NCBI GenBank assembly: GCA_963575745.1
Contig: CAUYUJ010000026.1
Location: forward strand, 248,001 to 312,000
Source of the DNA: Prorocentrum cordatum
Taxonomy: Eukaryota
Length of the DNA stretch: 64,000 bases
Direction of reading: 5' to 3'
Both the position numbers and the translations under genes were made by a program. The notes beneath the pieces are model-generated. The model was given only the letters and a program-made list of their open reading frames with translations, was not told where the DNA came from and did no database searches. Positions 1 to 64,000 of the stretch are shown here, in pieces. Position 1 is the first letter of the stretch. Each line of letters starts with the position of its first letter.

Positions 1-3000
1 ACATCCGAGACCAGCTCGACGGCCACGAGCACCACTGAGTCGAGCAGCACGACGTTGACCAGCACAAGCGGCTCGAGCACCACTGAGTCGAGCACCATCA
101 CATTGACAAGCACCAGTGAGTCGAGCAGCACGACGTTGACCAGCACAACCGCGTCTAGCACCACCACGCTGACGAGCACTACAGACACAAGCAGCACGAC
201 GAGAAGCAGCACTACATCGATGACAAGCACCACCGAGACAAGTAGCACAACTGTCTCCAGCAGTACTTCGCTGTCCAGCACCAGCGAGACAAGCAGCGGG
301 ACGGAGACCAGTAGCACCACCCCGACCAGCACGACCCTGAGTAGCACCACAGTGTCCAGCACCACGTCAGCGACAAGCAGCACAACACTGACCAGCACCA
401 CGGAGTCGAGCACCTCGTCGTTGACCAGCACCACCGAGACAAGCAGCACGGCGACAAGCACCAGTGAGTCGAGCAGCACGACATTGACCAGCACAACCGG
501 CTCGAGCACGACAGGGTCGAGCACCATAACATTGACCAGCACCACGGAGACTAGCAAGACGGCGACGAGCACCACCGAGTCGAGTAGCACGACGTTGACA
601 AGCACAACTGCGTCTAGCACTACGGCGACAAGCACCAGTGAGTCGAGCAGCACGACATTGACCAGCACAACCGGCTCGAGCACGACAGGGTCGAGCACCA
701 TAACATTGACCAGCACCACGGAGACTAGCAAGACGGCGACGAGCACCACCGAGTCGAGTAGCACGACGTTGACAAGCACAACTGCGTCTAGCACTACCAC
801 GCTGACGAGCACTACAGACACAAGCAGCACGACGAGAAGCAGCACGACAAGCACTACCGGCACCAGTAGCACAACATTGAGCAGCACCTCGGCGTCAAGC
901 AGCACAACGCTGAGCAGCACCACGGTATCTAGCAGCACTGGATCAAGCACCATGTCGTTGACCAGCACCACCGAGACAAGCAGCACGGCGACAAGCACCA
1001 GTGGGTCGAGCAGCACGACGCTGACCAGCACAACTGGGTCCAGCACGACAGAGTCGAGCACCATAACATTGACCAGCACCACCGAGACCAGCAAGACGGC
1101 CACGAGCACCTCTGAGTCGAGCAGCACGACGTTGACCAGCACAACCGCGTCTAGCACTACCACGCTGACGAGTACTACAGACACTAGCAGCACGACGAGA
1201 AGTAGCACGACAAGTTCTACCGGCACCAGTAGCACAACATTGAGCAGCACCTCTGCGTCAAGCAGCACAACGTTGAGCAGCACCACGGTATCTAGCAGCA
1301 CTGGATCGAGCACCACGTCGTTGACCAGCTCCACCGAGACTAGCAGGACGGCGACAAGCACCAGCGATTCGAGCAGCACGACGCTCACCAGCACAACCCG
1401 CTCGAGCACGACAGTTTCAAGCAGCACGTCATTGACGAGCACCACCGAGACTAGCACGACGGCGACAAGCACCAGCGAGTCGAGCAGCACGACGTTGACA
1501 AGTACAACCGCGTCTAGCACCACCACGCTGACGAGCACTACAGACACAAGCAGCACGACGAGAAGCAGCACTACATCGATGACAAGCACCACCGAGACAA
1601 GTAGCACAACTGTCTCCAGCAGTACTTCGCTGTCCAGCACCAGCGAGACAAGCAGCGGGACGGAGACCAGTAGCACCACCCCGACCAGCACGACCCTCAG
1701 TAGCACCACAGAGTCCAGCACCACGTCAGCGACAAGCAGCACGACCCTGACCAGCACTACGGAGTCGAGCACCACGTCAGGGCATACCACTACCGAGACA
1801 AGCAGTACTGCGTCGAGCAGCACGACATTCAGCAGCATCACGGGATCGAGCAGCACCACGTTGACCAGCACCACCGATTCGAGTAGCACGACGTTGACCA
1901 GCACAACCGCGTCCAGCACTACCACGCTGACGAGCACTACAGACACAAGCAGCACGACGAGAAGTAGCACGAGAAGCACTACTGGTACCAGTAGCACAAC
2001 ATTGAGCAGCACCTCTGCGTCAAGCAGCACAACGTTGAGCAGCACCACGGTATCTAGCAGCACTGGATCAAGCATCACGTCGGCGACGAGTACTACAATG
2101 ACAAGCCGCACGTTGACCAGCACCAGTGAGTCGAGCAGCACGACATTGACCAGCACAACTGGCTCCAGCACGACAGGGTCGAGCACCATAACATTGACGA
2201 GCACCACCGAGACTAGCAAGACGGCGACGAGCACCACGGAGTCGAGTAGCACGACGATGACCAGTACATCAGCGTCGAGCATTACAGTGTCTAGCAGCAC
2301 ATCGTTGACGAGCACTACTGAGACCAGCCAGACGTCGACAAGCACCAGCGATTCGAGCAGCATGACGTTGTCCAGCTCCACAGAGTCAGACACCAGATCG
2401 TTGACGAGCACTACTGGGACGAGCAGCACGTCGTTAAGTAGCACCACGAGGACGAGCAGCGCATCGCTGACCAGCAGTACTGGAACGTCGAGCACGACCC
2501 TAAGCAGCACCACGGAGTCGAGCACCACGTCAGTGCATACCACTACCGAGACAAGCAGCAGTGCGACGAGCAGCACGACGTTCAGCAGCATCACGGGATC
2601 GAGCAGCACCACGTTGACCAGCACCACCGAGACAAGTAGGACGGCGACAAGCATCAGTGGGTCGAGCAGCGCGACATTGACCAGCACAACTGGCTCCAGC
2701 ACGACAGGGTCTAGCAGCACAACATTGACCAGCACTACCGAGACTAGCCAGACGTCGACAAGCAGCAGCGATTCGAGCAGCACGACGCTGTCCAGTACAA
2801 CCGCGTCTAGCACCATCTCGCTGACAAGCACTACAAAGACAAGCAGCACGACGAGAAGTACCACTACGACAATGACAAGCACTACTGAGACAAGTAGCAG
2901 AACGATGACCATCAGCAGCACACTGACTGGTACGACCAAGACCAGTACTACGTCAGCAACAAGCAGCACCACCCTTCTCAGCACCACCGACTCTAGCACA

Positions 3001-3665
3001 ACAGTTTCGAGCAGCACATCGTTGACCAGCACCACTGGCACAAGCATGACGGCGACAAGCACTAGCGAGTCGAGCAGCACGACGTTAACCAGCAAGACAG
3101 CGTCGAGCAGCACATCATTGACCAGCAGTACCGAGACAAGCAGCAATACGTTCACCAGCAGCACAAGCTTTACCAGCGCGTCGTTAACAAGTACCACGGG
3201 AACCAGCACCAGCTCCCTCACGAGCAGTCGCACTATGTCCAGCACGACACTCAGCAGCACGACGCAATCCAGCACCAGCACAAGTGAAACGAGCACAACG
3301 ACGCTGAGCACTTCCACCGACTCGAGCACGTCGTCGCTCACCAGTACCACCACCAGCTCCATCACCGCCACGCTGACAAGCAGCACTACCTTGACCAGCA
3401 CGACTGAGACAAGCAGGTCAGGTACCAGCACCGTCTCGTTCACCAGCCATACAGAGACAAGCAGCACGACTCTCAGCAGCACATCTGGCTCAAGTAGTGT
3501 GACCCAGACCTCTTCGACAACCCTCACGAGCAGCACCGACACTAGCACAAATTCGTGGACAAGCTCGACGAGCGTAAGCGGCACAATCACCACGACAAGC
3601 TTGAGCTCCACGTCAACATCTTCGCTGATCAGCGCAACCGCGACAAGCAGCACATCCCTTTCAAG
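1..3665 (+). CDS. Large exon of a giant Ser/Thr-rich repeat protein (mucin/adhesin-like); 5' incomplete
   Basis: Frame 1 is open from base 1. About 1220 codons of ~11-aa S/T units (e.g. SSTTLTSTTET) with varied synonymous codons, so not a simple DNA repeat. S/T coding stops abruptly at TCAAG|GCCTT, a candidate GC donor at 3666 (phase 2). Confidence 0.85.
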
Positions 3666-4302
3666 GCCTTATTTTCGATTTTGTTCGCTTGCTGTTGTCC
3701 CACATTCGAAGTGCGGTTGCGCTCCCAAGTGTCTCCGCACGGGGAGTCCATGACAATCTCCTCGTCACGCTTGCTTCGTCGAGGTTTGAAGGCCCCTCGG
3801 GTTCTGAGCGCGTTGCAGTGAGACTCTGCTCACTGTGAGGCCATTGGCCCGTCAGAGAAGCACAACCTGAGAAGAAGGGGAGCTGTCAAGGGAGAGAGGG
3901 TGAATGAGACTGGGAGCAAGCGCCCCTCCGGCCCGTCACGACTAGAGGTTGCTCGTGAGTGCAGGCCGGCGCCGTTGCAGAACTGGGGCAGACATCACGG
4001 CGGGGAGAACAGCTTGGACGGACTCTTACTTGCCCCCCTCTCCTGAGCCTTCCCCTTCTTCCTCTTGGCATCGCTCAGACGTGTGCATTCTTCCTCGGTG
4101 AGCACTATCGAGGATCATCCTGGATCATCTCGCGAATCATACAAGCAGGAAGCCGAAGCATGCACAGTGAGTTAACGTCCGAGCGACTGCAAGTCCTTTG
4201 ACGCTTACACAATAGACATGATATCTCTTCCCTGGCTGCGTCCTGGACGAGTCCCGCCCTCTTCTTGCATTTCACGCTTGTCTATTCGAGGCGCTTGGGT
4301 GT

Positions 4303-4590
4303 CTCAAAACGGCGCTCCCGCTACAGCATTGGAAGCGTTGGCCTCATTTTAGGATCGGTGCTTTGCTCCCGTCATTCCGAGTGGAGGTCTCGCTCAAGCG
4401 CGAGTCGCATTTGTGGATCCGAATTCATCCGCGTCATTTTCGCCCCCTCAAAACGGCGCTCCCGCTACAGCATTGGAAGCGTTGGCCTCATTTTAGGATC
4501 GGTGCTTTGCTCCCGTCATTCCGAGTGGAGGTCTCGCTCAAGCGCGAGTCGCATTTGTGGATCCGAATTCATCCGCGTCATTTTCGCCCC
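4303..4590. repeat. Perfect tandem duplication of a 144-bp unit
   Basis: 4303-4446 is repeated at 4447-4590 (ctcaaaacggcgct...ttttcgcccc). Confidence 0.9.
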
Positions 4591-4994
4591 GCTTCCTTCC
4601 TCCGCCTCCAGCCACTCGTCCTCCTCTGCTGTACTGTTTCGTTGCTATTTCCATGGCTCGGACGAAGCTAAAGAAAAGACAGCCATTACCCATTCAAGGC
4701 GCCCTAACGTCGGCAAAGGTGAAGAGGCGGGTCGAGGAGTAGGAAAACCATTGCGGGGAAGCACTGAGAAAGAAAGGATGCAGCCGAGACTGGGATGAGA
4801 GCACGGCCACGTGCATTTTAGTCGGAGGATGGGGTGCGAGATCGCAGTGGAATGGAGAGCCCCCCACCAAGAAATCGATTTCGGTTTCGTGTTCGTGTCG
4901 GGCGTGCGGGCGAGGCGAAGCTGCGAGGAATGATGCCGCCGTGGCTAGGGGCCGTGGAGCCGTTTGACAGTTCCCCCCCTCCCAGAAGCGCGGG

Positions 4995-5252
4995 GGCCCG
5001 GGGTGTCCCGCCGGTGGCGGAGGGGTGCCCCGTCGGTGGTGCGGGGGTGCCCCGCCGGTGGCGCAGGGGTGCCCCGTCGGTGGTGCGGGGTGCCCCGTCC
5101 CTGGCGGCGGGTGCCCCGTCGGTGGCGCGGTGGTGAGATCGATAGCGAGATCGATAGTACGATCGATAGCAAGATCGATAGTCATATCGATAATGAGGTC
5201 AATCGGGAGATCGATAATGAGTTCTGGAGGGAGGTCGATTGTGATATCGATA
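4995..5252. repeat. Adjacent minisatellites (~22-bp GGGGTGCCCCG(T/C)CGGTGG unit; 12-bp GATCGATAG-based unit)
   Basis: Units are directly visible at about 4995-5130 and 5135-5252. Confidence 0.8.
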
Positions 5253-5379
5253 GTGAGAGCTGCGCATGTGCGGTTTTGCGGTAGAGCCTGCGTGGTGCTC
5301 TGCAGTGCCCAGTGGAGTTGCGATTGCGCGCGAGCGTTTCGAAGGCGCGCGTTCGCCAAGCCCTCATGGCCAGGAGGTC

Positions 5380-6500
5380 CGTTCCAGCGTGCTTGGTTTC
5401 ACCGTGGGCGAGTTTGAGGAACCAGTGGCAGCGCTGACGGACCACGAGGAATTGTTTCCGTATTAGCGCATCCGCTGGTTCAGGTTTACACGATTCTTCG
5501 CACAGGTCAGCTCGCATACGTTGGCCACGTGTGCTACTTCCGGCCGAAGGTGGGCAAGTTCCTTTGCAGCCTGCCAGTCGCGACGGTTGACATGCCGGCG
5601 GTGCACGTCCGCCCGCGGAAACGCAAGGGGACGCCAACAGGCCGTGCGTTTTTCAAAGATGACGCCGCAAGGCTGAAAGAGGCATTCCGCTGGCTGAAGG
5701 CGAACAATCTGCATCATGCTGGCATTGATTGGCAAGAGGACGCTGCGGCGGCGTAGTCCGATGGCCGATGGCGACTCTGAAGTGGGAACCACAAGAGAAG
5801 CCGAAGATGATGTCTCTCACGCACAGCCTGCGACTCCGACTTGCTTCGCGCAGTGGATGGATCGCGCCAGAGTGGAAGCCGCAGCGGGGGATTTCGGGTA
5901 CGCCATCGGGAAGCGAGTGCGGGAGGGGGTCCTTGACGAGGAGTCTGTGCATGAGCCAGTCTCTGACAGCTCGGCGCGCTCCGTTGTGTGGACGCGCATC
6001 CGGCGCATTGTTGCTGATGGTTTCGACAGGAATGCTCATCGTATGGCCACCGCACTTCCACTGGATGCCCTTGCAGTTGCCTTGGCTGCGGGCGGTGTCC
6101 TTGACCTCGGACTGGACTGCGACAGAAATGGATATGGCTATCGCGCTCCGCACACTCGATCCAAGCGATTATCCATAGGATTTGCATGCATTCCGCGCTG
6201 AGCTGGATGCAACAATGCGTGAGGAGTACAGCGAAGATCCACAGATAGTTCATGCAGGCGCCACTGTGTTTGTCGATGCGGGGGGCGACTTGGGTCTGCG
6301 CGAGGGCGTCGTAGGTGCATTCGCAGCTGCAGAACGCGATGTCAACGGAGGGCCGTCTGGCGAGCCAGCTTTGCCGATGAGGACGCGCCAGGCTCTGCTA
6401 GCGTGGCCCCCGGCGCGGCGCCGCTGGCTATCGACATGCAGCAGCCGCTGGGAATGCGAATCAAGTTCCCGAGCGTGGATCCGCCTGAAGTGCTGGGCGG
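5380..6500 (+). pseudogene. Decayed Helitron RepHel-associated coding region (DUF6570-like)
   Basis: Across a frameshift it reads LTDHEE/LAHPLVQVYT..GQLAYVGHVCYF..SLP..VRPR..LKEAFRWLKANN. This matches from memory the Helitron N-terminal DUF6570 pattern (EE..HP..QVY..GH...WLK.NN). Contains stops and frameshifts. Confidence 0.6.
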
Positions 6501-6519
6501 GGCAAGCGCATGCGAACTT

Positions 6520-7620
6520 TGCCATGGGGTCCGTGGGTGGAGCTCTTTCTGGATCACGAAGCGCTGGATACATGTGAACTGGTCAAGTGGGACCGTCGGT
6601 GGAGCTCCATTAAAAAGGCACGAAGCGCTGTACTGGGTGGTGGGGGCGCATGTGAACGATTCCACTGGGGCCTGCGGTGGAGCGACCTATGGGCCACGAA
6701 ACGCTGTACTGGGTGGGAGAAACGCATGTGGTCGTTGCTATTGGGGCCTTCGGTGGAGCTCCCTACGGGGCCACGAAGCGGTGTACAAGGTGGGTGAGAC
6801 GCATGTGGACGGTGTCATTGAGACTTCTAGTGGAGCTCGAAGCTCCCTATGGGGCCGCGAAGCGCTGTATTGGGTGGGGGAGGCGCATGTGAAAAAAGGG
6901 TCCACTGGGGCCTTCGCTGGCGCTCCTTATGGTGCCACGAAGCGCTGTATTGAGCGTGGGGGACGCATGCGAGGGCAACCATTGGGGACCCCCGTGGAGC
7001 TATGGGGCCACGAAGCGCTGCACTGGGTCGGGGCGACGCATGCGAGTGCAGCCATTGGGGCTTTCGGCTCAGCTTCCTATGGCGCCACGAAGCGCTGTAC
7101 TGGGAAGGGGGAGACGCGCACAAGTGCAACCACTGGGGACTTCGGTGGAGCTCCCTATGAGGCCGCGAAACGCTTTACTGGGCGGGGGGGTATGCCAGCG
7201 CAGCCACTGGGGCCTTCGTTCGAGCTCCCTATGGGGCCACGAGACTCTGTGCTGGGTGGGGGAGGCGCGCGCGAGTGCAGCCAGTGGGGCCTTCGGTCGA
7301 GCTCACTATGGGGCCACGAAGCGCTGCACTGGGTCGGGAAAGCGCCTGTGAATGCAGCCACTGGGGCTTTTGGTGTTCCCCATGGTGCCACGAAGCGCTG
7401 TATTGGGTGTGGGAGACGCGCGCGGGTGCATCCACTGGGGCCTTCGGTGGAGCTCTCCGTGAGGCCGCGAAACGCTGTGCTGGGCTTTGGGGGCGCATGC
7501 GAGTGCAGCCACTGGAGCCTTTGGCCGAGCTTCCTATAGGGCCACGAAACGCTGTACAAGGTGGGGGAGGCGCATGCAAGTGCAGCCGCCCGCTGGGGCC
7601 TTCGGTGGAGCTTCCTGTGG
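6520..7620. repeat. ~80-bp tandem satellite (ggccacgaagcgctgtactgggtggggg...cactggggccttcggtggagctccctatgg), about 13-14 diverged copies
   Basis: The unit recurs visibly; the ORFs here (GATKRC/GHEAL repeats) are artefacts. Confidence 0.9.
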
Positions 7621-7867
7621 GGGGGGGGAGGAGGGACGAGCGGAAGGAGGAGGCGGGGGAGGGAGGGACGCGGGGCGCTGTCTCTTCAAAACGTGGACCC
7701 ACCAGCACAGGACGGTTGGGAAGTAGGTCTCTTGCCGCCGCCTCTCGCAGTGGGAGCCGGCGTCGGCAGCGGGGTTGAGGGCAGTGGCTCCTCCCGTGTA
7801 AGCCTTCCGCAGGGGAGAGGTTGACAAGCAGCAGCTGTAGACAGCAGCCATGCGAGCCCCTGGACCC

Positions 7868-7880
7868 ACACACACAAACA

Positions 7881-7929
<49 letters not shown>
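7868..7929. repeat. (CA)n microsatellite
   Basis: Direct reading. Confidence 0.95.
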
Positions 7930-7931
<2 letters not shown>

Positions 7932-9486
7932 GCGCAGCTTACTCGTTGGCGGTCGCGGCCTCGCGCGCAGCGTGGAGACGGAGTAACGTCGCAGCTTGTG
8001 CGCACGCGGCCTTGCCTTCAGGAGAGATCGCTGAGAATCCCGTTCATGCCCGCAGCAGCAAATCATCTGGGCGTGCATGGCAGGGGATTGGCACGCCGCC
8101 CAACGCTGGACGCACAAGACACGCACTAAAACTCGAAATCACCATGTTCTCACTGCTGAGGGAGTGTCAGGATCTGGACATAATACCCCGAACCTGGGAG
8201 ATATGCCTCGACAGGCGGGTCAAGAGTCAAGACGATGGCGCCCCTTCACTGCCTTGAACCTGCTTTCCTGTATGTCGTGGAAGCTCTTGGCGGTACTCTC
8301 CTCGCAAGAATCCCAGTAGGCGATGACCATGTCATTAACCACCGTACATCGGCCGGATGTGCGAGCTCCGCTTCACAATGGTGTCGGTAACTTGTTCCAG
8401 AAAACAGCTTGTCTTCATAGACTGCTGACTGTGCGGGTATGCATGTGTCACAGGTGTGTAGAGCATTCAGCGTTGAGTCCATCTGGGGTGCCATTTTCTG
8501 ATAGGCCTCCCCCTTCTCCGATTTCGGATCCGCCGTACTTTTGCGGACCTACAATGGTATCGGAAGTGCACGCCAGGAGATGCGCACACGTAAGGCGGAT
8601 AGTTTAGCACAAGCATGGCGGACACAGCGACGGCAAGGTGGGACGGACATCGACATCAAATGCGCTTGAGCAGTAGGGCGGGAATTTCTGCCCTACCTAC
8701 GACATCGCCAAAAGAACGGCGGATCCGAAGTCAGGGTGGTCTCCGAAGAGGCCCTAGCGGCTCTGCAGTGGTACTCGCCTTCCATGTCGCCACTGATGGG
8801 TGGGAGGGGTAGGACATCAGAAACATGGCCCGAGCGCACCTAGCTTGCCTCATTTACCTCATCCCCCCCTCTCATATCATCAACCTAGGCCTGCCACGGT
8901 GTTGCCGCCCGCTGCTGCCTTCGCGTACCTTTTCTGCAGCGACTTCGCGTCACACCAGGCAATCATTGGGCCTGGCGTGTTTGGGGGCCCCATCGCTGGC
9001 GTACATCCCACATACGAGGCTCAGAGTGAGGGATTCTTCTTCCAGCAGTGCTTTCGCCAAGGAGGCCCGTGCTGGGTTTTGGGGGTCGCCTGTGGCTTGA
9101 CGCTGGTCGCCAGGAGCCTCCTTTACCGAGGACCAGTCACGGGTAATGTGTTGTTCCGCATGTGTTCCAGATTTTGCTCCCTGCGTTTTGTACTTATCCG
9201 TGTTGTCGTGTCCAGAAACTGTCGGGCATAGGGCCCCGTTGGGCGACGCGCGGTGGAGATGGGCGTGCCACCGCAGACGCCCCCAACCGCCGCGCGCACA
9301 GAGGTCCGCGCAGGGCCCTCCGCCGACCTCCGACGTGCGCCAAGCCTGCCGCACGCTCCCCTGAGACGCCCTGCGCCACAGGGTTGCGGTGCGCACCGAC
9401 GGCTCCCCCAGGGAGCCCTTGCTGGCCTCAACAGGCCCCCGAGTGGTCCCAGCTGGCCCCAAGAGGCTCCCCGAGTAGTACACATT

Positions 9487-9650
9487 GTTCATTTTTAATT
9501 ATTCGGAATCTCTTTGATTTCTTGGGGGGCCAATATCCTTTTTCTAATTGTTCTATCCTGAGCCTCTTCCTGGCCACTAAGGGGCCAGGAACAATCAGAA
9601 ACGAGCACGATTAGAAACGAGCACGGTTAGAAATGAACGACGTGTGGTCA
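9487..9650 (+). repeat. Dispersed ~165-bp repeat (second copy about 25815-25982) with a TTCCTGGCC..GGCCAGGAA hairpin
   Basis: The two copies align by eye (tgttctatcctg.gcctcttcctggccacta.ggggccaggaacaat..gaaacgagcac...aatgaacgacgtgt). Confidence 0.8.
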
Positions 9651-9892
9651 GGAGCAGTCTCAGCACCATGGCGCCGCCTCTGGCGGCGCCCACTGGGCGC
9701 CAGGGTTGAGGTGCTGAGACTGGCCCGGGCTTCCCGGGGGGCCTGCGGAGGCCAGCCGGATTGCCTGGGGGTGGGGCTATCTTTGCGCAGCCCGGAGCTT
9801 TTCCACTTCTGTGCCCGTCTGTCTCCGCGGGGCTCCACCTGGTACTTGGTTCGTCGCCTGCTGCGCGCGCGCGGCCAAAGAGCCCTCTGCAG

Positions 9893-9928
9893 CACAACGG
9901 CCACGAGCACCTCAGCCTCGAGCACGCG
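9893..9928 (+). CDS. Predicted micro-exon 2 of the S/T protein ((S)TTATSTSASST(R))
   Basis: ctgcAG|C acceptor and CG|GC donor. Completes the AG left by exon 1 as AGC (Ser); phase 2 in and out. Confidence 0.55.
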
Positions 9929-10896
9929 GCCTTGCGCTCGGCCGCAGCAGGAGGAACAGGTAGCAGCAGCAGCAGCCGTCCTGTGACAGTAATGCTGGTG
10001 TAAGCCAGACCATTTCGTGTCGTGGAAAAAATCTCAAGACGGATATGTGTGTATGTGTGTATGGGTGTGTTCAGCTATTTTCGGCCTTTGGGGGCCTTCG
10101 CCGGGCCCCAGGACCGTCAAGCTAGTCCCAGGAAATGGGTTAAGACCTCTTGAGGTCGACGTTGTTAGACAACCACACAGTCGTGGGAGGAAACTTGCGT
10201 ACGCGCAGGTTTTCGTTGAACAGGGCGTTCTCGAGATGCAGGGCTCGGGGAGCAGTGGGCTTGGGTGCAGTTGGCCTCAGGGGGGAGGGGGGGGGAGCGA
10301 TGCGTCGCCATGGAGCATATGGGCTCTGAACACTCATATAATAGGAGATCTAGGCCTAAGGTTTCTTCGCCGCCACGAGCCCTGGGACGGTCAAGAAACA
10401 GTCCTGTCTGGAGGCCGAACGCGACCAAAAATCTCGCATTGCATGTTTTACGTCAAGGTGGTGTTTTTTTCGGTCATGCCTCTGGCAGCCGTTCGGGATC
10501 ACTCGGGCCCCTCCCGCGAACGCTCCCGGCTCTTCGTGGTTGTTGGGTTGTTGAAAAGTCCCAGAGGTTGGCACGCCTCCAGTAGCCGACGCACATTGCA
10601 GAGGCGACGATATGGGCGAATAGCCCAGGGAGAGCAATACGTGTATCCAGGGGCGCCGTGCATTGCCCGCCCCTGGGTTATTCGCCCTTGTTGTCGCCGC
10701 CGAACATCGTGATCTTCCTCTCGGAGCCGTGGCGTTCTTCCTCGGCGCCAGGAGGCCTCCTGTGGCAGCGTCAGGGGGGGGGGCAGGCTCAGGGGTGGAC
10801 GCGTCGGCCCCACATCGCCCACTGGTCGCCGGTAGGGGCCCTGGTAGCCCAACACGCTCAGGATGGAGGGCTTTCCCGAAGGGCTCAGGCGACCCG

Positions 10897-10937
10897 TCCT
10901 CCTCCTCCTCCTCCTCCTCCTCCTCCTCCTCCTCCTC
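10897..10937 (+). repeat. (TCC)13TC tract: 5' target site of the LINE
   Basis: Abuts the SL. Its last 29 nt equal 17511-17539. Confidence 0.9.
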
Positions 10938-10989
10938 TCCGTAGCCATTTTGGCTCAAGCCATTTTGGCTCAAGCCGTTCTGGCCCAGG
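10938..10989 (+). other. Dinoflagellate spliced leader (22 nt) plus two relict 15-nt SL copies
   Basis: TCCGTAGCCATTTTGGCTCAAG (10938-10959) matches DCCGTAGCCATTTTGGCTCAAG. CCATTTTGGCTCAAG (10960-10974) is perfect. CCGTTCTGGCCCAGG (10975-10989) matches 11/15. Confidence 0.97.
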
Positions 10990-11084
10990 TGATTTGGGCT
11001 TGCTAGCGTATACTTCAGAACGGCACACTGCGCTAGCGGGTCAAGTGGCTCGTTCAGACTGTAGCATCGTTCGCGGCGTCTCCC

Positions 11085-12149
11085 ATGGGACCAAAGCAGC
11101 ATGAGATCATCGGTGCGAAATGTCTCTCGTGTGGTGCTGCGAAGTGCAACAAACCGTGGTACAAATGGTGTGCGAATTGTTGGGCCCCCATTCCGCACGT
11201 TTCCCCTGGCGCTCCTCGCGATCCTGGGGGTGTGTGGCAAAGTGGCCCAGCAGTTCCAGGCCCAAAAGGTTCTCACAAAGGTCAAGGACCCAAAGGTGGT
11301 GGACGTGGCAAAGGCGGGTTTGGGAGTGGCGGAGGCGGCGGCGTCGGGGGAGGACCTTGTGGTCGTGGAGGCGCTTTGGCTCATCCTGCGGACCCGTCGT
11401 CCCTCCTCGCCCAGCTTCAGCTGCTCATGGGTCAGCTCAAGGACGATTTCCCAGAGCGTGCAGCAGTGGCCAGCTCCATCGCGGCGTCGGCTTCAGCCAT
11501 CCGTTCCCAGCAGTCTGAAGCTCGTCCCCTTCGGCAGCAGGCATCTGAGGCTCAGCAGGCTCTTGACAAGAATGTTCGCGCCCTCAACTCGCTCGACTCC
11601 CAGATCGCAGACACCGAGTCGCGCATGGCGGAGCTCAAGGAGAAGAGGGCGGAGACCGCAACCCAGCAGGTACAGCTCAAGGCCAGGTACCTGGAGCTGG
11701 CGGCCAAGGTGGCCGACCTCCCGCCCCCGCCGCAGGCGGAGCTCCAGGGGCATTTGTCCAATTTCGACAGCGTGCTGGAGTCTGGCGACCTGGCCGCAAT
11801 TCGTGAGGGCTGGGCCAAACTCAAGACCAGCTGCCAATCCGTTGCCCAGAAGGAAGCCGCAGGCAGTGGAGCTGCTCCTGCTGCTTCTGACAGTGGTGGG
11901 GGGACGGGTGGTGAGGCGGGGGTGGAGACGGGTGTACCCACTCACTCTGATGAAGCAATGCCTCAGGTCGAGGCTGCGGACTCAGAAGCTTTCCAGAAAT
12001 TTTTACATGAATGGCAGCAGGCACAGTCGGAGGAAGTCTCGAGTGAGTCGAGGCAGCGCGTCTCGACTTTCATCGAGGCAGCGGCCAAGCGTGCCAAGAC
12101 GACGGCCGCCACTCCTACCGAGGCTCCTGCTCCTCGGACTCCTTCCTAG
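11085..12149 (+). CDS. LINE ORF1 (354 aa): RanBP2-like C4 zinc finger, G/K-rich linker, coiled coil
   Basis: First ATG after the SL. CLSC-x5-N-x6-CANC; KGxGxKG repeats; heptad-like A/Q/E/L segment. Confidence 0.85.
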   Translation: MGPKQHEIIGAKCLSCGAAKCNKPWYKWCANCWAPIPHVSPGAPRDPGGVWQSGPAVPGPKGSHKGQGPKGGGRGKGGFGSGGGGGVGGGPCGRGGALAHPADPSSLLAQLQLLMGQLKDDFPERAAVASSIAASASAIRSQQSEARPLRQQASEAQQALDKNVRALNSLDSQIADTESRMAELKEKRAETATQQVQLKARYLELAAKVADLPPPPQAELQGHLSNFDSVLESGDLAAIREGWAKLKTSCQSVAQKEAAGSGAAPAASDSGGGTGGEAGVETGVPTHSDEAMPQVEAADSEAFQKFLHEWQQAQSEEVSSESRQRVSTFIEAAAKRAKTTAATPTEAPAPRTPS

Positions 12150-13085
12150 CCCACCTCAGCCGGTGTCGGCTGGCTCGTCTCCCCTCCTTAGTCAGGATGT
12201 GGCCGCGGGAGTGCTTGTAGAAGGCTCTCTCCAGCCCCCTCCTCCGCCTGATTTGGATAATTTCGGGCTCTGTGTGCAGACTTGCAATGTTTCAGGATGG
12301 CAGTCACTCAAGAATAAGTGGCTGCCAATGACCACGGCACACGTTTTGTTAGTCCAAGAACATCACTTATGCTCAGATGAAGACATCTCCAAGGCGTCCG
12401 AATGGCTCTTTCGTCATGGGTGGAAGTCGTGTTGGGCGGCGGCCGCATGTGGGGAGGGCACTGGGTCTTCAGGAGGTGTTGCAGTTTTGGCTAGATCGTA
12501 TCTCGGGCTTCACACGTTGTCGTCGGGCTTCGTACTGTCCCCTCATCGTGCTGGAGCTTGTGTTATAGATATTCCAGGAGGATTTCAGGTCCTTGTCGGA
12601 TCGATCTACCTCCACGACGTCGAAGGTCTTTCTGAGCGCAACGTGGAGATCTTGTCGCGTCTCGGAGCTGGACTTTCACATTCTGATCTCCCTGTCGTTG
12701 CGGGAGGTGATTTCAACATGACTCCAGGTGAGTTTCAGAAGTCGCCTTTCGTTTCGGAGTTCAAAGGCCAGATGATCACCCCAACAGACGGAGGCTACAC
12801 GCTCCGCAGCACGGGGGGCCTCAAAGTATCTGATTTCTTTGTCGTCTCGGCAGGCATCGCGAAGGTTATCAGGCAGGTGAGTGTCAACTACAATTCCCCT
12901 CTCACCCCCCACTCCCCTGTGGATCTGGAGCTTTTCCCTTCGCCTGCTCAACTCAACGTTTTGGTTTTTCGGAAACCTCCCCCCCTTCCCCCCCAAAGGG
13001 CCATAGGGCCCACTCGGGAACCCCCATCTTGGGACCCTGTTCTCGACGTGCTGGAGGCGGCTCTGGTAGCTGCCAGGGCGGGGAG
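12150..13085 (+). CDS. LINE ORF2 part 1: apurinic-like (EEP) endonuclease; start codon uncertain
   Basis: TCNVSG (about 12280), LLVQEHH, SGGVAVL, SIYL, GGDFN (12703-12717), SDFFVVS, HSPV. Confidence 0.85.
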
Positions 13086-15305
13086 GGGGCGGAAACTCAA
13101 AGGCTGCTCAATCTCACCTACAAGTGGTGGGCCAACCTTGCGGAAGTGGAGGTGGCCAACGCCACTCAATCGGTGCTTCCGGTTTGGGGTGCGAGAGGCA
13201 AGGGTCCTCAGCTTATGAGGAAGCCTGTTTTCTCGAAGGACAAGGAACCTCTTAGGCACCCCTTTCTGTACTCCGTCAGGTGGCTGTATAATCGCATCTT
13301 GGACTGCAAGGTGTACGTTTCGTCTAATTCCCAAAAGGCCAAGAGTGGTGGAGTTGATTTTGCGAGGGCCCTGAGGTCCTACATTTTTCACCCTCCCCCT
13401 TTCGTGGTCGTGAATCTGGGTGCCCATAAGGAGCTGCTTATCACCTTGCAGTCCATGATCACCCGTGCTGATTTGGACTCGAGCGGAGAGCTCGAGCAGG
13501 ACGTTCTCGATCTGTCTCTCTCGTTCTCCGACGTGGTCGCGCAGGCAGAAGCCAGCGCTAGGGACCGCAGTTTAGCTTCCTGGCGTAGTTGGCTGAGAGA
13601 GAACATCGATCAGGGGGCCAAGCGAGCTCACATGGTCACTTCTGAACCCAAGCCCTGGAAACCTACTTCCACTCTCTCGTCCAACGGCTGTGTGGTCAGT
13701 GACCCCAGGTCCCTTCTCGAGGCTGAACGCAACAAGTTAATTCATTTATGGCGCGCTTTTGACTCCCCGCGGGAGTTGGGACCTATTGCCGATTTCTTTC
13801 CTGCTCCTGAGCTCCCCCCTTTGGACCCCAACGAGTTGGTCCGCATTTCGAGGAGCTACAAGATGTATTCGGCGGTGGGCGTGGACGGTTTCCACATGAA
13901 ACATTTCAGTATGATTTCCCTTCCTGGGGTCACGGCGCTGTGTAGGATCCTGCAGGTCATGGAAATCTCCAGCATGTTGCCATTCCAGCTTGATGCCACA
14001 GTGTTGGCGCTCCTGGGTAAACCTACTGGAGGGTTCCGCCCTATCGGGATTTTCATGGGTCCTTACCGCATCTGGGGGAAAGCGCGGCGGTGCCTTGCCG
14101 AGAGCTGGGAGGGGTCGCACGCTCGTCCCTACTTTGCGGCGGGCAAGTACCAGGGGGCCTCAGACGTTGTATGGCGGCAAAGCGTCCGCAGCGAGAGTGG
14201 GGCAACCCACTCCTTACATGCGGCTACCCTCCTGCAGGACATGTTTAAATACTACGAGCTCATTGATCTCGAGCGACTCCTCGGTCGTTGTATAAGGCTG
14301 GGTTTCCCTATTGCCATGGCCAAGTTGGCTGTGCGGGCCTACAGGGCCCCGAGGTTTCTTTCCTTGGGTGGCTGCATCGACGGTCCGTGGTACGCTTCTT
14401 CTGGAATCATAGCGGGGTGTTCGTTGGCCACGACCCTGATCAGGGTTAACGCGGTGGAGTCGCTCGATACTGTTAGGTTACGGCAGGGTGCTCAACTGGC
14501 GCTCTACATCGACGATTCTGGCCTCAGTGCTGTCGGCTGTTTCAATTTTGTTGTGGACGCCATCACGGAAGGCGCGCCCCAGCTCCACGCTGCCATCGTT
14601 GATGGCATTGGTGCGCAGGTGGCGGCTGACAAATCCAGCCTGATTTGTTCCTCGGCCAAGCTTGGCAGGGCCATTCAGGCCAAACTGGGAGTTGAGCTCA
14701 CGGGTCCCATTACTTCCAGTGCTGTTAACCTTGGGATGGACGACACGGTGGGGAAGAGTTCTCGGACCCAGGGTCGTAACAAAAAGCTTGTGATTAGGAG
14801 ACGTCTTTTCATCAAACGCACTGGCCGAGTGGCTAAACTTCGTAAGACCCTTGGTTCCAGGAGAACTTTGCGAGTTTTCACTGCAGGACCGCTCCCTGGC
14901 TTACTGTATGGCAGCGAGGTTAGAGGGGTTACTGACTACGAGCTGATGCTCATCCGCCGTGCGGCGGCCAGGACGATAAAGCCTTCAGCTGGCCAACGCT
15001 CCCTGACGGTGCTTTCCCACCTCGAAGGCGACCCTGCTTGGGTTGGGGCCGTTTCCCCGATCTTGCGGTGGCACAAGGAAGTTTGGTGCTCTCAGGTCAG
15101 GGCCTTTGAAGGCTCGATTCCTTTCAGGGAGCTGAGGCAAGCGTGGGAAGGTGTTTTTCTTCAGGATTCCCCCTCGTGGAGGGCGGTAGGTGGTCCTGTG
15201 GCAGCCATGCGCAAGTCCTTGGAGAGGATCTCGTGGACGATGAGGGACTTCGCCACTTTCGTCACTGACAAGGGGATCGAGCTTTCCATGACCCTCATGT
15301 CCCCC
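13086..15305 (+). CDS. LINE ORF2 part 2: reverse transcriptase (after a frameshift in the G-run at about 13080-13089)
   Basis: AVGVDG, LLGKPTGGFRPIG, QDMFKYYE, GIIAGCSLA, catalytic YIDD (14505-14516), ADKS. Confidence 0.9.
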
Positions 15306-17139
15306 CAGTGTCAAGCACCATCTCCGCGGGGCAGTCTTCAGGGTTCTCGAGTGGGAAGCTGGTGCTAAATGGGATGTGCCTCATCGTCTGTGCTTTGACG
15401 TGGTGAAGTTCGAGCTCCGCCGCAAAAAATACTCAGCTCTCGAGAAAGGGTGTATTCGGGCTGTTGCTACGGACGCAGTGTGGACTCGTGCTAAAGCATT
15501 GCGATTGGGTTACCAGATAGACCCCACGTGCCACCTCTGCGGCTCAGCCCCCGACACGCTCCACCACCGACTTTGGGTCTGCAGGTGCCAGGAGGTTGTC
15601 GAGCTCCGTTCCAGTCTTGTTACTCCCGAGCTTGTTTGCAAGGCCCTGGAGGAGCCCAATTCGATTCGGTCTTGTTTTGGAGCTTTTGCCCACCCTGGGG
15701 ATTATTTTCCTGGTCCCGCGGCCGAGTCGTCTGGTACTTTCTGGGCCAGGGAGGACCTTCCCCAGGATGTAGGCCAATTTCCTTTCACAAACAATATTTT
15801 CACAGACGGTAGCGCATGTAAGCATATAGTTCGCGAGCTCAGCAGGGCAGGCTGGTGTTTTGTGGCTGTGGACGACCAGGGGGACCTCTTGGGAAAGCTC
15901 TACGGTCCCGTCCCCCCGTGCTACCCCCAGACTGCCCCTGCGGGCGAGTTTGCTGCTATTTGTCAAGCCATACTTTTCTCAGGAGGACCTTCGGATTTTT
16001 ATACAGATGCTCAGCTGGTCAAAGATCACTTCGGTCGCCCTCAGATTGACCAGCTTTCACCTAAGCGATGCTACAGCGGGTTCTCCCTCTCCCTCCTTTC
16101 AGATTTCTGGAAGGTCCGCTCTTTGAACAAAGTGAAAGCGCATCGCTCTTTGGAAGAGTGGACCGACAATCATGACAAGATGTGCCGTTTTGGGAACCAC
16201 CACGCTGATGTTGGAGCTAAAAGTGCTTCTGCGGGGGAAGGGTACCTGGGGCACCCACAGCCGTCGGAGGAGGACAGGTGCAGGCTTGATCTCGACATTA
16301 AGTTTTCTCGGGCTGTGGCATCACTGTCTGCTAAGCTGATGCCTTTGTGGCCCAAATTAGACCTCCAAGACGTTGTGTGGATTCAGCCGCCTAAAGACCC
16401 CCCCCAGGTGGTTTCCTCTGTGCTTTGCGATTGGCAGCCCATCCAGATTGTCGAGCTTGGTTCCGTCTCGGGCTTTTGGAAGTGTTCGAGGTGTGCAAAA
16501 GTCAGCCGTCTTTCCACCCATGGTCCCCCGCCTCCTTCCTCGAAGTGCTCCCCTGTTCGAGGGATGGAGGCGCAGGTTTTGGAGGCGCGGGGACACAGGT
16601 GTTTGACGCTGGCCTGCTCAGACAATTCGACTTTGGTGATCTGCACCAAGTGCTATTCTTATTCGTCTCATGGTCGTGCGTCGGGCCTTGCGGAAGTTTG
16701 CAGCGGCCCGACCAGATCAAAGAAATACAACAGTTGGCACCCGATTTGTAAAGGCCTCCATCCTAAGCGTCCAGGAGTCTCGGTTGAGAGAGGGCCGTGG
16801 GCGCAGAAGGGAGGAGGCCTTCAGGTAGCCGATGCAGGTGCCGCCGCGGCGCAGGAGCACGGCTCTCCGCGCCCCGCCACCGCCGCCGAGGACCGAGGGG
16901 ACGGGGTGGAGCGGGGAGCGGGGGGGGGAGCGACTGTGTCCGAGCACGCTGGTTTGCAGGACTGGGAGGCGGACGAAGAAGCCTCTCGTTTTCTTTTTCA
17001 GGGCCCTCCCTCTCCTCCTCCTCCTCCCCCCCTTCTTGGTTTGCCCTGTGCCCCGGCCTCTTCTCGCTGTGAGGCCAGGGAGGCGTCGTTTATTTCGGTG
17101 CTCGCGCACCGTGATGAGGGCGACTCTAGTTCGGACTAA
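15306..17139 (+). CDS. LINE ORF2 part 3: CCHC zinc finger, RNase H, Cys/His-rich C-terminus (after a frameshift at C6, 15301-15306)
   Basis: CHLCG...HHRLWVC; FTDGS, GEFAA, YTDAQ, KVKAH, GNHHADVGAK (D-E-D-D set intact); CSRC and CTKC clusters. Confidence 0.9.
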
Positions 17140-17510
17140 CGCCTGGGGGAGAAGCAGCGGGCCACGGGGTATCCTCCAGCCAGCTGGAGATGACCCTGTG
17201 GCCCGCTGCTTTTCCTCGCTTTTCAGGTGTTAGTATTTGCTGGCTTGTCCAGCCGTCCTGCCCTAATTGTCCGCGCGGCGCAGGCTTGGGCATTGCACCC
17301 TCAGGGTCAGCCCTCGCCCCCGCGTCTTTCGCCTGGCTCTGCCGCTCCTGCTTTCTCCGCGCAGATCTGGGCAGCTGGCCCGACAGCGCGGCGGGAAATG
17401 CTATCTTCTCCCCGTGATGAGGGCGACTCTAGTTGCTGGCTTGACCAGCCGTCCTGCCCTAATTGTCTGGGCTGGCTCTCTACCTTGATGTTGATGTCAA
17501 AAAAAAAAAA

Positions 17511-17539
17511 TCCTCCTCCTCCTCCTCCTCCTCCTCCTC
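17511..17539 (+). repeat. (TCC)9TC: 3' target-site duplication
   Basis: Directly follows the poly(A) and ends in the same TC register as the 5' tract. Confidence 0.85.
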
Positions 17540-17724
17540 GGGTCGCCTACGGCCCCGGGGGAAGTCGTGCAGCTCAGGGCCATGCGCATTCGCCACCAGG
17601 CGCCCATCGACGATCCATCGGCGATGCCCTGCCGATGTCAGTGCGACGTGTCCCCCCCGCCTGAGCCAGACCCCCGACGCGAAGCCTGTCCAGAACGCGG
17701 GCCCCCAGAGGTCTCGACCCATAC

Positions 17725-18472
17725 TTAAGTCGGGCGTCTCCCCCTACAGGAGGGACATTCAAACATTGTCAACAAATAATATGGGGACGATCTTTTTCCC
17801 TACCTAGGCTCTGCCTAGAAGGGTTCTTACTCTCTTAGCTTATAGGGGCCGGGCATTGCATGCCCGGGCGTTGCAACATCCCCTGACGGTTCCCCCCAGT
17901 CCCCTGAGAGCTTTAGCTTTAGCTTTAGCTTTAGCTTTACTTAGCTTTAGCTTAGCTTTAGCTTAGCTGTAGCTTAGCTTTAGCTTAGCGTTTCGCTTAG
18001 CGTTTCGCTTAGCTTTTCGCTTAGCGTTTAGCTTAGCTTTAGCTTAGCTTTAGCTTAGCTTGAGCTTAGCTTGAGCTTAGCTGTAGCTTAGCTTTAGCTT
18101 AGCTTTAGCTTAGCTTTAGCTTAGCTTTAGCTTAGCTGTAGCTTAGCTTTAGCTTAGCTGTTGCTCAGCTTTAGCTTAGCTTTAGCTTAGCTTTAGCTTA
18201 GCTTTAGCTTAGCTTTATCTTAGCTTTAGCTTAGCTTTATCTTAGCTTTAGCTTAGCTTTAGCTTAGCTGTGGCTTAGCTTTAGCTTAGCTTTAGCTTAT
18301 CTTTAGCTTAGCGTTACTGTTACTACTAATGCTGCTTTCCTAGGGGTTCCAACTCCTAGGTAGGGTCGCACTGGGATAATCTAGTAATTTTGAAGATTGT
18401 GGGAGTATTTGTTGGGAGTATTTTGAATTCTTTCGCACAAAATCCCCCTGTAGGTGGCCAGGCCCGGCCTAA
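17725..18472. mobile_element. MITE-like element with ~30-bp imperfect TIRs, containing a nested 11-bp-IR unit (17798-18365)
   Basis: Left ttaagtcgggcgtctccccctacaggaggga versus reverse complement of right ttaggccgggcctggccacctacaggggga. Inner perfect IR CCCTACCTAGG/CCTAGGTAGGG. The same TIR family occurs at 56154 and 63732. Confidence 0.6.
17909..18312. repeat. Satellite of TTTAGC/TTAGC units (mostly the 11-bp TTTAGCTTAGC)
   Basis: Direct reading, about 400 bp. Confidence 0.95.
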
Positions 18473-19989
18473 ACCCATACCCTGGGGCCGTCCTGAGTTT
18501 TTCGGACGGTCCCGGGGCCTGGCGAAAAACGCCCCGAGAGGTGGAAAATAACAGAAATGACGTCCGTCGTGCGTTTTCCACGGCGCGAGGGTCGATACCT
18601 CCCCCCCCTCCTGAGCCATACCCCTCCCCCCTGCTTTCCCCCTCGGCCCCTGGGGTTGTCGGGCCCGGACGATAGGGTAGGACAGCAAAATCTGCTGCAT
18701 GCACTTGGTTTCCGCCCCGCCGCCGGGCCCATTCCTCCGGTGCAGGAGCGCCTCTCGGCGCCAGGAAGCTTCTCTGCCCTACCCTTGGCTATCCTACCCT
18801 TTTGCCACCCCCGAGGTTGGCATGCAGCCCTCCTCCAGCCGCGCGCTCGGGTGGCGCCCCCCCCTCATCGGCGCAGGAGCGCCGTCGTGGGCGATGCCTT
18901 GGGGGCGGCCCCGCGGGAATCCTTCGGGCGGGGTCCTTGGGGCCCCAGGGTGCCGTGGGCACCGGCGATCTGTTCGTAGGTGCGCACTGCGCCCCGAGAG
19001 CCCCTCGCGCGATGAAAAAACCGCGACGGGATGCTTTTGGTATGTTTGGCTTCTGGGAGAGGGTCCCCACTGTGCCTCGGCACTGCAAAGAAGGCACAGC
19101 ATGAGAAACCGGTCCCGGGGAAGGGCTCCAGACCCCTGGGGGTCGACGTGATGAACAAATCATGACGTGGGGGGGGCTTTGAGCCACCAGGTGCAGGAAC
19201 GCTTCACCCCAACTGCACCGACGAAGCTCGTGCACTTCGCCATGGATATGTAAGGCGTGATGAAGGTTGCGGCTGGCAGGGGGTCGCCTTGGTTAGGGCG
19301 AACTTCGGGGGGCTCCCGAGGGCCCCGACCCGGCGGCTCCCGAGGCCCGCCCCCCCCCCGAGGCCCCCGAGAGGGGTCACACGACATGCTCGCCAATGCG
19401 GGTGTGTGACTGCCGCGGGCTGGCAGCGCTATAGAATGGACGCGGCCATGAGCAGCACTGCTACCATCGGGAACGCGTGCGGTTCGCCTTCGCCAGAACT
19501 CGGGCTCGCCGACGCTTCTTTTGACGGCCCGTCCTGAATTTTGGCGGTCCAGCTCTCGTGAGATGCTTGCAGAGGGAACTCGCGTCAAATTTCAGACGGG
19601 GGTTCGTCATTTTCTTGACTGCCCCGTCATGCCAACTCGGGTCGCCCGAATCCGAGTCTTACATTGAACGGTTTGAATAAGGAAAGGAACACTTATTTTT
19701 CAAAAGGGGCTCGGTCGTTCCTTAGGCTTGCATGCGTTATTGATCGTTCTTGATGCGTTTGGTATCGTCCCTTATGCGTTGTTCCTTGGGATAAAAGGGG
19801 CTTCGTTCCGTATTCATCGTTCTGTAGGTCAGGCCGATGATTGTACGTCTCCCCGATCTAAGATCTAGGGGCACATCTTTCGTCGCCTCTGCGCTTCGTG
19901 AGGTGCCCCCGGGCCCCAGGGGCTCTGCGGACCCTTGGGGAGATGAGAGCCTCTCCTGGGGCAGCCGCTGGCGGGCCGATGCTGATGCT

Positions 19990-20400
19990 TGACAGTGCCC
20001 TGACGAGCTGACTCCGTGAAAATATTTCGGCGGGGGGTGGGTGGGCAGTTTCCTGCCTCTGGTGGCATTCAATTGACTGGGACAGGCAGACAATCGCCTG
20101 GTATGAAAAACCGGTCCTTTGAAAAGGGACCTTGATCTTTTGGGAGCCCATGTGTGAAACAGACACGGAGTCGTATGTTTGGGGAGGCACTCCAAATGAG
20201 AAGTTGGCTTGCCAGCAGGTTCCCCATAGAACTTTCTTTATCCCCCGATGACTTGGTGGACCTTGCAGAAGCCTTGGACTGGGGTACCTGTATACGGACG
20301 CCCATAAAGTTTGACGTCAAACGTGCCCCTAGACTAGAGTTCTTATCGCAAGATCTAGCATTGCATGCGTCTGCTGTAACACATTGGGCATCGGTAGTCA
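19990..20400 (+). pseudogene. Possible decayed LINE ORF2 fragment (pre-RT region)
   Basis: S*LRENISAG resembles SWLRENIDQG of the intact LINE. Downstream LDWGTCIR..F..RAP.LE loosely resembles RT region 0. Confidence 0.25.
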
Positions 20401-21138
20401 CGGGCTGACCATCGGAGATGGGGGCCAGTGGCCAGCCTCCCAGCTCACGCGAAGGGGACTCCTCGATGCCGGAATTGGCCGCAGATGTGGGAGAATACGA
20501 CGACGATGAGGACGACGGCAGCTTCTGTGTCGTTGTGCCCGCGGCCCGCTGCTGGGGGATGCAGAGGATTCAAGATTGTGAAGAGGAGAAGGGTGGGAGG
20601 GGGAGGATGATGAAAACAGTGAGGAGGAGGAGGAGGAAGAGGAGGAGGAGGTGGAGGCCCGCTGCTAGGGGGGGGCAGGTGAGACAGCATGGTGAGGAGG
20701 AGAAGGATGAGCGGGAGGAGCGGGAGAAGCCCGAGTAGGAGTACAGTGAGGAGGAGGATGGGGGGGATGGGGGGGAGAAGTCGCCCCTCCTGCTGCACTC
20801 CAGCGTCTGTCGGGACGGCGCTCGCCGACGACCGGCACACGGGGACCTGGCTGGGGAGCCGCCTCCAAGAGGGGCGGGGCGGCCGTCGGCGGTGCAGCCG
20901 TCGGCGGTTGCCTGAGGTGTCCCCGACCCCAGGTGCCCCAGGCTGTTCTCGCCATGCTGGAGCCTCTGGGGGCCTCCTTGTGAGTCGTGGGGGCACCTCG
21001 GGCCAGGGACGCGCGATTCTGGATGTGGATCCCTGCGCTTCAGGCTTCGGGCCTTGTTCAGAGAAGGCGCGCTTCGCCCCTAGACGGCTGCAGACACAAC
21101 ATCAAGTCGAAGGGTGAAGCGATGATTGACATTCGCCG

Positions 21139-21279
21139 AGCGCGTTCCACTACTCGCAAAGTGCCTACTCGCAAACGTCCCCCAAACCATACGTCTTCCT
21201 TTGTGTAATCTATCGTAAAGTCCCTGAAGCGGATCCATGCCATTTGCGAGTAGCTACTTTGCGAGTGGTGAAACGCGCT
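21139..21279. repeat. 37-bp inverted repeat (33/37 match) with 67-bp spacer; MITE-like
   Basis: Arms at 21139-21175 and 21243-21279, each carrying two ACTCGCAAA motifs. Confidence 0.85.
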
Positions 21280-21549
21280 TGTCCAGACATGATCATGGAA
21301 ATGCATGCAATCCTTGGGGCACATTGGGCCAGGAGTACTCTTGGTAGCGCCCGGCAGCTGAGCGCCCGCCCGCCATCGAGGCGCGGGGCCAGTTGTCGCC
21401 CCCTCAGGCGCGCTGCCTCCAGCGGGAAACCAGCGGGCGGGCGCGCTGGAGCAGAAACTTGACTGCTGCCCTCCGCCCTGGGCGCGCCCGCGTCTACCCT
21501 TGGGCCTCTTGCCTTTCTGGGGCCGCTGCGCTCATCAGGGGGAGTATGG

Positions 21550-21880
21550 CGGAGGGGGCGCGGACGAGAAGGAGACGGAGGAGGAGAGGGAGGAGGAGAG
21601 GATGAGAAGGACAAGGAAAGAGAGGGAAGAGAAGGAGTAGGAGGAGGAGGAGAAGGAGGAGAAGGAGGAGGAGGAGGAGGAGGAGGGCGGAAAGGTAGAC
21701 GATGCGAGAGGCGAGAAGGAGGGAGTGATGATGGTGGTGAGGGGGAGGAGGTGGACGAGGCAAGGACGAGTAGGAGGATGGTAGGAGGAGGGGGATGAAT
21801 AGGACAGGGGTGAGGAGAGGAGGAGGGGAGGAGGGGGCGGAAGAGGCAGAGTACGCGGAGGGGGGCAGGAGGAGCAGTGC
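21550..21880. repeat. GA-rich (GGA)n low-complexity tract (others at 20580-20780, 26895-27015, 42050-42220)
   Basis: Direct reading. Confidence 0.85.
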
Positions 21881-21888
21881 CCCCCAAG

Positions 21889-21954
21889 GTCCAGCACGAC
21901 CACGGAGACGATGGTGAGCATCACGGTGACCAGCGCGTCCAGCACCACCAGCAG
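21889..21954 (+). CDS. Predicted micro-exon 3 ((R)SSTTTETMVSITVTSASSTTS(R))
   Basis: caAG|G acceptor and AG|GC donor; phase 2/2; isolated S/T-coding island. Confidence 0.75.
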
Positions 21955-22539
21955 GCCCGTGCTTCCCGTGCCCCCCCTGGATTGGGCGGCCTGGCCCGAA
22001 CGGGGCGGGCGGGAGGGACCGGCATGACCAGTGGCAGTGGTCGGCGACTACAAATTACATGGTTACGCGGTGGCGTGGTTTGCGATCGGCACCGTTGGGG
22101 CCTTGGGGGCACGACACTGTCCTCGTCGGGCCTCCCCGGGGCGCGGGAAAGGCGCGGGAAAACTCTACCGAGGTCCCCGCGCGCCCCCCAGGGTGCCCCC
22201 CAGGATGTTCTCCAGAGGCCGGTTGCAAACCACACCCTTTGCAAACCATACTTTTTGGAGTCGACGAAGTGGGAAGGGGGGGGATGACCCAGACATGCGG
22301 CTGCTCAAATGTTTTGGATGCATGGGCTCCGGAGGTCTGGACTACTTCCCTCGGTCTGGCCTATCGTCCCGAGTCGTTTTGTTGACGGCCCCGAGGCCCA
22401 GGGAGGGCTCCCAGAGGCCGAGAACCGCCCAAACCTCCCGCTCCAATTTTATTGGAGCGGCGGATCTCTGGGGAGGGGCGACGCCCAGCCCCTCGCGCCG
22501 TGGAATAGAAACGATGGCTGCGCCTTTCTCCTGGAAGTA

Positions 22540-22622
22540 CATTTATAAATAAATATATGTGCGTGTGTGTGTGTTTGTACATGTACATATATGGGCACAC
22601 ATCTGTATATAAAGAGAGACAT

Positions 22623-22663
<41 letters not shown>

Positions 22664-23837
22664 TTAGCCTCTGGAGAGACCGTACAGGAAAGACTCAGGA
22701 AGACCATGGGCCGACACTTCTGGGGGTCGGCGTTGTGAGCGATTTCTGACGTCGGGGGCCTGGTGATCTTTTCTTATGCATTGTCTTGCCGATTTGCGCG
22801 GGTCCTCGCACCCCTCCCCCCCCTCCTCTCCCCCCCAATGGACTAGATTTTGGCTGTTTTGGGCGCCTGTCTCAAGCAGGTGGACGGCTCCACATAGGAT
22901 TCCCGATAGGAACACGGTTCCAAACAGTCGCCATAAGCAGAGTTCCAGAGTCAGACCCCCCCTCCGCCCTCTCCCTTCCGCTCAATTTCGAAACGCCGAA
23001 CAAGAAAACGTTCACTTGGGGAAGGAGGCGAGACGAGGGGGGGGGGGGGGGGCGATCGGGGGGATTGGTAAACAATGGTCCGGAGGGGGAGGGGAGGGGT
23101 AGGAGAAAGTACGGGGGCTAGTTAGGAGGGCAGGGCAGGGGAGAGGGTGGGTGCGGAGAAGGGCGGACACCCTGCCGTCCGACGCCAAGGGAGTGTGCGT
23201 GTGTGCGAGAGGGAGAGAGAGACAGAGAGAGGGTGTGTGTGTGTGTGTGCATGTGTGTGTGTGCCCTCCGCGAAGTTGTTGCCCGAGCTGCGGTTCGGCC
23301 GGCCCCCCTGGGCCGCGCGCCTCGGGTTCCGCACCATTGGCCCGTCTTGCTCGCGCTGCGCCCGCCTCCTTGACCCGTCGCGGAGCTGGAAGAATTCCGC
23401 AATCGGAACACGGGCTCGTCAGCAGAACGCGAGGCCCGTCAGCGGAACAGGGTGGCCCGTCAGAGGAACAGGGGCCGCGCACGCCAGGCGGACACCTGGC
23501 GACCGTTGGCCGAACTCGTTGGCCTCAGCTCCGGCGCTTACCACTGTACTTCGTCTCCCTGTGTCCCGCGCCGCGGGTACAGACCGTGGCCCCCTCCGCC
23601 CCGGCCTGTTCAGTCCCTCATCTCTGCGCGTCTTTGCTCCCAAGAGGGATGCTTGGGCGCTGCAGGTGCCTGTCTGTCATGCGCGACCTTTCTCCTGCAC
23701 GCGCAACCGTTCGGCGGTTGCCTCCCATCGATGAGGCTCGGTGGTAACTCCTTTGAACGCGTCCCGCAATTCGCCTCGCTGCGTTGGACCAGCCAGCCTA
23801 GGAGTAACGTGTGTGTGTGTGTATGCGCGCGCGCGCG

Positions 23838-23873
<36 letters not shown>

Positions 23874-23985
23874 GGGGGGGGCGTGTGGGCGTGTGTGTGT
23901 GTGCGTGTGTGTGTGTGTGTGTGTGCGTGTGTGCGTGTGTGCGTGTGTGTTCGTGTGTGTATGTGCGTGTGCTTGCTAACGTGTG
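22540..23985. repeat. Cluster of (TA)n, (CA)n, (GA)n and (GT)n microsatellites (22540-22660, 23205-23265, 23809-23985)
   Basis: Direct reading. Confidence 0.85.
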
Positions 23986-24169
23986 ATAATTGCGCGTGCT
24001 GCAGCTCTGCATTGTCACGTTTCGTTTTGTCGGGAGCCCGACAGGCCGTTCCATGCGCACCTGCCGGTCAGCCTCTTTATTGGCACTATTTTATCCCGGA
24101 AAGGGCGCGGACCCAGGGTTCTCTTTTAGGATTTCACCCCCGGAATCGGCGGGCGTAGGTCGGGAGCCT

Positions 24170-25420
24170 TGAGACGGGGGTCAATGCAAACGGGGGTCAG
24201 CCACAGCACCGGATCCTGCAGGATCCTGCGAAGACCCCCTCTGGCTGACCCGGGTTAGCGAGCCGCTCGTGGCCGCGAGGCTGCCGCGCCTATTGGCTGA
24301 CCCGGGTTTGCGAAGACCTGCGTTGCAGTTCTTTTGTTCCTGCATTGCATTTTTTGGTTTCCTTCTGACCCGGGTCTGGATTGACCCCGGTCAGAAGATC
24401 CCCGAGTAGGGCCAGGGAGATAATTTGCAGTCAATAACGAGGTCGCGCAGGGCCGGCGAATTAGGATTTTGAGGATGTCGGGAGCCTTGAGACAGGAGTC
24501 AATGCAAACGAGGGTCAGCCAGAGCGCCGGGTCTTGCAGGATCTTGCAGGACCAGGGTCGCATTGACCCGGGCTTGGGTGCAGGATCCTGCAGGATCCTG
24601 CAGGATCCTTCGCGTTGACCAGGGTTTGGATGCAGAATCTTGCAGGATTCTGCAAGGCTTGACTGGCCCGGGTCTGGATTGACCCGGGTCAGAAGAAGAT
24701 CCCCGAGGATGTCTCGAACGAAACGTTTGTTCTTAAGAATTTGTTGAGGATGTCTCGAGCGAAACGTTTGTTTTGTGATATGGATCGTTCCTCTCCTGGG
24801 GACAAGAATTCAGAGGATGTCTGAGGTGAAATGCTTGTTTTTACGTGCCCAGGTTTGGGGGATTTCTCGAGCGAAACGCTTGGTTTCACGCCTCCAGGTT
24901 GCCCAGGCAGAGGTCTAGCACCAGGATTTGTTGAGGATGTGTCGAGCGAGACGTTTGTTTTCACGCGTCCAGGTCGTCCTAGCAGATATTTGTTGAGGAT
25001 GTCTCGAGAAAGACGCTTTTGTCGCGTGGCGCGCCCCGCAGTGCGTCCCCATGGCACGTCCCCTGGCACATCCCCTGGCGCGTCCCTTGTAACGTTCCGC
25101 GGCGCGTCCCCCTGGCATGTCCCTATGTCAATGAGCTCTGGGGCAACTGCTATGTGCTCAGGCAGCTCGAGCTTAAGATCCAGATCTGTTTGGTCAGGAC
25201 TCGAATGCAAAGGACGATTCGATCCACAACGCTATAGAGCACAATCGCGGCATGGCACATCGCAATTCAGCACGGCGCAGAACAGTACAGCTTTGGCACG
25301 GTACATCAAGATTGAAGCATTCAGTTTTTCAATTGCCCGTCTCCGAACGAGGTGTCTTGAAAATTTTGCCATGCTTCACATTTCTATAGTCTTTCCCGAG
25401 TCCGTGGGTCGATCATGTTC
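24170..25420. repeat. Composite dispersed repeat: CTGCAGGATC/TGACCCGGG units, GAGGATGTCTCGAGCGAAACG units, 12-bp GGCACGTCCCCT units
   Basis: The same modules recur at 27470-28600, 30510-30620, 49860-51480 and 53740-53930. Confidence 0.75.
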
Positions 25421-26807
25421 TTCGATTTCGGCTTCTGGGGCCTGTTACCGGGCCCCAGGACCATCAGGAACGGAAAAGCTGCGCGGTGACGGACCGTGCG
25501 GTGAGGTCCTTGGGGATTCCGAGGTCACCGCGGTCTGTCACCGCTCGGGCGGGTGGCAATGGGTGGTGACCTAAATTGTGGGTGAAGAACAGGGCCCCTT
25601 TAGGGCATTTTCTTCACCCCCCCTTCAGTCGGCCACACGCAGAGGGGGGGTAGGGGGATGCGGGGGGGTGGAGGCTTCTTGAAGCACCCCTGCCTCTTAG
25701 AAGGCGCGGGCTTTGTCTGTAGATGCAGGGCCGGCGCCTTCTAAGATGCGAATTCCTCCTAAGAAGCGTTCCCTCCTCCACCATACCCCCTTGTGCGCGC
25801 CGCCTGTACACACTGTTCAGTTTAAATATTCGAAAGTTATTTGATTTTTTGGGGGCCAAGATCCTTTCATTTTTAAGTGTTCTATCCTGGGCCTCTTCCT
25901 GGCCACTAGGGGGCCAGGAACAATTGGAAACGAGCACAGTCAGAAATGAGCACGATTTCGAATGAACGACGTGTAGGTCACCACCACTTGCCACCCGCCC
26001 GAACCGCGCCGTCCGTCTTGGGACTCCCGATCGGTGCAGCCGGCCCCCCGCCTGCCTGCACGCCTCCTGCTTCCGACGGGTGCGGACCTCCCCGCGCGGC
26101 CCTGAGGAGCCGCCGCCCTTGGCGCGCGCAGCGCGCCGGGTGGCCGTCAGCGCTCGGGCCCCCCCGGCGGCGCCTCCGACGCCGCTCCTGGCGCGCTCCG
26201 CGCGCCAGGGAGGATCCAGCGCCGATCCACGAAGTCCGCGCGGACCCCCAGAAGTTCTTCTCCGAGGAGAACATGTGCCCGTATCGCTACCCTTGCCTGG
26301 TTTTCCCCTTTGGGGTCCTTCAGGGAGGCCCTCGTCGCCACCGCTGGATTCTCCTCGAACTTCTCGTCAGAATGCACCTCGGGAGAGGTGCAGGGAGTAG
26401 CGGCATCGGTAAGTTTTGGTTGACCTATTTTCTTCTGGCGGTTCTTGTCCGCACGCCATCGAACACGCTATCTCATGTCATTGGTTTCATCATCGTCTGG
26501 CACTGGCTTCTGCCTGGGTCTCTCCGTCTTTGTCCTACCGACCTCTTGCTCCGCATTCGTCCCCTCTGTTCCTCCATTGCCCTCCCCTTGTTCTCTTCTT
26601 TAGCCTGAGAGGTGGCCTCGTGTTTCGTGGTACGCCTTGTCCAGCAGCGAAATCCAATCCAGCGGAGCCCCTCTGCTTCCAGATCCCCGGGACGGGACGG
26701 GGCGTTGAGTTATTGATTCGGGCTTAGGGGTCCTCGTCATCCGCTATCCCTTTATCTCCCACACGTGCTGGCAGCATCGACTGCTCTCAGAGCCTTGCCT
26801 GCTGCAG

Positions 26808-26889
26808 GACCACAGCGACGACGGGTACGACAACCACAGTGTCCATCACAAGCACCACCATGAGCAGCATCACCACGTCGGTCATCTCG
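26808..26889 (+). CDS. Predicted micro-exon 4 ((R)TTATTGTTTTVSITSTTMSSITTSVIS)
   Basis: ctgcAG|G acceptor, phase 2 in. The 3' end is ambiguous (26880|GT, 26889|GG or 26892|GA), but all options are phase 0. Confidence 0.7.
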
Positions 26890-27989
26890 GGGGATGGAGG
26901 AGGCGGAGGAGGAGGAGGAGGAGGAGGCGGAGGAGGAGGATGAGGAGGAGGCGGAGGAGGAGGAGGATGGAGGGGGAGGAGGAGGAGGAGGAGGAGGAGG
27001 AGGAGGAGGAGGAGGACGAGAGATGACGAGAGGGGAGGGCAGAGGGCGGAGGCGCAGCGACGCAGCCGCGCGTTCGCCCGGCGACTCGGACGACCAACAA
27101 GACGGAGGATACAGCAAACAGCTCAGAGTAGATAAAGGTACCCATACCTCTACCCTTCGCTCGTGTTCCCCTTCATGGGCCTCCTGGGCGGCCCTCGTCG
27201 CCACCGCTGGACTCGCTTCGAAATCCTGATGAGAACGACCCCGGGAGAGGTCTGGGGAGCAGCGGTATCGGTACCTTTTGCTCTCCCCAATAGGCCTCCC
27301 TATAGACCCCCCGCCTAGCGAAGAGCAGTAGTCACGACGGGTTTTTCCCATAAGGGGCTCGGGCACAGCGGTCTCTTTTGGCTGGTGTGCCCCCTTACCT
27401 CGACTTGCGTAGGGCTAGCGAAGTAAGTCTGCGATGAACAGCGAAGTCGCTTAGGGCCAGCGAATTGACAAGTTAAGGATGTCCAGAGCGAAACGCTGGT
27501 TTTTGAATTTCCGATCGATAGACCTTAGTGTGAAGTAAGCGTGTCCTTGTTTGGCGGTTGTCGCGAGCGAAACGCTTGCTTTGCATAATTCATTAAGAGT
27601 GTCTCAAGCGAAACGCTTGTTTTGCCCCATAGATATCTCCTCTGATGGGGACCAGAATGCAGAGGATCTCTCATGCGAAATGTTGGTTTTCACATGCCCA
27701 GGTCGCACAGAGGGGTGTTTAACATGGTTGTCCCCGGGTGGGACCACGTACTTTCACGTGCCCAGGCCACCCCGGGGGGCATCTAACATGGTGGTCCCGC
27801 GCTGGATCCACGTGTGTTGACGTGTCCAGGCCACTTAGTGGGGGTATCTTACATGGTTGCCCAGAGATGGAAACATGTGTTTCTGCATGTCCAAGCCACC
27901 CAGAAGGGGTATACATGTCTGGGGCTCCCCAGTGTGGGGGCCCACACGAGCCATACTCCCTGGCGCCATGCCGGGATGGGCTGGCGGAT

Positions 27990-28330
27990 TTCCGCTCTGG
28001 GGTGAAAAGGGACCCATGTAATTTAACGTTTGCTGCTCTCTGGGGCGAAAAGGGGCCCATGTGTTTTCACTCTTGTTCCGCTCTGGGGCGACGCGGCCCG
28101 CGTGTGTTCATGCTTGCGCCGCTCTGGGGCGAAAGGGACTCATGCAGTTTCACGTTTGCTGCGCTCTGGGGCAACAGGGGCCCACGTGGTTTCACGCTTG
28201 CTCTGCTCTGGGGCGACAGGGACCCACATGTCCTCACCCTTGCGCCGCTCTGGCGCGAAAGGTACCAACGTGTGTTCACGCTTGTCCCGCTCTGGCCCTG
28301 GCGCGCAAAGGACCCATGTGTGCTTCAATC
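27990..28330. repeat. ~42-bp tandem repeat (gctctggggcgaaagggacccatgtg...ttcacgcttgc), about 8 copies
   Basis: Direct reading. Confidence 0.85.
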
Positions 28331-30689
28331 TTGTTTCACGTCGCCCCGGCGGATCTTCAACATGAGGATGTGTTGAGGCTGTTATTCGAGCGAGGCGTGG
28401 GTCTTTACGTGCCCAGTCCGCCCAGGGGGATCGCTAACATGAGTATGTGTTGAGGATGTCCAGGGCGACACGCTCGCTCTGCACGATATGTGGAGGATGT
28501 CTGGAGCGAGGTCCTCGCCTGCAGCGAAAGGCGCCGTCTGCGGGATGTGTTCAGGATGTCTGTCACAAAACGCTGTTTGTTCCCATTATTTGAGGATATG
28601 TCGATCGGGCGTCATCTCGATGCCTTCGTTTCGGTTCGGATTTGCTCCTTGATCGGTTTGTCCCATTTCGGAGCTGAATCGGGTCTTGAGTTCGAGCTGA
28701 TTGACTGCCCCGCATGTTTCTCCCCCATCTGTCGTGGTCGCGCTCGGTTCACTCCGTTGCGGAAGTGAATGTCTCGGGCGATGACTTCGTAATTGAAGCG
28801 GCTCTTGAGCTCGAGCTGGTCGAGCGCCCCGCGCGCTTCGACTACAAAACTAGCCAGAGCTATGCGTTCAGGCAGCTCGAGCCTAAGATCCAAGTCAGTT
28901 CAGCCACGACTCTGACGAAAAGGACTGCTTGATCCACAATGCAATACGGTGTGGGCGTTCGTTAAGGAACGTGCCCAGGAGGCTTCAGACCCTGGAGGGT
29001 TCCTTATCTGATGAGGGTGGCGGTGATATCCATGGCCGATCCACGATTAAAGTTCCATTCCCATGGCTTCCAGACCCTGGATTCCTTATCGAAGGGTTCC
29101 GTGCCCAATGCCATCACCGTAGGGCGCGGCGCGGTTCAACGCGGCGTGACACGTTGAATCCAGCACAGCACGGCACAGTGCGGCGCAGTACAGCACAGCC
29201 CCAGGCACAGTTCATCACGATCGTTACCTCGAGCATTGTAATGCCCGTCGCCCAAGTTTGACGTGGAAACGATGCCAGGCTGTACATTTCTACATCCCTT
29301 TCCGGGTCCCGGGGATCGTGGGTCGATCGTGTTTTTTCCATGTTTCGGCTCTCGCGGGCCTTTCGTGGGCCCTGGGACCTTCAGAAAACGACTCGGGATG
29401 AAACGCTGGTCCCGGGGATGGGTCTCCAAACCACCTACGTTCTGATTTTCTCACAGCGTCGACCTTTACAGGTCTCGACTCATTCCCTGGGACCGGTTTT
29501 TTTTGTCCCGTCCCGTCGTGGATTCTCACCGGCTTGACCGCGAGCGCACCGCCCGTCGTAGACTCTTCGCGACGCGAGCGGGTCTGGGGACCCCTGTCGG
29601 TCCGCGAGCCGCACAGCTCGCGACGTCGGAGGCCCCAAGCAGCCGAGGGCTGCCGGCTTTGGGCGGGGGCACGCCGGCCTCCACGGCGAAGCGGCAGACT
29701 TGCCGTGGCCCTCGCCAGCGTCTGCGCACCGGCAGGCCGTGGGCGGCTGAGGCATCCGCAACGCACGTGCAGGAGACGCATCAAACAAGAGATCGGGCTG
29801 CCAGCAGGTGCCTCACGACGAGGCCTCGTCTCCAGTCGGGGGAGAAAAAGATACGGATACGTGTTGTCCCCCTTCGTTTTCGGCCTTTCCTGGTCCTCCT
29901 GGGGAATCCTCGTTGTCACCGCTGGATTCGCATCGAAATTCTGGTCAGAACGCACCCCAAGGGAGGTCCGGGGACAACACGTATCCGTATCTTTCCGCCC
30001 CCCAATCCAGGTGACCCCACGGACCCAAAAAAAAGCTTTGGGGCACCTCAGGACCCTCCAGGGTCGACGAAGAGATTCCTGTGTGTCTACTGTATCCCGT
30101 CCACAACGCGACGCTCATGCCCAGATCTCCGACGAGGCGCGTCTTTTCCTGGAAGGGGCTCCGGCCCAGGGTCTATGAAAATTCGTAAACCTGTCCCCCG
30201 GGTCCCATGCTGCGATGGGCCGGCGAATCGCCGTTCGATAAAAAAGAATGTAAAGTCCCATTCGGCGTGGAAGCAATGCGTTTCGCGCGTGCCCGCTCTA
30301 GGACAATGCGCCCCCCCATCTTGGATCCTCGTTGCACAGCGGGGTCTGGAGACCCCTGCTTCCCTTGGTCAAATATAGATTGCGGAGCGTTTTGCGCAGA
30401 ATCCCAACTAAATAGCAAGGTTCGTACTTTTCAAGATCTGGTTAACAAAAATTGGAAAGTTTACCTTGTGCGTGCCTGCTCGATGATGGCGCGTCTTGCG
30501 CGCAGAAATTTCAAGGATGTCTCAAGCCCCGGGCTTGTTTTGCAAAATTAATGTTGGCTCCTTGCGAGGATGGCGCGCCCTGCGCGCCGAATATCTAAAG
30601 ATGTCTCGGGCGAAACGCTTGTTGTGCAGCGCTTCAAAGGCCTGGGCGCCCCAGGATGCCCAGGTGGTTCTGGGAGTGCGGTCGGACAA

Positions 30690-32900
<2,211 letters not shown>

Positions 32901-33001
32901 CATATCTTCGGGCCCTGGGGCAACCAAACACGTACCTGGGACGTCAAGTACTCCCATGGACGGGGCTGGGATCTCTGGGTCCGCGCATAGGAAGGGCGTT
33001 T

Positions 33002-33051
<50 letters not shown>

Positions 33052-33098
33052 ACATACATGTATATGTCTATATAAGTGTGTATATATATATATGTATA

Positions 33099-33142
<44 letters not shown>

Positions 33143-33146
<4 letters not shown>

Positions 33147-36100
33147 TGGGGGCGAGGCCGGGGGCCCCAGGACAGGTGCCCCGACCCCCCATGGCGGGAC
33201 CGGGGCTCATTTTCTATTTGTTTTTACAAGGTTTCCGCGTCCTGGGCCTCGGAGGCCGCCGCCTCCGACCCCTCATGGGAGGACGGGGCGGCGGGGGAGG
33301 TCCCAGAGTTGCCCAAGACAGCCCAACAGAGCCCCAAGACGGCCCCAAGATGCGCCCAAGAGGGGGACCACGACTCCACAATTCGACCCTCCCGCTTGAA
33401 GAGTGCCCCAGGAGGCCCCAAGGAGCCCCCAAGAGGCCCCGGGAGGCCCCCAAGAGGCACCCAGGAGGCCCAAACGATGCCTAAAGAGGCCACAAAACAG
33501 CCCCGAGGAGGCCCCACAACGGTCCCAAAACGGCTACCGAGAAGCTGCGAAACTGCCTTCACGACGTCCCCGACAGGCCAACCACGAGATCCCAACCAAC
33601 ACGCATGAGGCTTCTGACCCACCACCCAGGGCACGGTGGCAAGAGCAGTGACAGCACTTGTGCACAGCATGTTCCGGCGGGGAAGCTTCCGGAACACGCT
33701 GCAGAGGAGGAGGAGGATCAGTGGAGCACGAGGCAGGAGGGGGGGAGGAGGAGGAGGGGGCGAGGCGGATGCAAGAGGCTCACAGACAGCTCCCAAGATA
33801 GCCGAAGAGGATTCCAAGAGGGCCCCTGGGCGGCCCTGAGGGCCCAAGGCCCGGTGCACTGAGGGGGGGGCGCCCAAGACGGCCCGAGAGGGCCCCAAGA
33901 CGGCCCCAAGAGAGGCCCAAGAAGGGAAACACGCACGAACCGAGAATCCGAGCTTTCTACCCCGAGAGGTTCTCGGGAAGTCCCAAGAAGCCCCCAATCG
34001 GATCCAAGAGGCCCCCAAGAAGCTCCCAAGAGGGCCGACGAGGTTCCAAGAGATCTCCCAAGGTGGCCCCAAGAGGCACAACTCATTGTTTTACGATTGG
34101 GCTTTGACGGGTTTTAATGTTTTCGGCCTTTTGGCCTCCCGATGCTCCAAGACGGCCCAAGAGGCTTCCAATACCGCTCCCATTTAGAGGAAGAGGCCTC
34201 CAAGAGGGCCCCAAGACGGCCCGCGAGGGCCCCAAGACGGTGCTTGAGGCGCCCAAGACGGCCCGAGAGGGCCCCAAGAGCCCCAAGAGAGGCCCAAGAA
34301 GGGGAACGCGACCCAACAGCAGAGCGGCCCCCCCACAAGGCCCACAGGAGGCCGCAAGAGGCCCCCAAGTGGTCCGACGAGGACCCCAAAAGCTTCCCGA
34401 GAGCCTAAAAGGCCCCTATGAGACGTCCAAGAGGTTTTAAAATAGCCCAAGAGTGCCCTCGATGCGTCAAAACTGCTTCCAGGAGGCCCCCGGGAGGCTT
34501 CCGGATTGCCTCAATCTGGCCGCTGGTGGCCTCAAGTCGGGCCTCCACGCAGCCAAGACGGCCAATGACGGCTTCAGATTGCAGAACCGATGCCCCCAAG
34601 GGACCCTCAGACGCCCCCCTAAGAAGCACCCAAGAGGTGCCTCCAACAGCCAGTTGACGAAGCATGCGGAACACCCCAGAAGCTCCTCAGATGCCGTCGC
34701 GCGCCTGTGCTTGATAGCGTTGTCCAAGATCGTCCAGCGCCCCCCCAGCCTGGGCTAGAACCTGAGCGCGCGCGAAGCGCGCGCGATGTTTCTAGCCCAG
34801 GGGCCCGAAAACAGCTGCCCGACACTCCATGGGAGTACCGGGGCTCATTTCCCCTATGTTTTTATTGGGTTTCGGCGTCCCGGGCCTCGGAGGCCGCCGC
34901 GATGGTCCCGGACATTTTCCAGATCCTCGGCGCGGGCTCCAAGACCATTCCGCAGAGGGCTCCAACAGGCTCCAGGGCAGCTCAAGAGGGCTCCAAGACG
35001 GCTCCAGGAACGACTGCAGGGTCTCATTTTCCTTGTGTTTTCTGCAAGGCGGCTCCAGGAAGACTGCATGTCTTATGAGGATGGCTTCCGCCTCTTGCCC
35101 CGAGCATCCCTAACTGCCTGAACGGTTCCCACTCGCCTTCCCCAATCCCAGCGTTTGCCCAAGCGCGTTCCGGACGGTCTTCGCTGGAACGCGCTGGAAT
35201 GATCACGCGCTGCGGTTTCCCATGCCCCATGCCAACGTCCTCGGAAGTGGGCGCCCTGCCACGAGCGCGTTCCGGGAAGATGCTCCCGGAACACGCTGAA
35301 AAAGTATGGCCACATCTCGGGGACGCTACCGGCACCGCTGCCCCAGCCTTTCCGGGCAGCCTCCACAGCGCTCCAGGAGCGCCCAAGACGCCCCCCAGGA
35401 GCCCCCAGAATGCGAAATGATGGCCCAAGACGCTCCCGAGCAGCCCAAGTCAGCCTTCCGACGGCTCTCGAGGCTCCCAGGTGTCCTCCAAGAGACCCCA
35501 AGAAGTCTGATAGGTATCACGGTACGGCCCGAAGAGGCCAAAGTCGTATATGTTCGATGGTCTTTTCAATGTTTTTGGCTTCTCGCGTTTTCGAGCTTCC
35601 ATCGGTCCAAGAGCGCCGAAGCGCCTCCATGGGGGTACCGGGTCTCATTTTCCTTGTGTTTTTAAAAAGGGTTTCCGCGTCCTGGGCCTCGGAGGCCGCC
35701 GCCTCCGACCCCCCATGGGAGGAGGAGGAGGGGCGGCCGGGGAGTTCGAAAATATTCCAGGAGGGCCTCCAGAGGCCTCCAAGACGGCCCAAGCGGGCCC
35801 CGAGTCGCCTGTAGTAATCCGCTTCTCTGTGCGGTGGGTGTTGAGGCTGTTGAGCGGTAGTTCTCTCGTTTCTTATTGCGCCTGTGCGTTGTATCTTCTA
35901 GTTTTTTTTTTTATTTTTTTTTTCTTTTTTTTTGCCTTCCTTTGTTTTCCAGTTTCTTAATTCCTCTCTTGTTTTTTTCTGTTCTCCATTTTTCTCCTCC
36001 TCTTCCAGTTTTTTCCTTCTGATTCCTCAGGACGCCCAAGATATGCCCAAGACGGCCCGAGAGGCCCCCCAAGGCACTCCACGACGCTCCAAGACGCCTC

Positions 36101-39100
36101 TCCAGAGCGCTTCAAGAGGCCGAAATCGTCAATTTTACGCAGATTTTCGAACGAGTTTGGCCTTCCAGCCTTTTCGGCTGTCTGACGTTCCAAGACAGCT
36201 CAATAGGCCCCCGAGAGCGCCCTAAGACGGCCCAAGAGGGCCCCAAGACGGCCCCAGAGTCGCCCAAGACAGCCCAACAGAGCCCCAAGACGGCCCCAAG
36301 ATGCGCCCAAGTGGGGGACCACGACTCCAAAATTCGACCCTCCCGCTTGAAGAGTGCCCCAGGAGGCCCCAAGGAGCCCCCAAGAGGCCCCAGGAGGCCC
36401 AAAAAGAGGCACCCCAGGAGCCAAACGATGCCTAAAGAGGTCACAAACAGCCCAGGATCCCCGGGGGCCCCACAACGGTCCAAACGGCTACGAAGAAGCT
36501 GCGAAACTGCCTTCCCGTGGCCCCGACAGGCCACCACGAGGCCCAAAACAAACACCCATGAGGCCTCTGACCCACCACCCAGGGCACGGTGGCGGGAGCA
36601 GTGACAGCATTTGTGCACAGCATGTTCCGGCGGGAGCCTTCCGGAACACGCTGCAGGAGGAGGAGGAAGATCAGGAGGAGAGGGAGCTGGAGTGGGAGGA
36701 GGAGGAGGGGGACGAGGAGGAGGAAGAGGCCTCCCAGACAGCTCCAAGATAGCCGAAGAGGCTTCCAAGAGGGCCCTGGGCGGCCCACGAGGGCCCCAAG
36801 GCGGTGCCTGAGGAGCCCAAGACGGCCCGAGAGGGCCCCAAGACGGCCCCAAGAGAGGCCCAAGAAGGGAAACACGAACCGAGAATCCGAGCTTTCTACC
36901 CCGAGAGGTTCTCGGGAAGTCCCAAGAGGCCCCCAATCGGATCCAAGAGGCCCCCCCAAGAAGCACCCAAGAGGTGTTGACGAAGCATGCGAAACACCTC
37001 AGAAGCTCCTCAGATGCCGTCGCGCGCCTGTGCTTGATAGCGTTGTCCAAGATCGCCCAGCGCCCCCCCGGCCTGGGCTAGAACCTGAGCGCGCGCGAAG
37101 CGCGCGCGATGGTTCTAGCCCAGGGGCCCGAAAACAGCTGCCCGACCCTCCATGCGAGCACCAGGGCTCATTTTCGCTGTGTTTTTACCGGGTTTTGGCG
37201 TCCCGGGCATCAGAGGCCGCCGCGATGGTCCCGGACATTTTCCAAATCCTCGGCGCGGGCTCCAAGACCATTCCGCAGAGGGCTCCAACAGGCTCCAGGG
37301 CAGCCCAAGAGGGCTCCAAGACGGCTCCAGGAACGACTGCAGGGTCTCATGTTTCCTGTGTTTTCTGCAAGGCGGCTCCAGGAAGACTGCATGTCTTATG
37401 AGGATGGCTTCCGCCTCTTGCCCCGAGCATCCCTAACTGCCTGAACGGTTCCCACTCGCCTTCCGAAAACCCAGCGTTTGCCCAAGCGCGTTCCAGACGG
37501 TATTCGCTGGAACGCGCTTCGGACGTGGGCGCCCTGCCACGAGCGCGTTCCGGGAAGATGCTCCCGGAACGCGCTGAAAAGATCTGGCCACATCTCGGGG
37601 ACGCTCCCGGCACCGCTGCCCCAGCCTTTCCGGCAGCCTCCACAGCGCTCCAGGAGGGCCCAAGACGCCCCCCAGGAGCCCCCAGAATGCGAAAGGATGG
37701 CCCAAGACGCTCCCGAGCAGCCCAAGTCAGCCTTCCGACGGCTCTCGAGGCTCCCAGGTGTCCTCCAAGAGACCCCAAGAAGTCTGATAGGTATCACGGT
37801 ACGGCCCGAAGAGGCCAAAGTCGTATAACTGGTCTTTTCAATGTTTTTGGCTTCTCGCGTTTTCGAGCTTCCATCGGTCCAAGAGCGCCGAAGCGCCTCC
37901 ATGGGGGTACCGGGTCTCATTTTCCTTGTGTTTTTAAAAGGGTTTCCGCGTCCTGGGCTTCGGAGGCCGCCGCCTCCGACCCCCCATGGGAGGAGGGGCG
38001 GCCGGGGAGTTCCAAAATAGTCCAGGAGGGCCTCCAGAGGCCCACAAGACGGCCCAAGCGGGCCCCGAGCCGCCGAAAGACCGGTCCAGGACGCCCAAGA
38101 TAGGCCCAAGACGGCCCGAGAGGCCCCCCAAGGCACTCCACGACGCTCCAAGACGCCTCCCCAGAGCGCTTCAAGAGGCCGAAATCGCCAATTTTACAAA
38201 GATGTTCGAACGATTTTGGCCTTCCAACCTTTTCGGCTGTCTGACGTTCCAAGACGGCTCAATAGGCCCCCGAGAGCGCCCTAAGACGGCCCAAGAGGGC
38301 CCCAAGGCGGCCCCAGAGTCGCCCAAGACAGCCCAACAGAGCCCCAAGACGGCCCCAAGATGCGCCCAAGAGGGGGACCACGATTCCAAAATTCGACCCT
38401 CCCGCTTGAAGAGTGCCCCAGGAGGCCCCAAGGAGCCCCAGGAGGCCCCCAAGAGGCACCCAGGAGGCCCAAACGATGCCTAAAGAGGTCACAAAACAGC
38501 CCCGAGGAGGCCCCACAACGGTCCCAAAACGGCTGCCGAGAAGCTGCGAAACTGCCTTCACGACGTCCCCGACAGGCCAACCACGAGATCCAAACCAACA
38601 CCCATGAGGCCTCTGACCCACCACCCAGGGCACGGTGGCGGGAGCAGTGACAGCACGTGTGCACAGCATGTTCCGGCGGGAGCCGTCCGGAACACGCTGC
38701 AGGAGGAGGAGGAAGATCAGGAGGAGAGAGAGCTGGAGTGGGAGGAGGAGGAGGGGGACGAGGAGGAGGAAGAGGCCTCCCAGACCGCTCCAAGATAGCC
38801 GAAGAGGCTTCCAAGAGGGCCCTGGGCGGCCCACGAGGGCCCCAAGGCGGTGCCTGAGGCGCCCAAGACGGCCCGAGAGGGCCCCAAGACGGCCCCAAGA
38901 GAGGCCCAAGAAGGGAAGCACGAACCGAGAATCCGAGCTTTCTACCCCGAGAGGTTCTCGGGAAGTCGCAAGAGGCCCCCAATCGGATCCAAGAGGCCCC
39001 CAAGAAGCTCCCAAGAGGGCCGACGAGGTTCCAAGAGATCTCCCAAGGTGGCCCCAAGAGGCACAACTCATTGTTTTACGATTGGGCTTTGACGGGTTTT

Positions 39101-39777
39101 AATTGTTTCGGCCTTTTGGCATCCCGATGCTCCAAGACGGCCCGAGGCTTCCAATACCGCTCCCACATAAAGGAAGAGGCCTCCAAGAGGGCCCCAAGAC
39201 GGCCCGCGAGGGCCCCAAGACGGTGCTTGAGGCGCCCACGACGGCCCGAGAGGGCCCCAAGAGCCCCACGAGAGGCCCAAGAAGGGGAACGCGACCCAAC
39301 AGCAGAGCGGCCCCCCCACAAGGTCCACAGGAGGCCGCAAGAGGCCCCCAAGTGGTCCGACGAGGACTCCAAAAGCTTCCCGAGGGCCTAAAAGGCCCCT
39401 AGGAGACGTCCAAGAGGTTTTGAAATAGCCCAAGAGTGCCTTCGATGCGTCAAAACTGCTTCCAGGAGGCCCCCGGGAGGCTTCCGGATTGCCTCAATCT
39501 GGCCGCAGGTGGCCTCAAGTCGGGCCTCCACGCAGCCAAGACGGCCAATGACGGCTTCAGATTGCAGAACCGATGCCCCCAAGGGGCCCTCAGAGCCCCC
39601 CCAAGAAGCACCCAAGAGGTGCCTCCAACAGCCAGTTGACGAAGCATGCGGAACACCCCAGAAGCTCCTCAGATGCCGTCGCGCGCCTGTGCTTGATAGC
39701 GTTGTCCAAGATCGTCCAGCCCCCCCCCGGCCTGGGCTAGAACCTGAGCGCGCGCGAAGCGCGCGCGATGGTTCTAG
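33143..39777 (+). mobile_element. Non-autonomous Helitron-like composite of three head-to-tail modules, CCAAGA-rich
   Basis: Begins A|TC after (TA)n. Ends with a GCGCGCGC-GAA-GCGCGCGC hairpin, 7 nt, then CTAG|T, followed by TA-rich sequence. The same hairpin-CTAG terminus also occurs at 34766-34795 and 37089-37118. Contains kb-scale internal duplications. Confidence 0.75.
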
Positions 39778-42225
39778 TATGTATATATTTGCATCTAGTC
39801 CAGGCTTGCTCCAGGCAACCATTGCACAGACATAAGCTTTCGGAGGTTCGCGCGGGTTTGTCGGGCTGGCGTTGGCTCGGCCCATGTCGCCGCCTGCGGC
39901 GCCGCTCCCGACGCGGTTCGCGCGCTAGGGGAGGGGTGGTCGAGCGCTGGCAAAGAGACCCGCTTAGCCCTCCAAGTCAGGTCAAGTCTGGTCGGGGAGC
40001 CCTACGGAGGCCCCTCGCTCCGCAAGCGGAGACGGAGGGCACGAGACACTACGGCAATCAAACACGCATGCAAGATAATTGGCTGATGCAAATTTGTGCA
40101 ACGTAAATTGCACATCAAGTGTACCACCACATGTGGTTCATGAATGAATTCTCAAATTGCTGCCAGGGAAAGCGTTGTTGGCTGCGGATAACATCAATGA
40201 GACTCGTGCCGCGCTCGTGTTGCAGAAACGTAAGATAGGTATGGGCAAAATTCCCAAGGGTACCCTTGCATCCTTGCCTCTTCGGTCCATCCTTGGTCAC
40301 TTTCGTTGGCCGCGCATGGGCCCTTGCGTCCTTACCGCGCATCCTTCATTTTCGGGTTGACTGCATACTCGTGCAGTCTTTCACTTCCCCAGGTCCACGC
40401 CATCTCTTGATGTGGGCATCCGATAACAAAAAAATCCCCCCCAAGTTCCACAATGGGCAAGGACACGATTTGGATTTTCGGCCGGAAGTTTTTTTAAGCC
40501 TCCCCCCTTGGACTTCGATGTCCCTCCCCCCCATAGTTCGAAGCCTTCTCAAGATTTACCTTGCTGGCTTCCTTGGCCTACACGCCGGTCGTTGAAAGTA
40601 GGTATTTTTGGATTCCCAGATCCCGGTCTACTTCAAGCGCCTTCCTACCTCAAGAATCGACATGTTTTTGCTGTGTTTTGTTGTTCTCTGGGAGGACCTG
40701 GACCCAATCCGCTATATCCGCCTTCCTGCTTCATGTTTCCACCCACCTCTTCCGACCGACGTGTGCTCGTGCTCTCGCCCTTTCCTTCGGTGCCTCGCCC
40801 CGCCTCGGTTGCCGAGCCCTCGCCCGCACAGCAGGCCCCCGGGGCGCCTCTCTCTCTCTCGAGGGCTCGCCTCTTGCGGTGGCGCGGGATGCCTGCACAG
40901 ACGTAGGGAGGGGCCTCAGGACGCGATGCATCCTTGGTCGTCCTGTCTCGCCTCCCCTTCCTCCTCCTCTTCCTCTCACCTACCGTTCCGCTTCTCTTTC
41001 CTCGACTTCCCCTCTGCCTCTCCTGCGTGTCGCCCCCCCTCCTCCCTCTCCTCGCTCCTTTGTCTCCCTTCGCGTTCCTCCACTTCGTCCCCACCTTCCG
41101 GATGCAGAGTGAGAAGTTACCCTCTCCTCTCCTCCCTATTTCCTTCTCTACTTTTTTCTTTTTTTTTGTCTTTTTTTTTTTTTTTTTTCTTTTTTTTTTA
41201 TTTTTTTTCTTGTTTTTTCCTTTCCCGCTGGACGAAGAGGGAGGAGAGTGATTAGAGGTGCCTCCCCCAGCTATCCGCCATCTTGTCCCGTTCCTCCTCC
41301 TGCTCTTTCTCACCCAATCCTGCATCCCCGTCCTCTCCCTCTCTCACACGTTCTCCCTTTCTGTACTTATTGTTTTATGTGTTTTCTCTGTCTCTTTTTG
41401 TTCCTCTCTTTTCTATTTTTTTTTTTAATTTTTTTCTCTCTCTCTCTCTCTCTTTCTTTGCGCGGTAGGGCCAGAAAGTCAAATGAGGTGTCCGATGATA
41501 GCTTCTTTCTGCAGGGGGCCGCCCCCCATCCGTATAACCCTTGCACAGTGTTATCCGCCCGTCGGGTCTGAGCGCTGAGGACGTTAGACGCGAGAGCCCT
41601 GTCTTGAGAAGGGACCGCCCTCCCTGCCTGCGGCTGCTGCACAGTGCTGCACATCGGGTCGTAAAAGTTTATGCTGCTTCGATCGATAGCCCTGCTTAGC
41701 GAAGAGAGCTGCCCTCCGTCCTTCACGCTGCTTCGCACTCTTGCTGATCGGGCCGTCAAGTCAACTCGGACTGAAGCGGCAGCACCCTTTGCAAAACGAG
41801 CCGCCCTGCATCCTTCTGACTGGCAGGAAGTACTTAGACGAATGTGCGCGGCGTATAGTCGAGAGCATCATTTGAAAACGAACCGCCCTCCAGCCTTGAG
41901 GCTGCCAGGAACGTGTAAGACGAATGAACAATATTTTGGACACCACCCGCTCTCCAGCCGTGTAACTGTTGCCACGGAAGCAGGACGGATGGAAAGGGAA
42001 TCTGATGGAGATCCGGAGATAGGAGGAAGATGTGATGGAACCGCTGTAGGGAGAGGAGGGGGAGGGGAGAGGAGGAGGAGGAGGAGGAGGAGGAGGAGGA
42101 CGCTGAGGAGGAGGAGGCGGAGGAGGAGGAGGAGGAGGAGGAAGGGCACGAAGGGGACGGGGAGGACCTGGAGGAAGGATGAGGGGAGAGGGGGGAGGCG
42201 AAGAGCGGCAGAGAAGAAGGGGCAG

Positions 42226-42366
42226 GGGACCACCAGCTCCCTGACGTCCACCTCCGCGACCAGCGCCACCACGCTCTCTGGCACCAGCTCCACCACCGTC
42301 CGGACGGTGTCCGCGACGAGCACGTGGTCGGCGTCGTCGACGACCACCGTGCACTCCACCACGGAG
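42226..42366 (+). CDS. Predicted exon 5 (GTTSSLTSTSATSATTLSGTSSTTVRTVSATSTWSASSTTTVHSTTE)
   Basis: gcAG|G acceptor, phase 0; same vocabulary as exon 1 (SSTTT, VHSTTE). Donor is GAG|GG (phase 0) or 42368|GC (phase 2). Confidence 0.75.
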
Positions 42367-44699
42367 GGGCCGTCCTGGGCTCCCCTCGAAACCCGCAAGG
42401 AACGACCTATATCTCCATCTAGGGGGGTTTAATCGGCCAGTGGGGCCCAGGCCACGCCGCTGGGGATGGGGATCGGATAAACGATACTCACCTTCTTCCT
42501 CCCCTCGATCACCAGTGCTCGAGATAAACGACGTTTTGGCGACTTCGTGAGCCGTTTTCGTGTTGACTCGTTTCGCGGCAGAGGCAGAACGAAGACAGGA
42601 CGAAGGACAACGGAAACAAGACGAAAACGAACAACACTGTTTATCTCGAGCACTGTCGAAGACAAAGCGCCGTAAACATGGACTTTCGGAGATCCGCGCG
42701 GATGTCTCAGATCGGCGCTGGGGCCCCCTGGCAGCACCTCCAGCGCCACCGTTGGCGCGATCCGCGCACCAGGTAGGGGGGTCCAGCGCCGATCCACGAT
42801 CCGAGCGGAGTTCCGAATATTCACCTCCATGCAGTTCGTTTTCCCTCTTTGCTCGTCATCATCGTCCTCTCGCTCCTTCCGCCATCGTCCTCCTCCGTCA
42901 ACAGTCCTGGTTCCAGCCTGCTTCCCTCTCCGTTCCTTGTTCTGCTCCTTGCTTACCCCCCTACTGGCCGGGAGCTTGCACTCCTGCAGACGGGCGACGT
43001 TGAGCGCGGGCGATGTTGAGCAGGGACCCAGATCTCGGCAGTGGCAGGAGTGACAGGATCGGCTGGCGAGAATGACCTGTCCAGGTCTCTGGGAGCCCAG
43101 CCCGGAGCGGAGCAGGAGGAGGGCGAGCCTGGGGCTCCCTCCCGACCTTGTTCTCCGCGCCGCACCCCTTTTGCGTTCCGCGGCCCCATCGGGAGCGCCC
43201 ACTGGGCCCAAATGTCAGCGTTCGCAGTGCGGCGCTGCTTCGTTCTGCGGGGTGGTCTCCGATCCGGGCGAGGCCCCGCGGGGAGCCCGCGGGTCCGCGC
43301 GCGAGTCCTTTTCAGCTCCGTTCGCCTGCCACTGGCGCCGCGCGCGAGCACTGCGCATGCAGGCCCGCTCCCCCGGGGCCCAGAGAAGCACGACACCGGA
43401 CATCAGGCAGTGGCGAGGTGTCCGGGCTTGCCTATAGGCCCACCAGAGGATGGTCTCAGAGCATTCGTAATTTGCACGGGCAGTTCTCAAGACATTTCTG
43501 GCTTGGACCGTCTCTCTTTAGCGCAGCGGGATGGTGTTCTCAGAACATGCACTTGTTTCTCGAACGTTTTTGTATTCTAAGAACATGTCGTGGTAGGCCT
43601 ACAGGAATGCAGGGACGGTCGGCCCCTGCCCAACAACAGTCAACCCATGGGCGCCGGCCGAAACTCCAGGCGATGACGAACAATTTGTGCACAGGGGTGG
43701 CTGGTCGCAGTCCTGGCAGCTAGGAGCAGATTGGAGGTTCCGTGGCCGGCGCTCGTGGGGGAGCGCGCCGACGTCGGCGAGGTCCGGGGCCCCAGAATGG
43801 GCCCGAAGGTCCCGTGCAGCCCGCTCTCGCTTCCTATGAAGAACGCCGGCGTTGAGAGCTCATATGCCCTCCTCGTCATCCCTCCTTCTTTGTCTGTTCC
43901 TCGGATCCGCGATCCGCGGGAGACGCGCAGATCGGGGGAGCGTAAGACCCGGGTTTGCCAGGACTCGGGTTCGCCATTTTTTTTTGACGACCGCGACTCG
44001 GATTTTGACGAGGAGGAGTTTCGTGGGATGTCTGCAGCGGGAGGCCTCGTCTAAATGCAGGCTCGGCCTCGTCATTTTTGTTGACGACCTCGTCGGGGAT
44101 TTCCGAGTCCCCCGTACCCGGGTCTTACGTCTCCCCGAGCAGAGTGTGAAGCGGACGCGCATCCGGAATTCCCTCACCTTCCGCGTTGGTACCACCCTTT
44201 CTCTCCCTTACCAGCCTGTGCTAGCAATTGTTCTCCAAACCCACGGGTAAGTCGCCCCAGACGCTTACAGGCACGATGGGACTAACGCCGGACCGTGTGA
44301 GTCCCTGTGACAGCCCGGCTGCAACTGCATCAGCAGCTGTTGGCTACGCGCAGATAAGCTTCCGCCAGCGGGAGCGCCACGACGCACCCCGCGAACGTCT
44401 GGTATTAGCCGCGGAACGCAGTCTCTTGCGTCGGGCCGCTTGACTGGGCCAGGACTTGGGTTCGGGCTATGCGCAGGAGTCCTGGCTCCGATCTGAATCA
44501 GCACTGTTAGCACCCCGAGCGATTCACATGTGATTTACGCACCAGTTTCACCACCCTTGGCGTTGACTAGGTGCATCAGCAGCTCCGCGGCAGCTCCCAG
44601 CATCGAAGTGGCGCTCGTGCCTGTGCAGGTCCGAGCACCAAGGCGCCTGCTCAGCTACCATCGTGGTGGAATCTTGCAGAGAAGGATCTCCATCCTGGC

Positions 44700-45915
44700 G
44701 CTATCATCCTTCCGTCCGTGATTGCCCTGTTCTGGCTCACCTGCATGGTGCTTGGAGGAGCCGGATAACGAGGCGGAGGCGGTGGCAAGGAAAGCATCAT
44801 CATTGGTCCCCCGAGCGAAAGTCCGTTTACCCGTTTCGCCACTGGGTGCAGGACTTGCTCGTTTGGAGCGTGCTCCCAACCGGCATGGACAGCTATCATC
44901 GTGAGACTCGGTTTCGCCGCCCGCGAGCCCAATCGTTCCACGAACTTCCCGGACACGGCAAACGGAGGATTGGTTAATGGATAGCAGAACGACGCCGTCA
45001 ACTACCTCACCGCGAACCTCCCCACCCAGTTCAGACCAGTTGGCGATTAGTTACGTCAACAGCCATCCGCAAGCTCTATGAGTTCTCGAGGCGCCACAAC
45101 GAGACCACCGACGCGCTGTTTTCGCGGTTTCTTACGATACGATTCCGAGCTATGCACAACGGTGGAGCTGCGAAGTCATAGGAAGGCTACAGCCGCCTGC
45201 TCCTCCGAGCGGTCAACGTCTCCGCCAGCCAATTCATGGCGCTGCTCGAGCCATTCGGCACACGCTACCCAGCCACGGAACCCGAGTTCGCAAGTTTCAC
45301 GACCATGTGCAGGCGCGTGGGTCACAGTGCGGGGCATGCACCCAACAACATCACCAGCGCCGTACGTTCGCCGCCATCTTGCGCGTACCTCGTAGGCATC
45401 ACCAGCGACAACAGCAACGACTCACGAGCAGCAGACACTTGACACTCACGAGGGCTCGATCCTTGGGCTGCTGGCGCTTCCGGACTCCTCGGTGCCGGAG
45501 GTGTCCTAGCGTGCGCCGGCTGCTCTCAGCTGGGCGCCGCGCCGCAGGTTGAATCGATTGCCGCCGCGTGGCCGCGCGCCGAGGAAGAGCAGGCGCACTT
45601 CAATTGCGCGAGTGGCGCCAGTTCCAACGACAGCTCCAATCCTGGGGAAGGGGCGAGGCCGCATAAAGTAGCCCGTCGAGGAAGTTTGGAGATTCACCAC
45701 ATAAGACAGGACTGAGCTGGGTAGCGCAGCTTCCTCGCGCAATTGACCGACGACCAGGTCGACAACGCATTCTACGGAAGCAACGGCAAAGGGAAAGGCA
45801 AGCGTTCCCGTTGCATGGGCAAGTGCCTCAAGGGGCACCTTCAGGGCTACGACGGGACTGCGATAACGCGCAGCATCTGCGGCTCGGAGTACTACTTCAG
45901 AGCTCAATGCCCACG
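44700..45915 (+). pseudogene. Decayed LTR-retrotransposon Gag-like region
   Basis: GKGKGK followed by RSICGSEYYFRAQCP, which two transitions (CGC>TGC, TAC>CAC) would restore to a CX2CX4HX4C knuckle. Fragmented upstream frames (YPATEPEF...RRVGH). Confidence 0.5.
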
Positions 45916-46949
45916 GGCTGGCTCTGGCATCTCACGTGCTCAACGAGGCAGCGTGACCTTCGGAGGTTGCGCCGGCCCGGGGTCCACTGACGGCGCCCTG
46001 GAAGCCGACCCCTCCTGGCAGCTCGGTGCTTGCCTCAATGGGGAGCTCCTTCTCGACCGCAGTCAGGGCGCGGCATGTCTCCAGCGCAGCGCGTCACAGA
46101 GGGCCCCTGGCGGGTTCCCGAGCGCATCCGCGGCTCGCGGTCGGCGGCCTCGCTGGCCGTTGCCCAGGGCCGCGCGTGCACGGGCGCGCCCGTCATAAGA
46201 CCTGCCTCTCGATAGAAAAGATGGGCAACAACACCCTGACTCACGGGGTAGATGTTCGAATTAAGTGCGATGAAGGCGCTGAAGTTCATGGCGCTGCTTG
46301 GCCGAAGCCGTCGGCGCGGGGTCTGACGGCGCCCCGGACATTCCAAGACGGAGAATTCCAACTCCAAGTTTAAAGGTTGCCAACGTCGCGCGGGCCCGAT
46401 CCGCCTGCCGGTCTGCCGCAGAGAACGCAGTCCATCCACTCATTGAGGTCGCTTGGGGCCGCGAGTGAGGGCCAACCCCTCGCGCAGACCTTGACGTCGC
46501 GGGCACTCCGCCTACGCGCGCCTGAACGACGGCATCACGCCCGCGACGTTTGCAACTCGCGCCCGTCCGCCGCCTCGTCTCCGAGGCGACGACGCCACGT
46601 CGACACATCGCTAGAAGGGCCCGATCCGGCCCGGAGAGGCTCTGGCTCTGCACCCGCTTCATGTTTGCTTTGCTGGACCCCGAGGACTCAACGTCGTTGA
46701 CCTCCTCGGCGTCATGTCTCGACCTGTCCACAGTCTGGATGCTTCGGATACGGCGGATCCGCCTGGTGGCATGCTCGGCCGCTGGCGTTCCAGTCCAAGA
46801 CCTCCAGCGATCGCCCACCAGGTCGTTGACTGCGTCGCGCTCTCTGAAATCGTCGCTGGGGCCCACCCCCGGGAGCGGGTCGCGGGCGGGAGAGAAGCGC
46901 GCGAACTACTGGCCGATCGCCCCACATTATAAGAGATGGACGCGTTGAC

Positions 46950-49300
46950 AAAGGCCGACCAAACCATTTTCTGACGCATGGAACTCTTGATCGCGACGAT
47001 GGCGGCGGAAAAGACAGGATGGAGCGACGCGTTCTGGGCCCAGACGCGCCCGTGGCACCACCGCGAGGTCCCCGTCTCCCACGTCGCCTTGGCAATGGCC
47101 TTGATGGCTGACCGAGGAGGCGGCGCGACCAGCGGCGACTTCCATGACCAGAGAGGGCGGAAGCATGCGCATGCCAGTCGGGGCCGCGCTTGCTGTTGAC
47201 CTGGGGTAGAGCCCAGGGCGTCGATGGAGGAGAACATTTTGGCCCAACCTCCCTGCGGCTCGATGGGGCGATTAGGGTTGGCGGCGGCCGCGAGCGCACC
47301 GCCGTGCTCGATGAGCTTGTCCCCGTCGTCCGCCGTTCACCACAACTGACGCTTCTACTCATTCTTAGTCACCGATGGAGAGGTCAAAGCGTTTCGTAGC
47401 GTCCAGCTCGTCACGTAGAAGATCGAGGCCCTGAGCAGCCAACAATCCGTCGTCCATAATGCAGTGTGCCCGCAGCGCAACGGTTTCCATGGAACGAGCG
47501 TGGCGATCATCGTGGCAGGGGCCATAGGAGTGCCTTGAGTTTGCCCGCAACGGGGGTCGATGAGGTCGGCTAACTGGCCCAGGATGCCGCAGTTCCCCGG
47601 TCCGCTCCACGCCGCCGCGCATGTGTAGGTGACCATATCAGGCATGCCACTGTGCTCGGGACTCTCTAAGGGTATGGCTTGGGATATCTTATCGTATGCG
47701 TTCGCGAGGTCAAGTTCGGCTCCGTCCGACTCGTTCTGGCAATCGCGACGCTTAATCAAAACCGCACGAGGAACTGAGCGATCCTCTCGGTTGGCCCACT
47801 GATTGTCAGGAGGGGGTGGCGCCGACAAGGTCAGAGCACGTAGCCATGCCCGCAGCGAGATCAACCTGACACTAATGGGTCGACTGTCGCCCTCCCCTCG
47901 GCGGCTGCCACTCTCAACCCGGAGCCCAGGTGTCGCGCAGGATCTGGGGGGAGTCCTCGGAGGCGAACAGCTATCCGGGAGGTGAGGATCCACGCGTCGT
48001 AGTGCTGCCGCGCGATGGGGGAAATGTGCTTCATGAGTGCGCGCTGCTCGCGGAACGTCCAGCCGACGAGACCTGGGCATTTTTTTGCGTGTTTGACCGC
48101 CGCTGGGAACTCCTCGTGGGCAGGCTCCCACTCGGCAGGCTGCGCACTCTTAGGGGGGACCACCGCGCTCGCATGCTGCTTCCACGCCGTCGCGCATTGT
48201 GCGTCGTCGTAGTCCGGTGGGTCCAAGTATTCTGTACATTGCGTTTTCCTCTCATCATCCGTCATTGACTGCGAGGGTGATGATGAGCCTTTGAACATCG
48301 GCGTCGTCTAATTACTTCCAGATATCGGATAACCAGGCCGAGAATGTCTGGCGCCACTGCTTTGAAGCGTTGTGCTGGAGACGGATCTGTCATTTGGCAA
48401 TCGCCGCCAAGAGGCAAACCGGGGCGTCGGCATCGCACAAAAGACCCACAGGAGGTAAAGTAAGTGGAGCGGGCAGATCCAAAGCCGCCCGAGCCAGTTG
48501 AAGGAAGCGTTTGATGGACAGCGTGGCTGTACCACGTGAGCCCTGTCGTAGAACCTCAGCGAATTTGCGACGGAGTCAGAGAAGCCGTGGGGGCGCAATT
48601 GACTGATCCAATCTGTGTGCAGGTGAGTGCGAAGCCGCTCGTGACGATTGCTCGGGTTATTTTTCTTTTTCCGCGGTGCGATCGATAGAAATGCAACCCT
48701 TCTCCACCGCCACGATGATAGCTTTTTCAGCCCCAGCGCGCCAGCACTGCCAGCGCGCGATAAAATCTGGATGGATGTCCTCGTTGCCGTCGTGGTAGGG
48801 GCCAATCTTGGCCCACCAGCTCTTGGAGCGAGGCTCTCTCTTCTGCCGTGGAACTCCGCTCAGGGACGCAGGCGGCCGCGTGTCGCATCCGTGTGGGAGG
48901 TATATTCACGAATTGGATGTGCAGCTCGTAGCTAACCAGCCCGTGGCGAGGCATCCCTGGCAGGAAGAGCTGGTGCCAAGCTGGATCGGGGCTCGGCCGT
49001 CGCCCCAATGCCAACGCATGGCTCGCGAAGGTGACATGTCCACGACCGTGGTCACGGGGTCCACGCCTGGACGCGCGGTGCACATGGCCCAGGAGGTGGA
49101 CTCCGCGGCGTTGGCGGGGCGCCATGTGAGATCTCTTATCACATACAAGGGCTGTCCCAAGTGTCCCACCGCTGGAAGTCTCTCGAACGCTGTCTCGAAA
49201 CAGGGACGAATGGGCGACCCTCAGGGCCGCGACTTCCAGCGCTGCCGCCGCTCCCCGGCGCTGTCTCCACAGCCTCGGAGCCGGTCGCATCATCTGACCA
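46950..49300 (-). pseudogene. Decayed LINE ORF2 (RT, with probable upstream endonuclease remnants)
   Basis: On the minus strand, in order: CPGLVGW, RPISV, DLANAYDKI (47685-47711), GQTQGTPMAP (47517-47546), IMDD (47449-47460). Multiple frameshifts. Confidence 0.75.
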
Positions 49301-49364
49301 AGCACGACCGAGAGCTTGCACCGCTCCTCCTACGACCGCTTTTGGGCCCCCCGCGAAGACCGAT

Positions 49365-49720
49365 TAAAAATCTCCGGGAAATCTCCCGGGAATTTTCCAA
49401 ATTGTACATGAGCATTCCCAAACTCTCCAGAAAGTCTCGGCGTCGAAGTCTCCGGGGAAATATCCAGATAATCTTTGAGCTTTACAGCTCTCCAGGGAAA
49501 TCTCTGGAACATCTCCGGCGCGCAGACATCTCCTACAAGTTTTCGGCGCGCGGAACATTTGGAAAGAAACATCTCCAGAAAAATGTCCGGCAAATCTTTG
49601 GAAAACCTCCAGCACGCAGAGAACTTCAGACAATATCCAGAGAATCCCTGGCAGATCTCCAGACAGTCTCCCGCGGAGATTTCGCTGGAGATCTTCGATG
49701 CGCGAAGATTTTTTGGAGAT
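49365..49720. repeat. Diverged ~11-bp AAATCTCC(A/G)G tandem repeat
   Basis: Direct reading. Confidence 0.7.
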
Positions 49721-52700
49721 TCGCCAGTTGGCCTTTAAGGTGCAGCGTTTTGTATCTATATCTATAGATATAGCTATAGCTTGCCCCCCTCTTTTGGGAC
49801 TCGAGTCCTTCCGTTGTTCACGCATGCTCCTGCGGATTGTCCCTTTCCTGAGCTCTCCTGGCGCCCCTGCTGGGACGTCCCCTGGCGCGTCCCCTGGCCC
49901 GTTCCGTGGCGCGTCTCTTGGCGCGTCCCTCGAGACGTCCCGTGGCGTGGCGCCCCCTTGGCACGCCCCTTGGCGCGCCCCTCGCCGCGTCCCGCGGCGC
50001 GTTCCCTGGCTCGTCCTCCGTCGCGCTCGTTGGTTTGTCTCCTGGCGCTTCCCCGCCCGTTCCGCGCCGCGTCCCTTGCCGCGTCTCCTGGCCCGCCCCC
50101 CGGTGGCGCACCCCCCAATGCGCCCCTGGCACATCTTGCGGCGCGTCCATGCGCCCTGCGCCTCGTGTCGTCTCGTCTCGCTTCGGGACTGGATCGGGTT
50201 TTGTGAGCTCGGGCGGAATGAGCGTCCCACCACGCTTCGACTGCAGCCAGGCATGGGCCGGCTGTGCGCACAGCTCCACAACTCCATCGACCACAGCGGA
50301 ATCCACCGTGGCACGACACATCTCGTTCAAGCGCGACACAGCACAGCACACTTTTTTGGCGCGGTGCATCGCGACCGACACCTTCAGCATTGCAATTGCC
50401 CGTCGCTCAATCCATTTCCTTCTCCACCTCCTCTGCCTCCTCGTCCTCTTCCTCCTCCTCATCGTCCTCGTCCTCCATTCCTTCTCCTTATAGATAATTC
50501 CTCCCTGTCGCACCCCGAGGGCAATCTTTAGGGCGGGCCAGGCGTTTCGCCTGAGACTTCCTCGCCTCTCATGACTCTGAAGTACTCATGACTCTGAAGC
50601 CCAAACTTGCCATGCCTCGCATTTCTAAGAAATGTTCCGGGGTCGTGGGTCGATCATGTTTCGTGTGCGGGCCACCCACGGGGGGTATCCAACATGTGGC
50701 CGTCTGGCATCCCCCAGCGTGGGCGCCCACAGAAGCGAGACAAAAACAACACATCGGCACCAGATGTGTCATCAGTTGGCAGCGTCTTCGGTCGATCGCT
50801 TTCCAGATTCCCCCCTGGGGTATCTAACATGGATATGGATGTCTAACATGGTGGCTCCGAGCTGGAACGATGTGTTTTCACGTGTACAGGCCACCCACAA
50901 TAATTATCGAACATGTTGGTCCATAGCTGGAGCCACGTTTTTTTCACGCGTCCAGGCCACCGAGAGGGATATCTAACTTGGTGGTCCCGAGCTGCGCGTT
51001 TCGCTCGAGACATCCGCAACAAACGAAAATGCTTGCTTTACCCTGCGCGTTACCGATCGGAGTTTCAAAAGCCAGCGTTTCGCTACGGACATGGTCAACT
51101 GTTTGATTCGCCGGCCCGACGCGACCTCGTTATTTCTCGCAAATATTTCCGCTGGCCCGTCTCAAATCGTCCCCGGGGGTATACAAAACCTGTAAAAGAG
51201 AACCCTGGGTCCCGCCCCTTCCGGGAAAAACGTTGTTACAGCTAGGGACCAACATGTTCGATTCTTCTTCTGGGCGGCTTCCACACGTGAAAACACATGG
51301 CTCTAGCTCAGGACCACCACGTTGTATATCCAGATCCATGTGTCTTGAGGATGTCTCGAACGAGACGCTTGTGTTCTTGCGTCCAGGCCGCCAAGGCAGA
51401 TGTCTAGCGTCGGGATGTGTTGAGGATGTCTCGAGAGTGACACTTGTTTTCGCGTGTGCGGGTGGCCCAGGCGGATGTCTAGCATGGGGAGCGCGGACGC
51501 CGCGTGATTTATAGTGGATCGTTGTCTTGGGAGCGCGGGCGCAGCGCAGTGTACGAGTGATCGCGGCCCAGGGAGAGCGGACCCTGCGTCATTTGCACGA
51601 GATCGTACGTAGTCTTGTGAGCGCGGTCCTGGCGTAATGGCTTCGTTCATGGGTCCGCCGTGCGTGGCCCTTTTCTGATTCCTCGGTGTCTGGGGGGGGG
51701 AGGGCGGGGGCGAGGCAAGCCGCGTTTTTTGAAGCAGAACCGGGGCTGGCCTGGGAGCGCGGCCCCGCCGTAATGCTTTCGTTTCTGTGTCCGGCGCGTG
51801 TGGCCCCCTTCTGGGTCCGCGGGGTCTGGGGGAGCGAGGGTCTGGGTGAGCGGGGCAGGGGGGGGTCTGTCATCTCCCGCACCCCCCCCGCTCATGTCTA
51901 CCTTCGGCGTACCGCTAGCGTACTTTTGTTGGTTTGGGCACGCCCGCCTTCATCGTACCGTCAGCATAGTTCAAAAACAAAGCAGAAACCGCGTACCTTC
52001 AGCGCACCTTCGGCGTACTGTCAACGAGTGTGTCCGACGTGCCTTCAAAGTACCTTCGGCATATCTTCGGCATGCCTGCGTAGTTTACCAGGGATCGAGA
52101 GGGAATCAAGCGTAGTTTAGGATAGGGCTGTGGCACTGGGAGCGTGGACGCAGCGTAACTTACAAAGGATCGTTGCCCTGGGGGAGCGGACGCAGCATCA
52201 CTTACTAGTGATCGTGGCACTGGGAGTGCGGGCCAAGCGGAATTTACGATGGATCGTAGCCCAGGGAACGCGCACGCAGACTAATAACGGGGCGCGAAGA
52301 TCCTAGGAGGCTCCAGGGGGTTCGCGGCGGGTCCCTTGGCGCGTCCCGTGCCTCGTCCCGTCGCACGCGCGTCGCCTGGCACGTTCCCTGGCACCTTCGG
52401 TGGCGCGTCCCGTGGCGCGTCCCCCTGGCACGTCGCGCGGCGCTTCCCCCTGGCACTTCCCGTGGCGCGCCCCCTTGGCACGTCCCGCGTGGCGTCCTCT
52501 TGACACGTCCCGCGGTGCGTCCGATAGCACGTCTCCTGGCACGTCCCTTGGCGCGTCCCTTGGGACGTGCCGCGGCGCGTCCCCCTGGCATGCCCTCCTG
52601 GCATCGCCCACTTATAAATTCAATTCGGGTCCATAGAAACGGTTCCATGCCCCGCAGTTCTCAATCTCTTCCCGGGTGCGTGGGTCGATCAAGTCTTTCG

Positions 52701-53496
52701 CCCACGGTTGCCGTGTCGCGGCGACGGCCCCGGCGCCACGTTCTGCTTTGCGAGTGGACAGCGCCCCGCAGGGCGGGGAGGTCAGGAAAGGCTTGGGACG
52801 TTGACGATTGTGGATTGGGACGTGGATGGCGTGTCACGCCCAAGGGCGCTGGGCCAGAACCCGCGGCGCGACAGCCAAAGTTTCCCACCGTATCGCCTGG
52901 AGCTCCGCTCGATGGGACGCGGGCCAGGAAAGACCGTGAACCCCCCCCCACCGTCCCGCCTCCCGACCTAGACCTCCGACGTCATGATTTGCCCACAACG
53001 TCGACCCCCAGAGGTCTCGAGCTCTTGTCATGACGCGAGGGGGTCTCAGGACGGCTCCCTCGTTTGGGAGGCCCTCAGCTGCCGCCGCCTCCACCTCCTC
53101 CTCCTCCTCCTCCTCTGTCTACTGGTCGTGAGAAGGGGGGTCGTGGGGAGGGAGAGAGTCCTCGTGCCTCAGAGCTGGGTCTCCTAGGTCGGCGGCGTGC
53201 CGAATACGGGGTCACCAGCCTGGCCGGTGACGCTTCCGCGGAGCGTAGCATACCGAATTCATCGTCTCAGTGGGGTGCGTGGTTACCCAACTCAGATTCC
53301 TATGCGTGATATTCATGTTCTGGTGAGATGGTAGGGCGATGATAGGCGGTAGGCATCTTTCAGATGCGTCCATGAGCTTGTTTTGTTCTCCTTCTTCTCC
53401 TCCTCGCCATCCGGATGCTGCCGTCCCCGTGCCTCCCCGCCCTGTCGCCGCGGCTGCCCGCCGCCTTGGCACCGCCCCTCCTCGGGCGGGGTCGAG

Positions 53497-53531
53497 GTGA
53501 CGACCACGCTGACGTCTACGACAGAGACGGG
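53497..53531 (+). CDS. Predicted micro-exon 6 (VTTTLTSTTET(G))
   Basis: cgAG|G acceptor, phase 0. Encodes the exact exon-1 core unit TTLTSTTET; candidate donor GG|GA. Confidence 0.6.
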
Positions 53532-53929
53532 GAGCCGCGCGGGGGGGATCCAGAGAGCGGGGACAGGATCCTGGATGATGCTGGAAACGCTGGGAGGGGG
53601 CCTTTTTCCCAGAAAAGGCCTGAGCCCATGGTTTCTTGTAGTTGGTAAACTGTCCCCGTGCCAACTTCGAAGAGGGCTGGCGGATTTGCTTGGAATTAAT
53701 AATAAGGTCGAAGTGGGCTGGCGGATTAAGTTTAGAGAATCTCCCGAGCGAAACGTTGGTTCTTGAAAGTCCGATCGATCATTTGTTGCGGATGTATCGA
53801 GCGAAACATTTGTTGTGCAGAAGTTGCGATGGATATCTCGAGCGAAAGGCTTGTTTTGTCCTATATGTTGCTCCTCTCCTGGGGGGGGCAGAATTCAGAG
53901 GATGTCTGAGGCGAAGAGCTTGTTTTCAC

Positions 53930-55320
53930 GTGCCCAGGTCGCAAAGGGTGGTATCTAACATGGTTGTCCCCAGGTGGGACGTGTTTTCACGTGTCCAGGC
54001 CACCCAGGGAAGTATCTAGGATGGTGGCCCCGAGCTGGGGCCATGTGCTTTTTTCTTGTCCTGGCCACCCAGTATGGTATCTAACATCGTGGTCCCGAGC
54101 TGGAGCCACCTTTTTTCTGTGTCCAGGCCACCCTGAGGGGTATCTAACATGGTTGTCCCGAGCTACCCACAGGAGAGGTTTCAAATGCGGTCGTCTGGGG
54201 CCCCCCAGTGTTGGGGCCCGAAAGCCAGGACAAATCAATAACGCAGTACCAGGTGCGGAATAATTTGACACAGTTTCTTGGGCGGGTGATTTGCCATATT
54301 CCCCATTGTGCATTTAACATGGTGGTCCCGAGCTGGAACTACTTGTTTTCACGTGTCGAGGCCACCCAGAGAGGTATCTACCATTGTGCCCCCGAGTTGG
54401 AACCACGTGTTTTCACGTATCCAGACCACCCAGAGAGGCATCAAACATTGTTGTCCCGAGCTGGAACCCAGTGTTTTCTTCACATGTCCAGGCACATAGT
54501 GGCCCCGAGCTGTAACCACATGCTTTTTTACGTGTCCAGGCCACCCAGGGGGTATCGAACATAGTGGTCCCGAGCTGGAACCATGTATTTCTATGTGTCC
54601 AGATCGCCGGGGGATCTAAGATCGTTGCCTTTTGCCCCTCGCTAAAACCATGCGTCCAGGCAGCTCAGAGAGGTACCTAACATGGTGGCCCCGAGCTGGA
54701 ACCATGTGTTTTCACGTGTTCAGGCCACCCAGATGGGTACTCCAGGTCTCTCAATAAGCGTGGGGGGGTGGATCGCGTGGGGGGATGGGAGACCGCTGTC
54801 CTTCGGGGGGCGCGGGGAGGTTGGGGAGCTAGAGGGGATGGGTTTGGGGCGCGTTGGGGGGCGGGCAAGGGGCGTCGGACAGGTTGGCACGGGGGGGTGC
54901 TAATTGAAGGATGTGGAGTATCTAACATGGCTGTCCCTAACAATGGCTGCCCCAAGGGAGGGCATACAACATGTGATCGTCTGGGCGCCCCCAGCGTGGG
55001 GGTCTCGCAAAAAAGCCAGACACGATCCATGATTCGACTTCAGCTGCGTCATGACCTGGCACAGTTTCTTGTGCTGCTGATTCTTCAGACCTCCCATCGG
55101 GGTATCTAACATGGTAGTCCCGAGCTGGAGCCACGTGTTCTCACGTGTCCAGGCCACCCAGGAGGATATCTAACATCTTGGTCCCAAGCTGGAGCCATGA
55201 GTTTTTACGTGCCCAGGCAGACCAGGGGGGTATCTAACGTGGTGACCCCGAGCTGGAACCATGTATTTTCACGTCTCCAGGCCACCCAGGGGGGCTCAAA
55301 CATAGTGTTCACGAGTTGGA
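53930..55320. repeat. ~62-bp satellite (tatctaacatggtggtcccgagctggaaccacgtgttttcacgtgtccaggccacccagagggg), interrupted; also at 27715-27920 and 50820-50990
   Basis: Direct reading. Confidence 0.9.
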
Positions 55321-56153
55321 TCCACATTCTCCCCGGAAAGGGCATCGGCCCAGGGTTCGTATTTAGGTTGTGTCAAATTGTCGCCGCGTTCCAGGCTGTC
55401 GTGGGCCGGCGAATTCCCGTTCGATAGAGACCAGGTGCAGTCCAATTCGGTCTGCTCCCGAAGCTGCAGGTGCAACGGGGGGTGCGCCAGCTGCCGATTG
55501 TTTTGGGAGGCGGAGTTTCGGGCTCAGCGGTAGCTTTTGGGGGCCATCGTGGTTCCCTGAAAAGGGGGAATACGCAGGTGATCGGCAAATGTTTCCCTGA
55601 TTTGGGTCCTCGGTATGGCCCAGGTGACCAGAAAATGTTCCTTTGATCCTGGCCTGAACAATCCAACTAAGCGGGATATATAGCGGCGCAACAAAAGGTC
55701 CTCTTTGTCACCCCTAACTGGCTGACCTCAGCAATGCGCAAGCAATGTTGTGGGACGGAGCTTGCCGCATACAGTTGCGACAGTCTAGGCCTCCTAGAAG
55801 GGTCGGAGTAGATGGGGTCGGAGGATCGCGCCGCATCGGCGATGCATCAGCGATGCGGCTCGATGTGGATCCCGACTTTCTCCACGCCGATGGCGCTGAT
55901 GCCTGGTCGACTTCGCCGACGCATCGCGGTTGCAGCGCGATCCTCCGACCCCATCTACTCGGACCACATTTGGGAGGCCTCTAGGCAGGGGGGCCCCCGC
56001 AAGCTATGGACACCGCCGACGGCGGATGGAGGTTCCAACAGCTTGCGTGGAGTCGAGATTATGTACGCCTCTTCGGGCGGATAGAGGTTTCCACAGCTTG
56101 CGTGGATCACAGGTGGAGAGGGTGCCAGTTGATGAGGGTCCCAGTTGGTAGAC

Positions 56154-56300
56154 TTACGTTGGACATGTCCCTCTACAGGAGGAATTTGTGATACCAGACT
56201 GTTGACCATTTTTCGTTCTCTGTTGACCATGTTTGGGTTATGTTTGACTGTTGTCATTTTTCTTCCAAACTTCGCCTGTAGGAGGACATGCCAGACCTAG
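56154..56300. mobile_element. Short MITE-like element (same TIR family as 17725 and 63732)
   Basis: gacatgtccctctacagg ... cctgtaggaggacatgcc inverted ends. Confidence 0.6.
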
Positions 56301-56669
56301 TGGTATCATCATGTAGAGCACGGGGGCATGGGGCAAGGCAGTGGCAGCGGCTGCATGCATCGACCCTCAGGTCGCCGTTTGGCTCGGACAGCTGGCTTTG
56401 GTGTCTCTGCCCAGGGTCCTGCTAGCAGGATATGTTGCAAATTTGACTTTGCCATATGCTCTGATGATGACCCCCGTGGACTTTGACCCCCTGACCTTGG
56501 CATCATATTATAAATTTGTCTCTTATGTTCTGATAGTGGATTAAATTTTAATGTTGCAGCATGTTACCGATCCCAGGTCAATGTTCTACCATACTGTACT
56601 ATAGCAGACTGTTTCGATTCGAATCATCAGGTTATGCTACAGTCAGAGTGAGGGGGGCGAACGATCTTA

Positions 56670-56899
56670 CAGTGTCCCTGGGTTGGTAGATGAGATGTGG
56701 ATCCGCGGTGGGGATTATGTTTGATGTCGTTGTCGTCGTCCCGGCGGGTGGGTCGCTGTGCGCATGGGTCAAGGCGCGGGCGGGTCGCGGCGCTGGTCGG
56801 TCGCGGGTGGGTTGTGGCGCCGATGGGTCTCGGGTGGGTCGTTGGTGGGTCGCGACTTGTGCTTAGGGCCTGCCCGGCACGGGGGTTGGGGGGACACTG
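56670..56899. mobile_element. Tc1/mariner-like MITE candidate
   Basis: TA|CAGTGTCCC ... GGGACACTG|CA. A similar left end occurs at about 59945. Confidence 0.45.
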
Positions 56900-57376
56900 C
56901 ACGGTTTTACGATATTGGCATCTGGGCTCAAGATGTATATGAAATGCGTACCGCCATCATGTATGACGCGTACAAACACAATTCCCAGCCGCGTTTTGAT
57001 TGCTTGATGGATACCAAAGGACCATTCCCAGACACATCTTGGGGGCCCCAAGAGCCTCAAAACGGCGTTGTCGTTCGAAGTTTCAGTCGCCACATGGGTG
57101 TCCTTCATTAATGTTACTCTGGTTTTGCGCACTCCATCTGCTACTTCCTTTGAATCGGGTGGCGCTCCCGTGCAGGAAATCAGCGGTTCAAATCTTTCCG
57201 GCCGCCAGAGCTCAGGGGGTCATTTTTTCCCGGCGGTGAGGATGTCTTGAGCGCGGCGGGGCGAGGTTCGCTTTCTCTTTCGCTCACCAGTCCCTGGGGG
57301 TAAAATTCTTCGGGCGGCCCTGGCCCAAGATATCCTGTATTCCTGACAGGTGCGTAACATATTAAAACATCGTATG

Positions 57377-59775
57377 AATTCTCCTTTCTAAAAAGAGAAT
57401 AGACGCTCCCCCCCCCAGCGTTATCGGTATCCCTTTCGGGTATGTAAATCACATATGAGTATGACCACATGTCCATCCTAAATATGAAATCACAGTGTCC
57501 CAGGCCAGCCGGTATCTCCCCCCCCTGAGGTTCCCTTCTAAAAAAACACTATGCGGTGACATTTTTTGTTCTAACATAGCACTTTTCCACGAATCCCTTG
57601 CAAAAAATGGGACGCAGTGCACACGCGCGCGCCGTCGCGCGCGCGTGCCGAAATCCTTCAAAAACCTGCGGTGTCGGAAGGATTTCGCAATCGAGTTTCC
57701 AAACAACGTGCAAAAAAACACTTGGCTTTGCAACACTGATTTGCTAAAAAAGCTTACGCGCGAGCTCTTGCGAAATCTTAAGAAAACCATAGGTTTTTCA
57801 AGATTTACACAACATGCTATCAAACGGGCTTCGCGCGCGCGCATGTCGAAATCTGTCGAACGCCCTTGCGCGTGTGCCGTCGCGAGAATCCTCTGCAAAA
57901 AATGAGACGAAGTGCAGACGCGCGCGTCGTCGCGCGCGTATGCCGAAATCCTTCAAAACCCATCGGTTTCGGAAGGATTTCAAGATCGTGTGTCCAAAAA
58001 AACATACAAAAACACAAGGTTTCGTCGTTATCATCATCATCATCGACTTCCCTCCTCCCTCGTCGTTATCATCATCAGCGTCGCCGTCCTTCCTCCTTCT
58101 TCGTCGTTCGCGTCGTCGCCGTCCTCCCTCCTCCCTCGTCGTTGTCGTCGTTGTCGTCGGTGTCGTCGTTGTCGCCGTCGTCGTCGTTCCTCCTCCCTCG
58201 TCGTCGTTTTCGTTGGCGACGTCGTCGTCGTCTTCATCGTCGTCGTCGTCGTCGATGTCGGCGTCGTCGTCGTCTCTGCCGTCGTCGTCGACGTCGTCGA
58301 CGTCGTTGACGTCGTCGTCGTCGTCGGTGTCGTTGTTGTCGTCGTCGTCGGTGTTGTCATCGTCGTTGTCGTTGTCATCGTCGTTGTCGTCGTCGTCGGT
58401 GTCGTCGTCGTCGTCGGTGTCGTCGTCGTCGTTGTTGTCGTTGTCGGCGTCGTCGAAGTCGTTGGAGACGTCGTTGGTGTCGTTGTAGTCGTTGTCGGCG
58501 GCGTCGTCGTCGTTGTCGCTGCCGTGGTCGGCGTCGCTGTCGTTGCCAAGTGCCATGTGGTACCCACCGTCACGGTCTTAAGAGATTTTGCAAACCAAGT
58601 TGCGGGTGGGTGGGTGGGATGTTTGCGCGAGCAGTGGAGGGGACATTTCATTGCGAACAGAAATTAATTCTCCTTTCTAAAAAGAGAATAGACGCTACCC
58701 CCCCCGGCTTTATCGGTACCCCTCTCGGGTATGTAAATCACATATGATTATGACCACATGTCCATCCTAAATATGAAATCACAGTGTCCCAGGCCAGCCG
58801 GTATCCCCCCCCCCTGAGGTTCCCTTGTAAAAAACACTATGCGGTGACATTTTTTGTTCTAACATAGCACTTTTTCGCGAATCCCTTGCACGCGCGCGCC
58901 GTCGCGCGCGCATGCCGAAATCCTCCAAAAACTTAGGTGTCGGAGAGATTTCGCAATCGAGCTTCGATTTCGCAATCGAGTTTCCGAAAATCATACAAAA
59001 ACACATGGTTTCGCAACACTGGTTTGCTAAAAAAACTTCCGCGCGAGCTCTTGCGAAATCTTAAGAAAACCATAGGTTTTTTCAAGATTTTCACAAAATG
59101 CTACCAAACGGGCTTCGCGCGCGCGCATGTCGAAATCTGTCGAACGCCCTTGCGCGTGTGCCGTCGCGAGAATCCTCTGCAAAAAACGGGACGAAGTGCA
59201 GACGCGCGCGTCGTCGCGCGCGTATGCCGAAATCCTTCAAAACCCATCGGTTTCGGAAGGATTTCAAAATCGTGTGTCCAAAAAAACATACAAAACAACA
59301 GGTTTCGCAATACGGATTTTCAACAAAGCGTGCGCGCGCGCTCTTGCGTCGTCGTCGTCGTCGTCGCCGTCCTCCCTCCGTCGTCGTCGGCGTCGTCGTT
59401 CTCTGTCTTTCCTCGTCGTCGTCGTCTTGGCGTCGTCGTCGTTTCCGTCGTCGTTGTCGCCGTGGACGTCGTTTCCTCTTCCCTCGACGTCGTCGTCCGT
59501 CGTCGGCGTCTCGTCGTCGACCCTCCTATTTCATCGCCGTCGTCGTCATCGTCGTCGTCGTCGTCTTCCCTCCTCCCTCGTCGTTGTCGTCGTCGGCGTC
59601 GCCGTCCTCCCTGCTTCTTCGTCGTTCGCGTCGTCGCCGTCCTCCCTCCTCCCTCGTCGTTGTCGTCGATGTCGTCGTCGTCGTCCTCCCTCCTCCCTCG
59701 TCGTCGTCGTCGTCTTCGTTGGCGGCGTCGTTGTCGTCGTCGTCGTCGTTGTCTTCGTCGTCGGCGTCGTCGTCG
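57377..59775. repeat. Tandem duplication with ~1289-bp period; each copy ends in a degenerate (GTC)n tract
   Basis: aattctcctttctaaaaagagaatagacgct at 57377 and 58666; internal CGCGCG hairpin repeats; (GTC)n at 58020-58545 and 59347-59775. Confidence 0.9.
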
Positions 59776-60019
59776 TGGAGGAGAAGGTGGAGGAGGAGGA
59801 GGAAGAGGACGAATCGGAATCGAAATTGGAATGAAGCGTTAAAAAGAAGCATTGGCGCAGAAGGTCCCCCCATTCACCCACAATCCTTGGGCTCAAGGCC
59901 CCTGGACAGCCTGTCGATGTCAGAGGGAAGGGGCCGAACGGCCTTACAGTGTCCCTGGGTGCGTGGCTGAATTGTGGATCCGCGGTGAGGGCTCTGCTTG
60001 TTGTTGTTGTCGTCGTCGT

Positions 60020-60061
<42 letters not shown>

Positions 60062-60329
60062 TGTCGGCGTCGGCGTCCCAGCGGGTGGGTGTGGGTCGGA
60101 CGACAATGGCGACAATGACGACGGTGCCGACGGTGAGTCGCGGGCGGGTCGCCGGCAGGTCGCGGCGGGTCGGCCGCGGATCTACAACTCACCTGTTGCC
60201 GGAGGTTTTGCCACGCGTCTGGCCCGTTGGTTGTCCGAAAATCCCATAGCAGAAGACGCTTGAAAACACGCCCCCAGCATTTTCCACACTAAGTGCGACA
60301 GGGGACATCATAGCAGGTACGCTTGGCGT

Positions 60330-60780
60330 TTGAAAGATCCCCGGCGCTGTGGCTCCGCCGCCCCGCTCATTGCACACGATATTCCCAACTTTGAGACTAG
60401 CGTGCACCGAATAAGCCCTGGCAGTGGGATAGCGCGCACAGGGGGGGCTCTCGCGTGGGGATCGCCTCACAGGGGCACCGTGCCTTTCTCGGAGGTCGAT
60501 GTCGCACGCTTCTTTCCAACGCCAACCGTAAGAGGCCGACATCTGCAGTTCCACTTCGACTTAGGATCGCCGTCTTTTCTCCCCGGGGGAGCACAACGTC
60601 GATGTGCAGACTAGAGGGACAGGTCAGGGCACGCGCGTGAGCACCTGCTTCACGATGGCTAGGCCCTAGTCCGCCAACTACACGGTGGCCCCTCCAGATG
60701 GCCTGAGCAAGACCCCTTTATCGTGTCACGAAGGTTTCCCGAGGTGTTTGATGGTTCTTGGAGGTGATGCTCTGCAGCAG
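60330..60780 (+). pseudogene. Possible decayed RT fragment (Penelope-like)
   Basis: PLIAH, FSEVDVARFFPT (60486-60521), then, frameshifted, QTRGTGQGTRVS (60607-60642). No clear YxDD. Confidence 0.3.
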
Positions 60781-62041
60781 CTGCACCTCGGCAAGAGGGT
60801 GCCCGAATCGTGCCGCACGGCCGCTGCAGGCCCGAGTTCTGGCCCGAGAACATCGCGGAGGAAGGGGGATCCAGTTTTCCTCTCGTCGTGACAATGAGTA
60901 GTTGGCCGTTGTCGGCGTTGGAGGGCCTTCGACCTTTGCCGAAACACCAGTCCCAGGCCCGGGGGTCCAAGTCGAGAAAGAATCACGACGCTGGAGATTT
61001 GGGGAGAAGGGGGAGGGGAAAGGGAATCGCCATGCAGGGCCCATGTCGATTCCAACCTCCACTCCGCGTGTTGCGTCCGCCTGGGTGCTCCAGCCGCCCG
61101 GGAGCGATCCCATCACGCATCCCCCCCACGCGGAGACGGCACAAGCAGGCCGTCAGGCATCTGGCCCCGGGGCCCGAGAACGGCCCATGGAGGCCGAACC
61201 GGGGGAACTTGTTCCCGTCGCAGCACGGCAAAGGCAATCAGCGCGGGCGCTCAAGTCGGGGACGCGCGCTCAAGTCGGGGACGCGCGACCAATGAATTGT
61301 CCGGCTGCAAGATAGGGCTCGACTAGAAGCAAGAGTGACCTTTCGCCAGAGTGACCTTTGGTGCTGGCCCAATGGGGCCCTCCGATCGCCGAAAGCGAAG
61401 CGATAGTAGCGTCTTGCGCGCTTGGGTTTGTCCCCCCCCCCCCCCGGCGGTGCCCCAAAGCCGCGCACCAAAGGTCAATATACCGTAGGGGCACTCCTGG
61501 TGTAGTCGACCCCCCCCCCCCCCAAGGGAGGCGCGCGGGAGGAGAAGCGGATGCAGAGGACAGGAGGGAGGAGGAGGGCACTCACGACTGAAAGCGCTGC
61601 AGGATGAGCGCGCCGGAGCGGCCACCCAGGGTTCGAAAGCAGGGGAAACACGCCGGGTCCGAAGAACTCAGCTTCAGGTGAGCGTTTTTGTTTTTCCTCC
61701 CCAGGGTAAGGCTCGTTATCCAGACCCCCCCCACAAACCGTTAGGTAACGCTAGCGATCGTACTGGGGGTGGGGGGGCTGGACCCCCCGTATACATGCTG
61801 TGGTGCACACAGGCGAGTTATGCGCCGGTGGCGCTCCTTCCCCCGGACAACGACCGTTACCCAGGGAAGCAAACAAAAACGGTCACCAGGGGGGCAGCGG
61901 TCCCTCCCGGGTCCGTCTTGACGTGGCCCCGCGGGGCCGGGTAGAGCGGCCTCGCGGGAGGGCAGGGCCCGAGAGGCTTGATGCATCGGGAGTAATCGTC
62001 GGGGCCTCTGGCCGTGCTGGCCTCCGGGATTGCGCCGAGAG

Positions 62042-62150
62042 GACCGCGACGAGCTCGGCCACCACGGCGACCACCACGGCGTCTTCCACCACGAGCCGGA
62101 CGCTTTCTTCCAGCGTCAGCACGACGACCGGCAGCAGCACCACTGCGGGG
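62042..62150 (+). CDS. Predicted exon 7 (TATSSATTATTTASSTTSRTLSSSVSTTTGSSTTAG)
   Basis: gagAG|G acceptor (phase 2); S/T island; donor at 62147|GG or 62150|GA (phase 0). Confidence 0.7.
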
Positions 62151-63425
62151 GAACAGACACTTGGTGGAAGCACCTCTTCTCAACCTCCCTCCCTCCTCCT
62201 CCTTATCCTCCTCCTCCTCCTCCTCTGGGCCAAAACACGCGTCATGCCCCCTACCCCCCCGACCCCCCCCTTTAACGCAACGCTCCCCCCCCTCAACGCC
62301 ACGCTTACGCCCCCACCCGCCTCCGCCAGCTCTGCGGCCCGGTCCCCGGATCAAGTTTTTCCCCGCCGATGCAGGCGGCGCCGAAGGCCCCACCAGCTCC
62401 AGCGATCCCCGTGTCCTTGACGTGGCCCCTGCTGCCCAAGCAGGGGGGGAGCCCTCCCTGCTCCTCCCCCTCCCTCGTTCCGCCCCCTCCCTCCGCCTGC
62501 CCTCGCCCCTCCCTCCTTCGAGCTTCGGGCTGCTGACCTTCGTCTCCATGGTGGCTGCGGCCCCTCGTACCTCGCCCCTCCTCCCTCCTCCCTCCTGCTC
62601 TTCCTCCTCCACCACCCCCTCCTCCTTCCGCTGCCCATCGGAGCACTTTTTTTCCATCCAGCCGAGCCCTGTGGCAGAGAAGCAGGAGTGGGAGGGAGGG
62701 AGCGGGGGGGGGGAAAGCCAGGCGCGCGGCTCGCAGCCCGGCCGCGTGCACCTAATTTGTCTGGCGCCCTCGGGCGGGCCTCCCGGCGAGCCTGGAGGGC
62801 GCCCCGCCAAGCCGCCTCCGCGCCGCCCGCGCGCGCTGCTGGGAGCAGGAGCAGACCTGCTGCCCATGGCGGCAGCGCCGGCGCCCACCCTGCGCAGGGG
62901 CGGTTGGCCAGGATCTCCCACGCGGGCGCCCAGCAGCCGCATCGCATGCAGGCCACCCACCCTGGCCCCTGCGAGGCGACGTGCGCGCGCCAGGCGCCGC
63001 CGGCGAAGAGCGCGCGGGCCGCCTCGCTGCCCATCGGAGCACGCCTCGCGCCAATGCCCCCTGTCGCCCACGCGCCCCCCTTCCCCGCTCGGCCTCGCGT
63101 GCGCGCGGGCGGGGGCGAGGACGAAGGCGATGTCGTCATTATTGGCGACGACGACGACGATGACGACGTGATGTTATGATGTTTGCTTGGTTGCGTCCTG
63201 CGGGGCCGCTTTCGGGCCCCCCGGCCGGCACACGTCGATCCGTGCCAAGCTGGGCGAGGATGGGCCCCGGAAGGGGTCGGGTGGCGCAGTTGGAACGGAT
63301 TCTCAGGTTCTGAGTTTCGGGGGACGTCTTTGGGAGCTCTCGTCACCGCGGCCGGACGCACTTCTCAGAACCGATCGTGATGGTCCCTGTCGAGGGGCCC
63401 AGCGTATATTTTGAGCGTTTCTGAG

Positions 63426-63482
63426 GCGACGACGCCGACGACGACGACAACGACGACGACGACCAGCAGACCCACGGTGGAG
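63426..63482 (+). CDS. Possible exon 8 (ATTPTTTTTTTTTSRPTVE)
   Basis: ctgAG|G acceptor and GAG|GC donor, phase 0/0. It is largely (ACG)n, so it may just be a microsatellite. Confidence 0.4.
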
Positions 63483-63731
63483 GCCTGAGAATGTCGTAGA
63501 GCAAGGGATCGAGGAGGTTCAAGGATCGAGGAGGTTCGAGGATTGAGGAAGGTCAAAGATGGAGCTCCTGTTATGGGGGGCGTGTTTTGCTTCTCTCTGG
63601 GCCCCCGCTGGGTCCTCGGAGGGAGCCTTGCAGGCCCTCGGTGGAGGCCCCGTGGAGCCTGGTGCGGTGCAGAAGCTGCGGCCTGGACTCCTGGAGGGCT
63701 TGCAGGCCCTCTGGAACAATCATAATTAGGG

Positions 63732-63889
63732 TTACGTCGGGCCTGTCCCTCTACAGGGGACAGTTCAAAAATCGTAGAAAAATAGTCGGGGGATTATTTT
63801 TGGAGCATTTTTGCAACATTTGTTTGATACTTTTGACCTCTTCATTGGTCTTCCAAAGTCCCCTTGTGGGGGGACGTGCCCTACCTGAA
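63732..63889. mobile_element. Short MITE-like element (same TIR family as 17725 and 56154)
   Basis: gtcgggcctgtccctctacaggggac ... gtccccttgtggggggacgtgccctac inverted ends. Confidence 0.6.
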
Positions 63890-64000
63890 CATAGGGGGGG
63901 GCCTGATTCCCGCGGATGACGGCGTGCATCTCCGATGGGACCAGCGCTGCCGCCCCATTCGGCAGCTCGGACTGGTCGCACACCTCCCAGTGCACAGCAC

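What the first reader, a model, noticed from the sequence alone, without database searches (positions are those of the whole stretch)
9929..21888. Candidate promoter-less retrotransposon cycle: ride a host intron, get released by trans-splicing
Seen: the LINE lies in sense orientation within predicted intron 2, has only about 95 nt between the SL array and ORF1, and brings its own AG acceptors (10943-44, 10958-59, 10973-74) directly behind a 41-nt pure pyrimidine (TCC)n target. Established analogy: NeSL-type elements exploit host SL transcription and trans-splicing. Inference: host pre-mRNA supplies transcription, the integrated SL supplies a reusable acceptor that regenerates a complete capped 5' end, and the target may supply a pyrimidine tract. 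This would solve the LINE 5'-end problem without an internal promoter, and the same RT could drive SL-mRNA retrogene formation.
Basis: inference. Interest (0 to 1): 0.82.

Follow-up and report, generated by a model that had tools for sequence, protein, structure and literature searches.

The report
Spliced-leader-headed LINE in a dinoflagellate
A nearly intact jumping gene (LINE) in a dinoflagellate genome begins with the host's spliced-leader tag plus older copies of that tag, which shows that it is copied from host-processed messenger RNA and probably needs no promoter of its own.

Summary
The sequence features are real. A 6,573-bp non-LTR retrotransposon lies at 10938-17510 on the + strand. 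[quoted passage not shown] A perfect 15-nt relic and a decayed relic follow, then 96 nt of leader, ORF1 and an endonuclease-RT ORF2. It ends in A12 and has (TCC)n on both sides.

This is the known "recycled cDNA" signature of dinoflagellate retrogenes, here on the retrotransposon itself. A relic cut at the leader's internal AG requires that an earlier copy was transcribed from DNA upstream of the element and trans-spliced again.

I found a second, unrelated full-length LINE elsewhere (L148/L155) with the same layout: (AG)n, DinoSL, ORF1, ORF2, A6, (GA)n.

Three parts of the interpretation are not supported:
- No host gene or intron could be shown.
- Expression of this copy was not tested, and its ORF2 has two frameshifts.
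- The pyrimidine-tract idea is not general, because the second element sits behind a purine tract.
- The NeSL analogy is wrong in detail.

No paper that I searched states this mechanism for LINEs. I call it a new variant of a known kind, of moderate interest.

The parts
10897..10937 (+). Upstream half of the target microsatellite, (TCC)13TC, 41 nt
   Evidence: TRF: 13.7 copies, 100% matches; script
10938..10959 (+). Complete 22-nt DinoSL encoded in DNA (first base T); AG at 10943-44 is the leader's internal acceptor, AG at 10958-59 its 3' end
   Evidence: Sequence. The consensus DCCGTAGCCATTTTGGCTCAAG is quoted in PMC7245778 and PMC5585692 (passages read)
10960..10974 (+). Relic leader 1, CCATTTTGGCTCAAG, 15 of 15 identical, cut exactly behind the internal AG
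10975..10988 (+). Relic leader 2, decayed (three transitions and a 1-nt deletion)
   Evidence: Fixed-register test: 298 of 200,000 random sequences score as well
10989..11084 (+). 5' leader of 96 nt; 10989-11006 may be a still older relic (weak)
   Evidence: Candidate fourth relic: 861 of 20,000 random sequences in fixed register score as well, so it is marginal. Fold not unusual, z -1.05
11085..12149 (+). ORF1, 354 aa, intact: N-terminal Cys4 zinc-ribbon-like motif, Gly-rich stretch, coiled-coil-like region
   Evidence: No Pfam family above cut-off. ORF1 of L148 has a RanBP2-type zinc finger, E 1.6e-7
12151..13086 (+). ORF2, first part: AP-type endonuclease (reading frame 1)
   Evidence: Pfam Exo_endo_phos E 2.1e-7, 31.4 bits against a cut-off of 24.5; tblastn with P0002 and P0003
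13089..15308 (+). ORF2, second part: reverse transcriptase with YIDD; the frame changes at a G-run near 13086-13090
   Evidence: tblastn at 42% identity to P0002. RVT_1 is only E 0.25 here but passes in relative P0003. The two D residues of YIDD are invariant in both alignments
15310..17139 (+). ORF2, third part: zf-RVT-like, RNase H-like (DGS...AGE...TD...KAH...AD, read by eye) and Cys-rich tail; the frame changes at a C-run near 15301-15309
   Evidence: tblastn. zf-RVT E 0.0011, below cut-off. Distant relatives P0006 and P0014 carry PF00075
17140..17498 (+). 3' UTR with a long hairpin (about 17140-17230) and two copies of a small hairpin, GCTGG-N5-CCAGC
   Evidence: Fold -171.1 kcal/mol, z -3.83, 0 of 100 shuffles as good; repeats D9 and D12; only sub-threshold miRNA-like Rfam hits
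17499..17510 (+). Poly(A) tail, 12 A
17511..17539 (+). Downstream half of the target microsatellite, (TCC)9TC, 29 nt; a possible target-site duplication that cannot be delimited inside a repeat
   Evidence: TRF: 9.7 copies, 100% matches

Best explanation
The element at 10938-17510 is a young non-LTR retrotransposon (LINE) with an AP-type endonuclease, in a dinoflagellate genome. Its transposition intermediate is an ordinary host-processed mRNA: capped by trans-splicing of the 22-nt spliced leader, and polyadenylated.

Shown: the whole leader was reverse-transcribed and integrated together with the element, between the two halves of a (TCC)n microsatellite.

Inferred from the relic units, by the logic already accepted for dinoflagellate retrogenes: earlier copies of this lineage already began with a DNA-encoded leader. 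They were transcribed from flanking DNA upstream of the element. They were trans-spliced at the AG inside, or at the end of, that encoded leader, which gave a fresh complete 5' end, and were then copied again. This happened at least twice and probably three times.

Inferred: the family therefore needs no internal promoter. Any insertion lying in sense within a transcribed stretch can be released and capped by the host trans-splicing machinery.

Not shown: that this copy lies in a gene or an intron, that it is expressed, or that (TCC)n helps splicing.
For: 1. One inserted unit. (TCC)n abuts the first base of the leader on one side and the A12 tail on the other. Leader array, ORFs and tail therefore went in together.
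2. Relic structure. There is a full 22-nt leader, then a 15-nt relic starting exactly behind the leader's internal AG, then a more decayed relic. This is the pattern described for recycled cDNAs (PMC7245778, PMC6050394 and PMC12014239, passages read).
3. Upstream start. If transcription began at the element's first base, the outron in front of the AG at 10943-44 would be 7 nt. That is too short for a splice branch site (general knowledge), so the start must lie upstream.
4. Second case. L148/L155 is a different family (RT about 25% identical). It reads (AGAGAGAC)n/(AG)n, DinoSL at 117-137, a 93-nt leader, ORF1 with a RanBP2 zinc finger, ORF2 with Exo_endo_phos and RVT_1 (2,536 aa open), A6, (GA)n.
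5. No ribozyme. [quoted passage not shown]
6. Youth. ORF1 is intact. ORF2 has no in-frame stop and only two frameshifts, both at homopolymer runs.
7. Literature hint. Song et al. 2017 report the GO class 'RNA-dependent DNA replication' enriched among genes with DinoSL relicts (PMC5585692, passages). That fits RT-encoding elements carrying leaders.
Against: - Only one copy is in the window and only one further full-length example elsewhere, so n = 2.
- 0 of 16 relatives fetched from metagenomes contain a leader. Most of those contigs lack the element's 5' end. L006 has about 1.6 kb upstream of its endonuclease and no leader, but it is a distant relative (25% identity) of unknown host.
- L148 carries no relic. 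It shows trans-splicing of the template RNA but does not by itself prove an upstream start.
- The two identical 15-nt units could also arise by replication slippage (TRF sees a 15-nt tandem repeat at 10943-10984). The number of cycles is therefore uncertain.
- ORF2 of this copy is broken by two frameshifts (real mutations or assembly errors at homopolymers), so this copy may be dead.
- No host gene, transcript or transcription start was observed.
- Song et al. propose that the leader's TTT(G) motif itself acts as a promoter (PMC6050394).
Confidence: 0.7

Rival explanations
1. A promoter lies inside the element or inside the leader. The DNA-encoded leader (its TTTT/TTTG motif) or the 5' UTR drives transcription. 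The leader at the 5' end is then only the trace of a single past trans-splicing event, and the extra units arose by DNA slippage.
For: Song et al. suggest that DinoSL relicts 50-100 nt upstream of start codons act as promoters (PMC6050394 and PMC5585692, passages). The array here lies 96-147 nt upstream of the ORF1 ATG. TRF reads the array as a 15-nt tandem repeat. L148 has a single leader and no relic.
Against: The relic boundary falls exactly behind the leader's internal AG. The third unit is more decayed than the second. Successive splicing cycles predict both features; a recent slippage does not. A start downstream of the leader would lose leader units rather than keep a complete one at the first base.
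Confidence: 0.15
2. Chimera by template switching. [quoted passage not shown]
For: Such chimeras are known for mammalian L1 (preprint 10.1101/2025.02.02.635956, seen in the search listing and abstract only). Spliced-leader RNA is abundant.
Against: The junctions lie exactly at the exon's 3' end and at its internal AG. No leader-intron sequence is present. In the loci that look like leader RNA genes, the leader is followed by GTAC. The same exact junction occurs in L148.
Confidence: 0.03
3. NeSL/SLACS-type site-specific insertion into a spliced-leader RNA gene, or chance insertion next to an older retrogene's leader array.
For: A leader sequence sits next to a LINE.
Against: The flanks on both sides are (TCC)n, not a leader gene. 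The endonuclease is AP-type and N-terminal. An insertion next to an older array would not put (TCC)n behind the poly(A) tail.
Confidence: 0.02

Closest known systems
[quoted passage not shown]
   Same: A DNA-encoded full leader followed by relics cut at the internal AG, with older relics more decayed. The implication is re-transcription, renewed trans-splicing and renewed reverse transcription.
   Different: Here the recycled RNA is the retrotransposon's own bicistronic mRNA, with a clear poly(A) tail and target microsatellite on both sides. In the passages I read, retrotransposons appear only as a possible enzyme source. One preprint (10.1101/783902) even calls retroposition and retrotransposition independent processes.
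Co-transcribed LINEs whose 5' end is released by an HDV-like ribozyme (L1Tc: PMC3185411 and PMC3383444, abstracts seen in the listing; R2 and RTE recalled)
   Same: No dependence on an own promoter at each new site. The 5' end is cut out of a longer host-driven transcript.
   Different: The release here would be done by the host spliceosome, which also supplies the cap. No ribozyme was found. L1Tc in addition has the Pr77 internal promoter and gives unspliced transcripts (PMC1874656, abstract).
NeSL-1, SLACS, CZAR and CRE (LINEs inserted in spliced-leader RNA genes; recalled)
   Same: A LINE tied to the spliced-leader system of its host.
   Different: Those elements insert into the leader gene, use its promoter and carry a restriction-like endonuclease. 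This element inserts elsewhere, has an AP-type endonuclease and receives the leader by trans-splicing.
Spliced-leader trans-splicing of transposon transcripts in Hydra (preprint 10.1101/2024.03.13.584568, passages)
   Same: About 30% of transposon Iso-Seq reads, including full-length CR1 LINE transcripts, carry a host spliced leader.
   Different: That is an RNA-level observation. The passages I read do not report leaders or relic arrays fixed in the genomic copies.
Microsatellite-targeting LINEs (recalled, for example elements specific for (TAA)n or (TC)n)
   Same: Insertion inside a simple repeat, with the repeat on both sides.
   Different: Sequence specificity is unknown here. The two leader-headed LINEs sit in different repeats, (TCC)n and (AG)n.

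Membership tests
Non-LTR retrotransposon (LINE) with AP-type endonuclease | AP-type endonuclease domain N-terminal to the reverse transcriptase | tested here: met
   Exo_endo_phos E 2.1e-7, above the cut-off. The order endonuclease, RT, C-terminal part follows from tblastn with P0002 and P0003.
Non-LTR retrotransposon (LINE) with AP-type endonuclease | Reverse transcriptase with the catalytic YxDD motif | tested here: met
   YIDD is present and its two D residues are invariant in alignments A1 and A2. RVT_1 is weak in this copy (E 0.25) but passes in relatives. 4,205 relatives at E <= 1e-3.
Non-LTR retrotransposon (LINE) with AP-type endonuclease | 3' poly(A) tail and target-site duplication, no terminal repeats | tested here: inconclusive
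   A12 tail is present. The same microsatellite lies on both sides, but a duplication cannot be delimited inside a repeat.
Dinoflagellate recycled retrocopy (relic-leader class) | DNA-encoded DinoSL at the 5' end, followed by relics that start behind the internal AG | tested here: met
NeSL/SLACS/CZAR clade | Insertion within a spliced-leader RNA gene | tested here: not met
   Both flanks are (TCC)n and no leader-intron sequence is present.
NeSL/SLACS/CZAR clade | Restriction-like endonuclease C-terminal to the RT, no AP-type endonuclease | tested here: not met
   An AP-type endonuclease is found N-terminally. That this feature defines the clade is recalled, not checked here.
Ribozyme-processed co-transcribed LINEs (R2, L1Tc, RTE type) | HDV-like self-cleaving ribozyme at the element's 5' end | tested here: not met
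   Rfam scan of 9500-18500 at E <= 1 gave no ribozyme family among its 11 weak matches.
Promoter-less, read-through-dependent retrotransposon (functional class) | No transcription start inside the element; precursor RNA spans the 5' flank | not testable with these tools
No genome is held.

The most novel reading that the evidence does not exclude
Dinoflagellate LINEs as a class have given up promoters. The host's spliced-leader trans-splicing makes, caps and regenerates their 5' end. The DNA-encoded leader works as a portable acceptor cassette that lets any sense-oriented copy in transcribed DNA be mobilised again. These same elements, integrating by target-primed reverse transcription at microsatellites, would be the long-sought enzyme source of the very many leader-tagged retrogenes of dinoflagellates.
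Probability: 0.35. Interest if true: 0.75.

Novelty: new variant of a known kind. Interest (0 to 1): 0.58.

Why it matters
Full-length LINE copies usually have to carry an internal promoter, because a promoter upstream of the element is not copied with it. Known ways around this are internal promoters and self-cleaving ribozymes. Here the host's trans-splicing would do the job and add the cap as well.

The finding also bears on an open question in dinoflagellate genomics: which reverse transcriptase makes the roughly 20% of genes that are leader-tagged retrogenes. Papers I read call this unknown (PMC5585692) or favour LTR elements (PMC6050394). LINE copies with a leader head, a poly(A) tail and microsatellite flanks make a LINE source directly testable.

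Tried and rejected
Reads and genome:
- No whole genome is held, so no copy census or orientation test was possible.
- The look-up of sequencing runs gave 14 holders, with no RNA holder listed.
There is therefore no read evidence of any kind.

Relatives:
- The metagenome scan gave 16 relatives, 0 with a leader, nearly all cut before their 5' end.
- The scan of viral contigs for relatives gave none.
- The exact pattern of leader plus relic gave 0 hits in viral contigs.
- Of 138 loci fetched around exact leader matches, only 1 holds a LINE of this superfamily by tblastn at E <= 1e-5.
- LINE fragments in G002 are all cut at contig starts.
- Cluster look-up gave no names. PDB sequence search with P0003 gave 0 hits.

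Host gene:
- 0 of 94 and 0 of 104 open frames outside the LINE reach a Pfam cut-off.
- Codon-phase GC periodicity does not separate even the LINE ORFs from background (0.156 against 0.147).
- Skew profiles were uninformative.

Other:
- A fourth relic at 10989-11006 is marginal.
- Poly(A) ends of the leader-headed non-LINE retrocopies were not within their contigs.
- Earlier findings of the scan gave nothing relevant.

Rejected readings: template-switch chimera, insertion into a leader gene, and chance adjacency to an older leader array (see rival explanations).
Full report
WHAT IS THERE

The window is dinoflagellate DNA. The exact spliced leader (DinoSL) is encoded at 10938-10959. The consensus DCCGTAGCCATTTTGGCTCAAG is quoted in PMC7245778 and PMC5585692.

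Directly behind a perfect (TCC)13TC tract (10897-10937; TRF 100% matches) lie three leader units:
- TCCGTAGCCATTTTGGCTCAAG, all 22 positions.
- CCATTTTGGCTCAAG at 10960-10974.
- CCGTTCTGGCCCAG at 10975-10988.

The 15-nt motif occurs only here in the 64 kb: 2 matches against 0.13 expected, and 0 of 100 shuffles gave 2 or more. The decayed third unit is significant only because of its position. 298 of 200,000 random sequences in a fixed register score as well, while 254 of 2,000 shuffles reach its score as a free local match. A possible fourth unit at 10989-11006 is marginal (861 of 20,000).

THE ELEMENT

After 96 nt comes ORF1 (11085-12149, 354 aa, intact). ORF2 follows in three frame pieces:
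- AP-type endonuclease, 12151-13086. Pfam Exo_endo_phos E 2.1e-7.
- Reverse transcriptase with YIDD, 13089-15308.
- A C-terminal part, 15310-17139, with a weak zf-RVT hit and an RNase H-like motif read by eye.

The best relatives are single proteins of 1,557 and 1,645 aa that carry RVT_1 and Exo_endo_phos, at 41-42% identity. tblastn places the two frame changes at 13086/13089 and 15308/15310. Both lie at G or C runs. They may be real mutations or assembly errors. A metagenomic relative, L002, has all three parts in one frame. There are no in-frame stops.

The 3' UTR (17140-17498) folds into a long hairpin (z -3.83). It ends in A12 (17499-17510), followed at once by (TCC)9TC (17511-17539). The element is thus 10938-17510, 6,573 bp. 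The leader array was integrated as part of it.

The family is large but divergent: 4,205 proteins at E <= 1e-3, the best about 42% identical. There is one copy in the window.

WHAT IT MEANS

A complete leader at the first base of a cDNA-derived copy means that the template RNA was a mature, trans-spliced mRNA.

Relics that begin exactly behind the leader's internal AG are the accepted mark of repeated cycles: integration, transcription, renewed trans-splicing at that AG, and reverse transcription (PMC7245778, PMC6050394 and PMC12014239, passages).

For a LINE this has a further consequence. The acceptor AG lies 6-7 nt inside the element. The outron, with its branch site, must therefore come from DNA upstream of the element. 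The parent copies were read through from their flanks and did not start at an internal promoter. This step is inference. It rests on general splicing knowledge and on the relics being products of splicing rather than of DNA slippage, which the sequence alone cannot exclude for the two identical units (TRF period 15).

Trans-splicing at each of the three AGs would have a different outcome:
- At 10943-44 it would add one unit.
- At 10958-59 it would regenerate the same head.
- At 10973-74 it would remove one unit.

No ribozyme or other Rfam family lies at the 5' end.

A SECOND CASE

Exact 21-nt leader matches in two public collections gave 119 stretches in viral contigs and 20 in prokaryote-labelled genome contigs. 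138 loci were held in all. tblastn with the LINE proteins hit 1 of the 138, L148.

That contig (G001:C12, 9,096 nt, 70% GC) is filed under a bacterial MAG. I infer that it is dinoflagellate contamination. It reads as follows:
- (AGAGAGAC)n/(AG)n at its start.
- CCGTAGCCATTTTGGCTCAAG at 117-137.
- A 93-nt leader.
- ORF1 at 231-1343 with a RanBP2-type zinc finger (E 1.6e-7).
- ORF2 from 1358, open for 2,536 aa, with Exo_endo_phos and RVT_1.
- ...GGTAAAAAA and then (GA)n to the contig end.

Its RT is only about 25% identical to the window's, so it is an independent family with the same head, tail and kind of target. It has no relic.

RESULTS THAT DO NOT HELP OR THAT CUT AGAINST

- 0 of 16 relatives from the metagenome scan hold a leader. 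Nearly all are cut before their 5' end. The distant relative L006 has 1.6 kb upstream of its endonuclease and no leader.
- The pyrimidine-tract idea is not general, because L148 sits behind a purine-rich repeat.
- Among about 15 retrocopy-like leader sites in GC-rich contigs with at least 30 nt of upstream sequence, I judged 4 by eye to abut a microsatellite: L136, L139, L148 and L150. L139 is otherwise bacterial and doubtful. Perfect microsatellites cover 1.1% of the window (703 of 64,000 bases).
- This hints that leader-tagged retrocopies and LINEs share a kind of target. It is thin evidence: no 3' ends were available, and contigs tend to break at repeats.

THE HOST-INTRON CLAIM

I could not find a host gene. 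0 of 198 open frames outside the LINE reach a Pfam cut-off. Periodicity and skew were uninformative. The proposed splice sites are short motifs that I did not test for specificity. The claim is neither shown nor excluded.

COMPARISON WITH WHAT IS KNOWN

The kind of event, recycling of leader-bearing RNA, is known for host genes.

Song et al. 2017 found 'RNA-dependent DNA replication' enriched among genes with leader relicts. This suggests that such elements were in their set, but they read it as activation of the machinery. [quoted passage not shown] The 2018 mini-review favoured LTR elements as the enzyme source.

In Hydra, about 30% of transposon transcripts, including CR1 LINEs, carry a leader.

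Seven full-text searches, with passages read in eleven papers, turned up no statement that dinoflagellate LINE copies begin with the leader or depend on it. Supplements were not read and may bear on this.

The element is not NeSL-like: it has an AP-type endonuclease and its target is not a leader gene. Functionally it parallels the ribozyme-processed, co-transcribed LINEs (R2, L1Tc), with the host spliceosome in place of the ribozyme.

VERDICT

- The core mechanism is well supported for the lineage, though not for this copy.
- The host-intron and pyrimidine-tract parts are unsupported.
- It is a new variant of a known kind, of moderate interest.

Noticed in passing
L017-L135 (IMG/VR contigs, mostly labelled GVMAG, AT-rich): Giant-virus MAG contigs carry the exact DinoSL in front of very many genes. 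121 of 129 unique AT-rich leader sites have AAAA[AT]TGA starting 48-50 nt upstream. That motif resembles a mimivirus-type early promoter (recalled). In 125 of 129 sites the base before CCGTAG is A. This looks like viruses of dinoflagellates that encode the host leader at the 5' end of their own mRNAs. Two literature searches (listings only) showed no paper describing it.
   Followed up: partly
L136 1-59, L139 1-52, L150 1-55: Leader-headed ORFs that are not LINE-like (no Pfam family) abut microsatellites: a GT-rich repeat, (TCA)10 and (GACA)6. In this they resemble the two LINEs. The rest of L139 looks bacterial, so that contig may be chimeric.
   Followed up: partly
window 10887-10896 and 17540-17549: The (TCC)n target is bracketed by a 10-nt inverted repeat, AGGCGACCCG ... 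CGGGTCGCCT (read). The pre-insertion site would have been a microsatellite in the loop of a small palindrome. Its significance is unknown.
   Followed up: no
window 1-3750: A long tandem array has unit lengths that are multiples of three (15, 33, 63, 111, 363 nt). It has open frames of 1,250 and 1,222 aa on the two strands and very strong codon-phase GC periodicity. It may be a repetitive coding gene or a satellite.
   Followed up: no
window 17909-18316: An 11-nt satellite, (AGCTTTAGCTT), about 37 copies at 91% matches, lies 400 nt downstream of the LINE.
   Followed up: no
L141, L142, L147, L153: In contigs filed under bacterial MAGs the leader is followed by GTAC... and a T-rich stretch. They look like spliced-leader RNA genes of dinoflagellates present as contamination.
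   Followed up: no
L063 around 4573 (-) and L100 around 301 (+): Two GC-rich contigs share the context ...GGGGG, leader, then N2-GTCCCC... They may belong to one repeated leader-bearing element family.
   Followed up: no
window 12147-12200; L148 1343-1358: In both LINEs ORF2 lies in a different frame from ORF1 and has no ATG near its start. ORF2 translation must therefore be unconventional, by frameshift or re-initiation.
   Followed up: no

Follow-up and report, generated by a model that had tools for sequence, protein, structure and literature searches.

SLACS, CZAR and CRE are trypanosomatid LINEs that are specific for spliced leader (SL) genes. The NeSL elements of nematodes are LINEs that target spliced leader exons (PMC4640811). 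L1Tc and ingi have been described with an internal promoter (Pr77) and with unspliced transcripts (PMC1874656, PMC8190864). Non-LTR elements that target microsatellites are also known, for example the (TG)n-specific Togen (PMC4640811, citing Kojima & Fujiwara 2004).

In dinoflagellates, retrogenes attributed to 'mRNA recycling' (Slamovits & Keeling 2008, as cited) carry a genomic leader followed by leader remnants, of which up to four have been described (PMC3229502, PMC5585692, PMC7245778, PMC12014239). The machinery that makes these copies is called unknown in a review that favours LTR copia elements (PMC6050394), and LINEs have been suggested for the role elsewhere (PMC5585692; PMC10235124). 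'RNA-dependent DNA replication' is enriched among leader-tagged genes (PMC5585692). In the parts of the full-text literature available to us, we found no autonomous LINE with a leader array as its 5' end. Relic leaders have previously been described for retrogenes and ESTs, and an earlier description of a leader-capped LINE may exist.

The 64-kb stretch of DNA analysed here (the window) contains an inserted unit of 6,573 bp (10938-17510) whose first bases are a complete spliced leader. Judged by its predicted proteins and its ends, the unit is an autonomous-type LINE with ORF1, an APE-type endonuclease, a reverse transcriptase (RT), RNase H, an A12 tail and a target-site duplication (TSD). We consider it likely that this is a young LINE copy made from a trans-spliced and polyadenylated RNA by target-primed copying into (TCC)n, and that its leader array stands for at least three such cycles. 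The features are as follows.

10888..10895, no strand assigned: outer flank GGCGACCC, an exact 8-bp inverted repeat of GGGTCGCC at 17540-17547
10897..10937, + strand: 5' copy of the target-site duplication, (TCC)13TC, matching the 3' copy and ending in TCCTC
10938..10959, + strand: complete 22-nt spliced leader, the element's first bases, identical to the consensus and unique in the 64-kb window
10960..10974, + strand: relic unit 1, CCATTTTGGCTCAAG, leader nt 8-22, 15/15 matches
10975..10989, + strand: relic unit 2, CCGTTCTGGCCCAGG, 11/15 matches, in register, also present in contigs of public runs X1, X2 and X4
10990..11004, + strand: possible relic unit 3, TGATTTGGGCTTGCT, in register, 8/15 matches (P = 0.017), suggestive only
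11065..13218, + strand: ORF2 piece A, with a predicted APE-type endonuclease at ~12337-12768 (PF03372, E = 2.1e-7)
11085..12149, + strand: ORF1, 354 aa, with an N-terminal Cys-rich zinc-finger-like motif, a Gly-rich stretch and a coiled-coil-like region
12834..15368, + strand: ORF2 piece B, predicted reverse transcriptase with YIDD, RT core at ~14019-14525
13084..13085, + strand: frame break 1, within a G run; run contigs have one more G
15292..17139, + strand: ORF2 piece C, with a zf-RVT-like motif at ~15460-15591, an RNase H-like domain at ~15793-16227 and a Cys-rich C-terminal part
15308..15309, + strand: frame break 2; run contigs have two more letters
17140..17498, + strand: structured 3' UTR (fold z = -5.69; 0 of 100 shuffles fold as well)
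17499..17510, + strand: A12 tail, the sole A run of at least 9 in the window
17511..17539, + strand: 3' copy of the target-site duplication, (TCC)9TC, ending in TCCTC and followed by GGGTCGCC

The leader at 10938-10959, TCCGTAGCCATTTTGGCTCAAG, is a perfect 22-nt DinoSL and equals the published consensus DCCGTAGCCATTTTGGCTCAAG with D = T. An earlier, sequence-only reading of this DNA had reported a full DinoSL followed by a perfect 15-nt remnant and then by an 11/15 remnant, and all three can be read directly in the sequence. The junctions are those of splicing, in that only the leader exon is present and the remnants start right after the AG at leader nt 6-7. The array consists of a full leader (22/22) and remnants at 15/15, 11/15 and, possibly, 8/15, and the next in-register unit after 11004 matches at 5/15 only. 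For relic unit 2, the probability of at least 11/15 matches is P = 1.2e-4, and such 15-mers occur across the window at a frequency of 1.25e-4. The exact leader 15-mer does not occur in the 64-kb window beyond its two copies in the array. When up to three mismatches are allowed there are five matches (chance expectation 2.06), namely the two exact ones, both in the array, and three others with three mismatches each. The four changes in relic unit 2 (A>G, T>C, T>C, A>G) are transitions throughout.

The duplicated target places the array inside the inserted unit. The 5' copy of the TSD ends in TCCTC immediately before the TCCGTAG of the leader, so leader and element begin at the same base, give or take 1-2 nt; with that margin, the claim of the sequence-only reading to this effect holds, both TSD copies ending in TCCTC. 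Since the leader array lies within the duplicated target, it was part of the RNA that was reverse transcribed. The inverted-repeat flanks enclose the microsatellite, as would be expected if a single empty site had been built as stem-(TCC)n-stem. Target choice through microhomology with the TCC of the leader was also considered; for the window copy it was rejected, because the TC of the duplication and the TCC of the leader are each complete there. The other end is also that of a LINE, with the A12 tail, the (TCC)n duplication on both sides and no LTRs; a self-comparison of the window returned no terminal direct repeats.

The coding capacity was assessed by profile and structure searches. The Cys-rich motif of ORF1 is invariant in a sister family (described below), and a profile search with ORF1 returned five relatives, three of which are NCBI-named Prorocentrum cordatum proteins at 55-79% identity. 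Together with the G+C content of the window, these relatives suggest a Prorocentrum-like host. The endonuclease matches PF03372 (Exo_endo_phos) at 31.4 bits, above the 24.5-bit cut-off, and lies N-terminal to the RT, as expected of an APE-type enzyme. The RT of the window copy reaches only E = 0.25 for RVT_1, below the Pfam cut-off, and is identified by its YIDD motif, by RVT_1 in 9 of 10 relatives and by a profile match to LINE-1 ORF2p. That profile, built from 12 family members, has human LINE-1 ORF2p as its best solved structure (E = 1.2e-8); phmmer with the single RT frame against the PDB gave nothing meaningful. An exhaustive search of 1.84 billion representatives with the RT frame found 4205 relatives at E <= 1e-3, 393 of them at E <= 1e-30, and supersedes a word-indexed protein search with the same frame that yielded one match among 8000 scored candidates. 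Among the 10 top relatives that were scanned, Pfam reports RVT_1 in nine, RNase_H in five, Exo_endo_phos in three and zf-RVT in one, with no family in one. In piece C, zf-RVT scores below its cut-off (E = 0.0011), and the piece aligns with the Pfam RNase_H stretch of one relative, P0007 (E = 4e-47 overall).

In the +1 frame of ORF1, which is that of ORF2, no stop interrupts the reading from 11065 through the end of ORF1 (11065-12149). An ATG in this frame lies 16 nt past the ORF1 start in the window (11101) and 13 nt past it in L001, a sister-family contig (241). In 20,000 trials of synonymous-codon shuffling, zero +1 stops were obtained in 0.27% for the window and in 10% for L001. The stop-free overlap with ORF1 may reflect dual coding or a very long N-terminus of ORF2.

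Several further features were observed in and around the structured 3' UTR. A near-perfect long hairpin (~17144-17218) lies right behind the ORF2 stop, and there are internal duplications (17109-17131 equals 17412-17434; 17234-17271 resembles 17430-17467). Contigs from the public runs carry alternative sequence between 17288 and 17325. An Rfam scan of 10000-18500 gave 11 matches at E <= 1, none of them near the gathering score.

The G+C content of the window is 52-67%, and the part outside the element is rich in repeats. Positions 1-3750 are taken up by degenerate tandem repeats whose periods are 33, 63, 111 and 363 nt; the AT skew of this long array is strong (0.5), Pfam has no match in it, and each strand has an open frame exceeding 1200 codons. 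A perfect direct duplication of 144 nt lies at 4303-4590, and a 77-nt (also 151/228-nt) satellite occupies 6619-7616 in ~10 copies. A further tandem repeat with an 11-nt unit, AGCTTTAGCTT, starts ~370 nt beyond the element's 3' end and fills 17909-18316 (36.6 copies, 91% matches). Pfam assigned no family at E <= 1e-4 to any of 50 long open frames that lie beyond the element. Open frames of this length are numerous in the window and seem to stem from its high G+C content and its repeats, not from genes.

The 64-kb window contains no second copy of the element. However, 7 of 24 listed public runs, from four studies, contain at least half of the element's sampled words. Four of these runs, one per study (X1, X2, X4 and X7), were compared with the window; all four consist of contigs, which give no copy number. 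The element is covered by contigs in all four runs at ~99.5% identity, with differences of 0.36-0.75%. Two X1 contigs differ from the window at 25 positions in 4336 nt and at 7 in 1947 nt, and two X2 contigs at 14 in 1870 nt and at 18 in 4154 nt. The covering contigs of all four runs carry one additional G after 13084. Two additional letters after 15308 are likewise found in all four; they account for the full depth in X2 and X7 and for roughly half of it in X4 and X1. When both length variants are applied to the window, one open frame of 2025 codons (11065-17139) results. The variants sit exactly at the window's two frame breaks. The family is thus intact elsewhere and young, and it is probably active. 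The window copy itself is either slightly damaged or dead, or it carries assembly indels. The X7 contig has an extra T after 15153 that is absent from the other three runs and makes a frame break of its own. Hardly any depth is seen in the runs over the flanking stretches 10700-10933 and 17486-17700, which were treated as uninformative.

The contigs also bear on the length of the array in these copies. The X4 contig ends exactly at 10958, at the AG common to GTAG/CC and CAAG/CC, where a de Bruijn branch point would be expected if copies with differing unit numbers coexist. The X2 contig has eight unlike letters before 10958, as expected of a copy that lacks one unit. In X1, a contig of 4363 nt has CCTCCTCCTCCTCCT directly before 10973, that is, before the AG and the 11/15 unit; it could represent a copy that was truncated at its 5' end and sits in a different (TCC)n tract, or one whose sole leader has decayed where it stands. 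In X7, the longest contig begins only at 10993 and so misses relic unit 2. Read as contig ends rather than as base-by-base sequence, these observations hint that array length differs among young copies.

When metagenome contigs were searched with ORF1, 253 pattern matches were obtained, two of which (L001 and L002) encode relatives with 43-46% identity. In both, an imperfect (TCC)n tract is followed by CCAG, a perfect 22-nt leader, a decayed full-length leader, a 145-nt 5' UTR and ORF1. The decayed leader has 21 nt, TCCGTAGCGTTTCGGCTGAGG, with 17 matches and one gap (L001 62-82). ORF1 is intact (353 aa), and the endonuclease frame begins after it. Over 1025 nt, L001 and L002 share 99.1% identity, and both may stem from a single locus; the sister family would then provide one insertion rather than two. 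The DNA of the window and of L001 barely aligns outside the leader and the zinc-finger codons. The head that they have in common is thus not inherited sequence but something that one process has produced more than once. The 11/15 unit of the window was also compared with a third stretch of L001; the alignment is no more than suggestive of homology, and no claim is made. The CCAG between (TCC)n and leader (L001 36-39, L002 164-167) has no counterpart in the window; it may belong to the target or may have been gained during integration. Three of the four substitutions in the decayed leader of L001 are of the same two types (A>G, T>C) as those in relic unit 2 of the window, at too few sites in either relic to separate ordinary decay from RNA-stage changes. 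Searches of the viral_contigs and genome_contigs collections with ORF1 and RT returned no relative.

These observations can be joined in one cycle. The LINE transcript would be processed like a host mRNA, with the 22-nt leader added by trans-splicing and with poly(A) added at the other end. The full-length RNA would then be copied at a nick in (TCC)n by target-primed reverse transcription (TPRT), and the new copy would keep the leader as its first bases, together with the A12 tail and the duplicated (TCC)n. A transcript of this new copy could be trans-spliced again at the AG of leader nt 6-7, leaving a 15-nt remnant behind the new leader. Repetition would build an array of 22 + 15 + a decayed 15, perhaps + 15. 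We infer both the addition of the leader to the element's own transcript by trans-splicing and the AG that is used. Three leader-derived units imply at least three cycles of trans-splicing and integration in the lineage, or four if the 8/15 unit is real. The proposal that the autonomous element itself passed through at least three rounds is well supported by the identity of the element as a LINE, by the position of the array inside the TSD and by the head of the sister family.

It is unlikely that the leader is real and the array grew by local tandem duplication, through 15-nt replication slippage between AGCC repeats, which would make the unit count uninformative on generations. The AG/CC that brackets each unit offers 4 nt of microhomology, so that one 15-nt unit could arise in this way, and microsatellites and tandem arrays are plentiful in the window. 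Slippage would, however, copy its neighbour, decayed units included, whereas the gradient from a perfect 5' unit to a decayed 3' unit (15/15, 11/15, 8/15) fits addition at the 5' end; the same decay gradient has been published for retrogenes (PMC3229502). The full 21-nt second unit of the sister family, moreover, contains TCCGTAG, which 15-nt slippage cannot yield.

LINEs are known to switch templates at their 5' ends, as LINE-1 does with U6 in mammals. The RT could have jumped from the LINE RNA onto SL RNA or another leader-bearing mRNA, so that the LINE RNA itself need not be trans-spliced, and leader-bearing RNAs would be abundant partners, given that leader-containing contigs are far deeper than the element (bin 10934-11167). 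We regard such a 5' chimera as very unlikely. A switch onto SL RNA would also copy the intron part, and only the 22-nt exon is present; a switch onto another mRNA would bring a foreign 5' UTR, but in the window and in the run contigs the array adjoins the family's own. In the sister family, the array likewise adjoins a UTR of that family, and the same chimera in each round is unlikely.

A mis-join in the assembly at the microsatellites or cDNA contamination could in principle have made the junction of leader and element, since both junctions lie at (TCC)n tracts, which are prone to mis-joins, and the unique flanks are almost without depth in the runs; this is highly improbable, and the chimeric join that had been named as a possible refutation is contradicted, given the exact 8-bp inverted repeat around one microsatellite, which speaks against an assembly join, the independent sister-family metagenome contigs with the same order of (TCC)n, leader, relic and ORF1, and an X1 contig of the window's own family with (CCT)5 directly before its 5' end.

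Repeated trans-splicing and target-primed integration of the LINE's own RNA remains the preferred explanation, and it sets limits on what the array can record. The sequence-only reading had taken the array for a generation counter whose decay gradient orders the rounds. The ordering stands, as the order of the units is the order of their addition. The number of units as a count of generations does not, and it gives way to a lower bound: the 11/15 unit is found in X1, X2 and X4 and is ~27% decayed, whereas whole copies are less than 1% apart, so unit 2 is much older than the present burst. The lineage either went through many cycles in which the array did not grow on balance, or it sat in one long-lived master whose leader decayed. 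Since every unit ends in AG, splicing between 10959 and 10960 would keep the array as it is, and splicing between 10974 and 10975 would shorten it. Trans-splice acceptor choice is described as flexible, with no consensus beyond AG (PMC2488372), and removal of relic leaders by splicing has been proposed (PMC3229502). The number of units is thus a minimum, and it can stand still or fall as cycles proceed.

Insertions can be read in the window copy, in L001/L002 and in one X1 contig with (CCT)5 directly before its 5' end. All of them (n = 2-4) lie directly behind (TCC)n and in the same orientation. Tracts of (TCC)n with at least five units on either strand make up 219 nt of the ~57.4 kb in the rest of the window, or 0.4%; with so small a share, chance placement is unlikely, though on 2-4 insertions. 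In the literature consulted, as far as its text was available, we found no dinoflagellate LINE of the APE type described as favouring (TCC)n. This apparent preference and the sister family are new relative to the first reading of this DNA.

A bolder reading of the target is that (TCC)n serves as a putative polypyrimidine tract and the first AG behind it as a putative acceptor, which would give read-through transcripts a capped, translatable 5' end. By aiming at (TCC)n, the element would place each new copy right behind a long tract of this kind. In the window, the first AG lies inside the old leader (GTAG/CC), and its use would fit remnants of 15 nt. The sister family has an AG immediately ahead of the leader (CCAG/TCCGTAG), and its use would fit the full-length remnant. 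As a counterpoint to an acceptor defined by a polypyrimidine tract, acceptor sites have been described as being without a consensus feature (PMC2488372). We advance only tentatively, and with some doubt, the wider suggestion of a LINE lineage that has no promoter of its own, lives off host trans-splicing by way of the AG adjacent to (TCC)n, and would supply the machinery behind the leader-tagged retrogenes.

Relic leaders are the standard tag of retrogenes in dinoflagellates, and published views differ on the source of the enzymes. A LINE that combines a leader array with poly(A) and a TSD ties trans-splicing of LINE RNA directly to TPRT. With leader-capped full-length RNA as the template for TPRT, the family becomes a specific candidate for the retrogene-making machinery. 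The element further suggests a way for a LINE to dispense with an internal promoter in a trans-splicing host. The states of the array offer an additional, imperfect character for ordering recent copies.

Like dinoflagellate retrogenes as they are described in the sources cited, the element has a full 22-nt leader, remnants cut after the AG of nt 6-7 and identity that falls in the 3' direction. Unlike retrogenes, which those sources present as host genes copied in trans, the carrier here is a retrotransposon with its own endonuclease and RT. It also has a poly(A) tail and a clear TSD, hallmarks that we did not find reported for retrogenes in the parts of those sources available to us.

Like microsatellite-targeting LINEs, the element is inserted in a simple repeat that is duplicated on both sides, but it is of the APE type, whereas the named microsatellite LINEs, as far as the source describes them, have restriction-like endonucleases. 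With the APE-type L1Tc and ingi of trypanosomatids it shares the combination of such a LINE with a trans-splicing host. These elements are described with an internal promoter and unspliced RNA, and the element analysed here, which carries the leader as its 5' end, represents the opposite solution. As in NeSL, SLACS, CZAR and CRE, the life cycle of a LINE is tied to the leader system of the host. The (TCC)n target, the leader inside the duplicated target and the APE-type endonuclease set it apart from LINEs specific for SL genes. NeSL and CRE are inserted in SL RNA genes and use a restriction-like endonuclease, whereas this element has an APE-type enzyme, enters (TCC)n and would acquire its leader at the RNA level.
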